A stretch of DNA of 64,000 nt from the IMG/VR virus record IMGVR_UViG_3300023109_001645. One strand, given 5' to 3'. Origin of the DNA: an uncultured virus (IMG/VR IMGVR_UViG_3300023109_001645) (Duplodnaviria > Heunggongvirae > Uroviricota > Caudoviricetes). Made by a program: the position numbers and the translations under genes. The notes beneath the pieces were generated by a model. That model saw nothing but the letters and a program-made list of their open reading frames with translations, was not told the DNA's origin and did no database searches. Shown piece by piece: positions 1-64,000 of the stretch; within the stretch, counting starts at the first letter, position 1, and every line of letters begins with the position of its first letter.

Positions 1-2
1 TA

Positions 3-173
3 TGGCACAATCCTCCGTTACAGCCTCATCAATTAATTTGCTTACAAGAAGGTTCAAGTATTACAGAAGTAAGCACTGCTGATAGTGTTGAAGACAATTA
101 TAGAGTTGCTCCTGGTGACAGTCAAAAGACACAAGTCGAACCTAATCTAAATCCCGAGAATCAAGATGGTTGA
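3..173 (+). CDS. Partial (5'-truncated) cupin-fold protein, sugar isomerase-like
   Basis: Hand translation from position 3 gives WHNPPLQPHQL...ITEVSTADSVEDNYRVAPGDSQ...DG*. The P..PH and EVST.D...DNYR motifs are typical of small cupins in T4-like phages. The stop overlaps the next start. Confidence 0.6.
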   Translation, partial: WHNPPLQPHQLICLQEGSSITEVSTADSVEDNYRVAPGDSQKTQVEPNLNPENQDG

Positions 174-777
174 TATTTATTGGGGCGATGATGTATCGAG
201 TCCAAATTATATTGCACCTAAATGTGTAATTGGGCTTGACAGAGACGGCGTTATCAATGTTGATCGCGGAACATACACATGGAAAGGCACTGATTTTGAA
301 CCTATTGACGGTAGTTTAGAAGCAGTTGCCAAACTACGAAAGTTAGGTCATAAAATTGCAATTATTACCAATCAAGGAGGCATTGAACACGGATTGTTTA
401 CTGAGCAAGATGTCGATGCTCTGCACACATATATGTTAGAGCTTTTGGGTAAAGCAGGATGTCCTAGCATTGATGCTATTTACTATAGTGCTAGCAGTCA
501 TAAATCTGATATGTATGCAAAGCCTAACACAGGCATGTTTAAAAGATGTCAAAAAGAATTTCCTCATATTAAATTTAATAAAGGTTATTATGTAGGTGAT
601 AAATTAAGTGACCTAAAAGCTGCCCATAAAATAGGAGCAAAGCCTGTACTTGTGCGTACTGGATACGGACTAGAAACTGAAAAAAGTCTAAGTAAATTTT
701 CTTATCGTGATATAAAGAAAAAGACCATCATATTTGATGATCTTAGTTCTTTTGCAGATTGGATAGAAGCACGTTAG
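166..777 (+). CDS. gmhB: HAD-IIIA phosphatase, D-glycero-D-manno-heptose-1,7-bisphosphate phosphatase-like
   Basis: Motifs LDRDGVIN, ITNQGGI, KPNTGM, VGDKLSD and VRTGYG. Confidence 0.8.
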   Translation: MVDIYWGDDVSSPNYIAPKCVIGLDRDGVINVDRGTYTWKGTDFEPIDGSLEAVAKLRKLGHKIAIITNQGGIEHGLFTEQDVDALHTYMLELLGKAGCPSIDAIYYSASSHKSDMYAKPNTGMFKRCQKEFPHIKFNKGYYVGDKLSDLKAAHKIGAKPVLVRTGYGLETEKSLSKFSYRDIKKKTIIFDDLSSFADWIEAR

Positions 778-3700
778 GCTTGTGCTTCACCCCATCTTAG
801 AATAATATTTGAATTAATATCAGCGCCACTAACCTTATACACGTTAATAGCTAATACATCTGGACCATTTGGGAATGTTCCTCTACCACCTAGTGGAGTG
901 TTTGTAAGTTCTTTCAACTCAGCCAATGATAGTGTCGAACGTTCTCCAGGCACAGCAATAAATGAGAACACAGTTTCTCCAGGTTGTGCATACGGAGGTT
1001 GTTCAAATGTAAATTCAAGTGTTCCTGATCCATTTGCAAGTGTACCACTAAAGTTGTTGTTGAACTGTACTTCGTAATATGAAGTTCCGCCAAATTCCTT
1101 TAATTCAACACTGTTGACCTGTGAGTTTGCAGGAAAGTTTACTGATCCGCCTGATGTTGCAGCAGTTCCTACTTTTGCGCCAGCAGCCGTAAAAGAAGCT
1201 ACTGAAAAATAAGCAAAGTTTCTGTCTACTAAACTAACAGGGTTAAGTGAGACAGTAAATGCATCCACTGTGCCTTGCGGTATCCCGTTAGTAGTTCTAT
1301 TGGACAATCTAAACCAACCATAGCTGCCGTTGCTGTCAACTCTTGCATCTATGATTGTTGTGTTAGATGGAATATTAGTTCCTGTTATACTTTTACCAAT
1401 TACCAAACTGGTTTGATTTGAACCAAATACTGTTCGATAGTCACTAGCATCAATAGGAATATAATTATTGCTACCCCAGTTTCTTGTTGGATTACTGTTG
1501 ATTGTACCAGAAATCACACCAGATGCAGTTGCAGTAGTAGTTGTCGCAGCAGCTCCTGTACTCCATACAACAGAACCGCCAGCTGCAACTTCTGCAAAAC
1601 TTGGTTGTCCACCTTGGGCAACACCGCTTAGACCTGACCAACCAACGTCATCTGGATTTAATGGATAGTTTTGAGGATTTAAAATGCCTTCAATAACAAT
1701 GCCGCCTGCGCCTGTATCTGATGTAACTTCGATGCCTTGTAGTAGTAACTGAGCTCTGTTTAGTAGTTCTCTTTCTCCTAAATCTCCAATTAGAGCATTG
1801 CTCACACTTGGTGCTAGTCTAATCATAAACGCTGTTTGTTTGGTTGTACTAACTGTAAGTGCGGTTTCTGCGTATGAGAAAATATAACCTCTATCTTCGT
1901 CAAATCCGCCGTCTGTAATAAACGCACTACCCCAGTGACTAATTAATGGTGTAATAGACTGTGATATGAGTACAACACCTGTTCTATCAGTGTGTGTTGC
2001 TGCAAGACCTGCTGTGTATGTTCTTGTTGCTCCAGCTTGGAAATTAGTAAATGTTGCTCCTCTAACAACACCAGTTAGTGTATTAGTAGCCTTATTATTT
2101 GCATTAAACGTAATAATTTCATTATCGATATAAAGTGTACCTTTGTCTGGGAAGAAACTACTATCAACTAACGGAACAGTAACTTGTGTTGAATCCATTG
2201 CTGCTACTAGCTTACCACTCGGGCCTTCGTTGGTAACTTCATAACGCACAGGCAAGTTACCTGAACGCATAAACGCTTCTGTGTTTACGTTTGAGTTACG
2301 CATTCTGTGCGCAAATACAAAGTTACCATCTGCGCCACGTAGCATAAAGTCGATAAAACCAGCACCATACCAACTGTATTGAATACCAATCATCTGCATC
2401 TTAGCAATATCAATATCATAACCACTAGGTCCAGTTCCGTCTAATCTATCTAAGTTAAATTCACTCTGCTTAACTTTTTTATCTACAATCAAGTTTGCTT
2501 TAGCACCTGTAATATCTACTACACCTCTCCAGTCTGGTGTAACTGTTATTTCAGTTTGGCTGTTGACATGACTTACAACGTGTGTCATACCTTTGATAAT
2601 AATTCTGTCGCCTGCTTTAAGCTGATCGGTAAATCTAGTAGTATCGCCTGTTACCAAGTTGTTATCAACTTCTAATGAAATAGTTCCTGCAAGCTGTCTA
2701 GTACCTGTACGTTGGTTTACACTAATATTAGTGCCGTCGTATTCCCAGAAGATGCCGTTTTGGTCGTCAAATATACCCGAACGTACTGTTGCGCCGTGCC
2801 ATGCAACAACACTCATTTGTGAACCAAATCCTAAGATTGCTTCAGTTGCACCTAGTCTACGTTGCGCACGAATTTTAAATGTGCGTTCGTCTACTACTTC
2901 TTCTACAGTATAATCAAATGTTGGCGGTACAGCAGTTTCAGAACCACTGTTATAACCAGGTGTTTCAACACCAAGTATTCTTATAATACCATCTTCTTGA
3001 ACACCATGATCATTATCATCAGTTACTACAGTAATAAGCGAGCCTACTTCTACATCTTCAGCTGTTAAACTACGCAAGTCGTAGCTTGGTGCAAATAGAG
3101 CACCAGTGGTATACATAATGCCTTTACCTGACTGATATCTAATATATTTTTTACTTTGACGTATTGCTTGTGCACCGTGCTGCGGTCCGCCTGTACCAAG
3201 TTGTACGCCGCCGTCATATGGTCTGTGAATAAAGAAACTATCAGGTCTTGGATATACTTCGCCTTGTATATCAGTTCCTGTTACATCAATTGAACCTGGC
3301 GCTCTTACTTGGAAACGTAATTTATTTATTTCAGGAATATCTGTTGCAATATAAGAACCAGCAGCTAATTGATGATTGTTACTATCGTCATCTGAACTTA
3401 CACTGGTAATAAATGTACTACCAGGAACTAATCCGTGTGCGTTAGTAAATGTTGCTTCAATTGTAGCAAGAGCACTAAACGTAATCTCATCATCTAATGC
3501 TATAGCACCAGTAGTTGCTTCTGTCATAGTTACTGTAGATATCAAATCTGCACTTGTACCGACAGCTGCTTCGATTGCGTCTGTGCTAAATGTTAACACG
3601 CCGCCTGTTTCATTTACACTACCAACACTTATAAGAATATCATTTAAAGGACTAACGCCATCTACAAGTGACGCTTCAATTTCAAGCCTATTTCCTACTT

Positions 3701-6700
3701 CATATCCTGTTCCTGGAGAAGTAATAGTAAAATTAGAATAATTGCCAGCATCTCTAGTAAGACTAAATGTAGCACCAACTCCGTCTGATGTATTATTTGT
3801 GCCTACTATATCTATATATGTTCCTAATGGAACATAACCAGTACCTGAAGTTGATATACTTGTAATTTCACCATCTTCTAAGTCACTAATAGAATCAATA
3901 CTAATTGTTAAATCATTTGCTGGCGATGTTCCGCCAAATAATGTACCTGAAACAGTATGTGTTTGTCCAACGTTGTATCCGCCGGCACCTGGATCTGATA
4001 TTGTAGCATTTAATGTACCGTCTTGATTTTGGTCAACATTGAATGTTGCTCCAGTCGGTGTAACATTGTTTCCAGGTAACCCTGATAATGTGTCGCCATT
4101 ATATGTGGTGCCAACTTCTGTGGTTACAGTAATGTCTCCACTTCCGCCAACATTGTCAATAGTAATTGTTAAATCATTGGCTGGTGATGTTCCGCCGAGA
4201 GTTGTTCCTGCAACAGTAATTGTTTCTGTTGGGAGGTAGTTGTTACCAGCGTTTGTAAATGTTGTTTGATAAGAATCACCAGTTACTTGTACATCAATAA
4301 CTGCTCCTGTGCCGCTTGCAGTTGTTGAAGTATACGCAACACTAGTGTATGTTTTGTTTATTGCAGGTGCAGAACCTGCAAATGTAATTGTTTCAATAGA
4401 TCCTATAGCAGAAACTGTATCTATACGGAAAGTACTATCGCTGTTTCCTGCTGATAATGTAACTACATCAAAAACTGTATATCCTGATCCTGTCGCTGCA
4501 ATCACTGCACTTGCAACTTCATCAGTGTTGACTGCATCTGTTGTAATAGTTAGTGTTAGCCCAGATCCAGTTCCTCCGGTAGTATTAACAGTTGTGCCGT
4601 CTGAATATCCTGTACCAGCTGTTACTAGTGATACAGAAGTTGTAACACCTGCTTGGGTGCCAACAGCGTCTACTGATATAAATGCACTACGTTCTGGTCC
4701 GCTATATCCTGGAACAAGTGTGTCTGCTGTTATTTTAAGAACATCACCTACTTTGTATCCTGAACCTTTTTCAGTTGAAGATACATCAAGACTGTTGTAT
4801 ACTCCGTTTGCAAAAGTAATATTAAATTGCGCTTCTGTGCCTAAACCACCTGTGAATGTAGCGGGTTGATCTGCTAGATAAACGTCATTGTCAAAGTATA
4901 AGCCAGAAATTGATGCAGTAGCAATTGAGTTGTCACTACCTACACTATCAACTATAATCGTTGCATCATTTGCAGGTGTTGCTCCGCCAAGATCAGTGCC
5001 GAGAATTGTTATTCTATCACCAACTTTATAGTTAATGCCGTCGTTTTCAATAGCAGTTAACACATAAGTAAACGACGAATCTGACGAATGTGATATGTCA
5101 AATTTAGCAAGAGACCCGACATTAGGATCGTTGTCAGGCTGGACACCAGTATATATATTACGATTGCCTACAATGGTAGTTGTAAAGTTGCCGTCAAATG
5201 TAGCAGTATTTCCTGTAACATCATTGATGTATATAGCATTGCCGTCACCACGGTCAATTGCTAGATTTTCCACTACTCCAGAAATACTTTGGAACTCCAT
5301 CTGGTTTTGTCCAGCGGCAGTATTAGAAGCAGTTAATGGTGTAACATATGTTCCGCCGCCTGCACTGTTATCGATAATACCAGTAACCTGTGAACCTAAA
5401 GGTATGTTTGCATTTGTTAACGGAGATCCAATCTCTGGAGCTGTGCCATCAAATGGAATAATATTAGAACCCGTTAAAACTCCTAGTTGTGTAAACAGTG
5501 AGCCTGCGCTGCCGTTACTAGCAATTACAAAATTAGGTGTTCCAATACTTGCTCCTGTATAAAAGCCAGCTTGTCTTAGCTGTGTATATGTTGTAGATAA
5601 TGTTGTTGGATTAACTGTACCAACTTTAGATTTTGCATAATATTCAAAAGTAGTATCACTCGGTACATTAACAATTACAAATGAACCTTCTGCTCTAGCA
5701 GCACCATTAACACTGTCTTCAAGTGCTTTAATAGTTATTGGTGTACCTACTGAAAAACCATGAGGTGTAACAGTAGTAACTGTAATTTTACTTTGACCAA
5801 TTCCTTCAGTGCCAGCACTTGCATCAGTTACAACAGATGTTACTTGTGTGTCTGTTCCTGGTATTTCATATACACTAGGATAACCACGCATTGCTGCAAT
5901 TGCTGCCCATTTAGTAGGCTGTAGTCCGTATTCAAAGTCAGCGTCAAGCATTGATAGTGCAGGTGCTACTCGCATACGTTCAATAGCATCTGTGCCAAAG
6001 TCATATGGTCTAGTAGTTACAACACTTCTTCCATTTTCAAGTCTTTCTACAAATACTTGTATTTCGTCGGTTGCACTATGAGAACTAGTATCATAATTAA
6101 ATTTAACAAGTGTTATACCATCAGTGGTTTCTAAGTATTTAGGAAAGTCGGGATCTACTGCAATTTGATCGTTTGTAATTTCGACTGTAGCACCCGAAGT
6201 TACATTAGTAAAATTGTATATTACTTCACTCTTGGTGCTATTGGTTACTAATAGTATTTCGTCGATGCTGTACTTGCCTTGCATTCTAAGTGTACCTACA
6301 CCTGACATTAGTAATTTAGGTAGTGCATTAAGTCCATTAGTAATAACGTCTACAGTATTAAATGCAAGGGTATTAATCTTAGCACTTGGTCCAGCAGTTA
6401 CACTATTTGCTAGTGCGCTTGAAAATGTGTGAACACTAGTATCAGAACTTATGCCTACATTAGCAGTTATTGTAGTCGAAGTTACTGATTTAACAGTAAT
6501 AGGAGCATAATAGTAAGGATCTTTGCCTTTTGCATTAGGGACACCGGAAGCTCTTGGATACGGATGCAATGTTGCTCCGCCATCTAACGCACACGTAAAT
6601 GTTATGCCGCCTGGCGCAATATGTATTTCATCACCAACTGCAAGACTATGTGAGCCTATTGTTATAGACATGTCACCTGTTGCTGGATTATATGTTGCGC

Positions 6701-7169
6701 CAGTTGGAGTAAATTGTGCAGTATTTTCACTTGCACTTCCTTCTGTAGTTTGTGCAACTTCTGTATTATCAGCATCATAAGCTACTTGCGCAAATATATT
6801 GTCTTTAATTAAATTACCAATAAATGTATGTGTTTGTATTTCAGGTTGTCTGTCTCCGTCAACTTGTGCAACACCTTGATCCCAATAATATTTTATTGTA
6901 TTATAAAGTTTTTCATTGCCGCCGTATCGTAAGTCATTCAAGTATGCATCAATTACATAGCCAACATCTCTTTCGCACTTTGCTTGATTGTATGTATAAC
7001 CTACAAATCCAGCTGCGCCAGCTGCTACTTGGGCAGCTATCCATGCTGTTGCTTCTTTTTGTATAAATGTTTTATTTGCATTTAATAGGCTATATGCATT
7101 TGGAAATTTATTTCCCGTTGCACCAATGCCTGGTTTAAATACATAATTTTTTATCTGCGTCTTTGCCAT
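774..7169 (-). CDS. Very large virion structural / fibre protein (2131 aa)
   Basis: G/T/S-rich. Has an N-terminal KCERD..Y.ID module and several repeats of G..Y.VGD.I.I.G..LGG.TPAND.TI.V. Confidence 0.7.
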   Translation of the reverse strand: MAKTQIKNYVFKPGIGATGNKFPNAYSLLNANKTFIQKEATAWIAAQVAAGAAGFVGYTYNQAKCERDVGYVIDAYLNDLRYGGNEKLYNTIKYYWDQGVAQVDGDRQPEIQTHTFIGNLIKDNIFAQVAYDADNTEVAQTTEGSASENTAQFTPTGATYNPATGDMSITIGSHSLAVGDEIHIAPGGITFTCALDGGATLHPYPRASGVPNAKGKDPYYYAPITVKSVTSTTITANVGISSDTSVHTFSSALANSVTAGPSAKINTLAFNTVDVITNGLNALPKLLMSGVGTLRMQGKYSIDEILLVTNSTKSEVIYNFTNVTSGATVEITNDQIAVDPDFPKYLETTDGITLVKFNYDTSSHSATDEIQVFVERLENGRSVVTTRPYDFGTDAIERMRVAPALSMLDADFEYGLQPTKWAAIAAMRGYPSVYEIPGTDTQVTSVVTDASAGTEGIGQSKITVTTVTPHGFSVGTPITIKALEDSVNGAARAEGSFVIVNVPSDTTFEYYAKSKVGTVNPTTLSTTYTQLRQAGFYTGASIGTPNFVIASNGSAGSLFTQLGVLTGSNIIPFDGTAPEIGSPLTNANIPLGSQVTGIIDNSAGGGTYVTPLTASNTAAGQNQMEFQSISGVVENLAIDRGDGNAIYINDVTGNTATFDGNFTTTIVGNRNIYTGVQPDNDPNVGSLAKFDISHSSDSSFTYVLTAIENDGINYKVGDRITILGTDLGGATPANDATIIVDSVGSDNSIATASISGLYFDNDVYLADQPATFTGGLGTEAQFNITFANGVYNSLDVSSTEKGSGYKVGDVLKITADTLVPGYSGPERSAFISVDAVGTQAGVTTSVSLVTAGTGYSDGTTVNTTGGTGSGLTLTITTDAVNTDEVASAVIAATGSGYTVFDVVTLSAGNSDSTFRIDTVSAIGSIETITFAGSAPAINKTYTSVAYTSTTASGTGAVIDVQVTGDSYQTTFTNAGNNYLPTETITVAGTTLGGTSPANDLTITIDNVGGSGDITVTTEVGTTYNGDTLSGLPGNNVTPTGATFNVDQNQDGTLNATISDPGAGGYNVGQTHTVSGTLFGGTSPANDLTISIDSISDLEDGEITSISTSGTGYVPLGTYIDIVGTNNTSDGVGATFSLTRDAGNYSNFTITSPGTGYEVGNRLEIEASLVDGVSPLNDILISVGSVNETGGVLTFSTDAIEAAVGTSADLISTVTMTEATTGAIALDDEITFSALATIEATFTNAHGLVPGSTFITSVSSDDDSNNHQLAAGSYIATDIPEINKLRFQVRAPGSIDVTGTDIQGEVYPRPDSFFIHRPYDGGVQLGTGGPQHGAQAIRQSKKYIRYQSGKGIMYTTGALFAPSYDLRSLTAEDVEVGSLITVVTDDNDHGVQEDGIIRILGVETPGYNSGSETAVPPTFDYTVEEVVDERTFKIRAQRRLGATEAILGFGSQMSVVAWHGATVRSGIFDDQNGIFWEYDGTNISVNQRTGTRQLAGTISLEVDNNLVTGDTTRFTDQLKAGDRIIIKGMTHVVSHVNSQTEITVTPDWRGVVDITGAKANLIVDKKVKQSEFNLDRLDGTGPSGYDIDIAKMQMIGIQYSWYGAGFIDFMLRGADGNFVFAHRMRNSNVNTEAFMRSGNLPVRYEVTNEGPSGKLVAAMDSTQVTVPLVDSSFFPDKGTLYIDNEIITFNANNKATNTLTGVVRGATFTNFQAGATRTYTAGLAATHTDRTGVVLISQSITPLISHWGSAFITDGGFDEDRGYIFSYAETALTVSTTKQTAFMIRLAPSVSNALIGDLGERELLNRAQLLLQGIEVTSDTGAGGIVIEGILNPQNYPLNPDDVGWSGLSGVAQGGQPSFAEVAAGGSVVWSTGAAATTTTATASGVISGTINSNPTRNWGSNNYIPIDASDYRTVFGSNQTSLVIGKSITGTNIPSNTTIIDARVDSNGSYGWFRLSNRTTNGIPQGTVDAFTVSLNPVSLVDRNFAYFSVASFTAAGAKVGTAATSGGSVNFPANSQVNSVELKEFGGTSYYEVQFNNNFSGTLANGSGTLEFTFEQPPYAQPGETVFSFIAVPGERSTLSLAELKELTNTPLGGRGTFPNGPDVLAINVYKVSGADINSNIILRWGEAQA

Positions 7170-7172
7170 GTT

Positions 7173-8066
7173 TTATAATCCAAATGCTATTGATAATGCC
7201 AGTGCTGTACTGTCTACATATTGTTTGTTAGATACTTGTATATCAGTAATAGGTAAATTTGATACTGATGCCGTAGTAAATGCTGCTGTCGATGGTGTTG
7301 TTGCTCCTATTGGCGTATTATTTATAGTACTGTTATTTATAGTAACCGAAAGTCCTTCCGAACTTATATCGCCTATTTTTATCTCGTCAATTTTGAGGAT
7401 AATTTTGTTTACTGCACTTAATTCTAAATTAGTACTAGAACTTAATTTAGGTATTCCTATACCAGCTGTTGCTAGTTCTCCCCCAATAAAAAAGTCTTTT
7501 TCAACACTTGCGCCACCAGCAACAGTCAGTGCTCCTGTAGTTGCACTAGTTGCATTAGCAGTAGAGTTAACATCAATAGTACTGAATTGACCTAGTGGGT
7601 CAACTACATTAATTGTTCCAAAATTATTTTTTAGAGTATCAGCATAATATAATGTATTAGGTGCGCTTGTAGGTACTGCCCATCTTAATGTCCCGGTTGT
7701 TTTGAGTTGTGCGGCTGCTCCACTACTACCATCAGAATGTGTTATTCCTGTACTATACTGCAAGGAATCAAGAGCGTTTCCGACTAGTATTTGAAATGCT
7801 AAATCTGGTACATCAAGACCAAAGGTATATACTTCGCCTCTAGCAATTGTAATAGTAGGATTTCCCGAGTCGCCTAGTTCTGCAATAATAAAATCATTAT
7901 CAACGTCGGTAACTGTAAAATTTACAAATCCTGCCTCTACTTCTGCATCGTTATCTGCACTACCGGTAATGATAGAAGTAGCAACAATGTTACCTTCTGC
8001 ATCAACAGAAAATCCTGGTCCTTTAAATCCGTATTCTGATTCAAATGGTGTATTCAATACCGGCAT
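7173..8066 (-). CDS. Virion structural / fibre-associated protein
   Basis: Contains VP.SAPNTLYY and ATSATTGALTVAGG motifs seen in phage fibre proteins. AGGAG RBS and a TAAATA element upstream. Confidence 0.6.
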   Translation of the reverse strand: MPVLNTPFESEYGFKGPGFSVDAEGNIVATSIITGSADNDAEVEAGFVNFTVTDVDNDFIIAELGDSGNPTITIARGEVYTFGLDVPDLAFQILVGNALDSLQYSTGITHSDGSSGAAAQLKTTGTLRWAVPTSAPNTLYYADTLKNNFGTINVVDPLGQFSTIDVNSTANATSATTGALTVAGGASVEKDFFIGGELATAGIGIPKLSSSTNLELSAVNKIILKIDEIKIGDISSEGLSVTINNSTINNTPIGATTPSTAAFTTASVSNLPITDIQVSNKQYVDSTALALSIAFGL

Positions 8067-8103
8067 TTACATTCTCCTATATGTTATTTATCTGACTCTA
8101 GCT

Positions 8104-8541
8104 TTAGACTACAAGAGGAGTTTGTGTATGATAATATTGTGCTGTATAAATGACTTTGGTTCCTGTATAATCTTGTGCAAGGATATTGGCGGCTGGATCG
8201 GCTACGACGATCTTAGGATTTAAAATAACGTCTACATAACTATCATTAACTGTTGCGCTCACAGTTAAGATATCGTTAGCTGTATTATTTCTAGCATATA
8301 CTACTACACTAGCTGTATCTTTGGTTGCCGTAACAGCTATTTTTATAAGCTCTTTATTGTTAACATCAAAGTCGGCACTTATAGTATAATCTACACTAGC
8401 AAAATTTCCTACATGCCACCTGTCTAGCAAAGTGTCTGTATACACTTGTTGCCAGGGACCATTGTGACTGGTCCCTGCATTGTTCTTAAACAATAATGTA
8501 TTTTTTAATCCGTCTGTTAAATATTTCTTTAAGTTTTGCAT
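8104..8541 (-). CDS. Hypothetical (probably structural) protein
   Basis: 145 aa ORF in the main gene direction, with an ATAAATA element at 8561-8567. Confidence 0.6.
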   Translation of the reverse strand: MQNLKKYLTDGLKNTLLFKNNAGTSHNGPWQQVYTDTLLDRWHVGNFASVDYTISADFDVNNKELIKIAVTATKDTASVVVYARNNTANDILTVSATVNDSYVDVILNPKIVVADPAANILAQDYTGTKVIYTAQYYHTQTPLVV

Positions 8542-8566
8542 TTCGTGCCCCTATTTGTAATATTTA

Positions 8567-10366
8567 TCAGTTTTTTACAGTAATTAATTTACCATACTCC
8601 GGAAGATACAAATATTCAATATCACAATTATCTAGTGTACGCACAGCATCATCTAATGTTTCTACCAACGGCTCACCGCCTAAATTAAAGCTTGTATTAA
8701 AGATAATTGGGCAACCAGTTTTTTCTTTGAATGCTTTGATAATATCATAGTAATGTGGATTTTGTTCTCTAGTAACTGTTTGTATTCTGCAAGTTCCGTC
8801 TACGTGAATGATAGCAGGGATCTTGTCTTCAATACCAGGTTGACAGTTTACAGCATACATCATTGTAGGAGAGCTTTCCATACCACGTAGGTCAAACCAT
8901 TCGTGTACATCTTCTTCTAATATGCTGCCTGCAAATGGACGGAAGTATTCTCTGTGTTTTACGCTGTTAACAAAGTCCTTGCCATTTGGATCAGTTGGGT
9001 CATACATTATACTTCTGTTACCTAATGCACGTGGGCCATTTTCTGAACGTCCTTGGAATAATGTTACAATATTTCTATCAGTCATTAATTTAACAACATC
9101 TTCTTTGGAAGCGTCTGTAACTTCTGCGTTATATGTTTGTGCAATATTATTAATATCTTCAGTTGTATAAGTGTGTATTGGGCCTAGGTACACATCTGTT
9201 GCTTGAGGTTTGACTTCTGTACTTTCTGTTGTACGATAATGCCAGATTAATGCTGCACCCATTGCTGTTCCTGCATCATTACTTACAGGCTCAACATAGA
9301 TTTTAATTCCTTCGTCTTCTAATTCTTTCAAATAATAATAGTTAGCAACACAATTTAATCCGTATCCTCCACTAATAACAACATTTTTACTTCCACTTAT
9401 TGATACTGCGTGTCTAATTAAATCGGCAACTGCTTGTTGGCTTTCTGTTTGTACAGCATATGCCAAATCTCTTCTATTTGATAAAAGTGTTACATCTTTA
9501 GCTTCGTGATCATCTAGTGTTTTGTAAACATTAGCGTTTACAATAGCGCCATTAGGATATCTTGGTAGTATTAAGTTTCTATTAACTGTAGGGATAGGCA
9601 AATCGTTTTCGTCAATTATATTAGGAAAAGTATCATTTTGTTTACCGTATGGAAACAATCCCATAGTTTTTCCTGCTTCGATACTACTCCATCCGCAATA
9701 CTCTGTAACAGCTTCATATGCTTTTACGATGCCGGCTTTGTCAGATATACTTAAATTAAAATATGCACCTGGTTCCCAGTCTCCTGCTTCAAAATTTTCT
9801 ACATATGCATTTGCTACCATTTCTCTACAGCCCATTGTTTTATGCATAGTTTTAATTTCGGCAGGGTATGAACATTTGTAAATACTTTCTGTTTCGAAAA
9901 CAGTCATATTGTCGCCTGCAATATTAATTGGAAAAAATGTTCCTGCGCCATCGACAATAACTGCAACAGCTTCTTCAAAACCACTACGGTAAAATGCTAA
10001 ACCTGCATGCATTTTATGGTGGAACATAGACATATCAATAACTTGAGGATATAAGCCATTTTCGCCTCTAGGTCCTTTTTCAATTAGTCCTATTTTTCTT
10101 GCAAATCCGCTGTATACATCTTCACCGGTGTAGTCTAATTTACCCGCAGTATCATTAAGAGTTGTTGTATGTGATATGCATAACCAATCTAATTTATCAG
10201 TATATTCTTTAATTTTAAGCATACTTGCTAATGGCCCGCCATCGTATTTTTCTCTAGTTAGTCTTTCTTCTTCAATACTAAAGACAATTTCTCCGTCTTT
10301 AAGTAGACAAACTCCTGCGTTATGTCCTCTAGCTATACCTGCTATCCAAACCGGGTCTTTTTTCAT
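8567..10366 (-). CDS. Carbamoyltransferase, NodU/CmcH/TobZ family
   Basis: Motifs H.AGV, EEERLTREK, HH.MHA, VDGAG, GKTMGLFPYG, SGGYGLNCVAN, GPRALGNRS, KHREYFRPFA, HVDGTCRIQTV and NTSFNLGGEPLVE. Start placed at MKKDP, directly after the upstream stop. Confidence 0.92.
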   Translation of the reverse strand: MKKDPVWIAGIARGHNAGVCLLKDGEIVFSIEEERLTREKYDGGPLASMLKIKEYTDKLDWLCISHTTTLNDTAGKLDYTGEDVYSGFARKIGLIEKGPRGENGLYPQVIDMSMFHHKMHAGLAFYRSGFEEAVAVIVDGAGTFFPINIAGDNMTVFETESIYKCSYPAEIKTMHKTMGCREMVANAYVENFEAGDWEPGAYFNLSISDKAGIVKAYEAVTEYCGWSSIEAGKTMGLFPYGKQNDTFPNIIDENDLPIPTVNRNLILPRYPNGAIVNANVYKTLDDHEAKDVTLLSNRRDLAYAVQTESQQAVADLIRHAVSISGSKNVVISGGYGLNCVANYYYLKELEDEGIKIYVEPVSNDAGTAMGAALIWHYRTTESTEVKPQATDVYLGPIHTYTTEDINNIAQTYNAEVTDASKEDVVKLMTDRNIVTLFQGRSENGPRALGNRSIMYDPTDPNGKDFVNSVKHREYFRPFAGSILEEDVHEWFDLRGMESSPTMMYAVNCQPGIEDKIPAIIHVDGTCRIQTVTREQNPHYYDIIKAFKEKTGCPIIFNTSFNLGGEPLVETLDDAVRTLDNCDIEYLYLPEYGKLITVKN

Positions 10367-10367
10367 T

Positions 10368-11234
10368 TTAGTATCCTCTGTATGTTTTGTCATAATTTTT
10401 TAATTCTAATGCTATCACATCTCCAAAATCTTGAAGATCTTCAAAACTATTCTTTACTTGGCGACATCTAGCAATCCAATCCAATTGTTCAGTAGTTAGT
10501 TTGTCGTTGTCTAAATTCAAACTTGGTTTAAGTATATTATATAACCAATCTATACCCAATTCAGGTGCCGGATGTGGATCAACCCATTTTAATTTCTTTG
10601 GTCCTGATAACCAAGTATAAAATAAATCTACATTTTTCCAACAATATGTCCCAATAGGAGTTACCCAATTACTATTATCCCAAATTTTCTTGTAAGGTAA
10701 AAATTTGTCATTGTCCCATAAGTTTGAATGTTTAGATATTTGTTCTTGATAATTTATTGGGTCAATAATATTATCTGTACCTAACTTATTAAATTCTCCT
10801 ATAGATGTCATCTTCCATTTACACCCTGTAGATTCAACAAGTTGTATAGTTGAATAAATTGCATTTAACGATAACATTATATAAGATTGTTCATCGAAGA
10901 ATGTAGTTAACCAATTTTTGTTATACAATTGTGTGTTTGTATAACCAAATATATTTCCTTTGGTCTTCCAATTATTATCAAGATCTCGATTGTTTACATC
11001 TTCAAACAAATGGTAATCGTTTCTTAAATAATTGGACCATTGTATAACTACTGTATCTTCTGATGTAATGTTATTTTTTACAAAACATTCAGATACTCTG
11101 TTAGCAATAGCAACATTACCTATACCAGGAACTCCCCAATTTTCAAAATAATCAAATTCCAATCCTAGAAAGTCTGCCCAGGTTGGCCAAGAATAATTAG
11201 TAAAACTACAACCAAAAGTGAATAATCTTGACAT
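10368..11234 (-). CDS. SGNH/GDSL-hydrolase-like protein
   Basis: N-terminal FGCSFT (block I-like), N.G..G.GN (block II-like) and a C-terminal DPHP (block V-like). Confidence 0.5.
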   Translation of the reverse strand: MSRLFTFGCSFTNYSWPTWADFLGLEFDYFENWGVPGIGNVAIANRVSECFVKNNITSEDTVVIQWSNYLRNDYHLFEDVNNRDLDNNWKTKGNIFGYTNTQLYNKNWLTTFFDEQSYIMLSLNAIYSTIQLVESTGCKWKMTSIGEFNKLGTDNIIDPINYQEQISKHSNLWDNDKFLPYKKIWDNSNWVTPIGTYCWKNVDLFYTWLSGPKKLKWVDPHPAPELGIDWLYNILKPSLNLDNDKLTTEQLDWIARCRQVKNSFEDLQDFGDVIALELKNYDKTYRGY

Positions 11235-12179
11235 CTATTTTTTATTTTTAGTTATAGCTTTTTTTACAGATTTAATAATAACTTCTTCTACCTTTTCATT
11301 CATCTGCATAATACCTTCATTGTGTCTGTCGGAAAATTCGTCTATAGTAATTCTTATAGGACTATAAATTCTTGCTCCTTCGCCCATGTCTAGAATATCA
11401 AATGATTTTTCGTTAGGGTAAGAAACATTTTCTTTAAATGTACTTCCTACTACTATAGTTGCAGGTATATTCAAAGAATATGCCAAATGCTGACCTACAC
11501 TGTCGCAACCTAAAAAATAATCAGCTTGGTCAATAATTGCTGTCCATGTTCTTAGGTCAACGCCTTGAGGTATTGCAACTGGTTCCGTTATTCCATGTTT
11601 TGAAAATTCTAATGCTACTTCACCCATAAAAATAATAGCATAATCTTTGGATAATTCTTTTACAAGATTAATAACAGTTGTTGCTTCAAAACTTCTTCCG
11701 CTGAAGTCTGTAATTATTCCATTTTCACTTATTACGCCACGTCCAAACGGTTGTATTACTATGGCTTTTTCTTTGCTGGTTTTATCTTTTACTTCTTTGA
11801 CCACTTGTGCTGCTGAAATTTTTTCTTGCTTGCTAAGTTTTATTGTGGGTTTAGGAAGATCTCTTACACCTTTATTATTAATTTCAATATCATATGCTTG
11901 TGATAGATTTGCTTGTTGATTATAGTATTCCCACACTCTGTATGGTTCAGGACTTACTAATTCCATGTCTTTTAATTTATCTTCAAACAAATTTTTGTGC
12001 CATACATCATATGCTTTTGCATGCAACAATGGATGTCCTTTATAAAAATCAGTGCCGCCTTCACATACAATAATAAAATTATTGTCAGGATTTTCTTCTG
12101 CAAATTTTTCTAATGCAGGTATACTACATACTACACGACCGGCGCCGCCGTTAATAAAAAACGCTTTATTTCTTGACAT
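11235..12179 (-). CDS. Glycosyltransferase, GT9 (heptosyltransferase)-like
   Basis: N-terminal GGAGRVVCSIPAL, central IVIQPFG and C-terminal FLGCDSVGQHLA, resembling the GT9 DSG..HLA motif. Alternative start at 12191. Confidence 0.65.
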   Translation of the reverse strand: MSRNKAFFINGGAGRVVCSIPALEKFAEENPDNNFIIVCEGGTDFYKGHPLLHAKAYDVWHKNLFEDKLKDMELVSPEPYRVWEYYNQQANLSQAYDIEINNKGVRDLPKPTIKLSKQEKISAAQVVKEVKDKTSKEKAIVIQPFGRGVISENGIITDFSGRSFEATTVINLVKELSKDYAIIFMGEVALEFSKHGITEPVAIPQGVDLRTWTAIIDQADYFLGCDSVGQHLAYSLNIPATIVVGSTFKENVSYPNEKSFDILDMGEGARIYSPIRITIDEFSDRHNEGIMQMNEKVEEVIIKSVKKAITKNKK

Positions 12180-12252
12180 ATTTAATTCCATTCTAAGTTA
12201 ACTATGCATTTATTTATTAGTCGGCATATTTAAAACGGAAGTAAACTGAACT

Positions 12253-12278
12253 AAAAAAAGACGCAAAATGCGCCTTTT
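12253..12278 (-). terminator. Rho-independent terminator after the Cys/Gly cassette
   Basis: Minus strand reads AAAAGGCGCA-TTT-TGCGTCTTTTTTT, a stem followed by a U-run. Confidence 0.7.
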
Positions 12279-12299
12279 AATATTAGATTTTGATGGATA

Positions 12300-13265
12300 T
12301 TAATCTGCGTCTGGATAACTGTCTAGTGCGTTTGAATGACTATCATTTCGATCATTGTTCTCAACCGGATTTCTAATCATCGTAATTTTATGCGGTGCTA
12401 CAGTTGCAATTTTAGACATATTAAATGTTGCACCAGAACCTGCAGAATTTGTTGTGTAATAAACACCTGTATACGATCCAGCTAAAGGATGATAATCATA
12501 ACAGTGTTTAGCTGAACTTGTAAACTTTACAATTCCTCCTGCATCATTAATTTCTGACACAGTTAACAAAATATCTGCTGCACTGGCACCGTTTTTAAAT
12601 GCAGGATCAGATATTAATATACCGTCACCGACACTATATCCTGTTCCGGCTGCTGATGCAGTTATAATCCAAGATGCTCCACAATGCTCCGGCAGTTCTC
12701 TCAAATACCTTTTATACTTAGCTACCAAGTTATACAAACTTGTTGGCATATCTTCGCTTAAACGATGATCTGCATTATGTAAAGCTTTGTTTCTTGTAGT
12801 AAGAAATTCTGCCCAAGTCTCGATTGGCGGATGCCACGGAAATGGCTCAACAAACCTTTCAGCTGCAAAATCATACACGATTTCTTCTTTTTCATATACG
12901 TGATCTGGCAACATTGGGTCATTTCTAACATAGGGTAGTGCTGAACCTGGAATATCTTCGCTTGAAGTTGGCATTGCTTCGACATCAAATCTTCCGTATT
13001 GGGGGAATAAAGAACACATAAGTGGATTAACATTGCAATCCACTTCTACAGCATAATCGTTGTCTGGCTGGTTGTTAAATTCGCCATCTTGCCAAATAGA
13101 TTCTTCAATAACTCTGCCAGTTACTTTTCCTGTAGTCCTGTCAACTACAATATATTTTTTATCAGGACCTTCATAAGTAATTGTTGCTGTAGAGTTATTG
13201 TTGTTAGTTTGCGAATACTGATCATCAGTTACGTTGTAAGTAAACTCTTTTGTAATTGTTGCCAT
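12300..13265 (-). CDS. Tail fibre assembly (Tfa)-like protein with an extra C-terminal fibre-type module
   Basis: W...L..RN..L...D......P......Y...LRELP motif. Paralog of 14821-15468. C-terminal AGTGYSVGDGILIS module. Confidence 0.6.
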   Translation of the reverse strand: MATITKEFTYNVTDDQYSQTNNNNSTATITYEGPDKKYIVVDRTTGKVTGRVIEESIWQDGEFNNQPDNDYAVEVDCNVNPLMCSLFPQYGRFDVEAMPTSSEDIPGSALPYVRNDPMLPDHVYEKEEIVYDFAAERFVEPFPWHPPIETWAEFLTTRNKALHNADHRLSEDMPTSLYNLVAKYKRYLRELPEHCGASWIITASAAGTGYSVGDGILISDPAFKNGASAADILLTVSEINDAGGIVKFTSSAKHCYDYHPLAGSYTGVYYTTNSAGSGATFNMSKIATVAPHKITMIRNPVENNDRNDSHSNALDSYPDAD

Positions 13266-13277
13266 TATTATTTCCTA

Positions 13278-14051
13278 TTAGTAAAAGAGGACATATACCA
13301 TGCCTCCGGCTCCGTGTTCGCCTGCGCAGCATTGATTATCATATTTATTTGCAGAAAGCCCGCCGCCGCCTGGGAACATTCCACAACCGCAATCAGCATG
13401 CCATGATCTACAATTGCCTGGACCAGGTCGGAACCCACCTGCTGTAAATGGAGCATTTGCTGTTACTGAATATGCATTACCGAAGCAATATTGATTGGGG
13501 TGTATACCACCATTTGTTCCACCTATGTGTAAATCTGGAGTTGCGTTGCTGCTTGAACAGCCGCTTCGTCCTCCGCAACAAAAACACATTGAACAACAGT
13601 CATAACAGCTGCCATGGAACTGACACCTGCGACATACTGATACAGACATTCCTCCGCACAAGCAATATTTCCATGATGGGCTTCCGCCTCCGCCGTTGCT
13701 ACAGATATAAGTCGAACAACCTTCTGCGCCGTTTCCTTCACTAGGATCTACACATCTGTTGCTGCCGCCAGCACAAATTGTAAATGTATCTCCTGGGTTT
13801 ACACTTGTTGATTTAATTGCATACCCGCCAGATCCAGCGCCGCCGCCTTGTTGACAACAACATACTCCGCCGCCGCTTCCGCCGCCGCTCCACATTTCAA
13901 AAACTGCATAACTTTTTCCTGCAGGCACTGTCCATAAGAGGCAACAGCCCCCGTTGGCTCTACCCCTGTCAGTATGAGTAACTGTGAATTCTCCAGGAAC
14001 AATTGCTGTTCCTTCTTCATATCCCCATAAATAATCTCTTAAATTTGCCAT
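13278..14051 (-). CDS. Cys/Gly-rich adhesin-like virion protein (paralog 3)
   Basis: GGCC.WTVPAG, EMWSGGGSGGG.CCC, PGGGG and G.GG.V.V.Y motifs. About 10% Cys. Confidence 0.6.
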   Translation of the reverse strand: MANLRDYLWGYEEGTAIVPGEFTVTHTDRGRANGGCCLLWTVPAGKSYAVFEMWSGGGSGGGVCCCQQGGGAGSGGYAIKSTSVNPGDTFTICAGGSNRCVDPSEGNGAEGCSTYICSNGGGGSPSWKYCLCGGMSVSVCRRCQFHGSCYDCCSMCFCCGGRSGCSSSNATPDLHIGGTNGGIHPNQYCFGNAYSVTANAPFTAGGFRPGPGNCRSWHADCGCGMFPGGGGLSANKYDNQCCAGEHGAGGMVYVLFY

Positions 14052-14064
14052 TTATAATCTTTCC

Positions 14065-14814
14065 TTACGAAGCTACACTATAATAAATTGATATTAATCC
14101 GCCTGCGCCTGGAGCTCCGCACACCACGCTTGTGCTGCTTGCTACTGCGCTTGCGCCTCCTCCGCCGGGCCACTGTGCATTACCGCCGACACCAACACCG
14201 CTGTCGTGAGTACAATAAGACATTGTTCCTCGTGCGCCGCCTGGCGTGTATGGGGCTGATGGCATGTAGCCTTGTGCATTTGCTCCACACATTGGACTTC
14301 CTTTTGCTGTACCGTTTACACCGCACATTCCAAAAGTTCCCGTCCATGATCCACATTGATATTGGGTGCAAAATTGACAAGTACAGTTAATCTGGAAGTA
14401 GCATCTGCCGTAGCCTTTGCCTCCGCCTGATGCACAAACTTGCACTGCGCCTCCGTTAACATTTACATAACTTGGAAATCCTACACATCCTTGGCAATCT
14501 TGTTGACTGCATCCTGTTGTACCTGCTGCACACATAGTAAACTGTTCACCAGCTGTTAAGCCTGTCATAATTTTTCTAGCATATGATCCTGAACCGCCAG
14601 GCCATCCTGATTTACAACAACAGTGTCCAGCTCCGCCGCCTCCGCCGCCCCACAATTCTACACCCAGCCAAGTTACGCCTGCTGGTATTGTAAACAAACA
14701 ACATTGGCCACCATTATTTTGCGTTGTCTTGTTAGTGTTGAAAATATGGAGTTCGGTTATGGTTGCTGCTCCGCCTCCTTCGCCTATTCCTAATAATGTT
14801 CTTAAGCCTGCCAT
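14065..14814 (-). CDS. Cys/Gly-rich adhesin-like virion protein (paralog 2)
   Basis: Same scaffold: CCLFTIPAG, ELWGGGGGGAGHCCC, WPGGGG. Confidence 0.6.
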   Translation of the reverse strand: MAGLRTLLGIGEGGGAATITELHIFNTNKTTQNNGGQCCLFTIPAGVTWLGVELWGGGGGGAGHCCCKSGWPGGSGSYARKIMTGLTAGEQFTMCAAGTTGCSQQDCQGCVGFPSYVNVNGGAVQVCASGGGKGYGRCYFQINCTCQFCTQYQCGSWTGTFGMCGVNGTAKGSPMCGANAQGYMPSAPYTPGGARGTMSYCTHDSGVGVGGNAQWPGGGGASAVASSTSVVCGAPGAGGLISIYYSVAS

Positions 14815-14820
14815 TTTATA

Positions 14821-15468
14821 TTAATCCTCTGGTGTCGCTGGCATGTTTACTTTCCATGCTTCAATTTCATCCGCATCACCGTAGTTAAAAGTTGCTGGTA
14901 AATCTCTTAGTGCCTGTCTATAGGTTATCCAAGGTTGTTTAATAGCGTCTGGCTGATCTGGTGATATCTTGCCGTCTGTTGCTGTTAGTGCGCCGTTTCT
15001 AGCATCAATTATCTGATCCCAGGTAACATGAGGTTCTACCAAACTTCCAAGATCCCACGAACTTCCGTCGTGTACTAATTCTTGCATATTGTATGTTTGA
15101 CCTAATGTAGCAACACTGTTGTACACACATGTAGATCCATCTGGTAAATTATCTGTTGTTTCAGTGACATCTGCGTATGTTACTTCATATTCTCTTATTA
15201 TAGAAATAACAATAGGGTCATCTGCTGCTACAACTTCAACTTTACGATGATTTATCGGAGTTGGAACATCTGCTCCGTCTTCGACAGAAGTTAGCGGTGG
15301 TTGAATATCGCTAAAAAGTCCCGTAGTAGAATCTACAAAAACCCAAATTCTGTCTGGGCCTGTGTAAGTTGCTGTTGCTGTTCTAGCTAATGAAGTACTT
15401 GTACTATACAGAACATCTGCAATGTTGTAAGTAAAAGTTTCTGTTGTTGTTGTAATTGGTGTTGGCAT
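14821..15468 (-). CDS. Tail fibre assembly (Tfa)-like protein
   Basis: C-terminal W..I...RN..L..TD....PD.P......W..YRQALRDLP motif. Confidence 0.7.
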   Translation of the reverse strand: MPTPITTTTETFTYNIADVLYSTSTSLARTATATYTGPDRIWVFVDSTTGLFSDIQPPLTSVEDGADVPTPINHRKVEVVAADDPIVISIIREYEVTYADVTETTDNLPDGSTCVYNSVATLGQTYNMQELVHDGSSWDLGSLVEPHVTWDQIIDARNGALTATDGKISPDQPDAIKQPWITYRQALRDLPATFNYGDADEIEAWKVNMPATPED

Positions 15469-15480
15469 TCTTAAATCCTC

Positions 15481-16230
15481 TTATTGGTATGATACTTTAA
15501 CTAGGCCTTGGGAGCCATGCTGACCATGACAGTAGCCGCCGCCACAGCTTCTAGCTGATGAGCCACCGCCTGCGGGCCAAGATGGAACTGTACACTTATG
15601 ATAAGGGCCACTGCCGCTTGGTTCTTTAGCACAAAACGATGATGTTTTACTTTCTGATCCAAAACCGCCTGCAGTCATCATGTGTATATCGGTATTACAG
15701 TGACAAGTAACAATACTCGTTCCACCTGTTCCATCCATCACAATGTCTCCTAAACCAGTTCCTGATAACAGTCCCCAACAGCATATATATCCATAACAAA
15801 ATCCGCCTCTTGTCATCTGTGAGCAGCCGCCTGTGCCGCCGACAGCACAACCTATTGTTGTGTTTGCTGTAATATCAAAGACATAACTAGGATTTGCTCT
15901 AGGTTGTATTCCACAACATCCTCCACAGCCAGTTGAACCAGCTGCACAGATTCTGTACTGACAGCCTGCTGCTGTTGAAATTGTTTTGAGAGCATACGAC
16001 CCGCCTGTGGCCATAGTTCCTGCTCGTTCACAACATCTTGCTCCGGCGCCGCCTCCGCCTGCACCCCACATCTCAAATGATATGCTGGTAAAACCTGCAG
16101 GTACTGTAAACAAACAGCAACAGCCGCCGGCGCCGGCACCGGTGTCGGTATTTCTAACATAAAATACCGTGTTAGGATTACCAATTGGTTGTGGCGATAA
16201 GTCTGATAAAAGTGAACGTAATGATGCCAT
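15481..16230 (-). CDS. Cys/Gly-rich adhesin-like virion protein (paralog 1)
   Basis: Same scaffold: CCCLFTVPAG, EMWGAGGGGAG.RCC, WPAGGG. Confidence 0.6.
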   Translation of the reverse strand: MASLRSLLSDLSPQPIGNPNTVFYVRNTDTGAGAGGCCCLFTVPAGFTSISFEMWGAGGGGAGARCCERAGTMATGGSYALKTISTAAGCQYRICAAGSTGCGGCCGIQPRANPSYVFDITANTTIGCAVGGTGGCSQMTRGGFCYGYICCWGLLSGTGLGDIVMDGTGGTSIVTCHCNTDIHMMTAGGFGSESKTSSFCAKEPSGSGPYHKCTVPSWPAGGGSSARSCGGGYCHGQHGSQGLVKVSYQ

Positions 16231-16233
16231 GAT

Positions 16234-16560
16234 TTAGGTTCCTGTAATTACCCAACCGTATGTAGCTCCTGTATAAACTAATACAGTTGCTGAGTTGTTA
16301 ATATCAATTGTTAAATTTTCTGCAGAGCTTTGAATATTTGCTCCATTTCTTGCGACTGTGATATTGCTGCCAGCTGCGTTACCACCGACGTCAACTATTT
16401 GTACAGTATCTCCTGATACTGCATCTGATGATATAGGCAGTGTAATTGTGATACCACCTGAGGTACACAATACCCTATCATTTGTTTTTGCTTGATAGCT
16501 AACAGCAGTTACAACATTAGTTGTTGCATATGATGCTGTGCTTGTAATATATCTTCCCAT
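16234..16560 (-). CDS. Small fibre-type protein
   Basis: ITITLP....GD.V.IVD.......NITVARNG..I......LVYTG.TYGW, a domain common in T4-like long tail fibre proteins. Confidence 0.6.
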   Translation of the reverse strand: MGRYITSTASYATTNVVTAVSYQAKTNDRVLCTSGGITITLPISSDAVSGDTVQIVDVGGNAAGSNITVARNGANIQSSAENLTIDINNSATVLVYTGATYGWVITGT

Positions 16561-16587
16561 AATATGTTGTTCCTTCGTTACTTGTAT

Positions 16588-16905
16588 TTATGCTGTTGTT
16601 TCAATTCCGAACGCTACAGCAGTTACATTTGCTTGCGAGGAACGTACTACGATCTTCTGCGTTGCAGCTAGTACAATACCAGTGCGTTCTAATATGTTTT
16701 TTGGTAATAATTCAGTTTCAAACTCAATATATTCACCTAGTGTAGGAGCATCTAAATCAGCAATTGCAACGTTAATTACAGTAGGTTGGTTACCCCTGTT
16801 AACAATGTTTAAACTTGCCACGGTATATATGTCCGCCGGCGTAGTGTAAACCGTTGTGTTTGTGCCTGCTGCGATATCAGCTCCTGCTAATCTACCTGTG
16901 GCCAT
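16588..16905 (-). CDS. Small virion structural protein (paralog family A)
   Basis: 105 aa, ERTGIVLAATQKIVV. Resembles 27632-27961 and 34539-34871. Confidence 0.55.
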   Translation of the reverse strand: MATGRLAGADIAAGTNTTVYTTPADIYTVASLNIVNRGNQPTVINVAIADLDAPTLGEYIEFETELLPKNILERTGIVLAATQKIVVRSSQANVTAVAFGIETTA

Positions 16906-16920
16906 TTTCTTTTATCTCCG

Positions 16921-19900
16921 TTATTGTTGTAAGAAGTAATTCATAGCTACCGGCGAACCACTTATGCCGCCTGTATAATTTACCTTCTGTAATATATTTA
17001 TCTGATTGCCTGTTGTTGTTGTTATTTCTTGCCCACTAATTAGTACTGAACCAGCTGTAATGCTGTTAACATTAAGTTCGCCAGCGCCGCCACCAATTTG
17101 TGAAGCAATATAAGTTTTAATTGCTTTTTGTGTTGGAACAATATTATCACTATTAGCAGTAAACGTACCGTCTACACTAAATTCAGTAATAGTTGCTCCA
17201 GTGCCGCCGAGCTCAACTGCACCTAGTGATAGTTCTTGTAGTCCACTAATATTAAATGCGTCTGCATTTAGTGTAGCAGTACCTGTCGACTGTTCAACGT
17301 TGAACAGACCGCCAACTCTAAAGTTACCGTCTTGGTCAGTGGTAGTGTAGAATACTCGTCCGCCTCCGCCAACAAACGTTTCTTTTGTTGGGTCAATTGG
17401 ATTGACTGGAACACCTGGATAGTTAGTATCTGTAAAATTACCAGTACCAATATCTAAGAAATCATGTCCTGTTAGACGTACTTGAGAATATCTAATACGC
17501 ATTGTAACATCGTCATCGTGTTCCATTGCTTGTGTAGTAGTTATTTCTGGACTTAGTTGAAGTTGTGCATCAAACGGTCCAGTACCTGTTAAATCTCTTA
17601 CATTAACTAGTTTGAAATATTCTCCAGGTATGTCTGCAAATTCGATATTTGAACCAGGTAATGGTGCAGCACTTAAATTTGTAACTCTAACCAATGTTCC
17701 CGGCTGATATAAATCAGCAAATCCGTCACCTGTCAACTCTGCACTAGCTGTAACAAATCCGCTACCTCTGCTAGTCCAAGTTGGCTGTTTTAGTACTCCG
17801 TTGCCTATTCTAACAGTGTGCGGAACATCAACAGTATTATTTGGATCTGTAGTTGTTAGTACAGGAGCAGTGGTATAACCTGTGCCTGGATCCCATATAC
17901 TAATCATTGTAATTGCACCGTCACTTACTGTTGCACGACCTTTGGCAGTATCTGCATACAATCCGCTCGATGGTGCTGCAAATGTTACTCTTGGTTCGAT
18001 ACTATAATTTGTGGTATCATTCAGTGTTGCTTCAATTGCAACTCCTGTAACATGATCCCAACCAGCAGTATCGTCACTCATTTTCTTAACTGTAGCAATT
18101 TTTGTGCCGCTATTGTATGTGTCAATATAAGCATATTGTCCAGCGCCTACACCTGTTGTCAAGTAAATTGCCATTCCTACATACTGGCTACTCAATCTAC
18201 CATCTGTATTTGACAGTGTAATTTGAGTAGTATTACCTTGCTGAGCAACGTTTGCTGCGTCAAGATATCCTGTGCCACCTTTGTTATCAGCTGGATCAGT
18301 GAGCCTAACTTCAAATACGCCGCCGTTGGATATTTGCGCATTATCAACTGCTGCACCAAAGCCTTCGCCGGTAACAGTAAATTCAGTTGCATCGCCAATT
18401 GTAGCAACATCAAAAGTAAAGTCTGGTGCGCCACCGCCGCCTAGTAAACTGTCTGCAATAGTAATTACATCAGATGCTGCATGTCCGCTGCCGCCTTTGT
18501 TAATAACTACTGTACATAACCCGTTGTCGTCGACAATAATATCAAACTCTTGTCCTGTTCCGCTTGCGCTGGAAGAGCCACTTACATCGTAATATGTTCC
18601 TTTTGTTCTAGATGAGTTTGCAGCGCCGATATTTGTAATAGTACGTAGCGCATCAGTAGCAGTTGTATAGTTTTGTCCTGCGTTTGCATACTCTAATACC
18701 AATACATTGTTACCGTCTGTTAGTACGCTGTGTACAATTGCGTCAAAATACTGATTTGTAACCTTACCAGTAACTGGAACTTCTGTAGAGTCAATACCTT
18801 CTGCAACTGTACCAAATGCACCATATGAGCTGTTACCGTTAGTAGCACGAATCTTACCGCCATTCTCTGCTAAGTAACCAATGTGTCCATAGTATGAGAA
18901 CACACTAACAAGTTCTGTTCTTCCTAAGTTAGTACACCATACACCAATTCCGTCTGATATAATTTGTGTAAAGTCGTTAGCAACAATACTATCATTACCG
19001 CCATCATGTAAGTCGCCGTCAATTTTACAACCAACACAACCAGTACCAAACGTTGTTACGTTTTGTACATATGGAGATTTGTTAATGATCCATGCATCTG
19101 TGTGTGCTGGACCCCAACCTGGATCTAAACTTACAAATGCGCCTGCTGTTGGACGTTTGGTTCCGTATGCATTTGCAGAACCTAGTGTTCCTGACAATCC
19201 ATTTACAGTGCAATTTCTTAAACCTGTACCATTGCGCATGTAGAACATATCTTCTGTTGTTGATCCGCTTACAGCGTTTGTATAGTAACGTGCATACAAC
19301 AATGACTTATAGTTACCAGTATAAATTAAATCATGTTTAATTGCATCAATATATCTGTTTACATCTCTACGACATTTGTCTTCTTCGTATACATATGCAG
19401 GATAAGCATCAGCAATAAATGCAATGGCTTCTTCAACTAAAAATGTTCTATTTAATTCAAGTGTTTCAACAGCATATGTATAGTCTGTTGTTGTGTTCGG
19501 AGTATTTGATCCGTATGATACTGGAACGGTACTATCTCCAGATGCACCGTTGACTTCATAATCTATGTAATCATAAATTTGTTGCCACAACTCTGTTGCA
19601 AAAGTACCAGCGGCTGCTGCGCCTGCTGGACTTGTAGTAACCGGATTTTGAGCGTTTCCTGTAGTTTTAGTAACTGATGCTTGTGTAATAATATTACTAG
19701 TAATTGCTTGTAATCTAGCAATTGCAGCAAGAGTGTAAGTAGTATCGCTTGAATCAACTAATGAACCTGCTGGAGCAATACGTGTTGAACGTAATTCATC
19801 TCCTATAACTGCTGTATTTTCAGGAACAATAATTGGTAATACTTCACTAAAGTTGCCTGTTTTAACAAATATACTGTGTTGTGGTTTAACTGATGCCGGA

Positions 19901-22419
19901 ACATTGGTAGTCTCACCTGCTGTAATTGCACTAGTAACTATTCCTGTTAATGTTGTTACAGTTGCAAGTGCATCTGCTTCTTCAACAAATGCAGCATTAG
20001 TATATTGATTTAATGATCCGCGTACTGTTGCTGGAGCAAGATTTGACATAACTGCATCTGCAAGAGTTACAATATATCCAAGTGCTGCTGCTGTTTGTGT
20101 AGCATTATCTGCAACATACGTGTCGCCTGCTGCATTAAAATATGATTTAGCTGCTTTTACTGTACGGTCATTGCCGCCGTGTGATAAGTCCCATATAACT
20201 GCATCTAGTACTTGTCCTGTGTCTCTACGACATGAAGCTTCGAGATAAGAAAGACTTACTACTGATGTTCCTGTTGCGTCTGCTAGTGCAAAAATTGCGC
20301 CGCCTTTAGTTTCTGAAACTGTAAATGTAGTTGCGTTTAAAATAGTTTTTACAAAGTATTCTGTGCCTGCAACAAGGTTTCCAAAAGTAGTTGCAGCAAA
20401 CTTAACTGCTGTTTCTCCAGCTACCATCCAGCTTGTATCTGTTATAGTAATAGCATCTGTCGATGCAGTAGTTGCTGTTGCAGTATCGGTGTATGTAGCT
20501 GTGATATATTCAATAACTTCATCTTGTATAAAGCTTCTGTTTCTTTCTAAAAGAGTTTTTGCATTGTAGCGTATTGCACCTGCTTGTACTTGTTCGGTAG
20601 CATATCGTATTGTTTTCCATGGACGGTCCAATGTAACACCATAACTAGGTGCTGGCTCATCAGCTCCTCCAGCAGGTTCTACATAGAATACATTATTAAT
20701 AGCACCAAAACTTGTCCATTCCGGAGCATTAGCTGCGTTATTAACTTTGAGAACTTGACCTGGGGTTCCGATTGGTAATCTTGTTGGGCCTGCTCCACCA
20801 TAGTAGACAATGTCACCTTGTGTGGTTAAGTTTCCTGATTCTGCGCCTGCAACTAGTAAATTCCATTCACTGCCGTCAACATCTTGATCTGGTCTGTTTT
20901 GTAGTGTGACTTCGTCTGAAGTATGTGCAAGAACACAAATATAACTGTTTACACCATGTTGTACAGAATCGCCTGCATCATAGAATGTAGCATCAGTCCA
21001 AGTGCCCTTCCACTCCATGCCTTCATTAAGTCGCTGCCAGTATGTTGCATTTGGCGGACGTTCGCTTTCGTGTTTTAGAATACACAAATATGTGTATCCG
21101 CCCAATCGTACTACATCACCTTCAATGTATTCTCTAGTAGCACTATCTTCTTCATAGTCGCCAATGAATCTAAATCCTGTTGTAAACAAGTCCCACGCTA
21201 GAGCATTGTCGCTTGGCTTTAATCCAGCGTTGTTGGTTATAGAAACATAACTATAACCGCCATAGGTTACAAAGTCGCCTGGCTGATATGCTCTAACTGA
21301 ATCCCAGCTGTCTTCAAACTCAAGTCCTTCGACAAACTGTGCCCAATTGCTTTCGTCTGCTGCTAGGTTAGTTGCGCTTGCAGTGTGTTGTGTTGTACAA
21401 ATCCACAAGCCGCCGCCATATTTAACAACGTCATTGATTCTATATCTAGTACTAGCAGTCCAATCTGATCTATACTCTATACCTTTGTGTAGATAATCCC
21501 ATTTTGACTGATCTGCTTCTAATCCGTTTGCTAGCGATACATTACTAGTGTGTCCTTCGTTACAGATGTAAAGTGTGCCGCCGTAACGTACAATATCATT
21601 TACTCTGTATCTAGTAACAGTATTCCATGTATCAGTCCAATTAAATCCTTCTGAGAAAATATTCCATTTAGATTGATCAGCTTCTAAGCCTAGTGCAGCA
21701 GTAGCAGATGATGTATGGTCTAATGTACAAATATATATCGTGCCGCTGTATTTTACAATATCGTTTATTTTATATCTAGTTGAAACTGCCCAGTCTGTTT
21801 TGTAATCAAACCCTTCGGCGTACAAGTCCCATTTATTATTTACAGTATCGACAACTACATTTACTGTGGCAGCTCCGCCACCGCCAAGTAAGTCATCTGT
21901 TATTGTAATATTATCGCCTACTTTATACTGGCTGCCGCCATCGGTTACTGTAATAGATACTGCGCCGGTGCCGTCTACAACCGCAGTTACCGTTGCATCT
22001 AAACCTAGTCCTGTTGTAGAAGGTTTGATGTCTGTGTAAGTGCCAGCAGTTCTAAGTGGGTCTGGTTCTCCAACTGCACTAGCAGTTAATATTACACCGT
22101 CGTCTGCTTCCAAACCAAGTGTGAGAGTAGAACTAGTATGACCTTGAGTTGCAATGTATAATAGACCACCATACTTTACTATGTCATTTACTTTATAGTA
22201 AGTAGCTGGTTCCCAATCTGCTTTCCATTCAGTGCCATCTGAAATTTTATTCCAGTATGTTGCTTCCTGATCAGTAAACAATGTCGGAGCAGTATGACCT
22301 TGAATACATACATATGTGTTTCCGCCGTTGCGAACAATATCATCTTTGTAGTAGACTGTAGAAGAAACCCAATCGTTCTTCCAAATAAATCTAATTCTAC
22401 CTAATTTAAACTCTGCCAT
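16921..22419 (-). CDS. Large virion fibre/structural protein with CBM5/12-like repeats and a beta-helix domain (1832 aa)
   Basis: Repeated W.....Y..ND.V.YGG..Y.C...HTS, a FYV..G...PWKTIRYA ... GDELRS domain and C.RD modules. Paralog of 22450-27237. Confidence 0.7.
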   Translation of the reverse strand: MAEFKLGRIRFIWKNDWVSSTVYYKDDIVRNGGNTYVCIQGHTAPTLFTDQEATYWNKISDGTEWKADWEPATYYKVNDIVKYGGLLYIATQGHTSSTLTLGLEADDGVILTASAVGEPDPLRTAGTYTDIKPSTTGLGLDATVTAVVDGTGAVSITVTDGGSQYKVGDNITITDDLLGGGGAATVNVVVDTVNNKWDLYAEGFDYKTDWAVSTRYKINDIVKYSGTIYICTLDHTSSATAALGLEADQSKWNIFSEGFNWTDTWNTVTRYRVNDIVRYGGTLYICNEGHTSNVSLANGLEADQSKWDYLHKGIEYRSDWTASTRYRINDVVKYGGGLWICTTQHTASATNLAADESNWAQFVEGLEFEDSWDSVRAYQPGDFVTYGGYSYVSITNNAGLKPSDNALAWDLFTTGFRFIGDYEEDSATREYIEGDVVRLGGYTYLCILKHESERPPNATYWQRLNEGMEWKGTWTDATFYDAGDSVQHGVNSYICVLAHTSDEVTLQNRPDQDVDGSEWNLLVAGAESGNLTTQGDIVYYGGAGPTRLPIGTPGQVLKVNNAANAPEWTSFGAINNVFYVEPAGGADEPAPSYGVTLDRPWKTIRYATEQVQAGAIRYNAKTLLERNRSFIQDEVIEYITATYTDTATATTASTDAITITDTSWMVAGETAVKFAATTFGNLVAGTEYFVKTILNATTFTVSETKGGAIFALADATGTSVVSLSYLEASCRRDTGQVLDAVIWDLSHGGNDRTVKAAKSYFNAAGDTYVADNATQTAAALGYIVTLADAVMSNLAPATVRGSLNQYTNAAFVEEADALATVTTLTGIVTSAITAGETTNVPASVKPQHSIFVKTGNFSEVLPIIVPENTAVIGDELRSTRIAPAGSLVDSSDTTYTLAAIARLQAITSNIITQASVTKTTGNAQNPVTTSPAGAAAAGTFATELWQQIYDYIDYEVNGASGDSTVPVSYGSNTPNTTTDYTYAVETLELNRTFLVEEAIAFIADAYPAYVYEEDKCRRDVNRYIDAIKHDLIYTGNYKSLLYARYYTNAVSGSTTEDMFYMRNGTGLRNCTVNGLSGTLGSANAYGTKRPTAGAFVSLDPGWGPAHTDAWIINKSPYVQNVTTFGTGCVGCKIDGDLHDGGNDSIVANDFTQIISDGIGVWCTNLGRTELVSVFSYYGHIGYLAENGGKIRATNGNSSYGAFGTVAEGIDSTEVPVTGKVTNQYFDAIVHSVLTDGNNVLVLEYANAGQNYTTATDALRTITNIGAANSSRTKGTYYDVSGSSSASGTGQEFDIIVDDNGLCTVVINKGGSGHAASDVITIADSLLGGGGAPDFTFDVATIGDATEFTVTGEGFGAAVDNAQISNGGVFEVRLTDPADNKGGTGYLDAANVAQQGNTTQITLSNTDGRLSSQYVGMAIYLTTGVGAGQYAYIDTYNSGTKIATVKKMSDDTAGWDHVTGVAIEATLNDTTNYSIEPRVTFAAPSSGLYADTAKGRATVSDGAITMISIWDPGTGYTTAPVLTTTDPNNTVDVPHTVRIGNGVLKQPTWTSRGSGFVTASAELTGDGFADLYQPGTLVRVTNLSAAPLPGSNIEFADIPGEYFKLVNVRDLTGTGPFDAQLQLSPEITTTQAMEHDDDVTMRIRYSQVRLTGHDFLDIGTGNFTDTNYPGVPVNPIDPTKETFVGGGGRVFYTTTDQDGNFRVGGLFNVEQSTGTATLNADAFNISGLQELSLGAVELGGTGATITEFSVDGTFTANSDNIVPTQKAIKTYIASQIGGGAGELNVNSITAGSVLISGQEITTTTGNQINILQKVNYTGGISGSPVAMNYFLQQ

Positions 22420-22449
22420 TTAAAAACTCCGCTCTATTTAATATATTTA

Positions 22450-25400
22450 TCATATTCCAAACAACTGTTGTGCTAACATGTCGCCATCGATGCCGCCTAT
22501 TTGGTGTACGCTTACAGGAATATTTATTTGTAATCCTGATGTTGTTGTAATGTTATTACTTGATACTTTAACCTGTCCAGCAATTAATGTATTAGTAGAA
22601 GCATCTGCTCCACCACTACTAATTCTACTTTCCAAATAAGATATAATTGCTGCTTCAGTTGGAACAATGTTGTTTGAATTTGCTATAAATGTTGCATCTT
22701 TACTAAATTCTTTAATAACAACAGCACTGCCGCCAACTTGTATTCCGCCTAGTGATAATTCAGAAAGTCCGTCGAGTTCGAACAAGTCTGCATTAACAGT
22801 TACGATACCGCTAGCTTGTTCAACTTGGAACAACTCACCAACTCTAAAGTTACCATCCTGGTCAGTACTTGTATAAAATACTCGTCCTCCGCCATTATCA
22901 ACAGTTTCATTAAACGGTTGTCTAGGTGTATTTGGATCTTCGCCTTCTAGATATAATTGAGGATATCTTGTGCTAGTGGTATTACCTGTTCCAATATCTA
23001 AGAAGTCATGTCCTGTTAGACGCACTTGGCTATACTGTTCTCGTATAATCAATGTTTCTTCGTGATTAGGTGAATTCTGATTGGTAATAGTAGGACTAAT
23101 ATTAGCTTCAATAATTAAGTTAGGTGCTACTCCAGTTTCTGAAACAATTTTTGTTAATCTGTATGTAACATCGTCGATGCCATTAATAACAACGTTTGCG
23201 CCTGGTCCTGGTGTTCTAAGAACATTTTTTAATTTTATTGTTTTTCCAGTTTGGAATATATCAGCAAATCCATCGCCTCCAACTACTGCCGTAGCAGTAA
23301 TATATCCAGCACCTCTATTAGTAAATATTGGTTGTGGTAGTACACCGTCAAATATTCTCGGTTGATTTAACCCTTCTATTGTTTTTTCAGGATCGACTAT
23401 TAATATTCCTGGAACTGTTGTATAGTTTGCGCCCGGATCGTACATTATAAATTTTTGAAGTCTACTTGAACTTACTGTAACTCTAGCAATTGCTCCTGCG
23501 CCAGATTGTAAAGTTATTATTGAATTTCCAGCACTACCAGCGCCGCCATCGCCGCGAATGAACCATGCGCCTTCAGGTGTACTTGTTGATCCTGCAAGAC
23601 TATGCCCAGCATCATTTAATGAGTATGCTGTACTATCTTCAGAGAACCATTGCCAAGCAAATCCGTCTTTTGATTTTGCCATATAATTTGTCAAAGCTGA
23701 GTTTACAGTTGTTGTAGCAATAAACTCTCCATGAGCATATATAATATCGGTCAAGCCAGTTGCTGCTGGCAATGTTTCTAAATGTGCATCATCGGAATAC
23801 CAAGTTGCACCGTCAAAACTATATGCAGCATTTTTATCGCCAACTGCTACAAATCTACCATTACCATACGTAACATCAGTCCATGTAACAGATGTGTCTA
23901 ATACTCCAGTCTGTAATGTCCAGTTCACCCCTTCATTTACACTTGTTAGTGCAGTGCCATTGGTTTGTAACAATACCCAAATACCGTTTCCGTATGCAAC
24001 ACCTATTATACTACCACCAGAAGAAATGCCGCCGATAGCTTGATTAGTAACGCCGTCTGGTGTAAATCTAGTAACTCCACCAGTGCTCGATAACATACTA
24101 AGACCTGTTGATTGATTTGTTGCTAACCCTGTGTAGGCGAAGTTTGAAATTGCAAAGTTAGTCCATGTTGATGTTGATGTATCATAGTTGTAAACTACTG
24201 GACCGTTTTGGAAGAACATATTAGTCCCTGAAGCTCCAGTAGGGCCAAAGCCCCATGCTACATTTAAATCTTCGCCTGCTGTAAACGTTGTGCCGTCAGT
24301 ACTTATTGCTGTTTCTCCTAAGCGATTTATTACTACATACGTTCCGTTTGAGTATTGAATTGCTGATGCCCATTTGCCGCCTTCGCCGGCTGTTAAAAAA
24401 TCTGTAGGGAAAGTTTTTGATGTGTTATTGTTTATAGTTACACCTGGGTCATCTATTATAACTCTTGGCTCTAAACTATATCTAGTTGTTGCATCTAATG
24501 TTGTTTCAATTGGTCTTCCGGGATATAAATTTTCCCAACCACTAGTATCGTTATATTCTTTACTAACAATTGCAACTTTGGTCAATTCGTCGTACCCAGT
24601 AATGTACCCGTATTGACCTACACCTTTACCTGAAACAATTACAATTCTCATACCTATATATTTTTCAGGTGTCCCTGTGCTGTCCGAAGCAGCTAGCGTT
24701 ATTGATCCAGTATTGCCGCCTTGAGCATTGTTCAGCAAGTATTGATAATTTAGTCCGCCTGGCGTACTTGAATCAGAAGGATCAATTAATCTAATTTGTG
24801 ATATAGCGTTATTTCTATATTCATCATATGCTACTGTAGCATTAATACCTGGTCCTGATATAGTAGAAGTTGCACTGGTGTAACTTTGACCAGCATGATC
24901 ATAACCAAATGCTACTAATTCATTACCATTAGTATGTACAATATTTACTTGTGCTTCTAATGTGCGGTTGTCTATTTCAGCTGTGATCGGTGTTTCGTTA
25001 GCATCAAATCCTTCTGCTACACTTCCGTATGTACCATAACTGTTGTTGCCGTTAGTAGCACGTAATACGCCGCCGTTTTCAGCCAAATAACCGATATGAC
25101 AGAAATACGTAAACACTGATACAAGTTCTGATCTACCACCATTAAGTGCCCAATATCCAATACCGTCACTTAATACTTGTGTAAAGTCATTAGCAACAAC
25201 TGATTTGTTTCCGCCGTTGTGTAATGATCCATCAATTTTCATACCTATACATCCAGTACCGAATGTAGTTACATTTTGTACATAGCATGATTTATTAGTA
25301 ATCCAAACAGAAGTGTCAGCTGGGCCAGTGCCCGGATCAAGACTTACAAATGCGCCAGCTGTTGGACGTTGAGTAAAATATTGATTTGGCGTACCTAATG

Positions 25401-27237
25401 TTCCTGTTAACCCTTGAAGCGTCATATTTCTAATACCACTACCATTGTTTACTAGAAACATGTTTATTAGTTCATAACCAGCAGCTGGTTGAATAACAGT
25501 ACTTCTTAATTCGTCTCCTACCAATGCACAGTTTCTTGGAACTTTAATAGGCAACTGTTCGTTATATTGTCCAGTTTTAATAAAAATAGTAGTGTTTACG
25601 TTGCTAGTATCTATGTTAGCTTGGATATACTCGCATGCATATTTTACTGTTTGAAACGGTGCGTTTAGAGTTAAGCCTGCTCCGGCAACATTTATTCCTT
25701 CTGGTGCTACATAAAATACTTTGGTTACTTCTTCAAAGTTTTGCCAAAGTATATCACCAGCCGAAGCTTTTAAAAGATTACCAGCCGAACCAATTGCAAA
25801 GCGTGTAGTTTCAGTACCGTCGTGTGTTCTTAAATCACCTCTGTAAGCTAGTACATTACTAGCAGTACCTTGGATCAATACTGTCCAATAATTGTCTGTT
25901 AGATTTTCAATATCTAAATCAGGACGATTATCACTTTCTGTACCTAAGTGGCGAGCAATACAAATATATGCAGTGCCTGCATATGTTACAACGTCACCTA
26001 AATGATACTCTACATTGTCAATCCATGCGTTTTTCCACTTGCGTCCAGTAACTAATACTTGCCATTTAGTATCATCAGTATCTGGTTTTATTCCTGTACT
26101 GTCACCTATTGCAATATAAAGATATCCCTGGTCTCTTATAACACTTCCTGTTTTATAAGCAGTAGCTGATAACCAGTCGCCTAAATGTTTGTAACCAGCA
26201 ACAAGTAGTTCCCAATCGCCTGTATCTTGTAGTATTCCATTTACACTAGGAACACTATTTAAACTAGCATTTAATGCAGTGTACGCATATCCGCCGTACA
26301 TAACAATATCGCCTGCATCATACTCAGCATCGGCTTCCCATATAGCTTCGAATTCAAGTCCTGGAACATAAATTTCCCAACTAGCTATATCACTTCTTAG
26401 AGCGGATCCAGCTGTGTGTCCTTGAATTGCTCTCCATAATGATCCGCCTGATTTTACAACATCATACTTTTTATACCGTATTGCAGATGTCCAGTTGCCT
26501 TTGTATTCAATACCTTCTAAGAATATTTCCCATTTTGACTGATCATTTTCGAGACCGTCATCAATGTCATCTGTGCTTGTATGACCTTCTAAACATCTAT
26601 AACTAATAGCACCATATTTTACAATATCATCTACGGTATATCGAGTACTTATAGTCCAATCAGTTCTCCAATTATCGCTTCTTGAAACAATATTCCATTT
26701 GCTTTGATCATCTTCAAGTCCTAGAGCATACGAATTTGCAGCAACATGTTTTTCAATACAAATATAAGTTATACCATTGTATATTACAACATCGCCTAAA
26801 TTATAATATTGAAAAACAGCTGGGTTAGCAGTTGGATCACTAGGTGTCCACGTGTTTAACCAATTGTATGTTGTTGCAACAATTGTCCATTTTTCAATAT
26901 CTTGTATTAGTCCTTGTGATACAATGTTAGTAGATGAATGTTCAACAATACATTGATATACATAGCCACTGAATTTAACTAAATCGCCTCTGTTGTAATA
27001 GGTGCTGTATAACCAATCACTGCGCCATTGTGTGCCGTCGAACATTAATTCCCAGCGTGTATTAGGGGCTGCTAGATTTAAATCTGCATAAATGTTGCCT
27101 GCGGCTGATTCATGTCCGATTAAACATACATATGTTTTACCTTGGAATCTAACAATGTCGTCTTTAACGTAGTTAGTTGAGGCAATCCAATCGCCTTTCC
27201 ATCTAAACCTAATTCGTTCTAAATTAAACTCTGCCAT
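22450..27237 (-). CDS. Large virion fibre/structural protein with CBM5/12-like repeats, beta-helix and propeller-like segment (1595 aa)
   Basis: MAEF.L.RIRF.WK.DW N-terminus and SQVRLTGHDFLDIGTG C-terminal region shared with 16921-22419. VAYGNG/VTYGNGRFVAVG repeats. Confidence 0.7.
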   Translation of the reverse strand: MAEFNLERIRFRWKGDWIASTNYVKDDIVRFQGKTYVCLIGHESAAGNIYADLNLAAPNTRWELMFDGTQWRSDWLYSTYYNRGDLVKFSGYVYQCIVEHSSTNIVSQGLIQDIEKWTIVATTYNWLNTWTPSDPTANPAVFQYYNLGDVVIYNGITYICIEKHVAANSYALGLEDDQSKWNIVSRSDNWRTDWTISTRYTVDDIVKYGAISYRCLEGHTSTDDIDDGLENDQSKWEIFLEGIEYKGNWTSAIRYKKYDVVKSGGSLWRAIQGHTAGSALRSDIASWEIYVPGLEFEAIWEADAEYDAGDIVMYGGYAYTALNASLNSVPSVNGILQDTGDWELLVAGYKHLGDWLSATAYKTGSVIRDQGYLYIAIGDSTGIKPDTDDTKWQVLVTGRKWKNAWIDNVEYHLGDVVTYAGTAYICIARHLGTESDNRPDLDIENLTDNYWTVLIQGTASNVLAYRGDLRTHDGTETTRFAIGSAGNLLKASAGDILWQNFEEVTKVFYVAPEGINVAGAGLTLNAPFQTVKYACEYIQANIDTSNVNTTIFIKTGQYNEQLPIKVPRNCALVGDELRSTVIQPAAGYELINMFLVNNGSGIRNMTLQGLTGTLGTPNQYFTQRPTAGAFVSLDPGTGPADTSVWITNKSCYVQNVTTFGTGCIGMKIDGSLHNGGNKSVVANDFTQVLSDGIGYWALNGGRSELVSVFTYFCHIGYLAENGGVLRATNGNNSYGTYGSVAEGFDANETPITAEIDNRTLEAQVNIVHTNGNELVAFGYDHAGQSYTSATSTISGPGINATVAYDEYRNNAISQIRLIDPSDSSTPGGLNYQYLLNNAQGGNTGSITLAASDSTGTPEKYIGMRIVIVSGKGVGQYGYITGYDELTKVAIVSKEYNDTSGWENLYPGRPIETTLDATTRYSLEPRVIIDDPGVTINNNTSKTFPTDFLTAGEGGKWASAIQYSNGTYVVINRLGETAISTDGTTFTAGEDLNVAWGFGPTGASGTNMFFQNGPVVYNYDTSTSTWTNFAISNFAYTGLATNQSTGLSMLSSTGGVTRFTPDGVTNQAIGGISSGGSIIGVAYGNGIWVLLQTNGTALTSVNEGVNWTLQTGVLDTSVTWTDVTYGNGRFVAVGDKNAAYSFDGATWYSDDAHLETLPAATGLTDIIYAHGEFIATTTVNSALTNYMAKSKDGFAWQWFSEDSTAYSLNDAGHSLAGSTSTPEGAWFIRGDGGAGSAGNSIITLQSGAGAIARVTVSSSRLQKFIMYDPGANYTTVPGILIVDPEKTIEGLNQPRIFDGVLPQPIFTNRGAGYITATAVVGGDGFADIFQTGKTIKLKNVLRTPGPGANVVINGIDDVTYRLTKIVSETGVAPNLIIEANISPTITNQNSPNHEETLIIREQYSQVRLTGHDFLDIGTGNTTSTRYPQLYLEGEDPNTPRQPFNETVDNGGGRVFYTSTDQDGNFRVGELFQVEQASGIVTVNADLFELDGLSELSLGGIQVGGSAVVIKEFSKDATFIANSNNIVPTEAAIISYLESRISSGGADASTNTLIAGQVKVSSNNITTTSGLQINIPVSVHQIGGIDGDMLAQQLFGI

Positions 27238-27249
27238 TTACCTTCTCTC

Positions 27250-27621
27250 TTATAATCCGTTTGATGATGAATTTTCATCATATGTAAAGCTGTGATTTAC
27301 TCTTGCTATTAATTCGCCTTCTGAATTAATGTAGTAAGATATATTTCTACCATCCCAACGTAGTTGTTCATAATTTAAATTTTCATAAACTAAATTATGA
27401 TTAACATCTCTACCTTCGTAAAAGTCTTGACCTTCTTGAAAACTAGGATAATTTTTTGTTGGGTCGCCTGGGTTGTTTATTGTAACACCATCAGTCGTTG
27501 ACATTTGATCCATTTTTCCGATAAACAATTCGCCTTGGTCAGTTCTGCGTAATCCATAAAAATATCTATCTGGAATTGCTCCGTCTAAATGATCTGGTGT
27601 TGTACCTGTGTAATTTGACAT
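27250..27621 (-). CDS. Hypothetical structural protein
   Basis: 123 aa ORF in the operon, with an AGGA RBS. Confidence 0.6.
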   Translation of the reverse strand: MSNYTGTTPDHLDGAIPDRYFYGLRRTDQGELFIGKMDQMSTTDGVTINNPGDPTKNYPSFQEGQDFYEGRDVNHNLVYENLNYEQLRWDGRNISYYINSEGELIARVNHSFTYDENSSSNGL

Positions 27622-27631
27622 AATTTATTCC

Positions 27632-27961
27632 TTATACAATATCTACGTAACTAATAACTGCATCTAATGCTGCATCGGTGCTAGCAACTATATATAATTC
27701 ATTATCCGGAGCAAGTATTAATTTTTCTCCTGCTGCTAGTGCTTTTAAACTACTATTTGGCGGTACCATAACGTCTTTCATTAGATAACCTTCAACACTT
27801 GTGTCATCGTGTACTAGTATACTTGCGTAAACTATAAAATCTGTTAGGTTAGCTAAGTTGAGACCAATAATAGTTGATCTTGTAGCTGCATCTGTTTCTA
27901 GTACAAGTATAGGAACTGGTCCTACTTCTTTTACTACTTTGTTTTTAAATTGTGTTGCCAT
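27632..27961 (-). CDS. Small virion structural protein (paralog family A)
   Basis: IIGLNLAN ... GEKLILAPDNEL ... DAVISYV. Confidence 0.6.
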   Translation of the reverse strand: MATQFKNKVVKEVGPVPILVLETDAATRSTIIGLNLANLTDFIVYASILVHDDTSVEGYLMKDVMVPPNSSLKALAAGEKLILAPDNELYIVASTDAALDAVISYVDIV

Positions 27962-27967
27962 CGTTTC

Positions 27968-30900
27968 TTATCCTAGTGTTAGTACGTATTCAATTGCTAA
28001 ATCTTCTGCTGCTGAAAAACTAATCGAGCCTGTTGCGCCTGCAACTGATACCCAGCTAAATCCGTCCCATATTTCTAAATATCTTTGTTCTGTGTTGTAA
28101 CGAACCATTCCTGTTTCTCTATATGCTTGCGCAGGACGTTGAACATTTGATCCAACAGGAACAATAAATCCTCCTGTGCCATCAATTTTAAAGTAGCCAG
28201 AACCTTGCTGTTCAAAATTAAAAACTCCATCTACTTCAGTGTTTGTAACAGTCGAGTCTTTAAATGCAATATTATCAATTACAACTGATCCTGTGCCATT
28301 TGCACTCAATGTTAAATCAGTATTTGCTGTTTCAGTAGTTATAGAATTACCATCAATACTTATATCATCAACTTCTATTCTCGGAGTAGATAGTTTATCT
28401 GCATCAATTGTAGTAACTACGCTGTCTTGAATGTAGAATCTAATTACGCCATCGTTTGCGCCAGGAGTAAGTTCTGCTGTAATACGTGTGTCTAAATCTA
28501 AATCGTAAACACCGTTAAGTGCCATCCAGTTGCCGTCATAGCCTTCATACAAATTAGTATCAGTATTATAACGAATCATACCAGTGGCTGGTGTTGGACG
28601 ACTAGCTGTGTCACCTTTTGGAAGTTGTAGAGCACTTGTTGAATTAATTCTAACAGTGCCGCTGTCTGCGTCTAAGTTGATATCTCCAGTTAAACTTTCA
28701 ATAGTGTTGCCACTTAATCTTAAATTACCTGTATCAATCTTTTCGCCAGTAATAGTTGTTTGACTTCCGCCTGTAGTAATTGTTATACCACTTGACGTAT
28801 TAATGTTAAATGTTGAACTACTAAAGTCTACAGTACCGTCTTCTTGATTAACATAAAATAAATCTCCAACTCTAAAATCACCTTTGTGATCTACTGAGCT
28901 GTATCTTATTTGTGCATTATTTAATTCAACAACTTCGTTTGCTTGTATTACATTATTATCATCGTTGTCTACTTCTTTACCTACACCAATGTATGCTAAG
29001 TTTTGACTTATCAAGTACATTAGTACACCTGGTCCATCACCAACTATACCAAAATTGCCGTAAACACAAGCACTCGCAATTGAACGAACTTCTGCGCCGA
29101 ACTCTGTTTGATCTGCTAGTGTAACAAAATTAGCAGTAGAACCGTTACTGAATCTTAAATCTTGTGAGTTAAGTGTATCGTCAACAATTGTAGTTGCACC
29201 ATCTACTGCATTATTAAAATGTAATAATAGTTTAGTATCAGTATCACTTGCAAATTCTGATGCAGGTACTACAAAGTTTCCTGTATATCTTGCTAGGTCT
29301 TTTGTAACTCTAAATTCATCTACGTAGCCGTCTAGTTTATTTGCACCATCCCAACGGGCACCAATAATAAGAGGTTTAGCAATATCATAATCTACCGGAG
29401 ATACTGTCCATGTTCCTTGACTCGAACCGTTTAAAAATAATCTTGTATCGTTACCGTTGCGACTGATTGCAATGTGGTACCATTGTCCTGTTGTTAGTGT
29501 TGCACCTGTAATTCTATCTGCACTATATGAGTAAAAGCGCAGTTCGCCGCCGGCATCAATATAAACTACTGGTGCTACGTCTGATCCTGCACCTGCTCTA
29601 AAATCGAATAAGTTTGTAATAGCAGCTACACTATTAAAATAAAACCAACCTTCTACAGTATAATTGCCTGTGCCAAACCCAAAATCATTGTTTGATGCTA
29701 TTCCGATATAATCAGTAGTACCATTAAGTTCTAAGCTACTAGTTCCAAACTTTTTAATTGTAGTATCTGTTGTTGGTGTTCCGTATTTGGTTATTATTTT
29801 TCCGCCACGTTCACCAGCAGTTTCTAATCCTGTTAAATTACCTGGTATATAAAATTTACCATCTGAATCAACACTATCAATTGTTCCTGTTGCAAGAACT
29901 GTAACACCATCTGTATCATAGTAGGTGAATGTGTTTCCAGGAGTAATTGTTCCGCCTGATAGTCCTCCTACTCTAACTGCTGTTTTGCCTGTGCCACGTA
30001 AACCTGTTGCGCCATCAACGCCATAAATGCCTCTATTAGCAAAATATGTAAATGAATTTAACCATTCTATTCTAGCGCCATTTGTTGCTGTAATAGCGTC
30101 TACACCGGGTGTAATAAATGTAGCACTATGGAACAGCATAGTAGCTTCCAAGCTTGTAGCGCCTGCTACAGCGCCGTCTATGTACGCTCCTTTGCCAGCA
30201 TCGCCTTCGTTAAAGCCTCTAGGATCAGCGGCGCTTGTAACGCTGCCTTGTGTGATAACACTGATATTTCTAATGTAGGGTGAACGATTATTTCCTGATA
30301 CTGTGAATCCTGTTGCTAGTTTAAATGCGTATCCTGTGTAAAATCCTGAAATAGTTAAATCTTCTATTGTGCTGCCACCGTTGAGCAAGAATGCATCATT
30401 ACTCTGTGTAGCAACTGTTGGAGTAATATTAACTCCACGTATGCTGTGACCTTTTACAGTAACGCCTGTAGGCACAGTCATCGGAAATGCTTCTTGATAC
30501 ACGCCTGGATAAATGTGTATTGTGTCGCCACTTGTAGCTTGACTTAGGGCATATTTTAGAGTGCCAAATGGATCGTTAGGATGATCGCCTGTATAAGTAT
30601 CGTCACCGTTTTCAGCAACATAATAAATATTGCCTTGACGTAGTGCAATATCAACACCGTCTACTATAATAGAATCTGTGGTAACTGTTCCTGCATAAAA
30701 ATTCTGTGTGTGAACATCTGCCCACGTTTTTCCAGATTCGCCTAGTTTGTATGTGTTGTCAGCATCTGGTATAATATCTGAATTAATTTCTGCGTTAAAT
30801 GTAATATTATCAGTATCAGCATCACCAATAGTAATGTTACCATCTGCTGTAATATTACCTGTTGCTGTAATATTACCTGTTACATTTGTATCTGCAAATA

Positions 30901-31294
30901 TTTCTACAGTGCCAGTGCCGTTAGGATTAAATTCAATGTTTGCATTAGTTTCATTTGAACTAATGACATTGTTTTCTAAATCTAAACTGTCAATTGTTAA
31001 TTTGTTTTGGTATATAACATTATCAGCAGCACCTAAATTAAGTGTAGGCTGATTTGTTGAAATTGTTGTACCTGTGATAGTTACATTGCCAATATTAGCA
31101 AGTGTGCTAACTTCTAGAGAAGGTGCTCTAGTTGTACCAGTTACGTCTAAATCGTATTGAGGGTCTGATTTGTTAATGCCGATACGACTGTTAACAACAT
31201 CTAGATATAATAAGTCGTTCTCAAATGCAAGATTTACTCCTTCACGAAGTAAGTTTGCTTTTAAGAGCGGACCCGATATGCGACCGATAGCCAT
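27968..31294 (-). CDS. Virion fibre protein with beta-helix and LamG/ConA-like domain (1108 aa)
   Basis: YYVAENGDD...PFGTLKYAL domain, FGTGNYTVEGWFY...WYHIAISR...YVDEFRVTK (LamG-like) and GMIRYNT fibre repeats. Confidence 0.7.
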   Translation of the reverse strand: MAIGRISGPLLKANLLREGVNLAFENDLLYLDVVNSRIGINKSDPQYDLDVTGTTRAPSLEVSTLANIGNVTITGTTISTNQPTLNLGAADNVIYQNKLTIDSLDLENNVISSNETNANIEFNPNGTGTVEIFADTNVTGNITATGNITADGNITIGDADTDNITFNAEINSDIIPDADNTYKLGESGKTWADVHTQNFYAGTVTTDSIIVDGVDIALRQGNIYYVAENGDDTYTGDHPNDPFGTLKYALSQATSGDTIHIYPGVYQEAFPMTVPTGVTVKGHSIRGVNITPTVATQSNDAFLLNGGSTIEDLTISGFYTGYAFKLATGFTVSGNNRSPYIRNISVITQGSVTSAADPRGFNEGDAGKGAYIDGAVAGATSLEATMLFHSATFITPGVDAITATNGARIEWLNSFTYFANRGIYGVDGATGLRGTGKTAVRVGGLSGGTITPGNTFTYYDTDGVTVLATGTIDSVDSDGKFYIPGNLTGLETAGERGGKIITKYGTPTTDTTIKKFGTSSLELNGTTDYIGIASNNDFGFGTGNYTVEGWFYFNSVAAITNLFDFRAGAGSDVAPVVYIDAGGELRFYSYSADRITGATLTTGQWYHIAISRNGNDTRLFLNGSSQGTWTVSPVDYDIAKPLIIGARWDGANKLDGYVDEFRVTKDLARYTGNFVVPASEFASDTDTKLLLHFNNAVDGATTIVDDTLNSQDLRFSNGSTANFVTLADQTEFGAEVRSIASACVYGNFGIVGDGPGVLMYLISQNLAYIGVGKEVDNDDNNVIQANEVVELNNAQIRYSSVDHKGDFRVGDLFYVNQEDGTVDFSSSTFNINTSSGITITTGGSQTTITGEKIDTGNLRLSGNTIESLTGDINLDADSGTVRINSTSALQLPKGDTASRPTPATGMIRYNTDTNLYEGYDGNWMALNGVYDLDLDTRITAELTPGANDGVIRFYIQDSVVTTIDADKLSTPRIEVDDISIDGNSITTETANTDLTLSANGTGSVVIDNIAFKDSTVTNTEVDGVFNFEQQGSGYFKIDGTGGFIVPVGSNVQRPAQAYRETGMVRYNTEQRYLEIWDGFSWVSVAGATGSISFSAAEDLAIEYVLTLG

Positions 31295-31418
31295 CTCTTC
31301 TCCTCAATACGGGGATCCTGTCCCTCTAGCCAAATTCGCAGCCTTTCGGCTCTTTGCTGGTTAACCACAGTATGACACTTCAATACAATGGTCGCTGTAT
31401 TGCAGTAATAGTATTTAT
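31295..31418 (-). promoter_or_regulatory. Late promoter plus structured 5' leader
   Basis: ATAAATA at 31418-31412, hairpin CAATACA/TGTATTG (31381-31402), AGCC-GAAA-GGCT tetraloop hairpin (31340-31351) and GAGGAG RBS. Confidence 0.55.
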
Positions 31419-31430
31419 CGTTTTTGGGTA

Positions 31431-33932
31431 TTATCCTAGTACAAGGGTATAGATATCAACCAGTTCTTTTAGAATAGGATCAGTTACTTCTTCGCCTTCG
31501 CCTGCTGCTCGTTGCCATGCACCTAGCTCATCTTCGCCGCCAGTTTCGTTATATACTTCTAAAAATCCTAATCCTGCGCCAGCTTCTGTATTGTATCTAG
31601 TTTCGCCAGTAACAGCTGAACTATTTCGTTCTGCATTATTACCAAATGGAACAACAAGTCCTGTAGTTCCGTTAAATTTTACATATCCTAAACCTGTTGT
31701 AGCAAGTGTTAGTAAATTATTAGATGTATTAGAAAAATTATTATCTTTCAAATCTATGTCAAAGACATTAACAACATTTGTTGCTGTAGCTCTTCTAAGT
31801 TCTAAATCTGAATTTGATAATGTTGTTGTTATAAGGTTGTTGTCAAACAACACATCGCCAGTAGATAATCCATGTAAGTTAGTACTGTTACTATCAATTG
31901 AACCTATTTGGGTGCCGCCTACTGTTAATACTATTGTGTTGTTAGTATCATGTGCGTCTACACCTTCTTGTCTATCGCTTGAATATATTCCACCAAAACT
32001 TAAATTACCGCTTGAGTAACCTTCAAATAAACTTGTATCAGTATTAAATCTAAAGTCAGCAGTTTCGTTGTTCTGTTGTAGTGTTGTACCTCTACTTACA
32101 ATCAATGCTGCATTGTTATCTGTATTAAATAGTTCAGTTTGCGGGCTTAGATTTAAGTCGCCGTCGAGGGTAGTAACTGTATTTCCAGTAATTCTTATAT
32201 TACCAGTATCAACTCTTTCACCATCAATAAAAGTAACTTCTAAACCATTGTTTACAGTTATGTTGCCGATTCCACTAAAGTCAATAGAGTTTGCATCAAT
32301 ACTTGTTTCGCCCGTATCAAAGTCTACAAAGAAATTTTCGCCTACGCTAAATTTACCTTTTTGATCTGTAAGAGTATATACAATGCTGCCAGAATTTAAT
32401 TCAACTACCTCTTGACTAGGTATTGCAAGTGTGTTATCATTAGTTGTGTCTTTACCGGTACCAATATAAGCAAGATTATGACTAATTAAATACATCAGTG
32501 TATTTGCGCCGTCTGCTACTACACCAAAATTTCCGTATACATTTGCTGAGCCAATTGACCTAACTTCTGCACCGTAACGTATCGAAGCATCAGGCATTAG
32601 TTTGCCACTAGCACCTTGTGTAGCATACAATCCTCTATTAGCAAAGTATGTAAAGCTGTTAAGCCACTCTACTCTTACACCGTTTGTCATTGTAATACAA
32701 TCAACGCCGGGCGTAATAAATGTTACACTATGAAATAACATACTAGCTTCTAAACTTGCACTGTCTAATGTTGCACCGTCAATTAATGCGCCTTTGCCTG
32801 CATCGCCTTGTGCAAAACCTCTTGGGTCACTTGCACTTGTTACACTGCCTTTTGTAATAACTGTTACGTTTCTAATATACGGTGAACGTGTGTTTACTAA
32901 GCCGCCGGCAGTAAATTGAAATGCATATCCATTATAAAAATCTTTAATAGTTAAGTGTTCGATTGTAACATCATCTTCTAAATAAAATGCACTATTAGTT
33001 TGTGTTGCAACTGTGGGTTTAATAATAACATTTCTTATATCTTCACCAACAATATCTGTATGAGAAGGAACAGTTAGTGGAAATTCTTCTTCGTATTCAC
33101 CTGGAAATACGTGTATAACTGTTGGGCCAGAAGTACTTCCATCTATTACACTTAGTGCGTGTTTAAGTGTACGAAACGCACCGTGTTGATGATCACCTAC
33201 ATTTGTATCACTACCTAATGTACTAACATAAAATGTATTTCCTTGACGTCTTGCTAGGCTGGAGTCGCCGCTGCCAACAATTACTTCATCAAGAACAACT
33301 GCTCGCGAGTTTAATAGATTACTGTAAATATCTAACCATTTTTTACTAAGCGAGCCTAAATCGCTTGTGTTAGTTTGATCTGGTATAATATCACTATTAA
33401 CGTCAGATGCAAACGTTACATTATCTTCGTCATCGTTGCCAAAAGTAAAATCGCCAGTAGTTTGTATATTGCCTGTTGCATGTAATGCTCCTGTAATATT
33501 CCAGTCACTTTGAATATTTACTGTACCATTTCCATTTGGACGGAGCTCTATATTAGTATCTGTAGTTGTTGTGCTAATAGTATTAAAATCTAATTTTAAA
33601 TTATCAGTTGCAATCGAAGTAGCAGAAATGTTATTTGCAGCATTAAAGTTAATAAAGCCGTCGCCGCCGAGCGCAACAATTTGACTGGTGTCAATTGTAA
33701 AATTTGCAATATTATTGTAGGTTGAAATTAAATTTGTTGACGCTAATGTTGTTGGTATAGTAAGTGCATCAGATGCAGCTTCTGTATTAATACCAATTTT
33801 AGAATTGTTAACATCAAGGTGTAAGAGTGCAGTATTACCACTAGTGTTTTTAAAATTAAGATTAATACCTTGACGTAAAAGATTGTCTTTTAATACGCCG
33901 CCGCCAATGCGGCCATTTTGTGCTTCTGGCAT
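31431..33932 (-). CDS. Virion fibre protein, paralog of 27968-31294 (833 aa)
   Basis: Shares GRI.G..LK.NLLR.G, RQGN..YV, RSPYIRN and EWLNSFTYFANRG with the paralog but lacks the LamG-like insert. Confidence 0.7.
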   Translation of the reverse strand: MPEAQNGRIGGGVLKDNLLRQGINLNFKNTSGNTALLHLDVNNSKIGINTEAASDALTIPTTLASTNLISTYNNIANFTIDTSQIVALGGDGFINFNAANNISATSIATDNLKLDFNTISTTTTDTNIELRPNGNGTVNIQSDWNITGALHATGNIQTTGDFTFGNDDEDNVTFASDVNSDIIPDQTNTSDLGSLSKKWLDIYSNLLNSRAVVLDEVIVGSGDSSLARRQGNTFYVSTLGSDTNVGDHQHGAFRTLKHALSVIDGSTSGPTVIHVFPGEYEEEFPLTVPSHTDIVGEDIRNVIIKPTVATQTNSAFYLEDDVTIEHLTIKDFYNGYAFQFTAGGLVNTRSPYIRNVTVITKGSVTSASDPRGFAQGDAGKGALIDGATLDSASLEASMLFHSVTFITPGVDCITMTNGVRVEWLNSFTYFANRGLYATQGASGKLMPDASIRYGAEVRSIGSANVYGNFGVVADGANTLMYLISHNLAYIGTGKDTTNDNTLAIPSQEVVELNSGSIVYTLTDQKGKFSVGENFFVDFDTGETSIDANSIDFSGIGNITVNNGLEVTFIDGERVDTGNIRITGNTVTTLDGDLNLSPQTELFNTDNNAALIVSRGTTLQQNNETADFRFNTDTSLFEGYSSGNLSFGGIYSSDRQEGVDAHDTNNTIVLTVGGTQIGSIDSNSTNLHGLSTGDVLFDNNLITTTLSNSDLELRRATATNVVNVFDIDLKDNNFSNTSNNLLTLATTGLGYVKFNGTTGLVVPFGNNAERNSSAVTGETRYNTEAGAGLGFLEVYNETGGEDELGAWQRAAGEGEEVTDPILKELVDIYTLVLG

Positions 33933-33958
33933 GCCCTACTTCTCCTCTGACAATGTAT

Positions 33959-34537
33959 TTATTTGTCTAGGTTATGAATTACAGTAACTGGTTTGCCAGT
34001 AGGCACAGGACTTGTAAATTTAATCCACCAACCTGTACCTGTTTCAGTATAAGGATGATTAGGACCTTCTTCTGCGCCACCGCTTGTAACTTCTGCTGTT
34101 TGATGTATTGTATAGTTTGTAGTGGGTATTTGTACTACATTTTCAATTAATACAATAATATTATTAGCAGTTGCAGGAACAGGATAATCTGGATCATTAC
34201 TTTGTAATTCGCCAAACACAGTTTCGTCTGCTGCTATGTTACCAACGCCTAGATTTTGCCAAACAATTCCAGGATCTTGATTAGGTTCTTTAAAGCGCAC
34301 TTCTCTCCATGCACCGTTTTGGTATACTTCTAATTGATTGTCGGTACTGTTATATCTTAGTTGTCCTGCACTTGAACTAGTATCAATTCCTGCTTCGCCA
34401 GGACGTTGTGCCAAAGTTCCAACTGGAACTTTCATAGCACGAGTACTATCGACAACTACTTGGTCGTCAATATCATACTTTACTCCTTTAGAGTAAATAC
34501 CTCTTAGATTTGTACTTTGTGCTTTGATTAATCTCAT
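33959..34537 (-). CDS. Virion structural protein
   Basis: VPVGT..QRP ... GQLRYN fibre repeat and a V.IENVVQ.P...Y motif. Confidence 0.6.
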   Translation of the reverse strand: MRLIKAQSTNLRGIYSKGVKYDIDDQVVVDSTRAMKVPVGTLAQRPGEAGIDTSSSAGQLRYNSTDNQLEVYQNGAWREVRFKEPNQDPGIVWQNLGVGNIAADETVFGELQSNDPDYPVPATANNIIVLIENVVQIPTTNYTIHQTAEVTSGGAEEGPNHPYTETGTGWWIKFTSPVPTGKPVTVIHNLDK

Positions 34538-34538
34538 G

Positions 34539-34871
34539 TTATACTTCCAAATAACTCACTGTCGCTGCAAGGTCAGTTAGTGCTGCTCCAATGTCAGGTT
34601 CAGCAACAAATGAAATTTTATCGCCAACTTCTAATACAATTTTTTCACTATCAAATGTAAAAGTTTCGCCTGCAGGTAATTCTAAGTTATTAATAACTCT
34701 TGTTACAGTATTACTCAAACTTGAACTTTGTGGAATTAAATGCATATCAAATGATGCCGCTGCTGTACCATTATTACAAACTAAAATATTTGTAATTGCA
34801 TACGACTTACTAGCTGGAACTGTTATCATATCTAGTTGTGTAGTCGTTAATTGTTGGTTTACTATTGCCAT
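34539..34871 (-). CDS. Small virion structural protein (paralog family A)
   Basis: ILVCN ... EKIVLEVGDKI ... ATVSYLEV. Confidence 0.6.
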   Translation of the reverse strand: MAIVNQQLTTTQLDMITVPASKSYAITNILVCNNGTAAASFDMHLIPQSSSLSNTVTRVINNLELPAGETFTFDSEKIVLEVGDKISFVAEPDIGAALTDLAATVSYLEV

Positions 34872-34880
34872 TTTTAATCC

Positions 34881-35858
34881 TTAAAATAACATTCCGTATA
34901 GGAGTGCTCTGTTATTACTTACTAACTCGTCTCTGTTTCCTTCGTCATTTACGAAATAAATTCCAGAGTTTCCAGTGTACTGATCTGCTATATATATTTT
35001 AGTACCATCTAATGCTTGTGCAGGTTCTAAACTAGGGTCGCCTACACTAGGAACTTTATTTAAATGTAATGTATCATCTATTCTAATATTACCAGTACCT
35101 GCAGATCTTAGTACTAAGTCTTCATTACTTGAAATTGTTTCAATTGTTGATCCAGCAATTCTTACTTCGTCAAATTCCCAACGGTCAGCATACAACTGAC
35201 TTACAACGTTGCCATCAATTGTAAATTTAATTACACTATCAACACCAGTATTTTCTTCATCATCAATTTCAATACTACTAGGTGTTGAATCGCCATCACC
35301 AATTTGACGTAAGAAAACATTTGCAAAGTTAAATGCAACATAGTCAACTACTGCCTGTGCGTTCGGTATTACATCTGCCTTTGTAGCATTATATCCTGTT
35401 AAGGTGCCACCACCATCGTATGTAAATACCTTTCTTTCGTAATCAACAGTAGGACTTACATTTACAGTGCTTGTTCCAGCATTTAATATTAAATTTTGAC
35501 TTCTTGAATCGATTTGATTTGTTGCTAATGATATTAAGTTACTACTTTCATCGATTGCTATAAATCCGCTTACATCTTCATCATATTTAAAAAATGAATC
35601 AGGCAATGAACCACGATTGATTCTAATACCTGCTTCATTCAATGTAATGCCAGCGCCAGTTTCTCCACTGTTTAGTAATATAATATTATCTTCAATATTT
35701 AATTCAGCGGTATTTACTGTTGTTGTTTCGCCTCTAACTAATAAATTGCCAGATATTTCAACTGTACCCGTTTCAAAACCAGTATCCAAATAGATTTTTC
35801 CGCCAGTCTTAACGTTTATTTTATAATTACCATTGGGTACATTTAGATATTTTGACAT
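34881..35858 (-). CDS. Virion structural / fibre protein
   Basis: GNLLVRGETTTVNT..L.IEDNII.LN.G motif, typical of phage fibre proteins. Confidence 0.6.
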   Translation of the reverse strand: MSKYLNVPNGNYKINVKTGGKIYLDTGFETGTVEISGNLLVRGETTTVNTAELNIEDNIILLNSGETGAGITLNEAGIRINRGSLPDSFFKYDEDVSGFIAIDESSNLISLATNQIDSRSQNLILNAGTSTVNVSPTVDYERKVFTYDGGGTLTGYNATKADVIPNAQAVVDYVAFNFANVFLRQIGDGDSTPSSIEIDDEENTGVDSVIKFTIDGNVVSQLYADRWEFDEVRIAGSTIETISSNEDLVLRSAGTGNIRIDDTLHLNKVPSVGDPSLEPAQALDGTKIYIADQYTGNSGIYFVNDEGNRDELVSNNRALLYGMLF

Positions 35859-35873
35859 TCTTTAATCCTATTT

Positions 35874-35905
35874 AAAAGTTTATGGGGGAACTTAATCCCC
35901 CATAA
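35874..35905 (-). terminator. Rho-independent terminator
   Basis: 10-bp stem TTATGGGGGA/TCCCCCATAA followed by ACTTTT on the minus strand, just after the 35912 stop. Confidence 0.7.
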
Positions 35906-35911
35906 CTAATC

Positions 35912-36316
35912 TTAGTCAGCTTCGAAATCGTCTGCGCCAGTGAAGTCATCAGCTGTACCAGCTTCTTCCATTTCAACTTTAGCATCGTCTGCTGCGTTAT
36001 CAAAAGTCCAAGCAATACTTGCGCCTGTGTCAAGTGTTACTTTACGTCCTGCAATTTTAGTAACTTGACGAGCTGTGCCGCCGTCGTCTTTTACAGTAAT
36101 AGTCATATCAGCCACAGCTAATGTACCCTGTGCTTTATCAGCTAGGGTGCAATCTTCTGTGTTTGTGCCGTCTGTGCAACGGAACTTTTTAGATCCTAAT
36201 TGCTTAACGATCCAGCCGTTTGCTTCTGCTTGTCCTGTAGCACGAAAACGTACTTTAATTTCGTTGCCGTTTGCTGTTGGCTCTCCGAAATTTCTTTTAT
36301 TTAGTGGTCTTCCCAT
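35912..36316 (-). CDS. Hypothetical protein, probably an abundant virion protein
   Basis: 134 aa (MGRPLNKRNFG...). Has its own late promoter, a structured leader, a strong AGGAG RBS and a terminator. Confidence 0.65.
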   Translation of the reverse strand: MGRPLNKRNFGEPTANGNEIKVRFRATGQAEANGWIVKQLGSKKFRCTDGTNTEDCTLADKAQGTLAVADMTITVKDDGGTARQVTKIAGRKVTLDTGASIAWTFDNAADDAKVEMEEAGTADDFTGADDFEAD

Positions 36317-36419
36317 TTTTTTTCTCCTATAAAAAGTAGTCCTATGCCCGTTCTATGAGCTACGCTGTGGGTACAGCATAAGTCCGCCTTGCGGCACACT
36401 ATTTGACATTAGTATTTAT
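36317..36419 (-). promoter_or_regulatory. Late promoter plus structured 5' leader
   Basis: ATAAATA at 36419-36413, GCC-GCAA-GGC hairpin (36386-36395) and TATGCTGT/ACAGCGTA hairpin (36361-36380). Confidence 0.55.
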
Positions 36420-36908
36420 CAATTCTTTAGAGTAACGTCTAATACCTAAAACCTTACTAGGAGAATAGAAGTCATATCTCACTTCGTTGCGTTGATTGCC
36501 GCCTAGTATGATCCAATATTCTCTACCGTTGTGTGTTTGGGTGTCAACATAGAATCCTACATGTCCTTCCCATCCTTGGTTGCCTCTTGGAAACACCACA
36601 ACATCTCCACGCTGTATGTCTTCACGAGTTACAGGTTCTCCCCAATACAAAAAACTTCTAGCCATTAGTGGAGGATATTTAGTTTGATTGTTTAGGTTAG
36701 GAATGTTATCTATTTCTAATACACTGTTGACAAATGCTGCACACCATTCTATACGCACAGGATCTATGTCCAACAGTTCTTTTAGTTCTGCTCTGTGGGA
36801 CCTTTCTTCTAATCCAATATAAGGCTGTGCTGTTACTACACTGTCAATTGAAATTGCTGGGGAAGAACAAGCTGCTAAAAAAGATAATAAAAAAATTAAA
36901 CGTTTCAC
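36399..36908 (-). CDS. TIGR02594-like NlpC/P60-CHAP superfamily peptidase with a putative lipoprotein signal
   Basis: WCAAFVN, GHVGFY and LGGNQ motifs. A GTG start gives MKRLIFLLSFLAAC, which ends in a lipobox. Confidence 0.7.
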   Translation of the reverse strand: MKRLIFLLSFLAACSSPAISIDSVVTAQPYIGLEERSHRAELKELLDIDPVRIEWCAAFVNSVLEIDNIPNLNNQTKYPPLMARSFLYWGEPVTREDIQRGDVVVFPRGNQGWEGHVGFYVDTQTHNGREYWIILGGNQRNEVRYDFYSPSKVLGIRRYSKELINTNVK

Positions 36909-36921
36909 AGAATATTTAGTC

Positions 36922-36949
36922 AAAAAAATAGGCCCCAAAGGGCCTATTT
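36922..36949 (-). terminator. Rho-independent terminator after the major capsid gene
   Basis: Minus strand reads AAATAGGCCC-TTTG-GGGCCTATTTTTTT. Confidence 0.85.
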
Positions 36950-36970
36950 CAGTTTACTATAAAGTAAAAC

Positions 36971-38152
36971 TTAGCTGAAGGTTACTGATGTGTCAGTAAT
37001 AGCAACGTTACCTAAGTAATCAGCTGCGTTACCAAGCGATGATGCTGTGTTGTTTAACTCAACATATCCGTAACGTGTCATAAATGACACTGTTGGTTCG
37101 AATGATGTTGGGTCAAGCACAACGCCTGAGCTCATTAGCGGGATGTATGGGCAATAGAATGCCGCTGCATCTGATTCGCTTGAACCTTTGTAGCCGATTA
37201 GTACTGCTGCATCGTCTGCTGCATATGTGTTTACATATACTTTCATTGCATTGTTCAATGTACCAACCATTTTAGTGTTAGTTGGTGCTTCGAATGTACC
37301 TTCTGTTGTTCTTGCGAACGCTGAAGTTGTAGCAGACTGTAGGATAGTTAGTGCGAATGGTGATACCACTGCCCAGTTACCTGCGCCTCTACGTGTACGC
37401 TGTGCAATCAAGTTACTTACGCGGTTGATTTGTACTGCTAGTGCAGCATGCTCATCACCTACGAAAGTAGCTGTACCTGATACTGCGCCTTGGTTGTATG
37501 TTTGTGCCGCTGCGCCAGATAGTGTTGTAAGCGATCCAATTACTTCTTGGTCGATTTCAGCAGTAATCTCTTGAGCAAGTGCTGCCATGATTTCTGCTTC
37601 AACGTCAATACCGTGCATTGACTGCGCATCTTGAGCAGCTTCAAAAGTCCAACGAGCACTCAACTTACGAGTTTTCGCTTCAACTGTCTGCTTTAAGATT
37701 TGGATTGACATTTTACGTCCAGCTGCACCTTCTAGTGTTGCTGTACTGTCTGCTTTGCCTGTGTTTGCACCTGAATACTGTTCAGCAATTTTGAATGGGC
37801 TTAGAGCTTCTTCACCTGCTGTAGTACCAACAATCGCACCGTTAGCTGCGACTGTGTCACTGTAACGTACACGTAATGTGTGGATCTGACCAACTGGTCC
37901 AGTCATTGGCTGTACGCCGACTAGTTCGTTAGCAATAACTGTTGGCATAACACGTCTGATAACTGGTAGGATAACACGGTTAAGTGTTGCTACGTTACCT
38001 GCACTTGTTGCGCCTGCTGTTGCACTCTCTGACAAATACTTGCGAGTGTTTTCTAGTGTAGCAGCCATCACAGACTTCTTGTTGCCTTGCAGGCCTTCAA
38101 GAAGAGCAGTTTTGGTGTCTACCCAGCGTGATTCTAGTAGTTCTGACATCAT
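36971..38152 (-). CDS. gp23: Major capsid protein, T4 gp23 family
   Basis: Motifs LVGVQPMTGPVGQI, TVEAKTRKLSARWTFEAAQD, EIDQEVI, FYCPYIPL and FMTRYG. Confidence 0.95.
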   Translation of the reverse strand: MMSELLESRWVDTKTALLEGLQGNKKSVMAATLENTRKYLSESATAGATSAGNVATLNRVILPVIRRVMPTVIANELVGVQPMTGPVGQIHTLRVRYSDTVAANGAIVGTTAGEEALSPFKIAEQYSGANTGKADSTATLEGAAGRKMSIQILKQTVEAKTRKLSARWTFEAAQDAQSMHGIDVEAEIMAALAQEITAEIDQEVIGSLTTLSGAAAQTYNQGAVSGTATFVGDEHAALAVQINRVSNLIAQRTRRGAGNWAVVSPFALTILQSATTSAFARTTEGTFEAPTNTKMVGTLNNAMKVYVNTYAADDAAVLIGYKGSSESDAAAFYCPYIPLMSSGVVLDPTSFEPTVSFMTRYGYVELNNTASSLGNAADYLGNVAITDTSVTFS

Positions 38153-38159
38153 AATCTCC

Positions 38160-39263
38160 TTAATTTAATCCAGCAAGACGGCGTATGTCTAAGACATTGT
38201 TGTTTGAGTCGTCTGCTTTAGTTGTCATTGTTTTTGTTTCGGGTCTGTTGCCTGTTACTTCTGTGCCTTCTGTAATTACTGCCTTACGCTTTGCTGGAGT
38301 ATTTCCGTCAATAACTGATGGTAAGTACTTATCGAAAGACTTTTGTAGTCTATCTGTCTGTACTGATTCCAGTAAGTCTGTCATAATCTCACGCTGATCT
38401 TTGCCTAGTGGCGAAATCAATGAGTTCATAATCTTAGTTCTCTTTGCTGATTCAACTAAACGAGATTTCTCTTTGTTTGCTGATTCTGCAAGAGTTTTTG
38501 CTTTTGTAGCAAATGCTTTGGCTTCTGCTAGTTGCTTGTCTTTAGCAGCTAGTACACCCATTAGTTTACTTACTTCTGAATTTTCATTCAAGTGTGAAGA
38601 AGTATACTCGTTTGCAAATGCTTCAAATATCTTACGACCAAAGTCGTTGCTTCGTGCTATATCAATATCTTCTTTCAATGAAGCAATTTCACCTTTAAGT
38701 GATTTACCGACCATTTCAGATACTGCTGTAGCACTTCTTTCGATAAAGTTAGCTTTAACTTTAGCGAAGTGTGTTTTAGCTTCACGTACTAAACGTACTT
38801 TTGTTTCAGCTAAGTCTTTTTTGTCTTCTGCAAATTCTGCAATTTCACCTGCTAGAGATTCAACAACAAACTCTTCAAGCTTGGCATATGATTCAGCCAT
38901 TGCTTTCTTGTCTGCTCTTAATTCTTTAATTTCGTTTGCTAAGTTTTCAGCAACGAAACCCTTCAGTAGATCTGCATTTTCACGTTGGGCAACAGCATAT
39001 TTTGCTTTTGCTTCTGCTAGTTGTTTGCGGTCCTCTGCAAACTCTGCGATCTCTTCAGCAAGACGCTCAGATAGTAGTGAGTCAATAGCTTCAACCATAG
39101 TTGACTTATCGTGCTCATACTTTTGTGCAAATTCTTCGCGTAACTCAGCAGTTACCTGCATTTTGTTTTCTTGAATCTTTGCTTCCCAAGCTTCTTCAAT
39201 TTGTTCTCTAACCTCAGATGAAACAACATCGTTTTCAAATAGAGTTTTTATTGCATCTATCAT
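38160..39263 (-). CDS. gp22: Prohead core scaffold protein, gp22-like
   Basis: E/K/A-rich coiled coil located between the protease and the MCP. Start placed at MIDAIK, behind an AGGAG RBS. Confidence 0.75.
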   Translation of the reverse strand: MIDAIKTLFENDVVSSEVREQIEEAWEAKIQENKMQVTAELREEFAQKYEHDKSTMVEAIDSLLSERLAEEIAEFAEDRKQLAEAKAKYAVAQRENADLLKGFVAENLANEIKELRADKKAMAESYAKLEEFVVESLAGEIAEFAEDKKDLAETKVRLVREAKTHFAKVKANFIERSATAVSEMVGKSLKGEIASLKEDIDIARSNDFGRKIFEAFANEYTSSHLNENSEVSKLMGVLAAKDKQLAEAKAFATKAKTLAESANKEKSRLVESAKRTKIMNSLISPLGKDQREIMTDLLESVQTDRLQKSFDKYLPSVIDGNTPAKRKAVITEGTEVTGNRPETKTMTTKADDSNNNVLDIRRLAGLN

Positions 39264-39277
39264 TACTTTCTCCTGTT

Positions 39278-39904
39278 TCATTGGAGTTTACTAATCATGT
39301 TGATTAGTGATTCCTTAAGATACTTTTGTGCCTTTGTGTCGTGCTTAGTTGCCTGTGCTAATTCGTATGCCTTCATTCCCCCACGTGCATTCATAAGTGT
39401 TTCATAAATTGGTGTTGGATATGCACCAGGGGCGCTAGGCTGAGCCACAACGTCCACAGTGATTATTTCAAAATCAGAGACGGTATTGCTACCGTCATCT
39501 GCTACATTACCGCTACCACGTGACGAGACGCCTAGTTTAACTCCGCTTTCAAGCATTGTTTTAACTAGGTTCCCCATCGGTGTTGGTAAAATTTTCAGTT
39601 TTCCATAACCGTTATCGCCATCCATCCAACATTCAGTTATCATATGGCTAACACGGTCAATATTGATATTAAGACCTTCGGGATGATCAACTTCTCCGAG
39701 AACACTGTATCCTCCAGTAATTTGATCATTGAGAGTTTTGACAGCCCTGCCGATTTCATCTACAGGATACACTCGCTGATTAGCGTTGCGAACACCACCT
39801 TGGATCATAATACCTTTTAAATAAAGGTCTTTTCCTTCGTTGGCATTCTCAAGCACTATATTAGCTTGGTCGAATGTCAAATGCTCTTGTAAGTTTTTCA
39901 TCAA
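39278..39904 (-). CDS. gp21: Prohead core protease, T4 gp21 family
   Basis: Motifs NANQRVYP, LGEVDHP, RVSH, LGVSSRGSG and DVVAQPSAPGAY. Confidence 0.93.
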   Translation of the reverse strand: MMKNLQEHLTFDQANIVLENANEGKDLYLKGIMIQGGVRNANQRVYPVDEIGRAVKTLNDQITGGYSVLGEVDHPEGLNINIDRVSHMITECWMDGDNGYGKLKILPTPMGNLVKTMLESGVKLGVSSRGSGNVADDGSNTVSDFEIITVDVVAQPSAPGAYPTPIYETLMNARGGMKAYELAQATKHDTKAQKYLKESLINMISKLQ

Positions 39905-39924
39905 TTAGTCCTTACTATCGCTTC

Positions 39925-40890
39925 TTATTTGCCTACAACAGATTTTTTGTTGTCAGCAGTCTCTGGCTTCGACTTCTTTTCAGCGCCGTGTCCAGGTTCG
40001 GTTTTGCCAGCTTTTGCTGCCTTACCACCAGGAACGTTAACGTTCTTGGTATTCATGTCCTTTGCACCTGTATCACTTAAAGCATTACCTTTAACTGTAC
40101 TTCCTGCTCCGGCTTCTGCGCTTGCATCTGAACCAGCTTGGTTTAAATTACCTGCTGTTCCGCCCATGTTGTTTGCGCCTGCTACTGATGACTTGGTGTT
40201 TGCACCGTTGTCGCCCATTGTAGCTGATACTTTTTCTACATACTCACGCATTGTTTCGCCTGCTGACTTTTCAGTTTCTTCAACTTCTTCGTCTGCTGCT
40301 TCTTCAACTTCTTCGTCAGCTGCTTCTTCAACTTCTTCGTCGCTTGCTTCAAACGCGAATGATTCTTCTTCTGGCTCTTCTTCAGCGTCCATATCCATGT
40401 CGCCTTCGTCATCGCCTTCGTCACCAGCCATCATTTTTTCAAATTCAGCTTTTAGGTCGTCTAGCGCATCTTCTAGGTCTTCTACACGATCTTCAACATC
40501 GCCTTCTTCGTCGCCTTCTTCACCTTCATCATCCATGTTCATGCCTAAGTCATTAGCTAAGTCGCCTGTCTGGTCTGTTGGACCCATGTCGTCGTCTGCT
40601 TCAACTTCAAATGTATCCAAGTCAAAGTTTTCTTCTAAGTCATCATCTGATTCATCTAGGTCTTCGTCTGACTCATCTACTTCTTCATCTGACTCATCTA
40701 CTTCTTCGTCAGTAGCTTCATCTACTTCTTCGTCAGTAGCTTCATCAACTTCTGCTTCGTCTTCTAGTAGTGATTCATAAATGTCACGTGATTTTTCAAC
40801 TACAATCTCGTGGAATAATTCTTGTGCTGCTGCTTTGTCTTCGTTAACAAGTAGCTCTAGCATCTTTTCAAATTTGTTTTGATCTGCCAT
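39925..40890 (-). CDS. Highly acidic prohead core / internal scaffold protein
   Basis: D/E-rich with tandem DEEVDEA/DEEVEEA repeats. Lies immediately upstream of the protease. Start at MADQNK, behind AGGAG. Confidence 0.7.
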   Translation of the reverse strand: MADQNKFEKMLELLVNEDKAAAQELFHEIVVEKSRDIYESLLEDEAEVDEATDEEVDEATDEEVDESDEEVDESDEDLDESDDDLEENFDLDTFEVEADDDMGPTDQTGDLANDLGMNMDDEGEEGDEEGDVEDRVEDLEDALDDLKAEFEKMMAGDEGDDEGDMDMDAEEEPEEESFAFEASDEEVEEAADEEVEEAADEEVEETEKSAGETMREYVEKVSATMGDNGANTKSSVAGANNMGGTAGNLNQAGSDASAEAGAGSTVKGNALSDTGAKDMNTKNVNVPGGKAAKAGKTEPGHGAEKKSKPETADNKKSVVGK

Positions 40891-41016
40891 TTTTAAACTC
40901 CTATAAATGTTTTTGTTGCACAGAAGAAGTCTCCTGTACGGGGCTGTCATAATATATTTACTCTATTAACAGAAAAGTACGTAGAAATAGGCCCAAAACA
41001 GCCCATTTTACAAATA

Positions 41017-41601
41017 TTAGGTAAGATTGAACAGTTTTTTAAACTCTTCAATCGAAATATGCGATAAATTGTCGATTCTAGTCAACTCATTTGGTATAAA
41101 AGCGTTTTCTCCTAACACTCTTATATATCTTTTTTGATTAAATTTTTGACAAGTAATACAGGTTTGATTAAGCCAATTTCCGTGATATGTTGCACGGTCA
41201 TGGCTTTTTTTGTAGTTTGGAGTGCTTGCATATATGTTATTAATTTTTTCTTCGATTCCTTGATAATCAAAACCTAATATATAAACATCACTAATGTCAT
41301 GTGTACTAGCTAACCAAAGTGCTGTAGGACCACTACTCCATCCCTTGCTAGGATTAAAAAAATTAAATCCATTCATTCCTCTAAATGCACGATTGGGATT
41401 AGTCCATACTTCATGACTGTGTTGATATCCTGCTTTGTTAATTTCTAAAATCATTTTAGTATCAACTGCAACAAGATAATCAGGTTCAAAGTCTCTATAC
41501 AATGCATTGCATCCGTATAAAGTTCCAAAAGATTTTAATTGATGTAGATCAATAGGTTTTCGACTAGTGCCGTTTCCAAGCACGAACGCTATTTTTTGCA
41601 A
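41017..41601 (-). CDS. Hypothetical protein, Rossmann-like; resembles DUF115/MAF or sialyltransferase-type glycosyltransferase folds
   Basis: AFVLGNGTSR, YGCNALYR, PDYLVAVD, SSGPTALWLA and ILGFD. TTG start. Confidence 0.5.
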   Translation of the reverse strand: MQKIAFVLGNGTSRKPIDLHQLKSFGTLYGCNALYRDFEPDYLVAVDTKMILEINKAGYQHSHEVWTNPNRAFRGMNGFNFFNPSKGWSSGPTALWLASTHDISDVYILGFDYQGIEEKINNIYASTPNYKKSHDRATYHGNWLNQTCITCQKFNQKRYIRVLGENAFIPNELTRIDNLSHISIEEFKKLFNLT

Positions 41602-41604
41602 TTA

Positions 41605-41850
41605 TCATACTCCGGATTCTGCATTTGCTGCTATACCATACATTTGCTTTACGAACGTTTGTTCTTTACGCTTTTCTTCTGTATGTAGCTCACTTGCTTT
41701 CCGGATTCGATTAATTTGACTTAGAGATAGTCTTGTTTTACGGGTATCTTTTTTATCCATAGGAGAGTCATCATAGTCTGCCTCGTAGCGTTTGTCTTCT
41801 ACAGAGTCAACAGTTTCTGGGTCGTGATAAAATATTTCTCTAAGTATCAT
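41605..41850 (-). CDS. Small head-module protein
   Basis: MILREIF...DTRKTRLSL.QINRIRK...QMYG. The ATG lies 4 nt after a perfect TATAAATA. Confidence 0.65.
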   Translation of the reverse strand: MILREIFYHDPETVDSVEDKRYEADYDDSPMDKKDTRKTRLSLSQINRIRKASELHTEEKRKEQTFVKQMYGIAANAESGV

Positions 41851-41857
41851 ATTGTAT

Positions 41858-43624
41858 TTATATCGTTTGTTCAGTTCCTGGGGCCGGCGCTCCAAGTTCT
41901 TGTCCTGTTACAGTATCCGGTGCAGTTCCGTCTCCGCCGTCTTCACCACCAGCACCTTCTGGTGCTTCGTCTTCTATGCCACCTAAATCGTCAGCAATGC
42001 CTGCACTGCTAATGCCTGCGTCACGCATTTCTGCACTTGGATCTCCTGGTGTTGGTTCTAAGTTTTCTTCATTCTCTTCGCGCCACAACCGTTCGTTTTC
42101 TGCAAGTTCTTCTTCTGACATGCCTAAGAAACGTTGCATTGCAAATCTATTTGAAATGTAAGGTATTGCACTCATCTGTGTAAATGTCGGTATACGTGCA
42201 TTATCAATTTCACTTTGTCTATAACTTGCAAAGTTTTGTGGAGGCTGAAACTTTAAATCAAACATTGCTGTATCAATGTTTACACCTTTGTCAAGTAAGT
42301 AGCGTTTAAATTCTGTATCAAATTCTTCTGCTACTAGATTTTGTAAACGTTCGCAATATGTATTAAATCTTAATTCTTGTATGTAAGCAGTTCCGACTCG
42401 TCCGTCATTGTACTGACTAGCACTGTCGTCAGCGCCTGTAGGCAAGTAACTGCTAGGAATTCGTAAACCGCGTACGAGCTTATTAGTAAAATATCTAAGG
42501 TCATCAATCTCTCCTAGGTTAGTACCGCCTGGTAGTGTTTCAACTTTTGATCCTCTACCTTCAGCAGTTTGTGGGAAAAAGTAATCTTCGTTAATTGACA
42601 GCGGATTGTAAGAACTGTCTATGACATTTTGGCCTCCGCCTGTTGACGATGGGATACGTCTTTGATGTATTTCCGTTTTAACACGTTCCACAAATTGCAT
42701 AGCAAGGTGTGATGGCATGTTGCCCACATCAACGTAGAATACTCTGCGCTCAGGCGCACGTTGGACGCGATAGATAATAATCGCATCTTCAAGCAGTTCT
42801 TTCTGCTTGTATACTTTGAAAATAGTTTCTAATAAACTATTACCAAAAGGATAATTGTTGTCTAAGCCTTCTGAAAGACTTAAATGTACAACATGTTCTG
42901 CATCAACAGTAAATTCACTATCATCAGTTGTAAAACGTGAACCACTCATACTTGACTGTGGCCCTACCATACCTTTGGCTCCGCCACCGCCTACTGTACT
43001 AGAACTATTATATTGTCCGCCGCCTGCTGGACTCATGTTGCCATTGTTTACATATGGAGTTGTTGCAACACCGTCTTTAAAATTAAAGTTTACATTTTTA
43101 ATTACATATTGCTCAGGAACTTTACCTTCGCTCTCATTTACGATAATACGTGTTACGTTTGCAGGATCAACATGAAACCATTTTTTAGTTTCTGGATCTC
43201 TTAGGAAAAATTGATCTCCCATTTTAAATACATTGCGTAGTATTCTAAATATTTTTGTTTCAAAATTTTGTAGTTTATTCCACTGTTGCAAATACTGTCC
43301 AATAATAGTAATTTCACTATTAGTTGCAGGTTTGCCTCTATAATCTACAATAAACGGAGTATTGTTTTGTTTGTTTTTTTGTGTACAAAACTCAGCAAGA
43401 ATATCAAGAGCAGCATTAACTTCACTGTCTTGATCCATTGTGTTATATTGTCCGTAGCGTTCAACTCTATTTGGACTACCAACATAAACATCAGGCAAAT
43501 AGCTCGAATAATTAGAACGTGCCGGGCCAGCCATATTACCATTACCGCGGCTTGTAAACGGAGAATAACTTCCGTTTTGGTTATCACCTGTCGGTACTGG
43601 TGTAAAATATTTTTTCCACGACAT
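41858..43624 (-). CDS. gp20: Portal protein, T4 gp20 family
   Basis: Motifs LLEDAIIIYRVQRAPERRVFYVDVGNMP, EDYFFP..GRGSKVETLPGG.NLGEIDD and LRIPSSYL. Confidence 0.95.
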   Translation of the reverse strand: MSWKKYFTPVPTGDNQNGSYSPFTSRGNGNMAGPARSNYSSYLPDVYVGSPNRVERYGQYNTMDQDSEVNAALDILAEFCTQKNKQNNTPFIVDYRGKPATNSEITIIGQYLQQWNKLQNFETKIFRILRNVFKMGDQFFLRDPETKKWFHVDPANVTRIIVNESEGKVPEQYVIKNVNFNFKDGVATTPYVNNGNMSPAGGGQYNSSSTVGGGGAKGMVGPQSSMSGSRFTTDDSEFTVDAEHVVHLSLSEGLDNNYPFGNSLLETIFKVYKQKELLEDAIIIYRVQRAPERRVFYVDVGNMPSHLAMQFVERVKTEIHQRRIPSSTGGGQNVIDSSYNPLSINEDYFFPQTAEGRGSKVETLPGGTNLGEIDDLRYFTNKLVRGLRIPSSYLPTGADDSASQYNDGRVGTAYIQELRFNTYCERLQNLVAEEFDTEFKRYLLDKGVNIDTAMFDLKFQPPQNFASYRQSEIDNARIPTFTQMSAIPYISNRFAMQRFLGMSEEELAENERLWREENEENLEPTPGDPSAEMRDAGISSAGIADDLGGIEDEAPEGAGGEDGGDGTAPDTVTGQELGAPAPGTEQTI

Positions 43625-43637
43625 CTTTTATTGCTCC

Positions 43638-46610
43638 TTATTGTCCAACATTACTTACCCCGCCACGGGCCAAATTACTAGACTGTATGTTTTTAGTGTT
43701 ATTGGCTGTTCTTTCTTCAAAATCTTTTATATCCGAAAGTACTGCCAATACCTGTTGCATAGTACTATTTAACTGTTGAGAGCTCTGATTTGTCCCACTT
43801 GTGGACATACTAATGCCGTTTAATAGCTCACCAGCATCAGCTCTACTAGTAAACAAAGTATCATTGTCTTTACTTAATTCTTCGTTTAAATTGGAAAGTG
43901 TTTCAACTAAAGCATCCATAGCTTCAGTATAACTTCTAATTCCGGATGTGTCAAGTGTATTAACTGCATTAAGTTGTGTTTGCAGATTTGGTATTTCAGC
44001 AAATGTTTTTAATCCGGTTGCAAAATCTGTAAAGTCTATGCCTGAAATACGCGAAAGCTTGTTTGGATTTAATCTGTTCATGCTTGTATTAAATTGATCA
44101 AAGCTTATTACAGAGACTCGTTCCATTCGACTTACTTGATCTTCTGTTAGCATTGCTGCTGCTGCTGAGCCTGCTGGCGCTGGGTTGACTGGAGGTGTTG
44201 GTGTGCCTGCTGGCGCGGTTTCGCCATCGCCTACTATCGCCTCGCCTGCTTTACCACCTAACCAACTACCACCAAAATAACCAAGAGCTCCGCCTATAGC
44301 GCCGCCGATAGCAGTACCAATAATCGGTACAAATGATCCTGCAATAGCGCCTGCTGCTGCGCCTGCTAATGCGCCGGTGCCGCCTCCGGCTGCTGATGAA
44401 ACTCCAACAGTTTTTTCATCTCTGGTTAACGAATCGTCTGTTGCAATCATTCCAATTTCAGCAATACTTAGTAATGCTGCTAATGGGCCTAACAATCTAG
44501 ATGCGCCGCGGCCTAAACCTGCTGCTGTTTTGCCCATTCCGCTGCCGCTTGTGCCTGGTGCATTATTTAAACTTGTAAATCTACCTGTTCTAGGATCTCT
44601 GCCAACAGTTGCGCCAGTTCCTGGAGCAACAGGAGTAGTACGAGGCATTACCATAGCCCTAGCACCTCTAGCCATCATCTTAGTTGCGCCAGCTACCATT
44701 GCTAATGCCAGCGGACCACCGCCTGCAAATAGTACACCTGCGCCTACTACCATTGCTTTTGTAACGAGGCTTTGCTCACCCCACCAACTGGTAATGCCTT
44801 CAACTAATGCATCTCTAGCCTGATATAGCAATCCGCCTTCGCGATCAACTTCAACTTCCTTTTCACCGTCAGGTGTGTTTATCATTTTAGTATTAGGACC
44901 TAAGAACACATCTTTTATTAAATCAAATGTGAAAGCACCTATACCGCTTATTGCATCTTTAAAGAAATCTTTTATAAACACCATAGGATCTTCAGCTTCT
45001 TTAAAGTCAGTAATAAATTGTTTAATTGCAGGACCTACAGTGTCACGTAACATATCTCCTATTGTTTGGAAGTGTCTAGCAATTCCTGTGCCTTCGATGT
45101 CATTTCCGTCTTCGTCTTTGTCAGGAGCAATCATTCCTGCTATTTCTCTCAGTGCAGGACCTATTGCTTCCATTAGAGGAGTAACAACTTCAGTTTGGAA
45201 TGCTGCCTGCAGAGTTGCCAAACTTGCAGTAAATTCTGCCATAGTCTGTGTACTGGCAGCTCGTCTGTCTGCTTCAGCTTGTGCATCTTTTGCTGCTTGA
45301 AGGGCTCTTGCTGTATCAAGGTCACCGGTTACAGTAAGGTAGTCAGTATACTTTAAGCTTGCATCATTAAAGAATCCAGCAATGATGCCCAGGTCACCCT
45401 CAACACCAACTGCTGCTGCATCTAGCAGTGTTCCAAATTGAGTTGCTGAGTTTTTGTTTGCTTCCATCAATGCTACATTGTCAGTAAGAATTTTTGTTGA
45501 CATATCACTAACTGATATTGCTTTATCTTGCGCCGTGTTCAAGCTGTTTGTTAGTATGCCCATTTGTGTGCCCATGGTTGCAGTATACAAACGAGCCTCT
45601 TCTGTAACAGGAGGCATATTTAAGAATTCAGCTGCTAGTGCATCTACAGCAGCTTTGCCGCCAGCTGCTTGTGCTTGCTGCATAGCCATGTTTACTTTGG
45701 CTTGTTCGTCTGCGCTCATTGTTGCAAGTTTTCGTTGGAAGGCTACCTGTTGCAATTTTTGTTGAATTTCTGCTTCAGCTGCTTTTGCTTCTTTGCCAGA
45801 CAGCTTGGCAAGTGTGGTCAAATGTTTTGCATAATCTCCTGCAACTGCTGCTGTTCTTTTTAGTTCTTCACCTTCTAAACGCTTGCCTCTGTTACCAGCT
45901 CGTGTTAGGTATTGGAAGTCTAGCATTGCTTCATTGATTTCTTCAAAAGTAAACCCCATGTTCAACATGCTGTCTACCATGTCCCTATTACTAGCTGTCA
46001 TTCTAGCAACCATTTTTGCACCTTGGGTTGCTGTTCCTCCAAACGCTGCTAGCTTGTCAGTGTTTGCTGAAATAAATCCAACAAATTCATCAAGACCTAA
46101 ACGAGCAGTGGCTGCTGAATTTCGCAATTCAACCAAACTATTGTTAAATGCTGCTCCAGATGTTGCTACATTCTGAAATGCAGCAAAGCTTTCATCAAAT
46201 AAGCCAGTAAGTATACCAAGTTTTCCGCCGATCAATGGTAATTGTCCAGCAAATGCAGTTAGTGATTTTTCACCAGCAACAAATGCTTTTACCATCTCTG
46301 TGCCGCTTCTTGCAACACTTGCAAATGCACCCAACAGTGCTCCGCCTGCAACACTGCTTAATTTTTTAAGAGCATTTGTTGATGCAGTGACTGCTTTGCT
46401 ATTTGTTTTTATTGCATCTCTATTTTTGGTGCTTACAACAATGTTATCACCAGTTGCTTTACTAAGTGCAGTAAGTTTCTTGTTGACATCTTTGGGATCA
46501 ATGCCAGCTTTTTTAGCCATGGCTTCTGTTACTGATATAAGACGTTGTAGTGTAACTTCACTAGCTACGCCATTGCCGCCTACATTGCCAATTTCTACTT
46601 CTTCAGCCAC
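43638..46610 (-). CDS. Tape measure protein (putative)
   Basis: 990 aa, Ala-rich and helical, with a hydrophobic GAAAGAIAGSFVPIIGTAIGGAIGG segment. Adjacent to a frameshifting chaperone-like pair. Confidence 0.7.
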   Translation of the reverse strand: MAEEVEIGNVGGNGVASEVTLQRLISVTEAMAKKAGIDPKDVNKKLTALSKATGDNIVVSTKNRDAIKTNSKAVTASTNALKKLSSVAGGALLGAFASVARSGTEMVKAFVAGEKSLTAFAGQLPLIGGKLGILTGLFDESFAAFQNVATSGAAFNNSLVELRNSAATARLGLDEFVGFISANTDKLAAFGGTATQGAKMVARMTASNRDMVDSMLNMGFTFEEINEAMLDFQYLTRAGNRGKRLEGEELKRTAAVAGDYAKHLTTLAKLSGKEAKAAEAEIQQKLQQVAFQRKLATMSADEQAKVNMAMQQAQAAGGKAAVDALAAEFLNMPPVTEEARLYTATMGTQMGILTNSLNTAQDKAISVSDMSTKILTDNVALMEANKNSATQFGTLLDAAAVGVEGDLGIIAGFFNDASLKYTDYLTVTGDLDTARALQAAKDAQAEADRRAASTQTMAEFTASLATLQAAFQTEVVTPLMEAIGPALREIAGMIAPDKDEDGNDIEGTGIARHFQTIGDMLRDTVGPAIKQFITDFKEAEDPMVFIKDFFKDAISGIGAFTFDLIKDVFLGPNTKMINTPDGEKEVEVDREGGLLYQARDALVEGITSWWGEQSLVTKAMVVGAGVLFAGGGPLALAMVAGATKMMARGARAMVMPRTTPVAPGTGATVGRDPRTGRFTSLNNAPGTSGSGMGKTAAGLGRGASRLLGPLAALLSIAEIGMIATDDSLTRDEKTVGVSSAAGGGTGALAGAAAGAIAGSFVPIIGTAIGGAIGGALGYFGGSWLGGKAGEAIVGDGETAPAGTPTPPVNPAPAGSAAAAMLTEDQVSRMERVSVISFDQFNTSMNRLNPNKLSRISGIDFTDFATGLKTFAEIPNLQTQLNAVNTLDTSGIRSYTEAMDALVETLSNLNEELSKDNDTLFTSRADAGELLNGISMSTSGTNQSSQQLNSTMQQVLAVLSDIKDFEERTANNTKNIQSSNLARGGVSNVGQ

Positions 46611-46636
46611 TATTTGTTTCCTAAGTTATGTGCGCA

Positions 46637-46676
46637 TATAAATAATAGAGATACATACTTATACATTGTATTTATA
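46637..46676. promoter_or_regulatory. Two opposed T4-type late promoters
   Basis: TATAAATA on + at 46637-46644 and on - at 46676-46669. Confidence 0.75.
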
Positions 46677-46687
46677 CGGAGAACTTA

Positions 46688-47569
46688 ATGCCAGAATTTA
46701 ACCCAGAACAGTTTAGTAGCAATATTGAACAAAATCCTTTAAGAAAATATTTTAGACAACCTAAAGTGTATATCACACTGCCTTCGAGAGGTGAGTTTTA
46801 CCAAGAAGGTGTGCTTGAAATGACTGAAAACAAAGAATTTCCAGTTTTTGCAATGACTGCCAAGGACGAATTAATTATTAAAACTCCTGATGCGTTATTG
46901 AACGGACAAGCAACTGTTGATGTAATACAAAGTTGTATTCCTAATATAAAACATGCATGGCAGATGCCTAGTGTTGATCTAGACGCATGTTTGGTAGCAA
47001 TCCGTATAGCTACATACGGCGAAAGCTTAGATATCACCACCAAAGTTCCAGTGTTGGGCGAAGATAGACAATTCACTGTAGATCTTAGACAAGTACTAAA
47101 CAAGTTGGTAACACCTACGTTTGACTACAAGTTGAAGATTGGTGACATCAGTGTTGAGCTACGTCCATTAACCTACAAAGAATTCACTGAAACCAATTTG
47201 AAGACTTTTGAAGAACAAAGAATATTTCAACTTGTAAATGATGACGAATTGGATGATGCAGAAAGACTTAATAGATTTGGACAAAGTTTTAAAAAACTTA
47301 CAGATCTAACAGTGGGAATGTTGACCAAAAGTATTGCTAAATTAACAATCGGCGACGAAGAAGTTACCAATCCTACATTTATCAACGAATTTATTGACAA
47401 TGTTGATAAAGAATTTTTTAAATCAATCACTGACCACTTGGAAAAGCAGCGTAAGAAGTTTGCAATTGAACCAATTAAAGTAGAAAGCAACGAAGAAGAT
47501 GTAGCTGCTGGCGTTCCTAAAACTTGGGAAGTACCTATCACATTTGACCAATCAAATTTTTTCGTATAA
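46688..47569 (+). CDS. T4 gp26-like baseplate hub / tail assembly chaperone
   Basis: NPL..YFRQPK.YI.LPS.G, MTAKDE...KTPDALLNG, D.D..LVAIRIATYG and a C-terminal ITFDQSNFF. Confidence 0.7.
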   Translation: MPEFNPEQFSSNIEQNPLRKYFRQPKVYITLPSRGEFYQEGVLEMTENKEFPVFAMTAKDELIIKTPDALLNGQATVDVIQSCIPNIKHAWQMPSVDLDACLVAIRIATYGESLDITTKVPVLGEDRQFTVDLRQVLNKLVTPTFDYKLKIGDISVELRPLTYKEFTETNLKTFEEQRIFQLVNDDELDDAERLNRFGQSFKKLTDLTVGMLTKSIAKLTIGDEEVTNPTFINEFIDNVDKEFFKSITDHLEKQRKKFAIEPIKVESNEEDVAAGVPKTWEVPITFDQSNFFV

Positions 47570-47600
47570 GGATCTTAGCTTGGACAGTGGCTGAGATCCT
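47557..47600 (+). other. Programmed -1 ribosomal frameshift signal (slippery T TTT TTC plus stem-loop)
   Basis: In-frame heptamer at 47557-47563, 5-nt spacer, then an 11-bp stem AGGATCTTAGC/GCTGAGATCCT. The -1 frame is open into the 47587-47793 ORF. Confidence 0.75.
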
Positions 47601-47793
47601 GGAAGAAGTCAAAAACTACGAAAACCAACAAAAAGAAATAAAATCTGACATAATGAAACTGTGCTGGTACATGCGCGGTGGCATGACGCTTGAAGAAGGT
47701 TTTAGTATAAGTTTTGAAGATAGACAACTTATCAATGATATTGTTAAAGACAATTTAGAAACAACAAAGAAAACCCAACTACCGTTCTTTTAA
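47587..47793 (+). CDS. gp51-like small protein, probably expressed as the C-terminus of a frameshift fusion
   Basis: WYMRGG.T.EE....S.EDR motif. In the -1 frame relative to 46688. Its GTG sits inside the hairpin loop. Confidence 0.65.
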   Translation: MAEILEEVKNYENQQKEIKSDIMKLCWYMRGGMTLEEGFSISFEDRQLINDIVKDNLETTKKTQLPFF

Positions 47794-48302
47794 GTTGTTG
47801 GGTTTTTTCTTGCATTAGAATTAATATTTTTTTCAAGTTGAGCAAGTAGTCGCCTTTTCTCTTTCATATTAAGTTTGTCAAAGTTAGCCTTTGTTTGAGC
47901 ATACACCGTCTTTAAAACTTTAGGATCAGTAGCAGGTTTCGGTGTGCCTTTGCCAACAGGTGCGGAAGCACCGCCCGCAATATTTTTGCCTGACATTTTA
48001 TCTTTAACCAATGTAGTAAAAATAGTCTGCATTCTTTTGGCATCCATTGGCTGAGTTGTGTCAATTTTTTTAGTATCTACATTTTTAGATTGTAAAAACT
48101 TAATAACATCATCTGTAGTAGCAGTCTTAAACTTTTTTCCTTGACTTCCCAATATACCGGCAAACTCAGTTTCCATGTCCTTAACTGTTTGTTTTACATC
48201 AGCAGCACCTGCTTTTTCAGCTCGACGAATAGCCCTAGCTTGTTTGGTAATAGGTATAAATTCATCAAGTTGTGATTCAGTCAGAATATCATTCAATTTC
48301 AT
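47790..48302 (-). CDS. Basic hypothetical protein, possible internal head protein
   Basis: N-terminus MKLNDILTESQLDE, Lys-rich body, ATAAATA at 48334-48328. Confidence 0.6.
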   Translation of the reverse strand: MKLNDILTESQLDEFIPITKQARAIRRAEKAGAADVKQTVKDMETEFAGILGSQGKKFKTATTDDVIKFLQSKNVDTKKIDTTQPMDAKRMQTIFTTLVKDKMSGKNIAGGASAPVGKGTPKPATDPKVLKTVYAQTKANFDKLNMKEKRRLLAQLEKNINSNARKNPTT

Positions 48303-48339
48303 TACAAAGATCCTTAGTTGTTATATGTATTTATTAGTT

Positions 48340-48826
48340 TTGAATAGTTACTTCGTAACTATTAGTTTTCGCTAACGCTCAAACTACAATACTTCGTTTT
48401 GATTAAATGATTTATATATACAACATTCATTATCACGTAAGTGATAATGTTTAAGTTTCATGTAGATTGTTTCAGTCAGACGGAACCTTTTACGGTTCCA
48501 TCTAATCTCAAAATGCGCTTCATGTGAGTCTGCACCAGCCGAGACTTGGAAGTAGGTAATTGTTTATACACAAAGTACAATGGGCTCTGACCTTTCCCAA
48601 CCTACGTCGACATCGCTGTTTCCAGCTACCTCTCGCTTCGTTCCTATTGCTAAAGAGTTTTTATGTACTGTGTTTGTGTTTTTCGACTGCCAACATGCAA
48701 TCTATATCAACTAGTGAGCCCAATTTGTTTGGTGGCTTCCACACTCTGGTGTGTCAATCAATATGTACGTGTGCTTCTATACGAGAGCTTTTTCCACAGC
48801 GGTATTTCTAATCCGGCCCGCTAACC
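48340..48826 (-). ncRNA. Candidate large structured non-coding RNA/DNA element
   Basis: About 490 nt with no credible ORF and many hairpins. GCTG-GAAA-CAGC and a G-U-containing stem favour the minus strand. Long-range pairing TGGGCTC/GAGCCCA. Confidence 0.5.
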
Positions 48827-49276
48827 TTATGTGTTGGAATGTTTTGCCTGTATGTGATGTTCTAGCAATGCCTGTTTGAGCTTGTCTGATCCGCCTACTC
48901 TAACATTAATGATACCATTATAGTAGTCATCTGTTTCAAGTACTCGCCTATCAAACTGCTCTCGTGCCTCTATGTAGGACATTTCGCCCCTACCTTTACA
49001 TAGGTATAATATTTCTCTTGTAAACTTGTCTTCGCCTAGTTGTGCAACATCTGCGTTTAGTCTATCACTGGATCCCCAGTAAGTACGCCAATCGCTTTCT
49101 TTAGTGCCGCGTCTTTTGTTTTTCTTGCCTTTGAGTGGTGGCTTAGTAGTTTTAAATTTTGCTAGTTTCTTGCCTATGTATTTTTGGCCTGTAGTGGTAT
49201 TGGTAATAAGATAAACAAAGCCTTCATACTCTTCTGGTATTTCTTCAATTGTTTTACCTTCGTAAGTCCACTGCAT
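48827..49276 (-). CDS. Small stand-alone GIY-YIG family nuclease
   Basis: GFVYLITN....KYIGKK, ESDWRTYWGSS, FTREIL, a conserved E and YYNG.I. There is no C-terminal DNA-binding extension. Confidence 0.7.
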   Translation of the reverse strand: MQWTYEGKTIEEIPEEYEGFVYLITNTTTGQKYIGKKLAKFKTTKPPLKGKKNKRRGTKESDWRTYWGSSDRLNADVAQLGEDKFTREILYLCKGRGEMSYIEAREQFDRRVLETDDYYNGIINVRVGGSDKLKQALLEHHIQAKHSNT

Positions 49277-49309
49277 GAGTATACTTACCGGTGCCTAAAG
49301 TGTTTATGC

Positions 49310-49510
49310 CTAAGTTCTGGTTTCTCTTGTTGTGTTGTGATGAATATGTATTTCGTCTGCACGTTCTTTTGCTAATGATCGAATATCTCGTAAACATTTT
49401 CTTACTGCACGGTGTGTTCGTACACTGTTTCTTTGTTCAAATTTTTCATTTGCTTTAAAATAATCAAGATATGCTTTTACTAGCAAATCGTGTGCGTCAT
49501 CTTCTGTCAT
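49310..49510 (-). CDS. Small hypothetical protein
   Basis: 66 aa, translationally coupled to gp46 by an ATGA overlap. Confidence 0.6.
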   Translation of the reverse strand: MTEDDAHDLLVKAYLDYFKANEKFEQRNSVRTHRAVRKCLRDIRSLAKERADEIHIHHNTTRETRT

Positions 49511-51276
49511 TCTACAACCTCTAAGTCATTTGCATAACTTGTAAATCCATTTTCTTTTACAACACGCAATACATGATTAACTCTTCCAACTAGTTCGTCT
49601 TTGTGTGAAATAAGATATATATTCTTTTGTCGCTCACGTGCCATCTTCTTAAGAACACTTAGACTATTTTCAACGCCAGCTGTGTCCATTCCGCTATCAA
49701 TAAGCTCGTCGATGAACAATAAATTAATATTTTGATATAAACTTTCCCAAACATCTCTAAATGCAAAGCTCAACCCGAGTATAAGTCTGTTGCGCTCACC
49801 TCTGCTCAAGTTATCAAAGTCTAAATCTTGTCCTAGTTGTGTAATTTCAACATTCAAATCGTTTTGGAATTTAACTTGATGTGGTAAGCCTAGTTTGTCA
49901 AGATAGTATGTGAGTCTGTTGTTTAAATATGCTAAGTTTTGATCAATAATCTTTTTGCGAATAAAACTATCTTTGTTTGTAAGAAGTTTTAATAAAAACT
50001 CTTGATGCTCTTTGTAACTTGTAAGTTCGTTTACTATACTCCAGTCAATTTGTTGTATAGCACTTTCACTTAGTTCTACAATTTGTGCATCATACGGATC
50101 AGTTTCAACTTTTTTATCTTCAAGTGCCTTTTTCAAATTGTCTACGTTGTTTCTATGATCGTATGCTTCTTTGGCAGTGTCGTAGAATGTAGTAGGCTTG
50201 CCATTGATATCGCCTATTTCAGCAAGTGCTTCAGCAACTCCTGTAACTTTTTCTGCTATCTCTGATTGATATGATAAAGCATCATCGAGTTCTTTATCTT
50301 TGCGTTCTGCAATTTCTATTTTTTTATCTGCATGTAGATCTTGTCCGCATGTATAACACTTGGCATCAACTAATTCTTCAATATCTTTCTTTGCTTTTTC
50401 TACACTCTTGTCAGCACGTTGTAGTGCAGGTTCTAGTGTGCTTAATTCTTTTTTAAGAGCTAAAATAGCATTGTTGTGCTCAGTCCAGTTAGATAGTTTT
50501 TCATGTGCTTCGAGTTCATCTTCAATGTTTAAATGTTCTAATTCGTCGATTGCACTAACAAGCTTGTCTTGATCCTGTTTGTTTTTAGCAATCCATGCAC
50601 GTTGTGTACGCTTTAGACCATTAATACTGCTTTCAATCTTTTCATTTGCAGTTTGAATAGCATTAATTTTAAGAGTTTCTTCGGTAATAGCATCTTTGCT
50701 CTGGCGAGTTTGATCTTTAAGTGCGTCTGCCTTTTCAGATAGTATGGTAATACCTAACAATTGCTCGATGATCTGTCTTTGATCATTAACTCGCATACTC
50801 AAGAACGGTTCTGTGTAAGTGTTTAGTGCAACAATGTGTTTGAACATGTCATGACTCATACCTAACAGTGTGTTTACATCGTCTTGCGTCTGTCTACTGT
50901 CACCTTGCGACTCATCTACCAATGCTTCTTGGTTGTTGATGTAGAATTTAAAGAAATTAGGCCCACGTCCCCGCTCGATACGGTATTGATTGTTATCTTT
51001 TTCAAATTGCAGTGTAACCAACATGCCTTTGCTATTGGTTTTGTTGATTAAATTGTTGGCTCTAATATTAGTAAGGGCTTTTCCGTACATTGCATAGCTA
51101 AGTGCATTAATAATAGTTGTTTTGCCAGTACCGTTACGTGATCCACTATCATCACCACCTTGATCCAAGTTTTCACCTAGCACCAGTGTTAGTTGTTCAC
51201 CTTCGAAGTCTACTGCTTGAGTCTGATTGCCTACACTCATAAAGTTTTTTACGGTAAGATCTTTAATCTTTATCAT
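49507..51276 (-). CDS. gp46: Recombination endonuclease subunit, T4 gp46 / SbcC-Rad50 ATPase
   Basis: NGTGKTT Walker A, CYTCGQ zinc hook, LSRGE signature, LLFIDELID Walker B and ISH. Confidence 0.93.
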   Translation of the reverse strand: MIKIKDLTVKNFMSVGNQTQAVDFEGEQLTLVLGENLDQGGDDSGSRNGTGKTTIINALSYAMYGKALTNIRANNLINKTNSKGMLVTLQFEKDNNQYRIERGRGPNFFKFYINNQEALVDESQGDSRQTQDDVNTLLGMSHDMFKHIVALNTYTEPFLSMRVNDQRQIIEQLLGITILSEKADALKDQTRQSKDAITEETLKINAIQTANEKIESSINGLKRTQRAWIAKNKQDQDKLVSAIDELEHLNIEDELEAHEKLSNWTEHNNAILALKKELSTLEPALQRADKSVEKAKKDIEELVDAKCYTCGQDLHADKKIEIAERKDKELDDALSYQSEIAEKVTGVAEALAEIGDINGKPTTFYDTAKEAYDHRNNVDNLKKALEDKKVETDPYDAQIVELSESAIQQIDWSIVNELTSYKEHQEFLLKLLTNKDSFIRKKIIDQNLAYLNNRLTYYLDKLGLPHQVKFQNDLNVEITQLGQDLDFDNLSRGERNRLILGLSFAFRDVWESLYQNINLLFIDELIDSGMDTAGVENSLSVLKKMARERQKNIYLISHKDELVGRVNHVLRVVKENGFTSYANDLEVVE

Positions 51277-51277
51277 A

Positions 51278-52294
51278 TTATGATTCTAGTCCATTATATA
51301 TTTGCAGCAACATACTTTTATCGTAGTTGTTTGTGTCTAGTTGTGATATTTCATTACTTACAATTTGATCTACACTTTCAAATTGTGCAATATCGAGCTC
51401 TGTACTCATTTCTTCTAACTGTTTTTGTGGTATTAGCGTAATTTCACGGCAGTTGTACTGGTTAATAAATGTTTCTTTGATAAAACTTGCTTCTTCATAA
51501 CTGATAGGCAAGTCCAATGTAACACGCAAGTACATTTTACTCTTAATAAAGGTATCTGCGTTGTCGATTAGATGACTGAGTGTCACAGTACGATACTTAG
51601 GACAGTTTGGCCAGTCAATAAACTCTGGTTCTTTGTTATTTTCTTTATCAAGTATCATCATACCACGTTCATCATCGCCTACATCAGCATAGTTGTGCGG
51701 AAATGCATTACCGATGTAGTGAATAGCACCTTGCTTCTGTCTTTTATGGAAGTGTCCACTAAAAACATAGTCTTGATGCTTGAAATGCTCGGGCTTTAGA
51801 TCACCGTGATCTGGCATTCTTACTAGTGCGTTCATATAAAAGCTAGGAAGTTCAAAGTGACCAAACAAATACTTTGTTTTAATATCGCTCATCTTCTTCC
51901 ACTCATCTCCTACAAGCCAAGGCACAAGTGCAACATCATCCTCAATAAGAATTTCGTCTACAAACGTAATACCTGGGATGTGTTTTGCAAATGCTGTACT
52001 GTTAACGTCACGTTTGTCTTTATAATACAAATCGTGATTACCGTCAAAGAAGTAAAACTTCTCAAATGCAGCACCTAGCTTTTCCATACAACGAATTGTT
52101 GCATCCATAGTGGTAAGATTAAGTGAATTACGATTATGATGCCAGTCTCCGCAGAAGATACCGGTCTCGCAACCGGCAGCTTGTGCTTGTTCTATGTACC
52201 AATCAATAAATTCCTCGCAATCTTCGTTGTGAACCCGACTATTGCCTTTTAAACCAAAATGAATGTCTGTAAAAACCGCAGCTTTCTTAAACAA
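51278..52294 (-). CDS. gp47: Recombination endonuclease subunit, T4 gp47 / Mre11-SbcD nuclease
   Basis: Metallophosphoesterase motifs TDIHFG, GDWHH, GNHD, GHFE and SGHFH. TTG start with a GGAGG RBS. Confidence 0.92.
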   Translation of the reverse strand: MFKKAAVFTDIHFGLKGNSRVHNEDCEEFIDWYIEQAQAAGCETGIFCGDWHHNRNSLNLTTMDATIRCMEKLGAAFEKFYFFDGNHDLYYKDKRDVNSTAFAKHIPGITFVDEILIEDDVALVPWLVGDEWKKMSDIKTKYLFGHFELPSFYMNALVRMPDHGDLKPEHFKHQDYVFSGHFHKRQKQGAIHYIGNAFPHNYADVGDDERGMMILDKENNKEPEFIDWPNCPKYRTVTLSHLIDNADTFIKSKMYLRVTLDLPISYEEASFIKETFINQYNCREITLIPQKQLEEMSTELDIAQFESVDQIVSNEISQLDTNNYDKSMLLQIYNGLES

Positions 52295-52322
52295 AGAGTA
52301 TCCTCCATATATACATTGTTAA

Positions 52323-52351
52323 AGTATATAGTAAATGTTGACACTTGTCAA
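52323..52351 (-). promoter_or_regulatory. Sigma70-type promoter for gp47-gp46
   Basis: TTGACA (52351-52346), 17-nt spacer, TATACT (52328-52323). Confidence 0.7.
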
Positions 52352-52352
52352 C

Positions 52353-53201
52353 CTATTTTTTGGTGCCAGTGTATGCAGTAGGTGCAGCGTCTTCGTTTCG
52401 CTTCACACTTGCTTCCCATTCGCCTGCATTTTGTCTTGTATAACTTGGACTCAAGTCATTCATTTCAAGAATATCGTCTCTGATGTTCTGATTGCGCTTT
52501 TCAATGTTGATAACACGTACAAAACTGTTGGTAACTGCGGCTGTATAGTATGCAAATGGATTATCTGACTTAGATTCGTCAAATTGCAAGCCAATCTGTG
52601 ATAGTTGCAAGATTGCTTGACCTTTCATTTCGTCATTGTATGTATATCCACGTACATTGCCACGAGTAGCATATCTGTCAACAAGTTTTAACCACATCAT
52701 AGCAAGTTTTTCAGTTGCCTTACCGTGTTTATGACTAAAATGACCGTTGTCCATACCGCCTACCCAATGACTTTTGCCTACTAGGATAATTTCACCTTCG
52801 TCATTGTACTTGTAATGCTGAAATGGCGGAAAAGGAAGTTTAACCTTTGTGTCAGCTACAGTCTTTGGGTTCTTTTTGCGTCCAGGCTCGTCTGGTATAT
52901 GATCAAATGTCATTATACGGAAGATTAATTCTTCTTTTGTAATTTCTGTAGGCTTAGTCTCACATTCTGCTTGTTTAACTTTATGACCTAGTCCTTTTCT
53001 GCGTTCATACTCTGCAGATGAAAGCTTTTTTGCTTTGTTGCGTTTTGCTTCTGCAACAGTTAACCTGTTAATTTTGTCTACACTTGGTAAAATGATATCG
53101 TAATGACCATGTTCTTCTGCTGTATAGCTATTAAACTTATTTTTAGATTTATGTATCTCTTTTAATATATCTTTATTGTTCAGATAATTCTTGGGGCGCA
53201 T
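52353..53201 (-). CDS. gp55: Late transcription sigma factor, T4 gp55 family (extended)
   Basis: NYLNNKDIL N-terminus, N.RGYTYNDEM and FDESKSDNPFAYYTAAVTNSFVRVINIEKR. Confidence 0.85.
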   Translation of the reverse strand: MRPKNYLNNKDILKEIHKSKNKFNSYTAEEHGHYDIILPSVDKINRLTVAEAKRNKAKKLSSAEYERRKGLGHKVKQAECETKPTEITKEELIFRIMTFDHIPDEPGRKKNPKTVADTKVKLPFPPFQHYKYNDEGEIILVGKSHWVGGMDNGHFSHKHGKATEKLAMMWLKLVDRYATRGNVRGYTYNDEMKGQAILQLSQIGLQFDESKSDNPFAYYTAAVTNSFVRVINIEKRNQNIRDDILEMNDLSPSYTRQNAGEWEASVKRNEDAAPTAYTGTKK

Positions 53202-53225
53202 CGGTTTCTCCTATAGTTAACTTAT

Positions 53226-53254
53226 ATTATAATATACTATGTTAATTTTGTCAA
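53226..53254 (-). promoter_or_regulatory. Consensus sigma70 promoter for gp55
   Basis: TTGACA (53254-53249), 17-nt spacer, TATAAT (53231-53226). Confidence 0.8.
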
Positions 53255-53284
53255 CTAAATAGTAGTATAGGAGACAATATAATT

Positions 53285-54139
53285 ATGCCTTTTAAAATTG
53301 ATTTTAATGCAAGCAACTTCGTTAGCAGTATTGTATCAGATGCAAAATCTGCTGTCAAAGGTGCAATAGGCGAAACTATTAACAATAAACTAGGTAGTCT
53401 AGGACCACTTGGCAAATTAGCAGCTAACTTTATTAATGAAACCGGCGGCTTCGGTTCATCGATAACCAATAGAACCATATCTAGAGCAATTATTGCTTCG
53501 GATAACAGTGTAACTTCTCCCGAAGATTGGAGAGTTAGTATACAAGTGCCAGACATATTATTAAATGGCAACATACTTGATCCATTAAAGATAGAAAGTA
53601 AGAATGGTGCGTTTTCAACAGGAAATAAAATGGTATTTCCGTTTAATCCTACGGTTTTATTAAGTCATAGTGCAAATTATTCAGCTATACAGCCCACACA
53701 TACAAATTATCCCTACAACGCATACGAAAGTAGTCAAGTAGATGCAATTACAATTACAGGTGAATTTTATCAAGAAAACGAAAACGATGCCAAGTATTGG
53801 ATTGCTTGTTTACATTTCTTAAGAACAGCAACTAAAATGTTTTATGGCGGTGATAGCGATCACATAGGTAATCCGCCAGTGGTTTGTAGATTAAACGGTT
53901 ATGGTAAGCACGTATTAAATAATATTCCAATTGTAATTACCAACTTTACAACAGATTTACCAGTTGATGTAGATTATATTTCTTGTACGATGCCAGATGG
54001 GAATGTAAACTACGTTCCGACCCAAAGCAACATAACAGTTACATGTCAGCCACAATACGCAAGGCGTTCACAATCAGGATTTAGCTTAACTGATTTTGCT
54101 GATGGTACGCTTATTGGTAAACCTGAAGGATTCGTCTAA
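53285..54139 (+). CDS. Baseplate tail-tube cap/initiator-like protein (gp48/gp54-like)
   Basis: VFPFNP, THTNYP, HFLRTATKMFYG, GNPPVVCRLNGYG and LPVDVDYI. First gene of the baseplate operon. Confidence 0.55.
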   Translation: MPFKIDFNASNFVSSIVSDAKSAVKGAIGETINNKLGSLGPLGKLAANFINETGGFGSSITNRTISRAIIASDNSVTSPEDWRVSIQVPDILLNGNILDPLKIESKNGAFSTGNKMVFPFNPTVLLSHSANYSAIQPTHTNYPYNAYESSQVDAITITGEFYQENENDAKYWIACLHFLRTATKMFYGGDSDHIGNPPVVCRLNGYGKHVLNNIPIVITNFTTDLPVDVDYISCTMPDGNVNYVPTQSNITVTCQPQYARRSQSGFSLTDFADGTLIGKPEGFV

Positions 54140-54438
54140 TGCAGCCAAATAATTTAAGTCCATATTTTCGAACTCCTATAAACAAAAACGGATATTTAGA
54201 TGTATTGTCTCCGAGACCGGTGCCAATTAATAGAGATGATATATTATTTGAAATAACTTCCGAATATACATATCGTCCTGATTTACTTGCTCATATTACC
54301 TACGGACGCAGACAACTTTGGTGGGTATTTGCACAGAGAAATATGGATATTCTTAAAGATCCTGTATTTGATTTTGTAGCTGGTACCAAAATTTACTTAC
54401 CTGATCCAACTTCTTTACGCAATACATTAGGATTCTAA
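54139..54438 (+). CDS. Baseplate wedge gp53-like / LysM-like protein
   Basis: YRPDLLAH..YG...LWWVFAQRN...L.DP motif. Confidence 0.7.
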   Translation: MQPNNLSPYFRTPINKNGYLDVLSPRPVPINRDDILFEITSEYTYRPDLLAHITYGRRQLWWVFAQRNMDILKDPVFDFVAGTKIYLPDPTSLRNTLGF

Positions 54439-54439
54439 T

Positions 54440-57400
54440 ATGGCATTTAACTTAGGCGCATCAATAAAGAAAGGTTTATCATCACCAGTAGTTAATAATA
54501 TAAGTCAGCGTATTAATTCTGCTATACCTAGTGTTAACACTAGTTTGATGAGTTCATCTTTGGTTGCAGACGCTAAATCTGCGTTTTCAAATGCAGCAGT
54601 AGGAGCAATATCTAGCAAAGTTAATGGAGCACTAGGCAGTCAACTTGGCGGCATCCTAACTAATGAATTGTTAAATGGATTAAATGCAAATGCAAAAGAA
54701 CTTACAGGACTAGTTGAAACTCCTTTAAAAATTGTTGAAAGAGGAGCAGCAGATCTTGCAGGAGTAACAGGTGGTGAATACGGACTAATTAGAGAGCAAT
54801 ATTTAGAGTTAACTAAGAGAACCGCATATGCAGGCTACGTAGATAATACATTTATTCCTGCATATGCACCGGACAAGTCTGGTGCAAGTAAAGTTCCTAA
54901 TCCTCTAAGAGACCATGCTAGTTTTAATTATGTAGTTACATTGGGTATACTAGATGCAGCTGAGTATAATAATCCTGAGTTGTATAGAAGTGCAGGCGGA
55001 TTTAAAAGTTATGTAATAAAAAGCAGCGGCGGAAACTTAGACAAACGTACTCAAGTATTTGATGAAACCGGCGGCGGCTCAAGTGAACATGCAGAATATT
55101 ATATTGAAGATCTTGAAATAGATGCAGTTATTACTCCTAATCAAAATACTGGTATTGCATTAGGAACAGATTTATCTTTTACTGTAATTGAACCTTATAG
55201 TATGGGTAACTTTATACAAGCTATAATTACAGCCGCTAGAGAAGCTGGATTCGGTAGCTATCAGTCAGCTCCGTTTTGTATAAAGATTGACTTTGTAGGT
55301 TGGAATCTTGATGGAAAAACAGATGCAAATTTTGTTCAAAGGCCAATTTTCATACCAATTAAACTTATTAATATGGAATTTAATGTTAGTGGTCAAGGTA
55401 GTAGATATGCAGTTCAAGCAGTACCTATGAGTGAAACAGGCTTGGCTGATAATATTAATAAAATTAAGACACCAGTTAAAGCAACTGGTTTGTTGTGTCA
55501 CGAAGTACTTGAAACAAATGATGCATCTGTTACTTCTGCAATTAACAGTCATATCGAAACTTTAGAAGAAGCGGGAGCTCTTGCTCCCTTCGATAGATAC
55601 ATTATAGCATTTCCAGAAAATCGTACCACCTTAGTAAACGCATTAAAACAAGGAAATGTCGAAGAGAGTGCTTTTACAACTAGTCCAGAAGAAAGAGAAG
55701 CACAACGTACTGCTGCTACTGCTGGCAATCCTCGACTGCGAGATGCATTTGACCCACAGATTATTACAATTACTCCGGGATCGCAAACATATGCTGTTTT
55801 AAAATCCTTTGCTGAAAATACAGATTTAATGAATGAAATAGGTAAAAGTTTCCTTAATGAAGATACCAATGCACCAGGAAATTCTAGTGAAGCAGATGCA
55901 AGTGCAGTAATTAATCCTGATACTGAAATAGTAGATACTACATCTGTTGCAGCACAGCCTGCTGAAAAAGCAAGAGATTTTCAGTTCAATCAAAACGAAT
56001 CGATTACTAGTATTATTGAAAAAATAGTTTTACAAACAAGCTATGCAGCAGAAAAATGTACAGAAAACTCATCAACGGGTTTAAACAAATGGTTTAAGAT
56101 TGATACTTATGTTTTTATTGACGAAAGTCCGTTAACAGAGCAGCAAGCAGGACGTCGTCCAAAAGTTTACGTCTATGCGGTAATGCCTTATGAAGTTGAC
56201 GAAGCAATTACAGCCGGAGCCAATGCAGCACCTGCAAACACTCAGGGACTTAAAGAAGCAGCAGTTAAAGAGTATAATTATATCTACACTGGTAAAAATG
56301 AAGATGTGTTAAATTTTGATATTAACTTTAATAATGCATTCATGTTAACTGCACTGTCGGATCTTGGAATGAATTCCGGTAATCAGCAACCAGATGCAGG
56401 AACAGTTGCTGCCACACAAAACAACGACAGCGGAACAGTTATAAATCCAAATGCGCCAGTCAGTGGCAACGAAGGATCTCCAGCAGTTGAATTGGATAGT
56501 CAAGGCAACGATATTCAGCCTAATACGCAGATCAATGATGTAAAACGACAGATTGCAGAAATGTTCCATCAAAGAATTAGAAATATGACAGTGGATATGG
56601 TCACTGCTGAAATGGAAATAATGGGAGATCCTTATTTCTTACCGCAAGAAATGGGAAATTATGTTGCAGAACTAGGAGATCGTCCTGGAGTAACAAAAGA
56701 CGGAACAATGACATACCAAACTGGACCAGTATATTGTGTAGTTAATTTCAAAACTCCTTTTGATTACCAGATAAAAGGAGCCACAATGGAATTTCCAGAA
56801 AATGTTCCTGGATTTAGTGGAATATATCAAGTATGGGCAGTTGTTAACAAATTTTCTGCTGGTAAATTTACACAAACAATTAAATTATTGCGCCGCAGAG
56901 GACAAGATAACGAAGAAACTCCTAATCCTAAAAACGCAATACTTGTTGATAATTCATCTGCTACTTCTAACAAAACTGTACAATCTGATGGAACTGTTGG
57001 ACAAACAAATGGCGGAATTGATTGTTTCCCAGCACCGGCAAACGATGATATTAGAAATTTAGGATCTGCTGTTGGTAATGATATAATCAGTGAAACACTA
57101 GGACCTCTTGTTGAACAGGCTCAGCAATTATCTAATATAGATAATGTATTGCAAGAAGGGTTTGACGCAGTAGTTGCAAACGTTCCTGATTTAACTAAAG
57201 TTATTCCGGGTGCCGAGTCTGCAATAAATGCAGCAATTACAGGAATATCAACATCACCAATGGTTCCTGTAGGCAAATATTCAAGTGCAAGATTACCAGG
57301 TGTTATGGGTAGTATACGACCAGGTGATGAAACAAATGCACTCGATGTACTAGCAGCACAAGCAGAAGTAGTCAATCAAGCTAGAGATGCAGCTCTCGGT

Positions 57401-57475
57401 GGAGTAAATAGAGCAGTAGATTCAGTTACAGGCGCAACTAAGTCGCGTGTTAATAAGTTATTAGGACCATTTTAA
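54440..57475 (+). CDS. Baseplate hub protein (gp27/GpD-like, putative)
   Basis: Position between the gp53-like and gp5 genes. Motifs MEIMGDPYF and SGIYQV..V.NKFSAGKFTQT.KL.R. Confidence 0.55.
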   Translation: MAFNLGASIKKGLSSPVVNNISQRINSAIPSVNTSLMSSSLVADAKSAFSNAAVGAISSKVNGALGSQLGGILTNELLNGLNANAKELTGLVETPLKIVERGAADLAGVTGGEYGLIREQYLELTKRTAYAGYVDNTFIPAYAPDKSGASKVPNPLRDHASFNYVVTLGILDAAEYNNPELYRSAGGFKSYVIKSSGGNLDKRTQVFDETGGGSSEHAEYYIEDLEIDAVITPNQNTGIALGTDLSFTVIEPYSMGNFIQAIITAAREAGFGSYQSAPFCIKIDFVGWNLDGKTDANFVQRPIFIPIKLINMEFNVSGQGSRYAVQAVPMSETGLADNINKIKTPVKATGLLCHEVLETNDASVTSAINSHIETLEEAGALAPFDRYIIAFPENRTTLVNALKQGNVEESAFTTSPEEREAQRTAATAGNPRLRDAFDPQIITITPGSQTYAVLKSFAENTDLMNEIGKSFLNEDTNAPGNSSEADASAVINPDTEIVDTTSVAAQPAEKARDFQFNQNESITSIIEKIVLQTSYAAEKCTENSSTGLNKWFKIDTYVFIDESPLTEQQAGRRPKVYVYAVMPYEVDEAITAGANAAPANTQGLKEAAVKEYNYIYTGKNEDVLNFDINFNNAFMLTALSDLGMNSGNQQPDAGTVAATQNNDSGTVINPNAPVSGNEGSPAVELDSQGNDIQPNTQINDVKRQIAEMFHQRIRNMTVDMVTAEMEIMGDPYFLPQEMGNYVAELGDRPGVTKDGTMTYQTGPVYCVVNFKTPFDYQIKGATMEFPENVPGFSGIYQVWAVVNKFSAGKFTQTIKLLRRRGQDNEETPNPKNAILVDNSSATSNKTVQSDGTVGQTNGGIDCFPAPANDDIRNLGSAVGNDIISETLGPLVEQAQQLSNIDNVLQEGFDAVVANVPDLTKVIPGAESAINAAITGISTSPMVPVGKYSSARLPGVMGSIRPGDETNALDVLAAQAEVVNQARDAALGGVNRAVDSVTGATKSRVNKLLGPF

Positions 57476-58689
57476 TGTCAGAAGCACCAGAAAATATATC
57501 TAATAAATTAGAACAGTCAAATGCTATTGTAGTAAATAAATCTTTGCCTTGGAAAAATGAATTAGGACAAACTGTATTTCAAAATGTTGATGATTTAAAT
57601 GCATACGGGAATGAAATTTTTCTAGCAAAAGGGCAATCGACATTAGTTATTGTAATAGACAATGAAGGCGAAGATGTTGACTTTCCTAAAAATAAAAACT
57701 ATTGGGTAGCAAAGTATGTAGATTTTGGTACAAATAATAGAAATAATACCGTAGACATAATGCCTCTAGTTGACTATTATTTTGAATTAAGAGAAGATTT
57801 AGGCAGACAGTGGTATAGGAAAGCTGGCTTTGGACAGGGCGGACGTGGGTCTAAGCCTGAAGGAGCAATAAAATTAGGATGGCATTCTAGATTGCCAATA
57901 TGGGTACCTGATCCTGCACGAGACGATAGTCGTCCTGAAACACAAACTGAAAGCACTACCAGTAAGACTACAGGAAATACAGTTAAAACAACAACTATTG
58001 ACAAAGTAGGCGCTGCTGGAGTTGTTACCCAAAGTGAAACTATACCTGCTGCTGTTGGCTTAGATGCATTTGGCGGAGCAGGCTCAACAGTTAGCAGATC
58101 AGATCCATTAGATGCCTTCGGCGGAGCAGGTCCAGCAGTAACATCAGCTGTTACTGGTGGTAGAGGAAATGGCGCAGCAGAAGTTGCCCAAAGAACTGCT
58201 GACGCTGCTGCAATAAATTTAAATAATGCTGCTGCAACAACAAGCGAAGATCCTTGCTTGCCAAATAATACAGTTTCAGGTTCAGGAGCTAATCCTCCTG
58301 AAAGTGTTCCTTATCAAGATGCAATTTTAAGACAAGCAAGAGCAGCAGCCGCTGCACCTACATCTGTTGATCTAGATGCTAATGATCCAAGAGGGCGCAA
58401 TCAAATTGCTCCAGTAACTCAGCCTGCAACTGATAGTGATCCGGATGCAGAACCAGTACCTTCTACAAACGTATATATATACGAGCCTATGAATATTGGG
58501 TTTGATAGATATGATTTTAACACCGGAAAAAAGGTATTTACGCCTAACAACGGACCAAGTGTAACACCTTCTAGCAGTTCTCCTACAGTGACTGGCGCTG
58601 AAAGTGCCGAAGCAGCCGGCTTTGGATCTTCAAGATACGGTGAATTTGGTCCAACTACTAGACCACAACCTTTAACAGGACCATTTTAA
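57475..58689 (+). CDS. Hypothetical protein with a low-complexity Ala/Thr/Pro C-terminal half
   Basis: 404 aa, coupled by a TAATG overlap, with a repeated LDAFGGAG. Confidence 0.6.
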   Translation: MSEAPENISNKLEQSNAIVVNKSLPWKNELGQTVFQNVDDLNAYGNEIFLAKGQSTLVIVIDNEGEDVDFPKNKNYWVAKYVDFGTNNRNNTVDIMPLVDYYFELREDLGRQWYRKAGFGQGGRGSKPEGAIKLGWHSRLPIWVPDPARDDSRPETQTESTTSKTTGNTVKTTTIDKVGAAGVVTQSETIPAAVGLDAFGGAGSTVSRSDPLDAFGGAGPAVTSAVTGGRGNGAAEVAQRTADAAAINLNNAAATTSEDPCLPNNTVSGSGANPPESVPYQDAILRQARAAAAAPTSVDLDANDPRGRNQIAPVTQPATDSDPDAEPVPSTNVYIYEPMNIGFDRYDFNTGKKVFTPNNGPSVTPSSSSPTVTGAESAEAAGFGSSRYGEFGPTTRPQPLTGPF

Positions 58690-58692
58690 ACA

Positions 58693-61176
58693 ATGTCAAA
58701 TAGTTATACAAGAACGCCAGAACAGGCTCGCAGCGCATTTAAAGACGCTGGGCCTTATGAGGCAATAGTAGTTAACAACTTCGATACTCGATACATGGGA
58801 GGCCTTGTTGTTGAATTATTAAAATATGGAACAGCAGGCGGATCACCTGAGCGTAGTGGACAGCTATTAAATGTAAGATATCTAAGCCCGTTTTACGGTG
58901 TAACACCAAACGCTGCATTAACTGCAAATGACGGATATCAAAATACACAAAAGTCATACGGTATGTGGATGGTACCTCCTGATGTAGGTACTAAAGTACT
59001 AGTAATATTTGCAGAAGGAAATGCAAATTTTGGGTATTGGATTGGCTGTATTCCTGCAGACTATATGAATTTTATGGTTCCTGATGGAAGAGCTTCTACA
59101 GAAAATACTACAGCAGATACTCCAGGACCATTGCGAGGAAGAAAGCTTCCAGTTGGTGAATACAACAAAGCAATTGAAAGCGGATCAAAAGTAGATCCTA
59201 CATTATTTGATAAACCTTACAATAAGGATTTTTCAGAATCATTAGAAATCCAAGGTTTGCTTAATGATGAAGCCCGCGGTACAACAACTACTAGTGCAAG
59301 GCGAGAAATTCCTAGCATGGTATTTGGAATTAGTACACCAGGGCCAAAGGATAGACGTGACGGCGCACCGACAGTAGAAATTGGTACAGCAGGCAGAAAA
59401 GTCCGTGTACCGTCCAACAGATTAGGCGGCAGTGCATTTGTAATGGATGACGGCGACGAAAGATTTGTGCGTACAACACATGCAGAAGACGGTCCGCCGG
59501 TATACAAAAACAAAGGAATCAACGAGCCGGGCGGCGATCGAACTATCCCACAAAATGAATTATTGCGTTTAAGAACCAGAACAGGTCATCAAATATTAAT
59601 GCACAATTCAGAGGATTTAATTTATATTGGAAATGCTAGAGGCACAACGTGGATTGAAATGACCAGTGACGGTAAGATCGATATCCATGCACAAGATAGT
59701 GTCAGTATAATGACCGAAAATGATCTAAACATTACAGCAGAGCGTGATATAAACATGGAAGCTGGCAGAAATGTTAATATCAAAGCAGCTGGCAGAAACA
59801 CCAAAGGCGAGTCCGGTAGAGTGCAAATTGAATCTAAAAATAACTTCAATTTGCATGTTGGCGCCGACAGTAAAATTACAGTGTTAAACAATCATCACGT
59901 TGCTGTAAAGAAGAATCAACATATTGAAACTTCTGGAAATTTGCATATTAGAACAGAACAAGATAATAGATTAACTTCTAACAGTAATACATTTATTAAT
60001 AGTACTAAAGAACATAGAGAAACAGCAACGTATATCCATATGAACGGGCCAATTGCTCCAAAGGCATCTTTGGCAGAACTAGCAGAACCTTTGACAACAA
60101 ATCAACTTCCTAGAATTAAACCTGGAGGAGTAATAACCGGCTATGATAGTATACTAACAAGATCGCCTCAACATGAACCGTGGCCACATCATGAAAACCT
60201 AGATCCAATGTCATTTAAAAAGGTTCAAACTGATAGAGATGCTCCGGGTGCATTACCATCAGCAGACAGAGTTCTTACACCAGATACATTTAATAAAAAT
60301 TTACAAGGCAGAAAAACTAGTGCAATTGTACAAGGCAGCGGCGGCCAAATAAGTACAGGAAATGCAAGTAGACCAGGAGGAAATGGAGTAACTCCGGTAC
60401 CTCCAGGTGATTATAATAGTGATTATAAATTTGATGAAAATATTGGTGCTCTAAGCGAAAAGTATGAATCACGAGGAGATCCAGGAATAATTGGATGGGA
60501 CAGCACAGGCGGGTGGAGCTACGGAAAATATCAATTAGCAGCTAATACTGGAGCACTAAATGAGTTTCATTCTTGGTTAGCAAAAGCGCATCCTGATCTA
60601 GAATCTCAATTATCAGCAGCTGGCGGCCCATCTAGTGCTAGAGCAGGAACTGCTGCATATAAATCAGCATGGAAAAATGTAATGGGAAGCGCCGCTGGAT
60701 CCGCAGCACAAAGTGAATATGCCGGAATACAATATTTTTTACCAGGCGCCCGCAGAGTATTATCGCGCACAGGTCTCGATGTCCAATTAAGATCTTCAAC
60801 TGTGCAACAAATGACATTTTCTACATCTATCCAACACGGCGCAGGCGGCGCTGGAACAGTATTTAATAATGCATTAAAAACTTTAAATTATCCTCCAAGT
60901 ACTCCAACTGCATCAGAGCCTACTGATGCTGCTTTAATTAGAGCAGTTTATGCTCAAAGACGTGCTGACAACGGAATGAAATATTTTCCTAGTAGCAATG
61001 CTGGGGTAAGATCCAGTGTTGTAAATAGATTTCATAATGAAGAAGCAGATGCACTTGTAAGTTTACAACAAGAAATTGATGCAGCTAATGCTAATCCGCC
61101 AACAGTAGACCCTAGTGACAATAGTGCCGCTACATCTACAGTGCGTCCGACATCTTCGCCAAATAACGTACAATAA
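58693..61176 (+). CDS. gp5: Baseplate hub spike gp5/VgrG-like protein with a C-terminal peptidoglycan hydrolase-like domain
   Basis: OB-fold SYGMWMVPPDVGTKVLV.F, RTRTGHQI beta-helix repeats and PQHEPW..HE, then LSEKYESRG....D..GG.SYGKYQLA ... SIQHG ... RF..E. Confidence 0.75.
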   Translation: MSNSYTRTPEQARSAFKDAGPYEAIVVNNFDTRYMGGLVVELLKYGTAGGSPERSGQLLNVRYLSPFYGVTPNAALTANDGYQNTQKSYGMWMVPPDVGTKVLVIFAEGNANFGYWIGCIPADYMNFMVPDGRASTENTTADTPGPLRGRKLPVGEYNKAIESGSKVDPTLFDKPYNKDFSESLEIQGLLNDEARGTTTTSARREIPSMVFGISTPGPKDRRDGAPTVEIGTAGRKVRVPSNRLGGSAFVMDDGDERFVRTTHAEDGPPVYKNKGINEPGGDRTIPQNELLRLRTRTGHQILMHNSEDLIYIGNARGTTWIEMTSDGKIDIHAQDSVSIMTENDLNITAERDINMEAGRNVNIKAAGRNTKGESGRVQIESKNNFNLHVGADSKITVLNNHHVAVKKNQHIETSGNLHIRTEQDNRLTSNSNTFINSTKEHRETATYIHMNGPIAPKASLAELAEPLTTNQLPRIKPGGVITGYDSILTRSPQHEPWPHHENLDPMSFKKVQTDRDAPGALPSADRVLTPDTFNKNLQGRKTSAIVQGSGGQISTGNASRPGGNGVTPVPPGDYNSDYKFDENIGALSEKYESRGDPGIIGWDSTGGWSYGKYQLAANTGALNEFHSWLAKAHPDLESQLSAAGGPSSARAGTAAYKSAWKNVMGSAAGSAAQSEYAGIQYFLPGARRVLSRTGLDVQLRSSTVQQMTFSTSIQHGAGGAGTVFNNALKTLNYPPSTPTASEPTDAALIRAVYAQRRADNGMKYFPSSNAGVRSSVVNRFHNEEADALVSLQQEIDAANANPPTVDPSDNSAATSTVRPTSSPNNVQ

Positions 61177-61192
61177 TTAAGGTAAATATAGT

Positions 61193-61633
61193 ATGAGCCA
61201 ATTAGAAAAAAATCTATATAAAAGAGTAACTGTAAACAATCCTACTCCAGCAGCATCTACTGGCAGAAAATACAGAGGGTTTAGCACAGTTGCAGACGCT
61301 AAAAGTTTTAGTGTATATGATTTTGAATTAATTAAACAGGATTTAATTAACCATTTTCACATAAGACAAACTGAAAAATTAAGCGATCCTACGTTCGGTA
61401 CTATTATATGGGATATACTTTACGAACCGTTTACAATGGAAGTGCAAGAAGCTATTATTGAAGATGTAACTAATATTATAAATTATGATCCGAGAATAAA
61501 AGCAGAAGATATTGTTATAGATACTTACGAACAAGGAATACAAATTGATTGTAAAATAACTGTACTTCCCTTCAACATAACTGATCAATTGCGCTTCAAA
61601 TTTGATAAAGAAAACGGTTTATTGCAGTCTTAA
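61193..61633 (+). CDS. gp25: Baseplate wedge subunit, gp25 family
   Basis: IKQDLINHF.IR..EK...PTFGTIIWD.LYEP and IINYDPRI. Confidence 0.85.
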   Translation: MSQLEKNLYKRVTVNNPTPAASTGRKYRGFSTVADAKSFSVYDFELIKQDLINHFHIRQTEKLSDPTFGTIIWDILYEPFTMEVQEAIIEDVTNIINYDPRIKAEDIVIDTYEQGIQIDCKITVLPFNITDQLRFKFDKENGLLQS

Positions 61634-61691
61634 AATTAAATACGTACATTATCATTTCAGCTAAATATTAGTAATAAACAAGGAAACGTAC

Positions 61692-64000
61692 ATGTCTGCA
61701 AATGATAGACAGTCAAGGCTACTAGTAGCTGAAGACTGGAAAAGAATTTACCAAAGTTTTAGAAACGCTGATTTCCAAAGCTACGATTTTGACAATCTAA
61801 GACGCACAATGATTAATTATTTGCGTCAAAACTATCCTGAAGATTTTAACGACTATATTGAATCTAGTGAATATCTTGCACTGATTGATATGATTGCATT
61901 CCTTGGGCAAAACTTATCATTCCGCATTGATCTAAACGCTCGTGAAAACTTCCTTGAAACAGCAGAACGTAGAGAAAGCGTATTGCGTCTAGCACGTATG
62001 CTGTCTTACAATCCTCGCAGAAATCAAGCAGCAAATGGTTTACTAAAATTTGACACAATTAAAACAACTGAAAATATACTAGATTCAAATGGTCTAAATT
62101 TATCAGGTATTACAGTCAAGTGGAACGATCAAACAAACTCGAATTATTTTGAACAATTTGTTAAGATATTAAATTCAAGTTTGCCTTTGTCTAATTCAAT
62201 TGGTAATCCTTTAAAGTCTGAATTAATTGCAGACGTCCAAACACAAAAATATCGATTCAATGCTACAAACACTGGAAAAGCAATATATCCATTTACAAAA
62301 CGCATCGAAGGTGTAAGCACACGTTTTGAAATTGTAAGTACAGATATAGCAAGTGACAGTATTTTAGAAGAAGCGCCGCTTCCGGGTAATAGTCCTGCGT
62401 TTTTGTTTAGGGATGACGGCCAAGGAGCAGGCAGTAATAATACAGGATTCTTTATGCATTTCCGTCAAGGTAAGCTTGAAACAGGAAATTTTGCAGTAAG
62501 CAATCCAACACCAAATCAAGCTGTACAAATTGATGCTGAAAATATCAACGATAGTGACGTATGGCTATTCGAAGTAAACAGTTCTGGAATTGAAAGTAAT
62601 CAATGGACAAAAATTGATTCAACTGAAGGTAACAATATTATCTATAACAGTTTGTTTAACAAAACTAGAGATGTTTTTGCAGTAACAACACGTATCGGCG
62701 ACCGTATTAATTTAGTTTTCAGTGATGGTGCATTTGGAAATTTGCCATCAGGCAACTTTAGATCATACTACAGAACTAGTAATAATAGACGAAGTGTAAT
62801 TACTCCTAGTGCAGTTAATACTGTTAGCATTGAAATACCGTATCAAGCAAGAAACGGATCTGCACAATTATTAACAGTTGGACTTAAATTAAATTATACA
62901 ATTAGTAATGCTACTGCTAGCGAAACTAATGCAGAAATTAAACAAAACGCTCCTACTACATACTACACACAAAACAGATTAATTACTGGCGAAGATTATA
63001 ACATTGGTCCTCTTGCAATTAGTCAAGATATTATAAAAACTAAAAGTTCCAATAGAATTTCTAGCGGTATAAGCAGATTCTTTGATTTAAAAGATGCCAG
63101 CGGAAAATATTCAAACACTAGTTTGTTTGCAGACGATGGTATACTTTATAAAGAAGAATTTTTTGAAAAGCAATCTTTTACGTTTGCAACACAAACTGAT
63201 ATTGAAGGAATAATATATAATACCGTTGAAGAAATTTTAGGCGGAATCAATGTACAAAATTTTTATCTAGCAAAATATCCAAAAATTATTGTTGGAGATC
63301 TTAATGCAACATGGGATCAGTCAAGTACAAGTACCAATCAGTCTTTAGGTTTAATAAAAGATATTGATTCTAACACATATAGCGTTGGATCATTTACAGC
63401 TAATAGTTTAAGACTGTTAGAACCTGGGTCAATGTTAAAATTTATTGCACCAACAGGAAAACATTTTATGCCAAACGGCACACTAATGGATGATAGTAAT
63501 CAAGGAGATCATCTAGGCAAAACTACTTATAAATGGTGTAAAGTAGTTTCTGTTGCAGGCGACGGCACAACAATTAATGCAGATGGCATTGCTCCTATTA
63601 CACTAACAGATGTTATACCGACTGGAGCAATACTAGAAGAAATTATTCCAAATTTTTCTAAAACATTAATCAATGATGTAAAAACACAAATAATTGATCA
63701 AGTATTTGAATATAAAGATTTTGCACTACGTTACGATCAATATGACAGACAATGGAAAATAGTACTAGCAGAAGATATTAATACACTTAACAAATTTGCA
63801 ACTGGTAAAGCCGGCGACATTACTGGAGAAAACTTAGATTCAAGTTGGATGCTATATTTTAAAACTGACGGTGAAAAATATACTATCACATACCGTAATT
63901 TACGATATGTAATGGAAAGTGCTGAAGAAATTAGATTCTTTTTTGATGCTGCTGATAAAATTTATGATCCAGCAACAGGGCAAATTGTTAGAGATAAAAT
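61692..64000 (+). CDS. gp6: Baseplate wedge subunit gp6, partial (runs off the window end)
   Basis: Absent from the ORF track. Hand translation from ATG 61692 gives MSANDRQ...DFQSYDFDNLRRTMINYL...DFNDYIESSE...ENFLETAERRESVLRLARMLSYNP, and later YYTQNRLITGEDY. AGGA RBS and CTAAATA upstream. Confidence 0.85.
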   Translation, partial: MSANDRQSRLLVAEDWKRIYQSFRNADFQSYDFDNLRRTMINYLRQNYPEDFNDYIESSEYLALIDMIAFLGQNLSFRIDLNARENFLETAERRESVLRLARMLSYNPRRNQAANGLLKFDTIKTTENILDSNGLNLSGITVKWNDQTNSNYFEQFVKILNSSLPLSNSIGNPLKSELIADVQTQKYRFNATNTGKAIYPFTKRIEGVSTRFEIVSTDIASDSILEEAPLPGNSPAFLFRDDGQGAGSNNTGFFMHFRQGKLETGNFAVSNPTPNQAVQIDAENINDSDVWLFEVNSSGIESNQWTKIDSTEGNNIIYNSLFNKTRDVFAVTTRIGDRINLVFSDGAFGNLPSGNFRSYYRTSNNRRSVITPSAVNTVSIEIPYQARNGSAQLLTVGLKLNYTISNATASETNAEIKQNAPTTYYTQNRLITGEDYNIGPLAISQDIIKTKSSNRISSGISRFFDLKDASGKYSNTSLFADDGILYKEEFFEKQSFTFATQTDIEGIIYNTVEEILGGINVQNFYLAKYPKIIVGDLNATWDQSSTSTNQSLGLIKDIDSNTYSVGSFTANSLRLLEPGSMLKFIAPTGKHFMPNGTLMDDSNQGDHLGKTTYKWCKVVSVAGDGTTINADGIAPITLTDVIPTGAILEEIIPNFSKTLINDVKTQIIDQVFEYKDFALRYDQYDRQWKIVLAEDINTLNKFATGKAGDITGENLDSSWMLYFKTDGEKYTITYRNLRYVMESAEEIRFFFDAADKIYDPATGQIVRDK

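What the first reader, a model, noticed from the sequence alone, without database searches (positions are those of the whole stretch)
48340..49290. Large structured non-coding element directly downstream of a minimal GIY-YIG nuclease: candidate nuclease-RNA system
Seen: this is by far the longest non-coding gap (about 520 nt) in a tightly packed window. It starts right at the stop of a 149-aa GIY-YIG protein that has a catalytic domain and a basic loop (KPPLKGKKNKRRG) but none of the C-terminal DNA-recognition modules of I-TevI/Seg homing endonucleases. On the minus (same-sense) strand it forms AGCGG...CCGCT, CACAC/GTGTG, GCTG-GAAA-CAGC (GNRA loop), GTAGGT...ACCTAC, AGATGGAACC/GGTTCCGTCT (U-G on minus, C-A on plus) and a long-range TGGGCTC/GAGCCCA helix. 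It also has internal direct repeats (GTACATA twice, ACATGAA twice). I do not recognise it as tRNA, tmRNA, RNase P or a group I/II intron. Inference: a co-transcribed large ncRNA that could partner with or guide the nuclease, or a replication/packaging-related element that the nuclease processes.
Basis: partly seen in the sequence, partly recalled or inferred. Interest (0 to 1): 0.8.

Follow-up and report, generated by a model that had tools for sequence, protein, structure and literature searches.

The report
Large structured RNA beside phage nuclease
The 524-base "empty" stretch after a small nuclease gene in an uncultured marine giant phage encodes an intricately folded RNA that matches no described family and carries two identical 7-letter motifs that always change together, which points to an unknown base-pairing role.

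Summary
The 524-nt gap (48303-48826) after a 149-aa GIY-YIG gene is a real RNA element of about 490 nt (48336-48837, minus strand). It is conserved in hundreds of marine viral contigs. My 14-helix model, including a pseudoknot, is strongly supported by covariation: 95% of cells paired, and 50 of 88 pairs show compensatory changes, against 0 of 500 shuffles reaching that. It matches no Rfam family and no isolated phage.

It is single-copy and universal in its clade of uncultured T4-like phages with genomes of roughly 360 kb. In 71 of 73 loci it lies directly 3' of the nuclease gene.

Linkage is not obligatory in either direction. The RNA occurs without the nuclease nearby in two other lineages. 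Relatives of the nuclease occur without the RNA in phage Melnitz and in the two cyanophage loci I opened.

The oddest feature is a direct 7-nt repeat (ACAUGAA at 48519-48525 and 48457-48463). Its two copies are identical in 120 of 123 distinct sequences while changing through 10 variants. No complementary partner was found.

Best reading: a new large phage ncRNA, probably acting in trans by base pairing through these two elements. An RNA-assisted nuclease remains possible at about 0.2. Function is unproven.

The parts
48336..48837 (-). Whole structured RNA element. It is about 490-500 nt here and 440-608 nt in homologues. The 5' edge includes the last ~11 nt of the GIY-YIG ORF (AACACAUAAGG).
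   Evidence: Block conservation is 0.62-0.98 from 48826 to 48347 and then collapses. AACACATAAGG stays with the RNA where the upstream gene differs, as in L093, L109 and L116. The 14-helix model has 95.2% of cells paired.
48827..49276 (-). 149-aa GIY-YIG nuclease gene. It has the catalytic domain, a basic beta-hairpin insert and a C-terminal helix, with no separate DNA-binding domain.
   Evidence: PF19835, E 5.6e-36. phrog_447. Motif residues are invariant in 53 sequences down to 49% identity. AF2 pLDDT 87.5. Best structural match is the I-TevI catalytic domain, Z 7.2.
48798..48822 (-). P1 hairpin (AGCG/CGCU stem)
   Evidence: 100% paired but nearly invariant (helix 1).
48773..48788 (-). P2 hairpin
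   Evidence: 5 of 5 pairs show compensatory changes (helix 2).
48704..48764 (-). P3 long helix enclosing the P3a hairpin (48740-48753, CACAC-CAGA-GUGUG)
   Evidence: P3 is 99.3% paired with 4 of 8 pairs compensatory. P3a has 3 of 5 compensatory (helices 3 and 4).
48685..48702 (-). P4 hairpin
   Evidence: 98.5% paired, 3 of 5 pairs compensatory (helix 5).
48664..48669 (-). Pseudoknot helix, 5' strand (AGUACA)
   Evidence: Pairs with 48574-48579. 6 of 6 pairs are compensatory and 100% paired (helix 6).
48574..48579 (-). Pseudoknot helix, 3' strand (UGUACU), lying inside the P7 loop
   Evidence: As above (helix 6).
48630..48657 (-). P5 hairpin, whose loop carries the invariant AGGAACGAA (48637-48645)
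   Evidence: 99.2% paired, 3 of 7 pairs compensatory (helix 7). The loop is invariant.
48613..48628 (-). P6 variable-length hairpin. It has a GAAA loop here, and GUAA, GAAA or 40-120-nt extensions elsewhere.
   Evidence: Alignment. Both basal pairs are compensatory (helix 8).
48549..48608 (-). P7 helix enclosing the local P7a hairpin (48581-48599, UGGG...CCCA) and the ultra-conserved GGGAAAGGUCAGAGCCCAU
   Evidence: P7 is 100% paired in 123 sequences with 2 compensatory pairs. P7a is invariant in the main clade and covaries to AAGGA/UCCUU in L215.
48519..48525 (-). X1: first copy of the 7-nt element ACAUGAA, in a roughly 13-15-nt loop of a weakly supported hairpin
   Evidence: Identical to X2 in 120 of 123 distinct sequences across 10 matched variants.
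48478..48503 (-). P9 10-bp hairpin between X1 and X2
   Evidence: 97.4% paired in 123 sequences, with many G-U single changes and one compensatory pair.
48457..48463 (-). X2: second copy of ACAUGAA, in the linker after the invariant GUCUGACUGAAACAAUCU
48428..48449 (-). P10 9-bp hairpin
   Evidence: 8 of 9 pairs compensatory (helix 12). Flagged as weakly terminator-like.
48363..48386 (-). P11 hairpin with tandem G-A/A-G and a GNRA-type loop
   Evidence: 5 of 8 pairs compensatory, including C-G to U-A next to the loop (helix 13).
48344..48362 (-). P12 terminal hairpin
   Evidence: 8 of 8 pairs compensatory (helix 14).
48327..48335 (-). T4-late-promoter-like box (AAUAAAUAC) that begins the variable downstream gene unit. 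It marks the 3' boundary and is not part of the RNA.
   Evidence: It is conserved in alignment columns after P12 and before unrelated downstream genes. All 7 ATAAATAC matches in the window are on the coding strand. That TATAAATA is the T4 late-promoter consensus is recalled.
47790..48302 (-). Downstream 170-aa ORF of unknown function. It is variable among relatives.
   Evidence: Only 10 viral contigs carry a relative. No Pfam or PHROG family. Downstream genes differ among loci.
49310..51276 (-). Upstream context: a 66-aa ORF (49310-49510) and a gp46/SbcC-Rad50-like gene (49507-51276)
   Evidence: AAA_23 and SMC_N domains. The best isolated-phage relatives are 50% identical.

Best explanation
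The gap encodes a new family of large (440-610 nt), pseudoknotted, non-coding RNA belonging to an abundant clade of uncultured marine T4-like phages with genomes of roughly 360 kb.

It is transcribed in the same sense as the gp47-gp46-GIY-YIG genes, probably as the 3' end of that transcript. It ends just before a late-promoter-like box that starts an unrelated, variable gene block.

It works as RNA, not as DNA or a hidden protein. It folds into at least 14 helices around ultra-conserved unpaired stretches.

Its most distinctive working parts are two identical 7-nt single-stranded elements, X1 in a hairpin loop and X2 in a linker. I infer that they base-pair with two copies of one complementary sequence on another nucleic acid, so the RNA acts in trans.

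The neighbouring 149-aa GIY-YIG protein is a conserved small phage nuclease. It shares a recombination module with the RNA in this clade but is not its obligatory partner.

Shown: the structure, the strand, the distribution, the two-way separability from the nuclease, and X1 = X2.
Inferred: co-transcription, trans action, and pairing through X1 and X2.
For: Structure.
- 88 pairs in 14 helices are 95.2% paired, against 85.0 +/- 0.3 in shuffles and 35-43% when slid.
- 50 pairs show double changes against 31.8 +/- 2.1, reached by 0 of 500 shuffles.
- The pseudoknot is compensatory in 6 of 6 pairs.
- RNAalifold independently gives 62 pairs, 28 of them compensatory.

Strand. Frequent G-U pairs would be C-A on the other strand.

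Not coding. Indels are not multiples of three, and the antisense ORF is open in only 14 of 54 homologues.

Not a described family. Rfam gives nothing at gathering thresholds and only two chance-level hits at E <= 10. There are no tRNA or tmRNA genes. No isolated phage matches.

Distribution.
- The core motif occurs in at least 120 viral contig stretches.
- It is single-copy in five records of 120-236 kb, which CheckV rates 33-66% complete.
- It is present in 26 of 26 gp46-selected loci with at least 3300 nt downstream.

Separable from the nuclease.
- RNA without a nearby GIY-YIG gene: L132 and L215.
- GIY-YIG without the RNA: the complete Melnitz genome. The two cyanophage loci opened (syn9, S-CAM7) leave 47 and 23 nt to the next gene. 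Relatives are reported in 339 Synechococcus phage records, but I did not inspect those for the RNA.

X elements.
- X1 = X2 in 120 of 123 distinct sequences, and in 123 of 123 over the first 6 nt.
- There are 10 matched variants. Fisher p is 7e-17 at position 5 and 3e-16 at position 7.
- For each varying X1 column with minor alleles in more than two sequences (positions 1, 3, 5 and 7), the top mutual-information partner is the matching X2 column.

Expression hint. Contigs from RNA libraries of four studies cover the ORF and the 5' domain and cross the ORF stop.
Against: - No transcript ends, abundance or processing could be seen. Only assembled contigs were available, and DNA carry-over cannot be excluded.
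- No complementary partner for X was found inside the element, within +/-1.3-3.7 kb, or at other ACATGAA sites in the window.
- The trans-pairing step is therefore inference from the parallel change alone.
- One variant, ACAUGAA, dominates (92 of 123). Most changes are transitions.
- In the main clade the linkage to the nuclease is nearly absolute. The nuclease-plus-RNA block is also more conserved at synonymous sites than gp46. That fits a functional pair as well as it fits a shared recombination module.
- The RNA-only lineages are known from fragments of 8 and 24 kb, so a GIY-YIG gene could lie elsewhere in those genomes.
Confidence: 0.5

Rival explanations
1. RNA-protein machine. The RNA binds the adjacent GIY-YIG nuclease, which has no DNA-binding domain, and supplies target recognition or regulation. 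X1 and X2 act as two short guides that pair with two identical sites, for example on the two strands of an inverted-repeat target.
For: - The nuclease has only the catalytic domain plus a basic beta-hairpin.
- The gene pair is adjacent in 71 of 73 loci found through the RNA alone, with the protein ranging from 48% to 98% identity.
- In a 72nd contig the gene lies about 1.4 kb upstream of the RNA core.
- The pair is universal in gp46-selected loci, 26 of 26.
- The nuclease-plus-RNA block has sharp shared boundaries at about 49297 and 48340.
- The block has lower synonymous divergence than gp46.
- The protein is under purifying selection: median dN 0.061 against dS 0.48.
- Two exposed identical 7-mers look guide-like.
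- Contigs from RNA libraries bridge the ORF and the RNA.
Against: - The RNA occurs without a nearby GIY-YIG gene in L132 and L215.
- Nuclease relatives work without this RNA. Melnitz has none in its complete genome, and the two cyanophage loci opened have no room for it.
- The elements are only 7 nt and show low diversity.
- No target site was found in the window.
- The RNA's own gene would be a perfect target.
- My paper searches found no natural RNA-guided GIY-YIG enzyme (listings only).
Confidence: 0.2
2. Homing-endonuclease parking. The GIY-YIG protein is a free-standing Seg-like homing endonuclease that sits beside, and cuts near, a highly conserved RNA gene. The T4 segB gene in the tRNA cluster is the recalled analogue. 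Linkage and low divergence would then come from break-repair gene conversion, not from a shared function.
For: - Pfam files the protein under SegE_GIY-YIG.
- The best structural match is the I-TevI catalytic domain.
- The block has lower synonymous divergence than gp46, and protein identities are incongruent with those of gp46.
- Insertions cluster at both ends of the nuclease gene.
- A relative lies beside nrdB in Melnitz, and relatives lie a few genes downstream of nrdB in syn9 and S-CAM7. That nrd genes are a classic homing-endonuclease neighbourhood is recalled.
Against: - There is no presence/absence polymorphism. 50 of 50 gp46-selected loci with at least 900 nt downstream have the gene, and 26 of 26 have gene plus RNA.
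- There is one copy per record.
- The protein has no DNA-binding domain.
- Catalytic motifs and length are conserved down to 49% identity under purifying selection.
- Relatives are found in 339 Synechococcus phage records, which suggests a conserved rather than sporadic gene there.
Confidence: 0.12
3. Cis-acting 3' untranslated element. The structure only stabilises, terminates or processes the early transcript and insulates it from the downstream late unit. This would be an enlarged version of the terminator/promoter composites (PeSLs) that border variable regions in T4-like phages.
For: - It lies at the 3' end of an operon and directly before a late-promoter-like box and a variable gene block.
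- The last three hairpins (P10-P12) are simple stable stem-loops, and P10 is weakly terminator-like.
- PeSLs are described as composite terminator/promoter motifs at points of gene exchange (abstract).
Against: - About 350 nt of pseudoknotted core with invariant unpaired stretches, and the X1 = X2 constraint, far exceed what termination or stabilisation needs.
- No hairpin is followed by a clear U-run apart from the weak P10 call.
- The element is kept in other genomic contexts, as in L132 and L215.
Confidence: 0.1
4. DNA-level element, such as a replication origin, packaging site or recombination site, with the repeats as protein-binding or crossover sites.
For: - Many metagenome contigs end inside the block: 29 of 80 within 620 nt after the nuclease stop, and 30 of 80 at 302-987 nt after gp46.
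- A direct repeat flanks an inverted repeat.
Against: - Compensatory changes with strand-specific G-U pairs indicate selection on RNA.
- Contig ends are spread over the whole conserved block. They are better explained by a sequence shared among co-occurring strains breaking assemblies, as rRNA genes do (inference).
Confidence: 0.03

Closest known systems
GOLLD and ROOL (large 'ornate' RNAs often found in phages and prophages)
   Same: It is a several-hundred-nucleotide, multi-helix RNA. It has pseudoknots, GNRA-type loops and invariant unpaired stretches. It is phage-borne and of unknown function. It was recognised only by comparative analysis.
   Different: It matches neither the Rfam models for these RNAs nor any other. 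No tRNA genes are nearby. It sits beside a nuclease gene. Nothing like the twin 7-mers was noted in what I read of those RNAs (listing and abstract only). Whether it forms oligomers as they do is untested.
OMEGA guide RNAs (IscB/HEARO, TnpB) and IS110 bridge RNAs
   Same: A structured RNA is encoded directly next to a small nuclease gene. It has short exposed segments that could pair with DNA. That bridge RNAs use two loops with short guides is recalled.
   Different: The enzyme is GIY-YIG, not RuvC/HNH or a DEDD recombinase. There is no transposon, and there is one copy per genome. There is no variable guide at an element boundary. The two candidate guides are identical to each other. RNA and protein each occur alone in other phages.
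T4 Seg-type free-standing GIY-YIG homing endonucleases (segB in the tRNA gene cluster; recalled)
   Same: A GIY-YIG nuclease gene lies beside a conserved structured-RNA gene in a T4-like phage. The region is mosaic and recombinogenic.
   Different: The protein has no C-terminal DNA-binding domain. It is universal, not sporadic, in the clade. It is under purifying selection.
Systems with matched direct repeats flanking a hairpin: T4 gene 60 translational bypass with mobA (recalled), and the DRT2 ncRNA whose template is copied by rolling-circle reverse transcription (abstract only; the flanking-repeat detail is recalled)
   Same: Two short identical sequences a few tens of nucleotides apart flank a stable hairpin. 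They are kept identical because the same pairing partner must fit both.
   Different: No ORF runs through X1. The X1-X2 spacing varies from 51 to 68 nt with no multiple-of-three rule, and a concatemer has no conserved open frame (89 of 123 closed). No reverse transcriptase gene was seen nearby.
PeSL terminator/promoter composites of T4-like phages (Comeau et al. 2014, PMC4122927; abstract read)
   Same: A stem-loop followed by a promoter lies at the border of a variable gene block where unrelated genes are swapped. This corresponds to the P12 hairpin plus the late-promoter-like box.
   Different: PeSLs are small and repeated within a genome. This element is about 490 nt, single-copy and pseudoknotted.
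Group I introns carrying GIY-YIG genes (such as I-TevI in the T4 td intron; recalled)
   Same: A GIY-YIG gene is joined to a structured RNA whose core has an a-b-a'-b' pseudoknot order with A-rich joiners.
   Different: It does not match the Rfam intron model even at E <= 10. There are no conserved flanking exons, since downstream genes differ among loci. No spliced joints appeared in RNA contigs.

Membership tests
Any Rfam 15 family (including GOLLD, ROOL, HEARO, group I/II introns, RNase P, tmRNA, 6S) | Score at or above the family's gathering threshold with its covariance model | tested here: not met
   The window scan finds only freshwater-2 at 36314-36398. A scan of 48200-49400 at E <= 10 gives two chance-level snoRNA hits at E 8.1 and 8.9.
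Group I intron | Interrupts a conserved gene, with conserved exons on both sides | tested here: not met
   Downstream sequence is unrelated among homologous loci and begins with its own promoter-like box.
Group I intron | P3/P7 pseudoknot core with a guanosine-binding site | tested here: inconclusive
   A covarying pseudoknot with a comparable strand order exists. Hairpin placement differs, and no G-binding site could be assigned.
tRNA / tmRNA | Cloverleaf or tRNA-like domain detectable by ARAGORN | tested here: not met
   0 genes in the 64 kb window.
OMEGA-type RNA-guided nuclease (IscB/TnpB with omega RNA) | Structured RNA encoded next to the nuclease gene | tested here: met
   71 of 73 loci.
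OMEGA-type RNA-guided nuclease (IscB/TnpB with omega RNA) | RuvC and/or HNH nuclease | tested here: not met
   The protein is GIY-YIG.
OMEGA-type RNA-guided nuclease (IscB/TnpB with omega RNA) | Guide of about 16-20 nt that differs between copies, at the edge of a multi-copy mobile element | tested here: not met
   The element is single-copy. The only guide-like parts are two internal 7-mers, with one variant in 92 of 123 sequences.
OMEGA-type RNA-guided nuclease (IscB/TnpB with omega RNA) | RNA-dependent, programmable cleavage | not testable with these tools
   Needs biochemistry.
Free-standing GIY-YIG homing endonuclease (Seg / I-TevI type) | GIY-YIG catalytic domain with conserved motif residues | tested here: met
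   PF19835, E 5.6e-36. FVY, Y.GKKL, R, E and N columns are invariant in 53 sequences. I-TevI catalytic domain Z 7.2, rmsd 2.6 over 79 residues.
Free-standing GIY-YIG homing endonuclease (Seg / I-TevI type) | Separate C-terminal DNA-binding module joined by a linker | tested here: not met
   All relatives are 140-152 aa. After residue 123 there is only one helix.
Free-standing GIY-YIG homing endonuclease (Seg / I-TevI type) | Sporadic presence among close relatives | tested here: not met
   50 of 50 and 26 of 26 gp46-selected loci carry it.
T4 endonuclease II (DenA)-like host-DNA nuclease | Small single-domain GIY-YIG enzyme similar to T4 EndoII | tested here: inconclusive
   No PDB sequence match at E <= 1. 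The fold match to 2WSH is Z 4.0, below that to I-TevI. The relative lies beside nrdB in Melnitz and a few genes downstream of nrdB in syn9 and S-CAM7. That denA adjoins nrdB in T4 is recalled.
PeSL terminator/promoter composite | Short stem-loop plus promoter motif repeated through variable regions of one genome | tested here: not met
   The element has no second copy in the window. Only its last hairpin plus promoter-like box resembles a PeSL.

The most novel reading that the evidence does not exclude
The RNA is the specificity subunit of a new kind of ribonucleoprotein. A minimal GIY-YIG nuclease with no DNA-binding domain would be aimed by a large scaffold RNA. The scaffold's two identical 7-nt elements would pair with two copies of a target sequence, for example on both strands of an inverted-repeat site, or with two 7-nt hairpin or anticodon-type loops. 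This would be the first natural RNA-directed GIY-YIG enzyme. It would be used by an abundant group of marine giant phages against host or rival-phage nucleic acid.
Probability: 0.12. Interest if true: 0.95.

Novelty: new variant of a known kind. Interest (0 to 1): 0.8.

Why it matters
Large, complex-folded bacterial and phage RNAs are rare, and several of the known classes are ribozymes or nucleoprotein machines.

This one has several unusual points:
- It appears universal and single-copy in an abundant but uncultured group of marine giant phages.
- It has a well-supported 14-helix pseudoknotted fold that could be modelled or imaged directly.
- It carries an evolutionary signature I have not seen described: two same-sense 7-mers that mutate in lockstep. 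That signature implies a specific, still unidentified pairing partner.

Finding that partner would give a testable function. If the neighbouring nuclease proves to depend on the RNA, that would add a new enzyme family to RNA-directed nucleases.

The element also breaks metagenome assemblies. This matters for reconstructing these phage genomes.

Tried and rejected
**Known RNA classes.**
- Rfam at gathering thresholds and at E <= 10, and ARAGORN: nothing.

**Hidden protein.**
- The 83-aa antisense ORF is open in only 14 of 54 homologues. Frames of the longest open stretch vary.

**Single-sequence folding.**
- z is -2.5 on the sense strand and -2.4 on the antisense strand. This is not decisive.

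**Proposed helices that failed.**
- My P8 stem around X1 (62% paired) and an outer extension of P9 (78% paired): not supported in the register tested.
- A GGCC/GGCU closing helix proposed by RNAalifold is invariant and so untested.

**Partner for X.**
- No contiguous complement of 6 or more nt sits at a consistent place in the element.
- No complementary covarying column was found.
- Nothing consistent lies within +/-1.3-3.7 kb.
- There is no TTCATGT...ACATGAA inverted pair in the window.
- The other seven ACATGAA sites lack the element's context.
- The site inside gp46 does not covary with X.
- ACATGAA occurs 9 times in the window against 17 +/- 4 expected. This is a weak depletion that I do not rely on.

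**Rolling-circle or "endless ORF" idea.**
- The unit is 51-68 nt with no multiple-of-three rule. 89 of 123 concatemers have stops in all frames.

**Self-pairing and start codons.**
- CAUG is palindromic, but the variants ACAUAAU and ACAGAAA are not, so X1-X2 self-pairing is rejected.
- Start-codon or anticodon-loop readings of X remain speculation.

**RNA-seq.**
- Only assembled contigs were available, so there are no transcript ends or levels.
- The 3' half (48303-48570) had almost no cover in the four runs laid. I draw nothing from that.

**Proteins.**
- The PDB sequence search found nothing at E <= 1.
- Foldseek gave no match at E <= 0.001.
- Proteins next to the RNA-only copies have no Pfam family, apart from a ClpP gene further downstream.

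**Unavailable resources.**
- The window's own assembly is not held.
- The nearest held record, a 42 kb fragment, lacks the locus.

**Literature.**
- Four full-text searches listed no paper whose title or abstract start describes this RNA or a natural RNA-guided GIY-YIG enzyme.
- The catalogue of about 8,500 viral candidate RNAs (PMC10690425; passages read) reports short motifs with a mean of 67 nt. Its supplements were not examined and could contain fragments of this element.
Full report
**What is at the coordinates**

All genes here are on the minus strand.

| Feature | Coordinates |
|---|---|
| gp47-like phosphoesterase | 51278-52294 |
| gp46/Rad50-like ATPase | 49507-51276 |
| 66-aa ORF | 49310-49510 |
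| 149-aa GIY-YIG protein | 48827-49276 |
| ORF-free gap (524 nt) | 48303-48826 |
| 170-aa ORF of unknown family | 47790-48302 |

- The GIY-YIG protein matches Pfam PF19835 over residues 3-123 (E 5.6e-36).
- A greedy ORF map shows no other gap above 256 nt once an 83-aa antisense ORF inside this gap is set aside.
- That ORF is open in only 14 of 54 homologues.

**It is conserved as nucleotide sequence**

- A search of IMG/VR with the nuclease protein returned at least 600 matching stretches, of which the best 80 were kept.
- In essentially every locus long enough, blastn similarity (72-90%) runs from the ORF through the gap to about 48340-48365 and then stops.
- I aligned 54 distinct sequences, namely the window plus those of 90 loci that had at least 560 nt downstream.
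- Majority identity per 20-nt block is 0.62-0.98 between 48826 and 48347. It falls to 0.28-0.60 beyond.
- Ultra-conserved blocks alternate with variable, indel-rich ones.

**It is an RNA structure**

- RNAalifold predicts 62 pairs, 28 with compensatory changes.
- I built a fuller model from the alignment and a mutual-information scan.
- The model has 88 pairs in 14 helices. One is a pseudoknot between 48664-48669 and 48574-48579.

Pair counts on the 54-sequence alignment:

| Measure | Observed | Control |
|---|---|---|
| Cells paired | 95.2% | 85.0 +/- 0.3% shuffled; 35-43% slid by 1-3 columns |
| Pairs with double changes | 50 | 31.8 +/- 2.1 (0 of 500 shuffles reach 50) |
| Double-change cells | 457 | 134 +/- 10 |
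| Pseudoknot pairs compensatory | 6 of 6, never broken | |

- On a second alignment of 123 distinct core sequences, P7 is 100% paired and P9 is 97.4% paired.
- Many pairs alternate with G-U, which would be C-A on the other strand. The RNA is therefore the same sense as the nuclease gene.
- One hairpin (P6) varies from a GAAA or GUAA tetraloop stem to extensions of 40-120 nt.
- Element length ranges from 440 to 608 nt.
The long-range TGGGCTC/GAGCCCA helix does not.

**It matches no described family**

- Rfam 15 gives nothing for the region at gathering thresholds and only two chance-level hits at E <= 10.
- ARAGORN finds no tRNA or tmRNA in the window.
- Sensitive blastn against 50,697 phage records hits only the nuclease ORF (Melnitz, 68%) and nothing in the RNA.
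- A scan of 185,579 prokaryote genomes with a 22-nt core motif found three contigs, all in MAGs and all with the nuclease gene upstream. These are probably phage contigs placed in bins.
- Four literature searches listed no paper whose title or abstract start describes it.
- The supplements of a viral candidate-RNA catalogue (PMC10690425) were not checked.

**Whose RNA it is**

- The best isolated-phage relatives of gp46 are only 50% identical. They are giant Pseudomonas and Sinorhizobium phages.
- Five viral records of 120-236 kb that carry the locus are rated 33-66% complete by CheckV. This implies genomes of roughly 360 kb.
- Each of these records has exactly one PF19835 gene and one match to my covariance model R1, and the two are adjacent.
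- The model hits the window once (184.5 bits, 48454-48612), plus a weak 18-bit echo of the P9 hairpin on the opposite strand.
- I took 80 loci chosen only by similarity to gp46. All 50 with at least 900 nt downstream have the nuclease gene. All 26 with at least 3300 nt downstream have both the nuclease gene and the RNA.
- The pair is therefore a fixed feature of this clade, not a sporadic insert.

**Linkage, and its limits**

Searching by the RNA core motif alone gave at least 120 stretches. Of the first 80 loci, 73 had enough upstream sequence, and 71 of those carry the nuclease gene directly upstream at 48-98% protein identity.

The two exceptions:
- L093's contig has the gene about 1.4 kb upstream of the RNA core, separated by inserted ORFs.
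- L132's 8-kb contig has none.

Further evidence that each can occur alone:
- A further divergent RNA copy (G007:C274, locus L215) lies after unrelated genes, with no GIY-YIG gene in the 6.5 kb examined and none found on its contig.
- The complete genome of Methylophilales phage Melnitz has a 70%-identical nuclease beside nrdB but no RNA.
- Relatives at 35-49% identity occur in 339 Synechococcus phage records.
- In the two such loci I opened (syn9 and S-CAM7), the gene lies a few genes downstream of nrdB. The next gene follows 47 or 23 nt after it.
- RNA and protein can therefore each exist alone.

**The nuclease**

- All 114 distinct relatives collected are 140-152 aa.
- The FVY, Y.GKKL, R, E and N motif columns are invariant in 53 sequences down to 49% identity.
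- The AlphaFold model (pLDDT 87.5) shows the GIY-YIG core, a basic beta-hairpin insert (residues ~40-60) and one C-terminal helix.

Structural matches from the wide search:

| Match | Z |
|---|---|
| I-TevI catalytic domain | 7.2 |
| PD-T4-3 | 5.6 |
| UvrC N-terminal domain | 4.6 |
| T4 endonuclease II | 4.0 |

- Foldseek alone gave nothing significant.
- PHROGs files the protein in phrog_447, labelled "NAD synthetase". The fold result suggests that label is an annotation error.
- Against the window's copy, median dN is 0.061 and dS is 0.48, so the protein is under purifying selection.

**The block evolves differently from its flank**

Three samples compare synonymous change in the nuclease gene with that in gp46.

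| Sample | Nuclease gene | gp46 |
|---|---|---|
| 85 nuclease-selected loci (biased; some contigs appear twice) | dS 0.48 | dS 1.61 |
| 47 RNA-motif-selected loci | pS 0.58 | pS 0.73 (C-terminal part of gp46) |
| gp46-selected loci, identical codons among identical residues | 0.65-0.80 | 0.47-0.66 |

- In the first sample the nuclease value is lower in 81 loci. In the second it is lower in 37 of 47.
- Protein identities are incongruent. For example, L119 has 91% for the gp46 C-terminal part against 69% for the nuclease, while L135 has 83% against 91%.
- The conserved block starts about 20 nt before the nuclease start and ends at the RNA's 3' end. Insertions of 0.4-1.7 kb sit between gp46 and the nuclease in some genomes.
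- This fits a module exchanged among genomes by recombination, or extra constraint at the nucleotide level. I cannot tell which.
- It probably explains a side observation. 29 of 80 contigs end within 620 nt after the nuclease stop, 11 of them at 136-147 nt, while none begins within 700 nt upstream.
- Likewise, 30 of 80 gp46-selected contigs end 302-987 nt after gp46.
- A stretch shared by many co-occurring strains breaks assemblies as rRNA genes do. This is inference.

**The twin 7-mers**

- ACAUGAA occurs at 48519-48525 (X1, in a loop after GACUC) and at 48457-48463 (X2, after the invariant GUCUGACUGAAACAAUCU).
- Among 123 distinct core sequences the two copies are identical over all 7 nt in 120, and over the first 6 nt in all 123.
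- Six of the seven positions vary. The ten matched variants are ACAUGAA, ACAUAAU, ACAUGAU, ACGUGAA, ACAUGAG, ACAUAAA, GCAUAAA, GCAUGAA, GUAUGAA and ACAGAAA.
- Fisher p is 7e-17 at position 5 and 3e-16 at position 7.
- These are same-sense, not complementary, changes, so they are not a helix.
- The simplest cause is a nucleic-acid partner that must fit both copies.

I could not find that partner:
- There is no consistent complement in the element or within +/-1.3-3.7 kb.
- There is no inverted pair in the window.
- Other ACATGAA sites show no shared context and do not change with X.
- A rolling-circle or bypass-type coding explanation fails. The spacing is 51-68 nt with no multiple-of-three rule, and 89 of 123 concatemers are closed in all frames.

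Position 6 is always A, and position 2 is always a pyrimidine. I note without weight that 7 nt is the size of a hairpin or anticodon loop.

**Expression**

- Only assembled contigs from public runs could be laid.
- In four marine metatranscriptome studies, contigs cover the nuclease ORF and the RNA's 5' domain. Several cross the ORF stop, for example 48636-48916, 48698-48887 and 48777-48913.
- This is compatible with co-transcription but cannot show ends, levels or the absence of DNA.
- A sigma-70-type scan finds no convincing promoter for the RNA and only a weak terminator-like call at P10.
- Directly after the last hairpin lies AAUAAAUAC, which resembles the T4 late promoter TATAAATA (consensus recalled).
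- All seven ATAAATAC matches in the window are on the coding strand.
- The hairpin-plus-promoter arrangement at the edge of a variable gene block recalls PeSL composites of T4-like phages (abstract).

**Verdict**

- The element is a new, well-supported family of large structured phage RNA.
- My estimates are below.

| Reading | Estimate |
|---|---|
| Autonomous, probably trans-acting RNA that uses the twin 7-mers for pairing | ~0.5 |
| RNA-assisted nuclease | ~0.2 |
| Homing-endonuclease neighbour | ~0.12 |
| Purely cis 3'-end element | ~0.1 |
| DNA-level element | ~0.03 |

Noticed in passing
window 36314-36398 (-): There is an Rfam freshwater-2 RNA motif here (68.4 bits, E 2.5e-08). An ATAAATAC late-promoter-like box lies just upstream at 36412-36419.
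   Followed up: no
loci L012-L091 and L219-L296, relative to window 48300-49300: Metagenome contigs end inside the nuclease-RNA block far more often than in its flanks. 29 of 80 end within 620 nt after the nuclease stop, and 30 of 80 end 302-987 nt after gp46. The likely cause is assembly breaking at a sequence shared among co-occurring strains.
   Followed up: partly
records G002-G006 (contigs of L171, L034, L067, L026, L069): CheckV completeness of 33-66% for contigs of 120-236 kb implies genomes of roughly 360 kb. The window therefore belongs to an uncultured marine giant T4-like phage. The best isolate relatives of gp46 are only 50% identical.
   Followed up: partly
L008, L010, L079, L085, L089 (homologous to window ~48830-48850); L093 contig: The junction between the nuclease 3' end and the RNA 5' end is an insertion hot spot. 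An insert of about 87-98 nt duplicates the ORF's last codons in five loci. In L093's contig, inserted ORFs put the nuclease gene about 1.4 kb upstream of the RNA core. In both cases AACACATAAGG stays with the RNA.
   Followed up: partly
L212-L214 (genome contigs): The only prokaryote-genome hits to the RNA core are MAG contigs of 73-335 kb, binned as Crocinitomicaceae and Candidatus Neomarinimicrobiota. They are probably phage contigs mis-binned, or possibly a host hint. One MAG holds two different copies of the RNA on different contigs.
   Followed up: partly
window 48827-49276 and phage records: This small GIY-YIG family (phrog_447) is widely annotated as 'NAD synthetase' in cyanophage and Felixounavirus records. 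The fold and motifs say nuclease, so the label looks like a propagated annotation error.
   Followed up: partly
window, whole: The 7-mer ACATGAA (both strands) occurs 9 times against 17.3 +/- 4.1 expected from shuffles. This is a mild depletion of the motif that the RNA carries twice.
   Followed up: no
L215 3320-3350: Directly after the divergent RNA copy lies a near-consensus sigma-70 promoter (TTGACA, 17 nt, TATACT). The window has a T4-late-type box at the equivalent place. The RNA thus ends at a promoter in both contexts.
   Followed up: no
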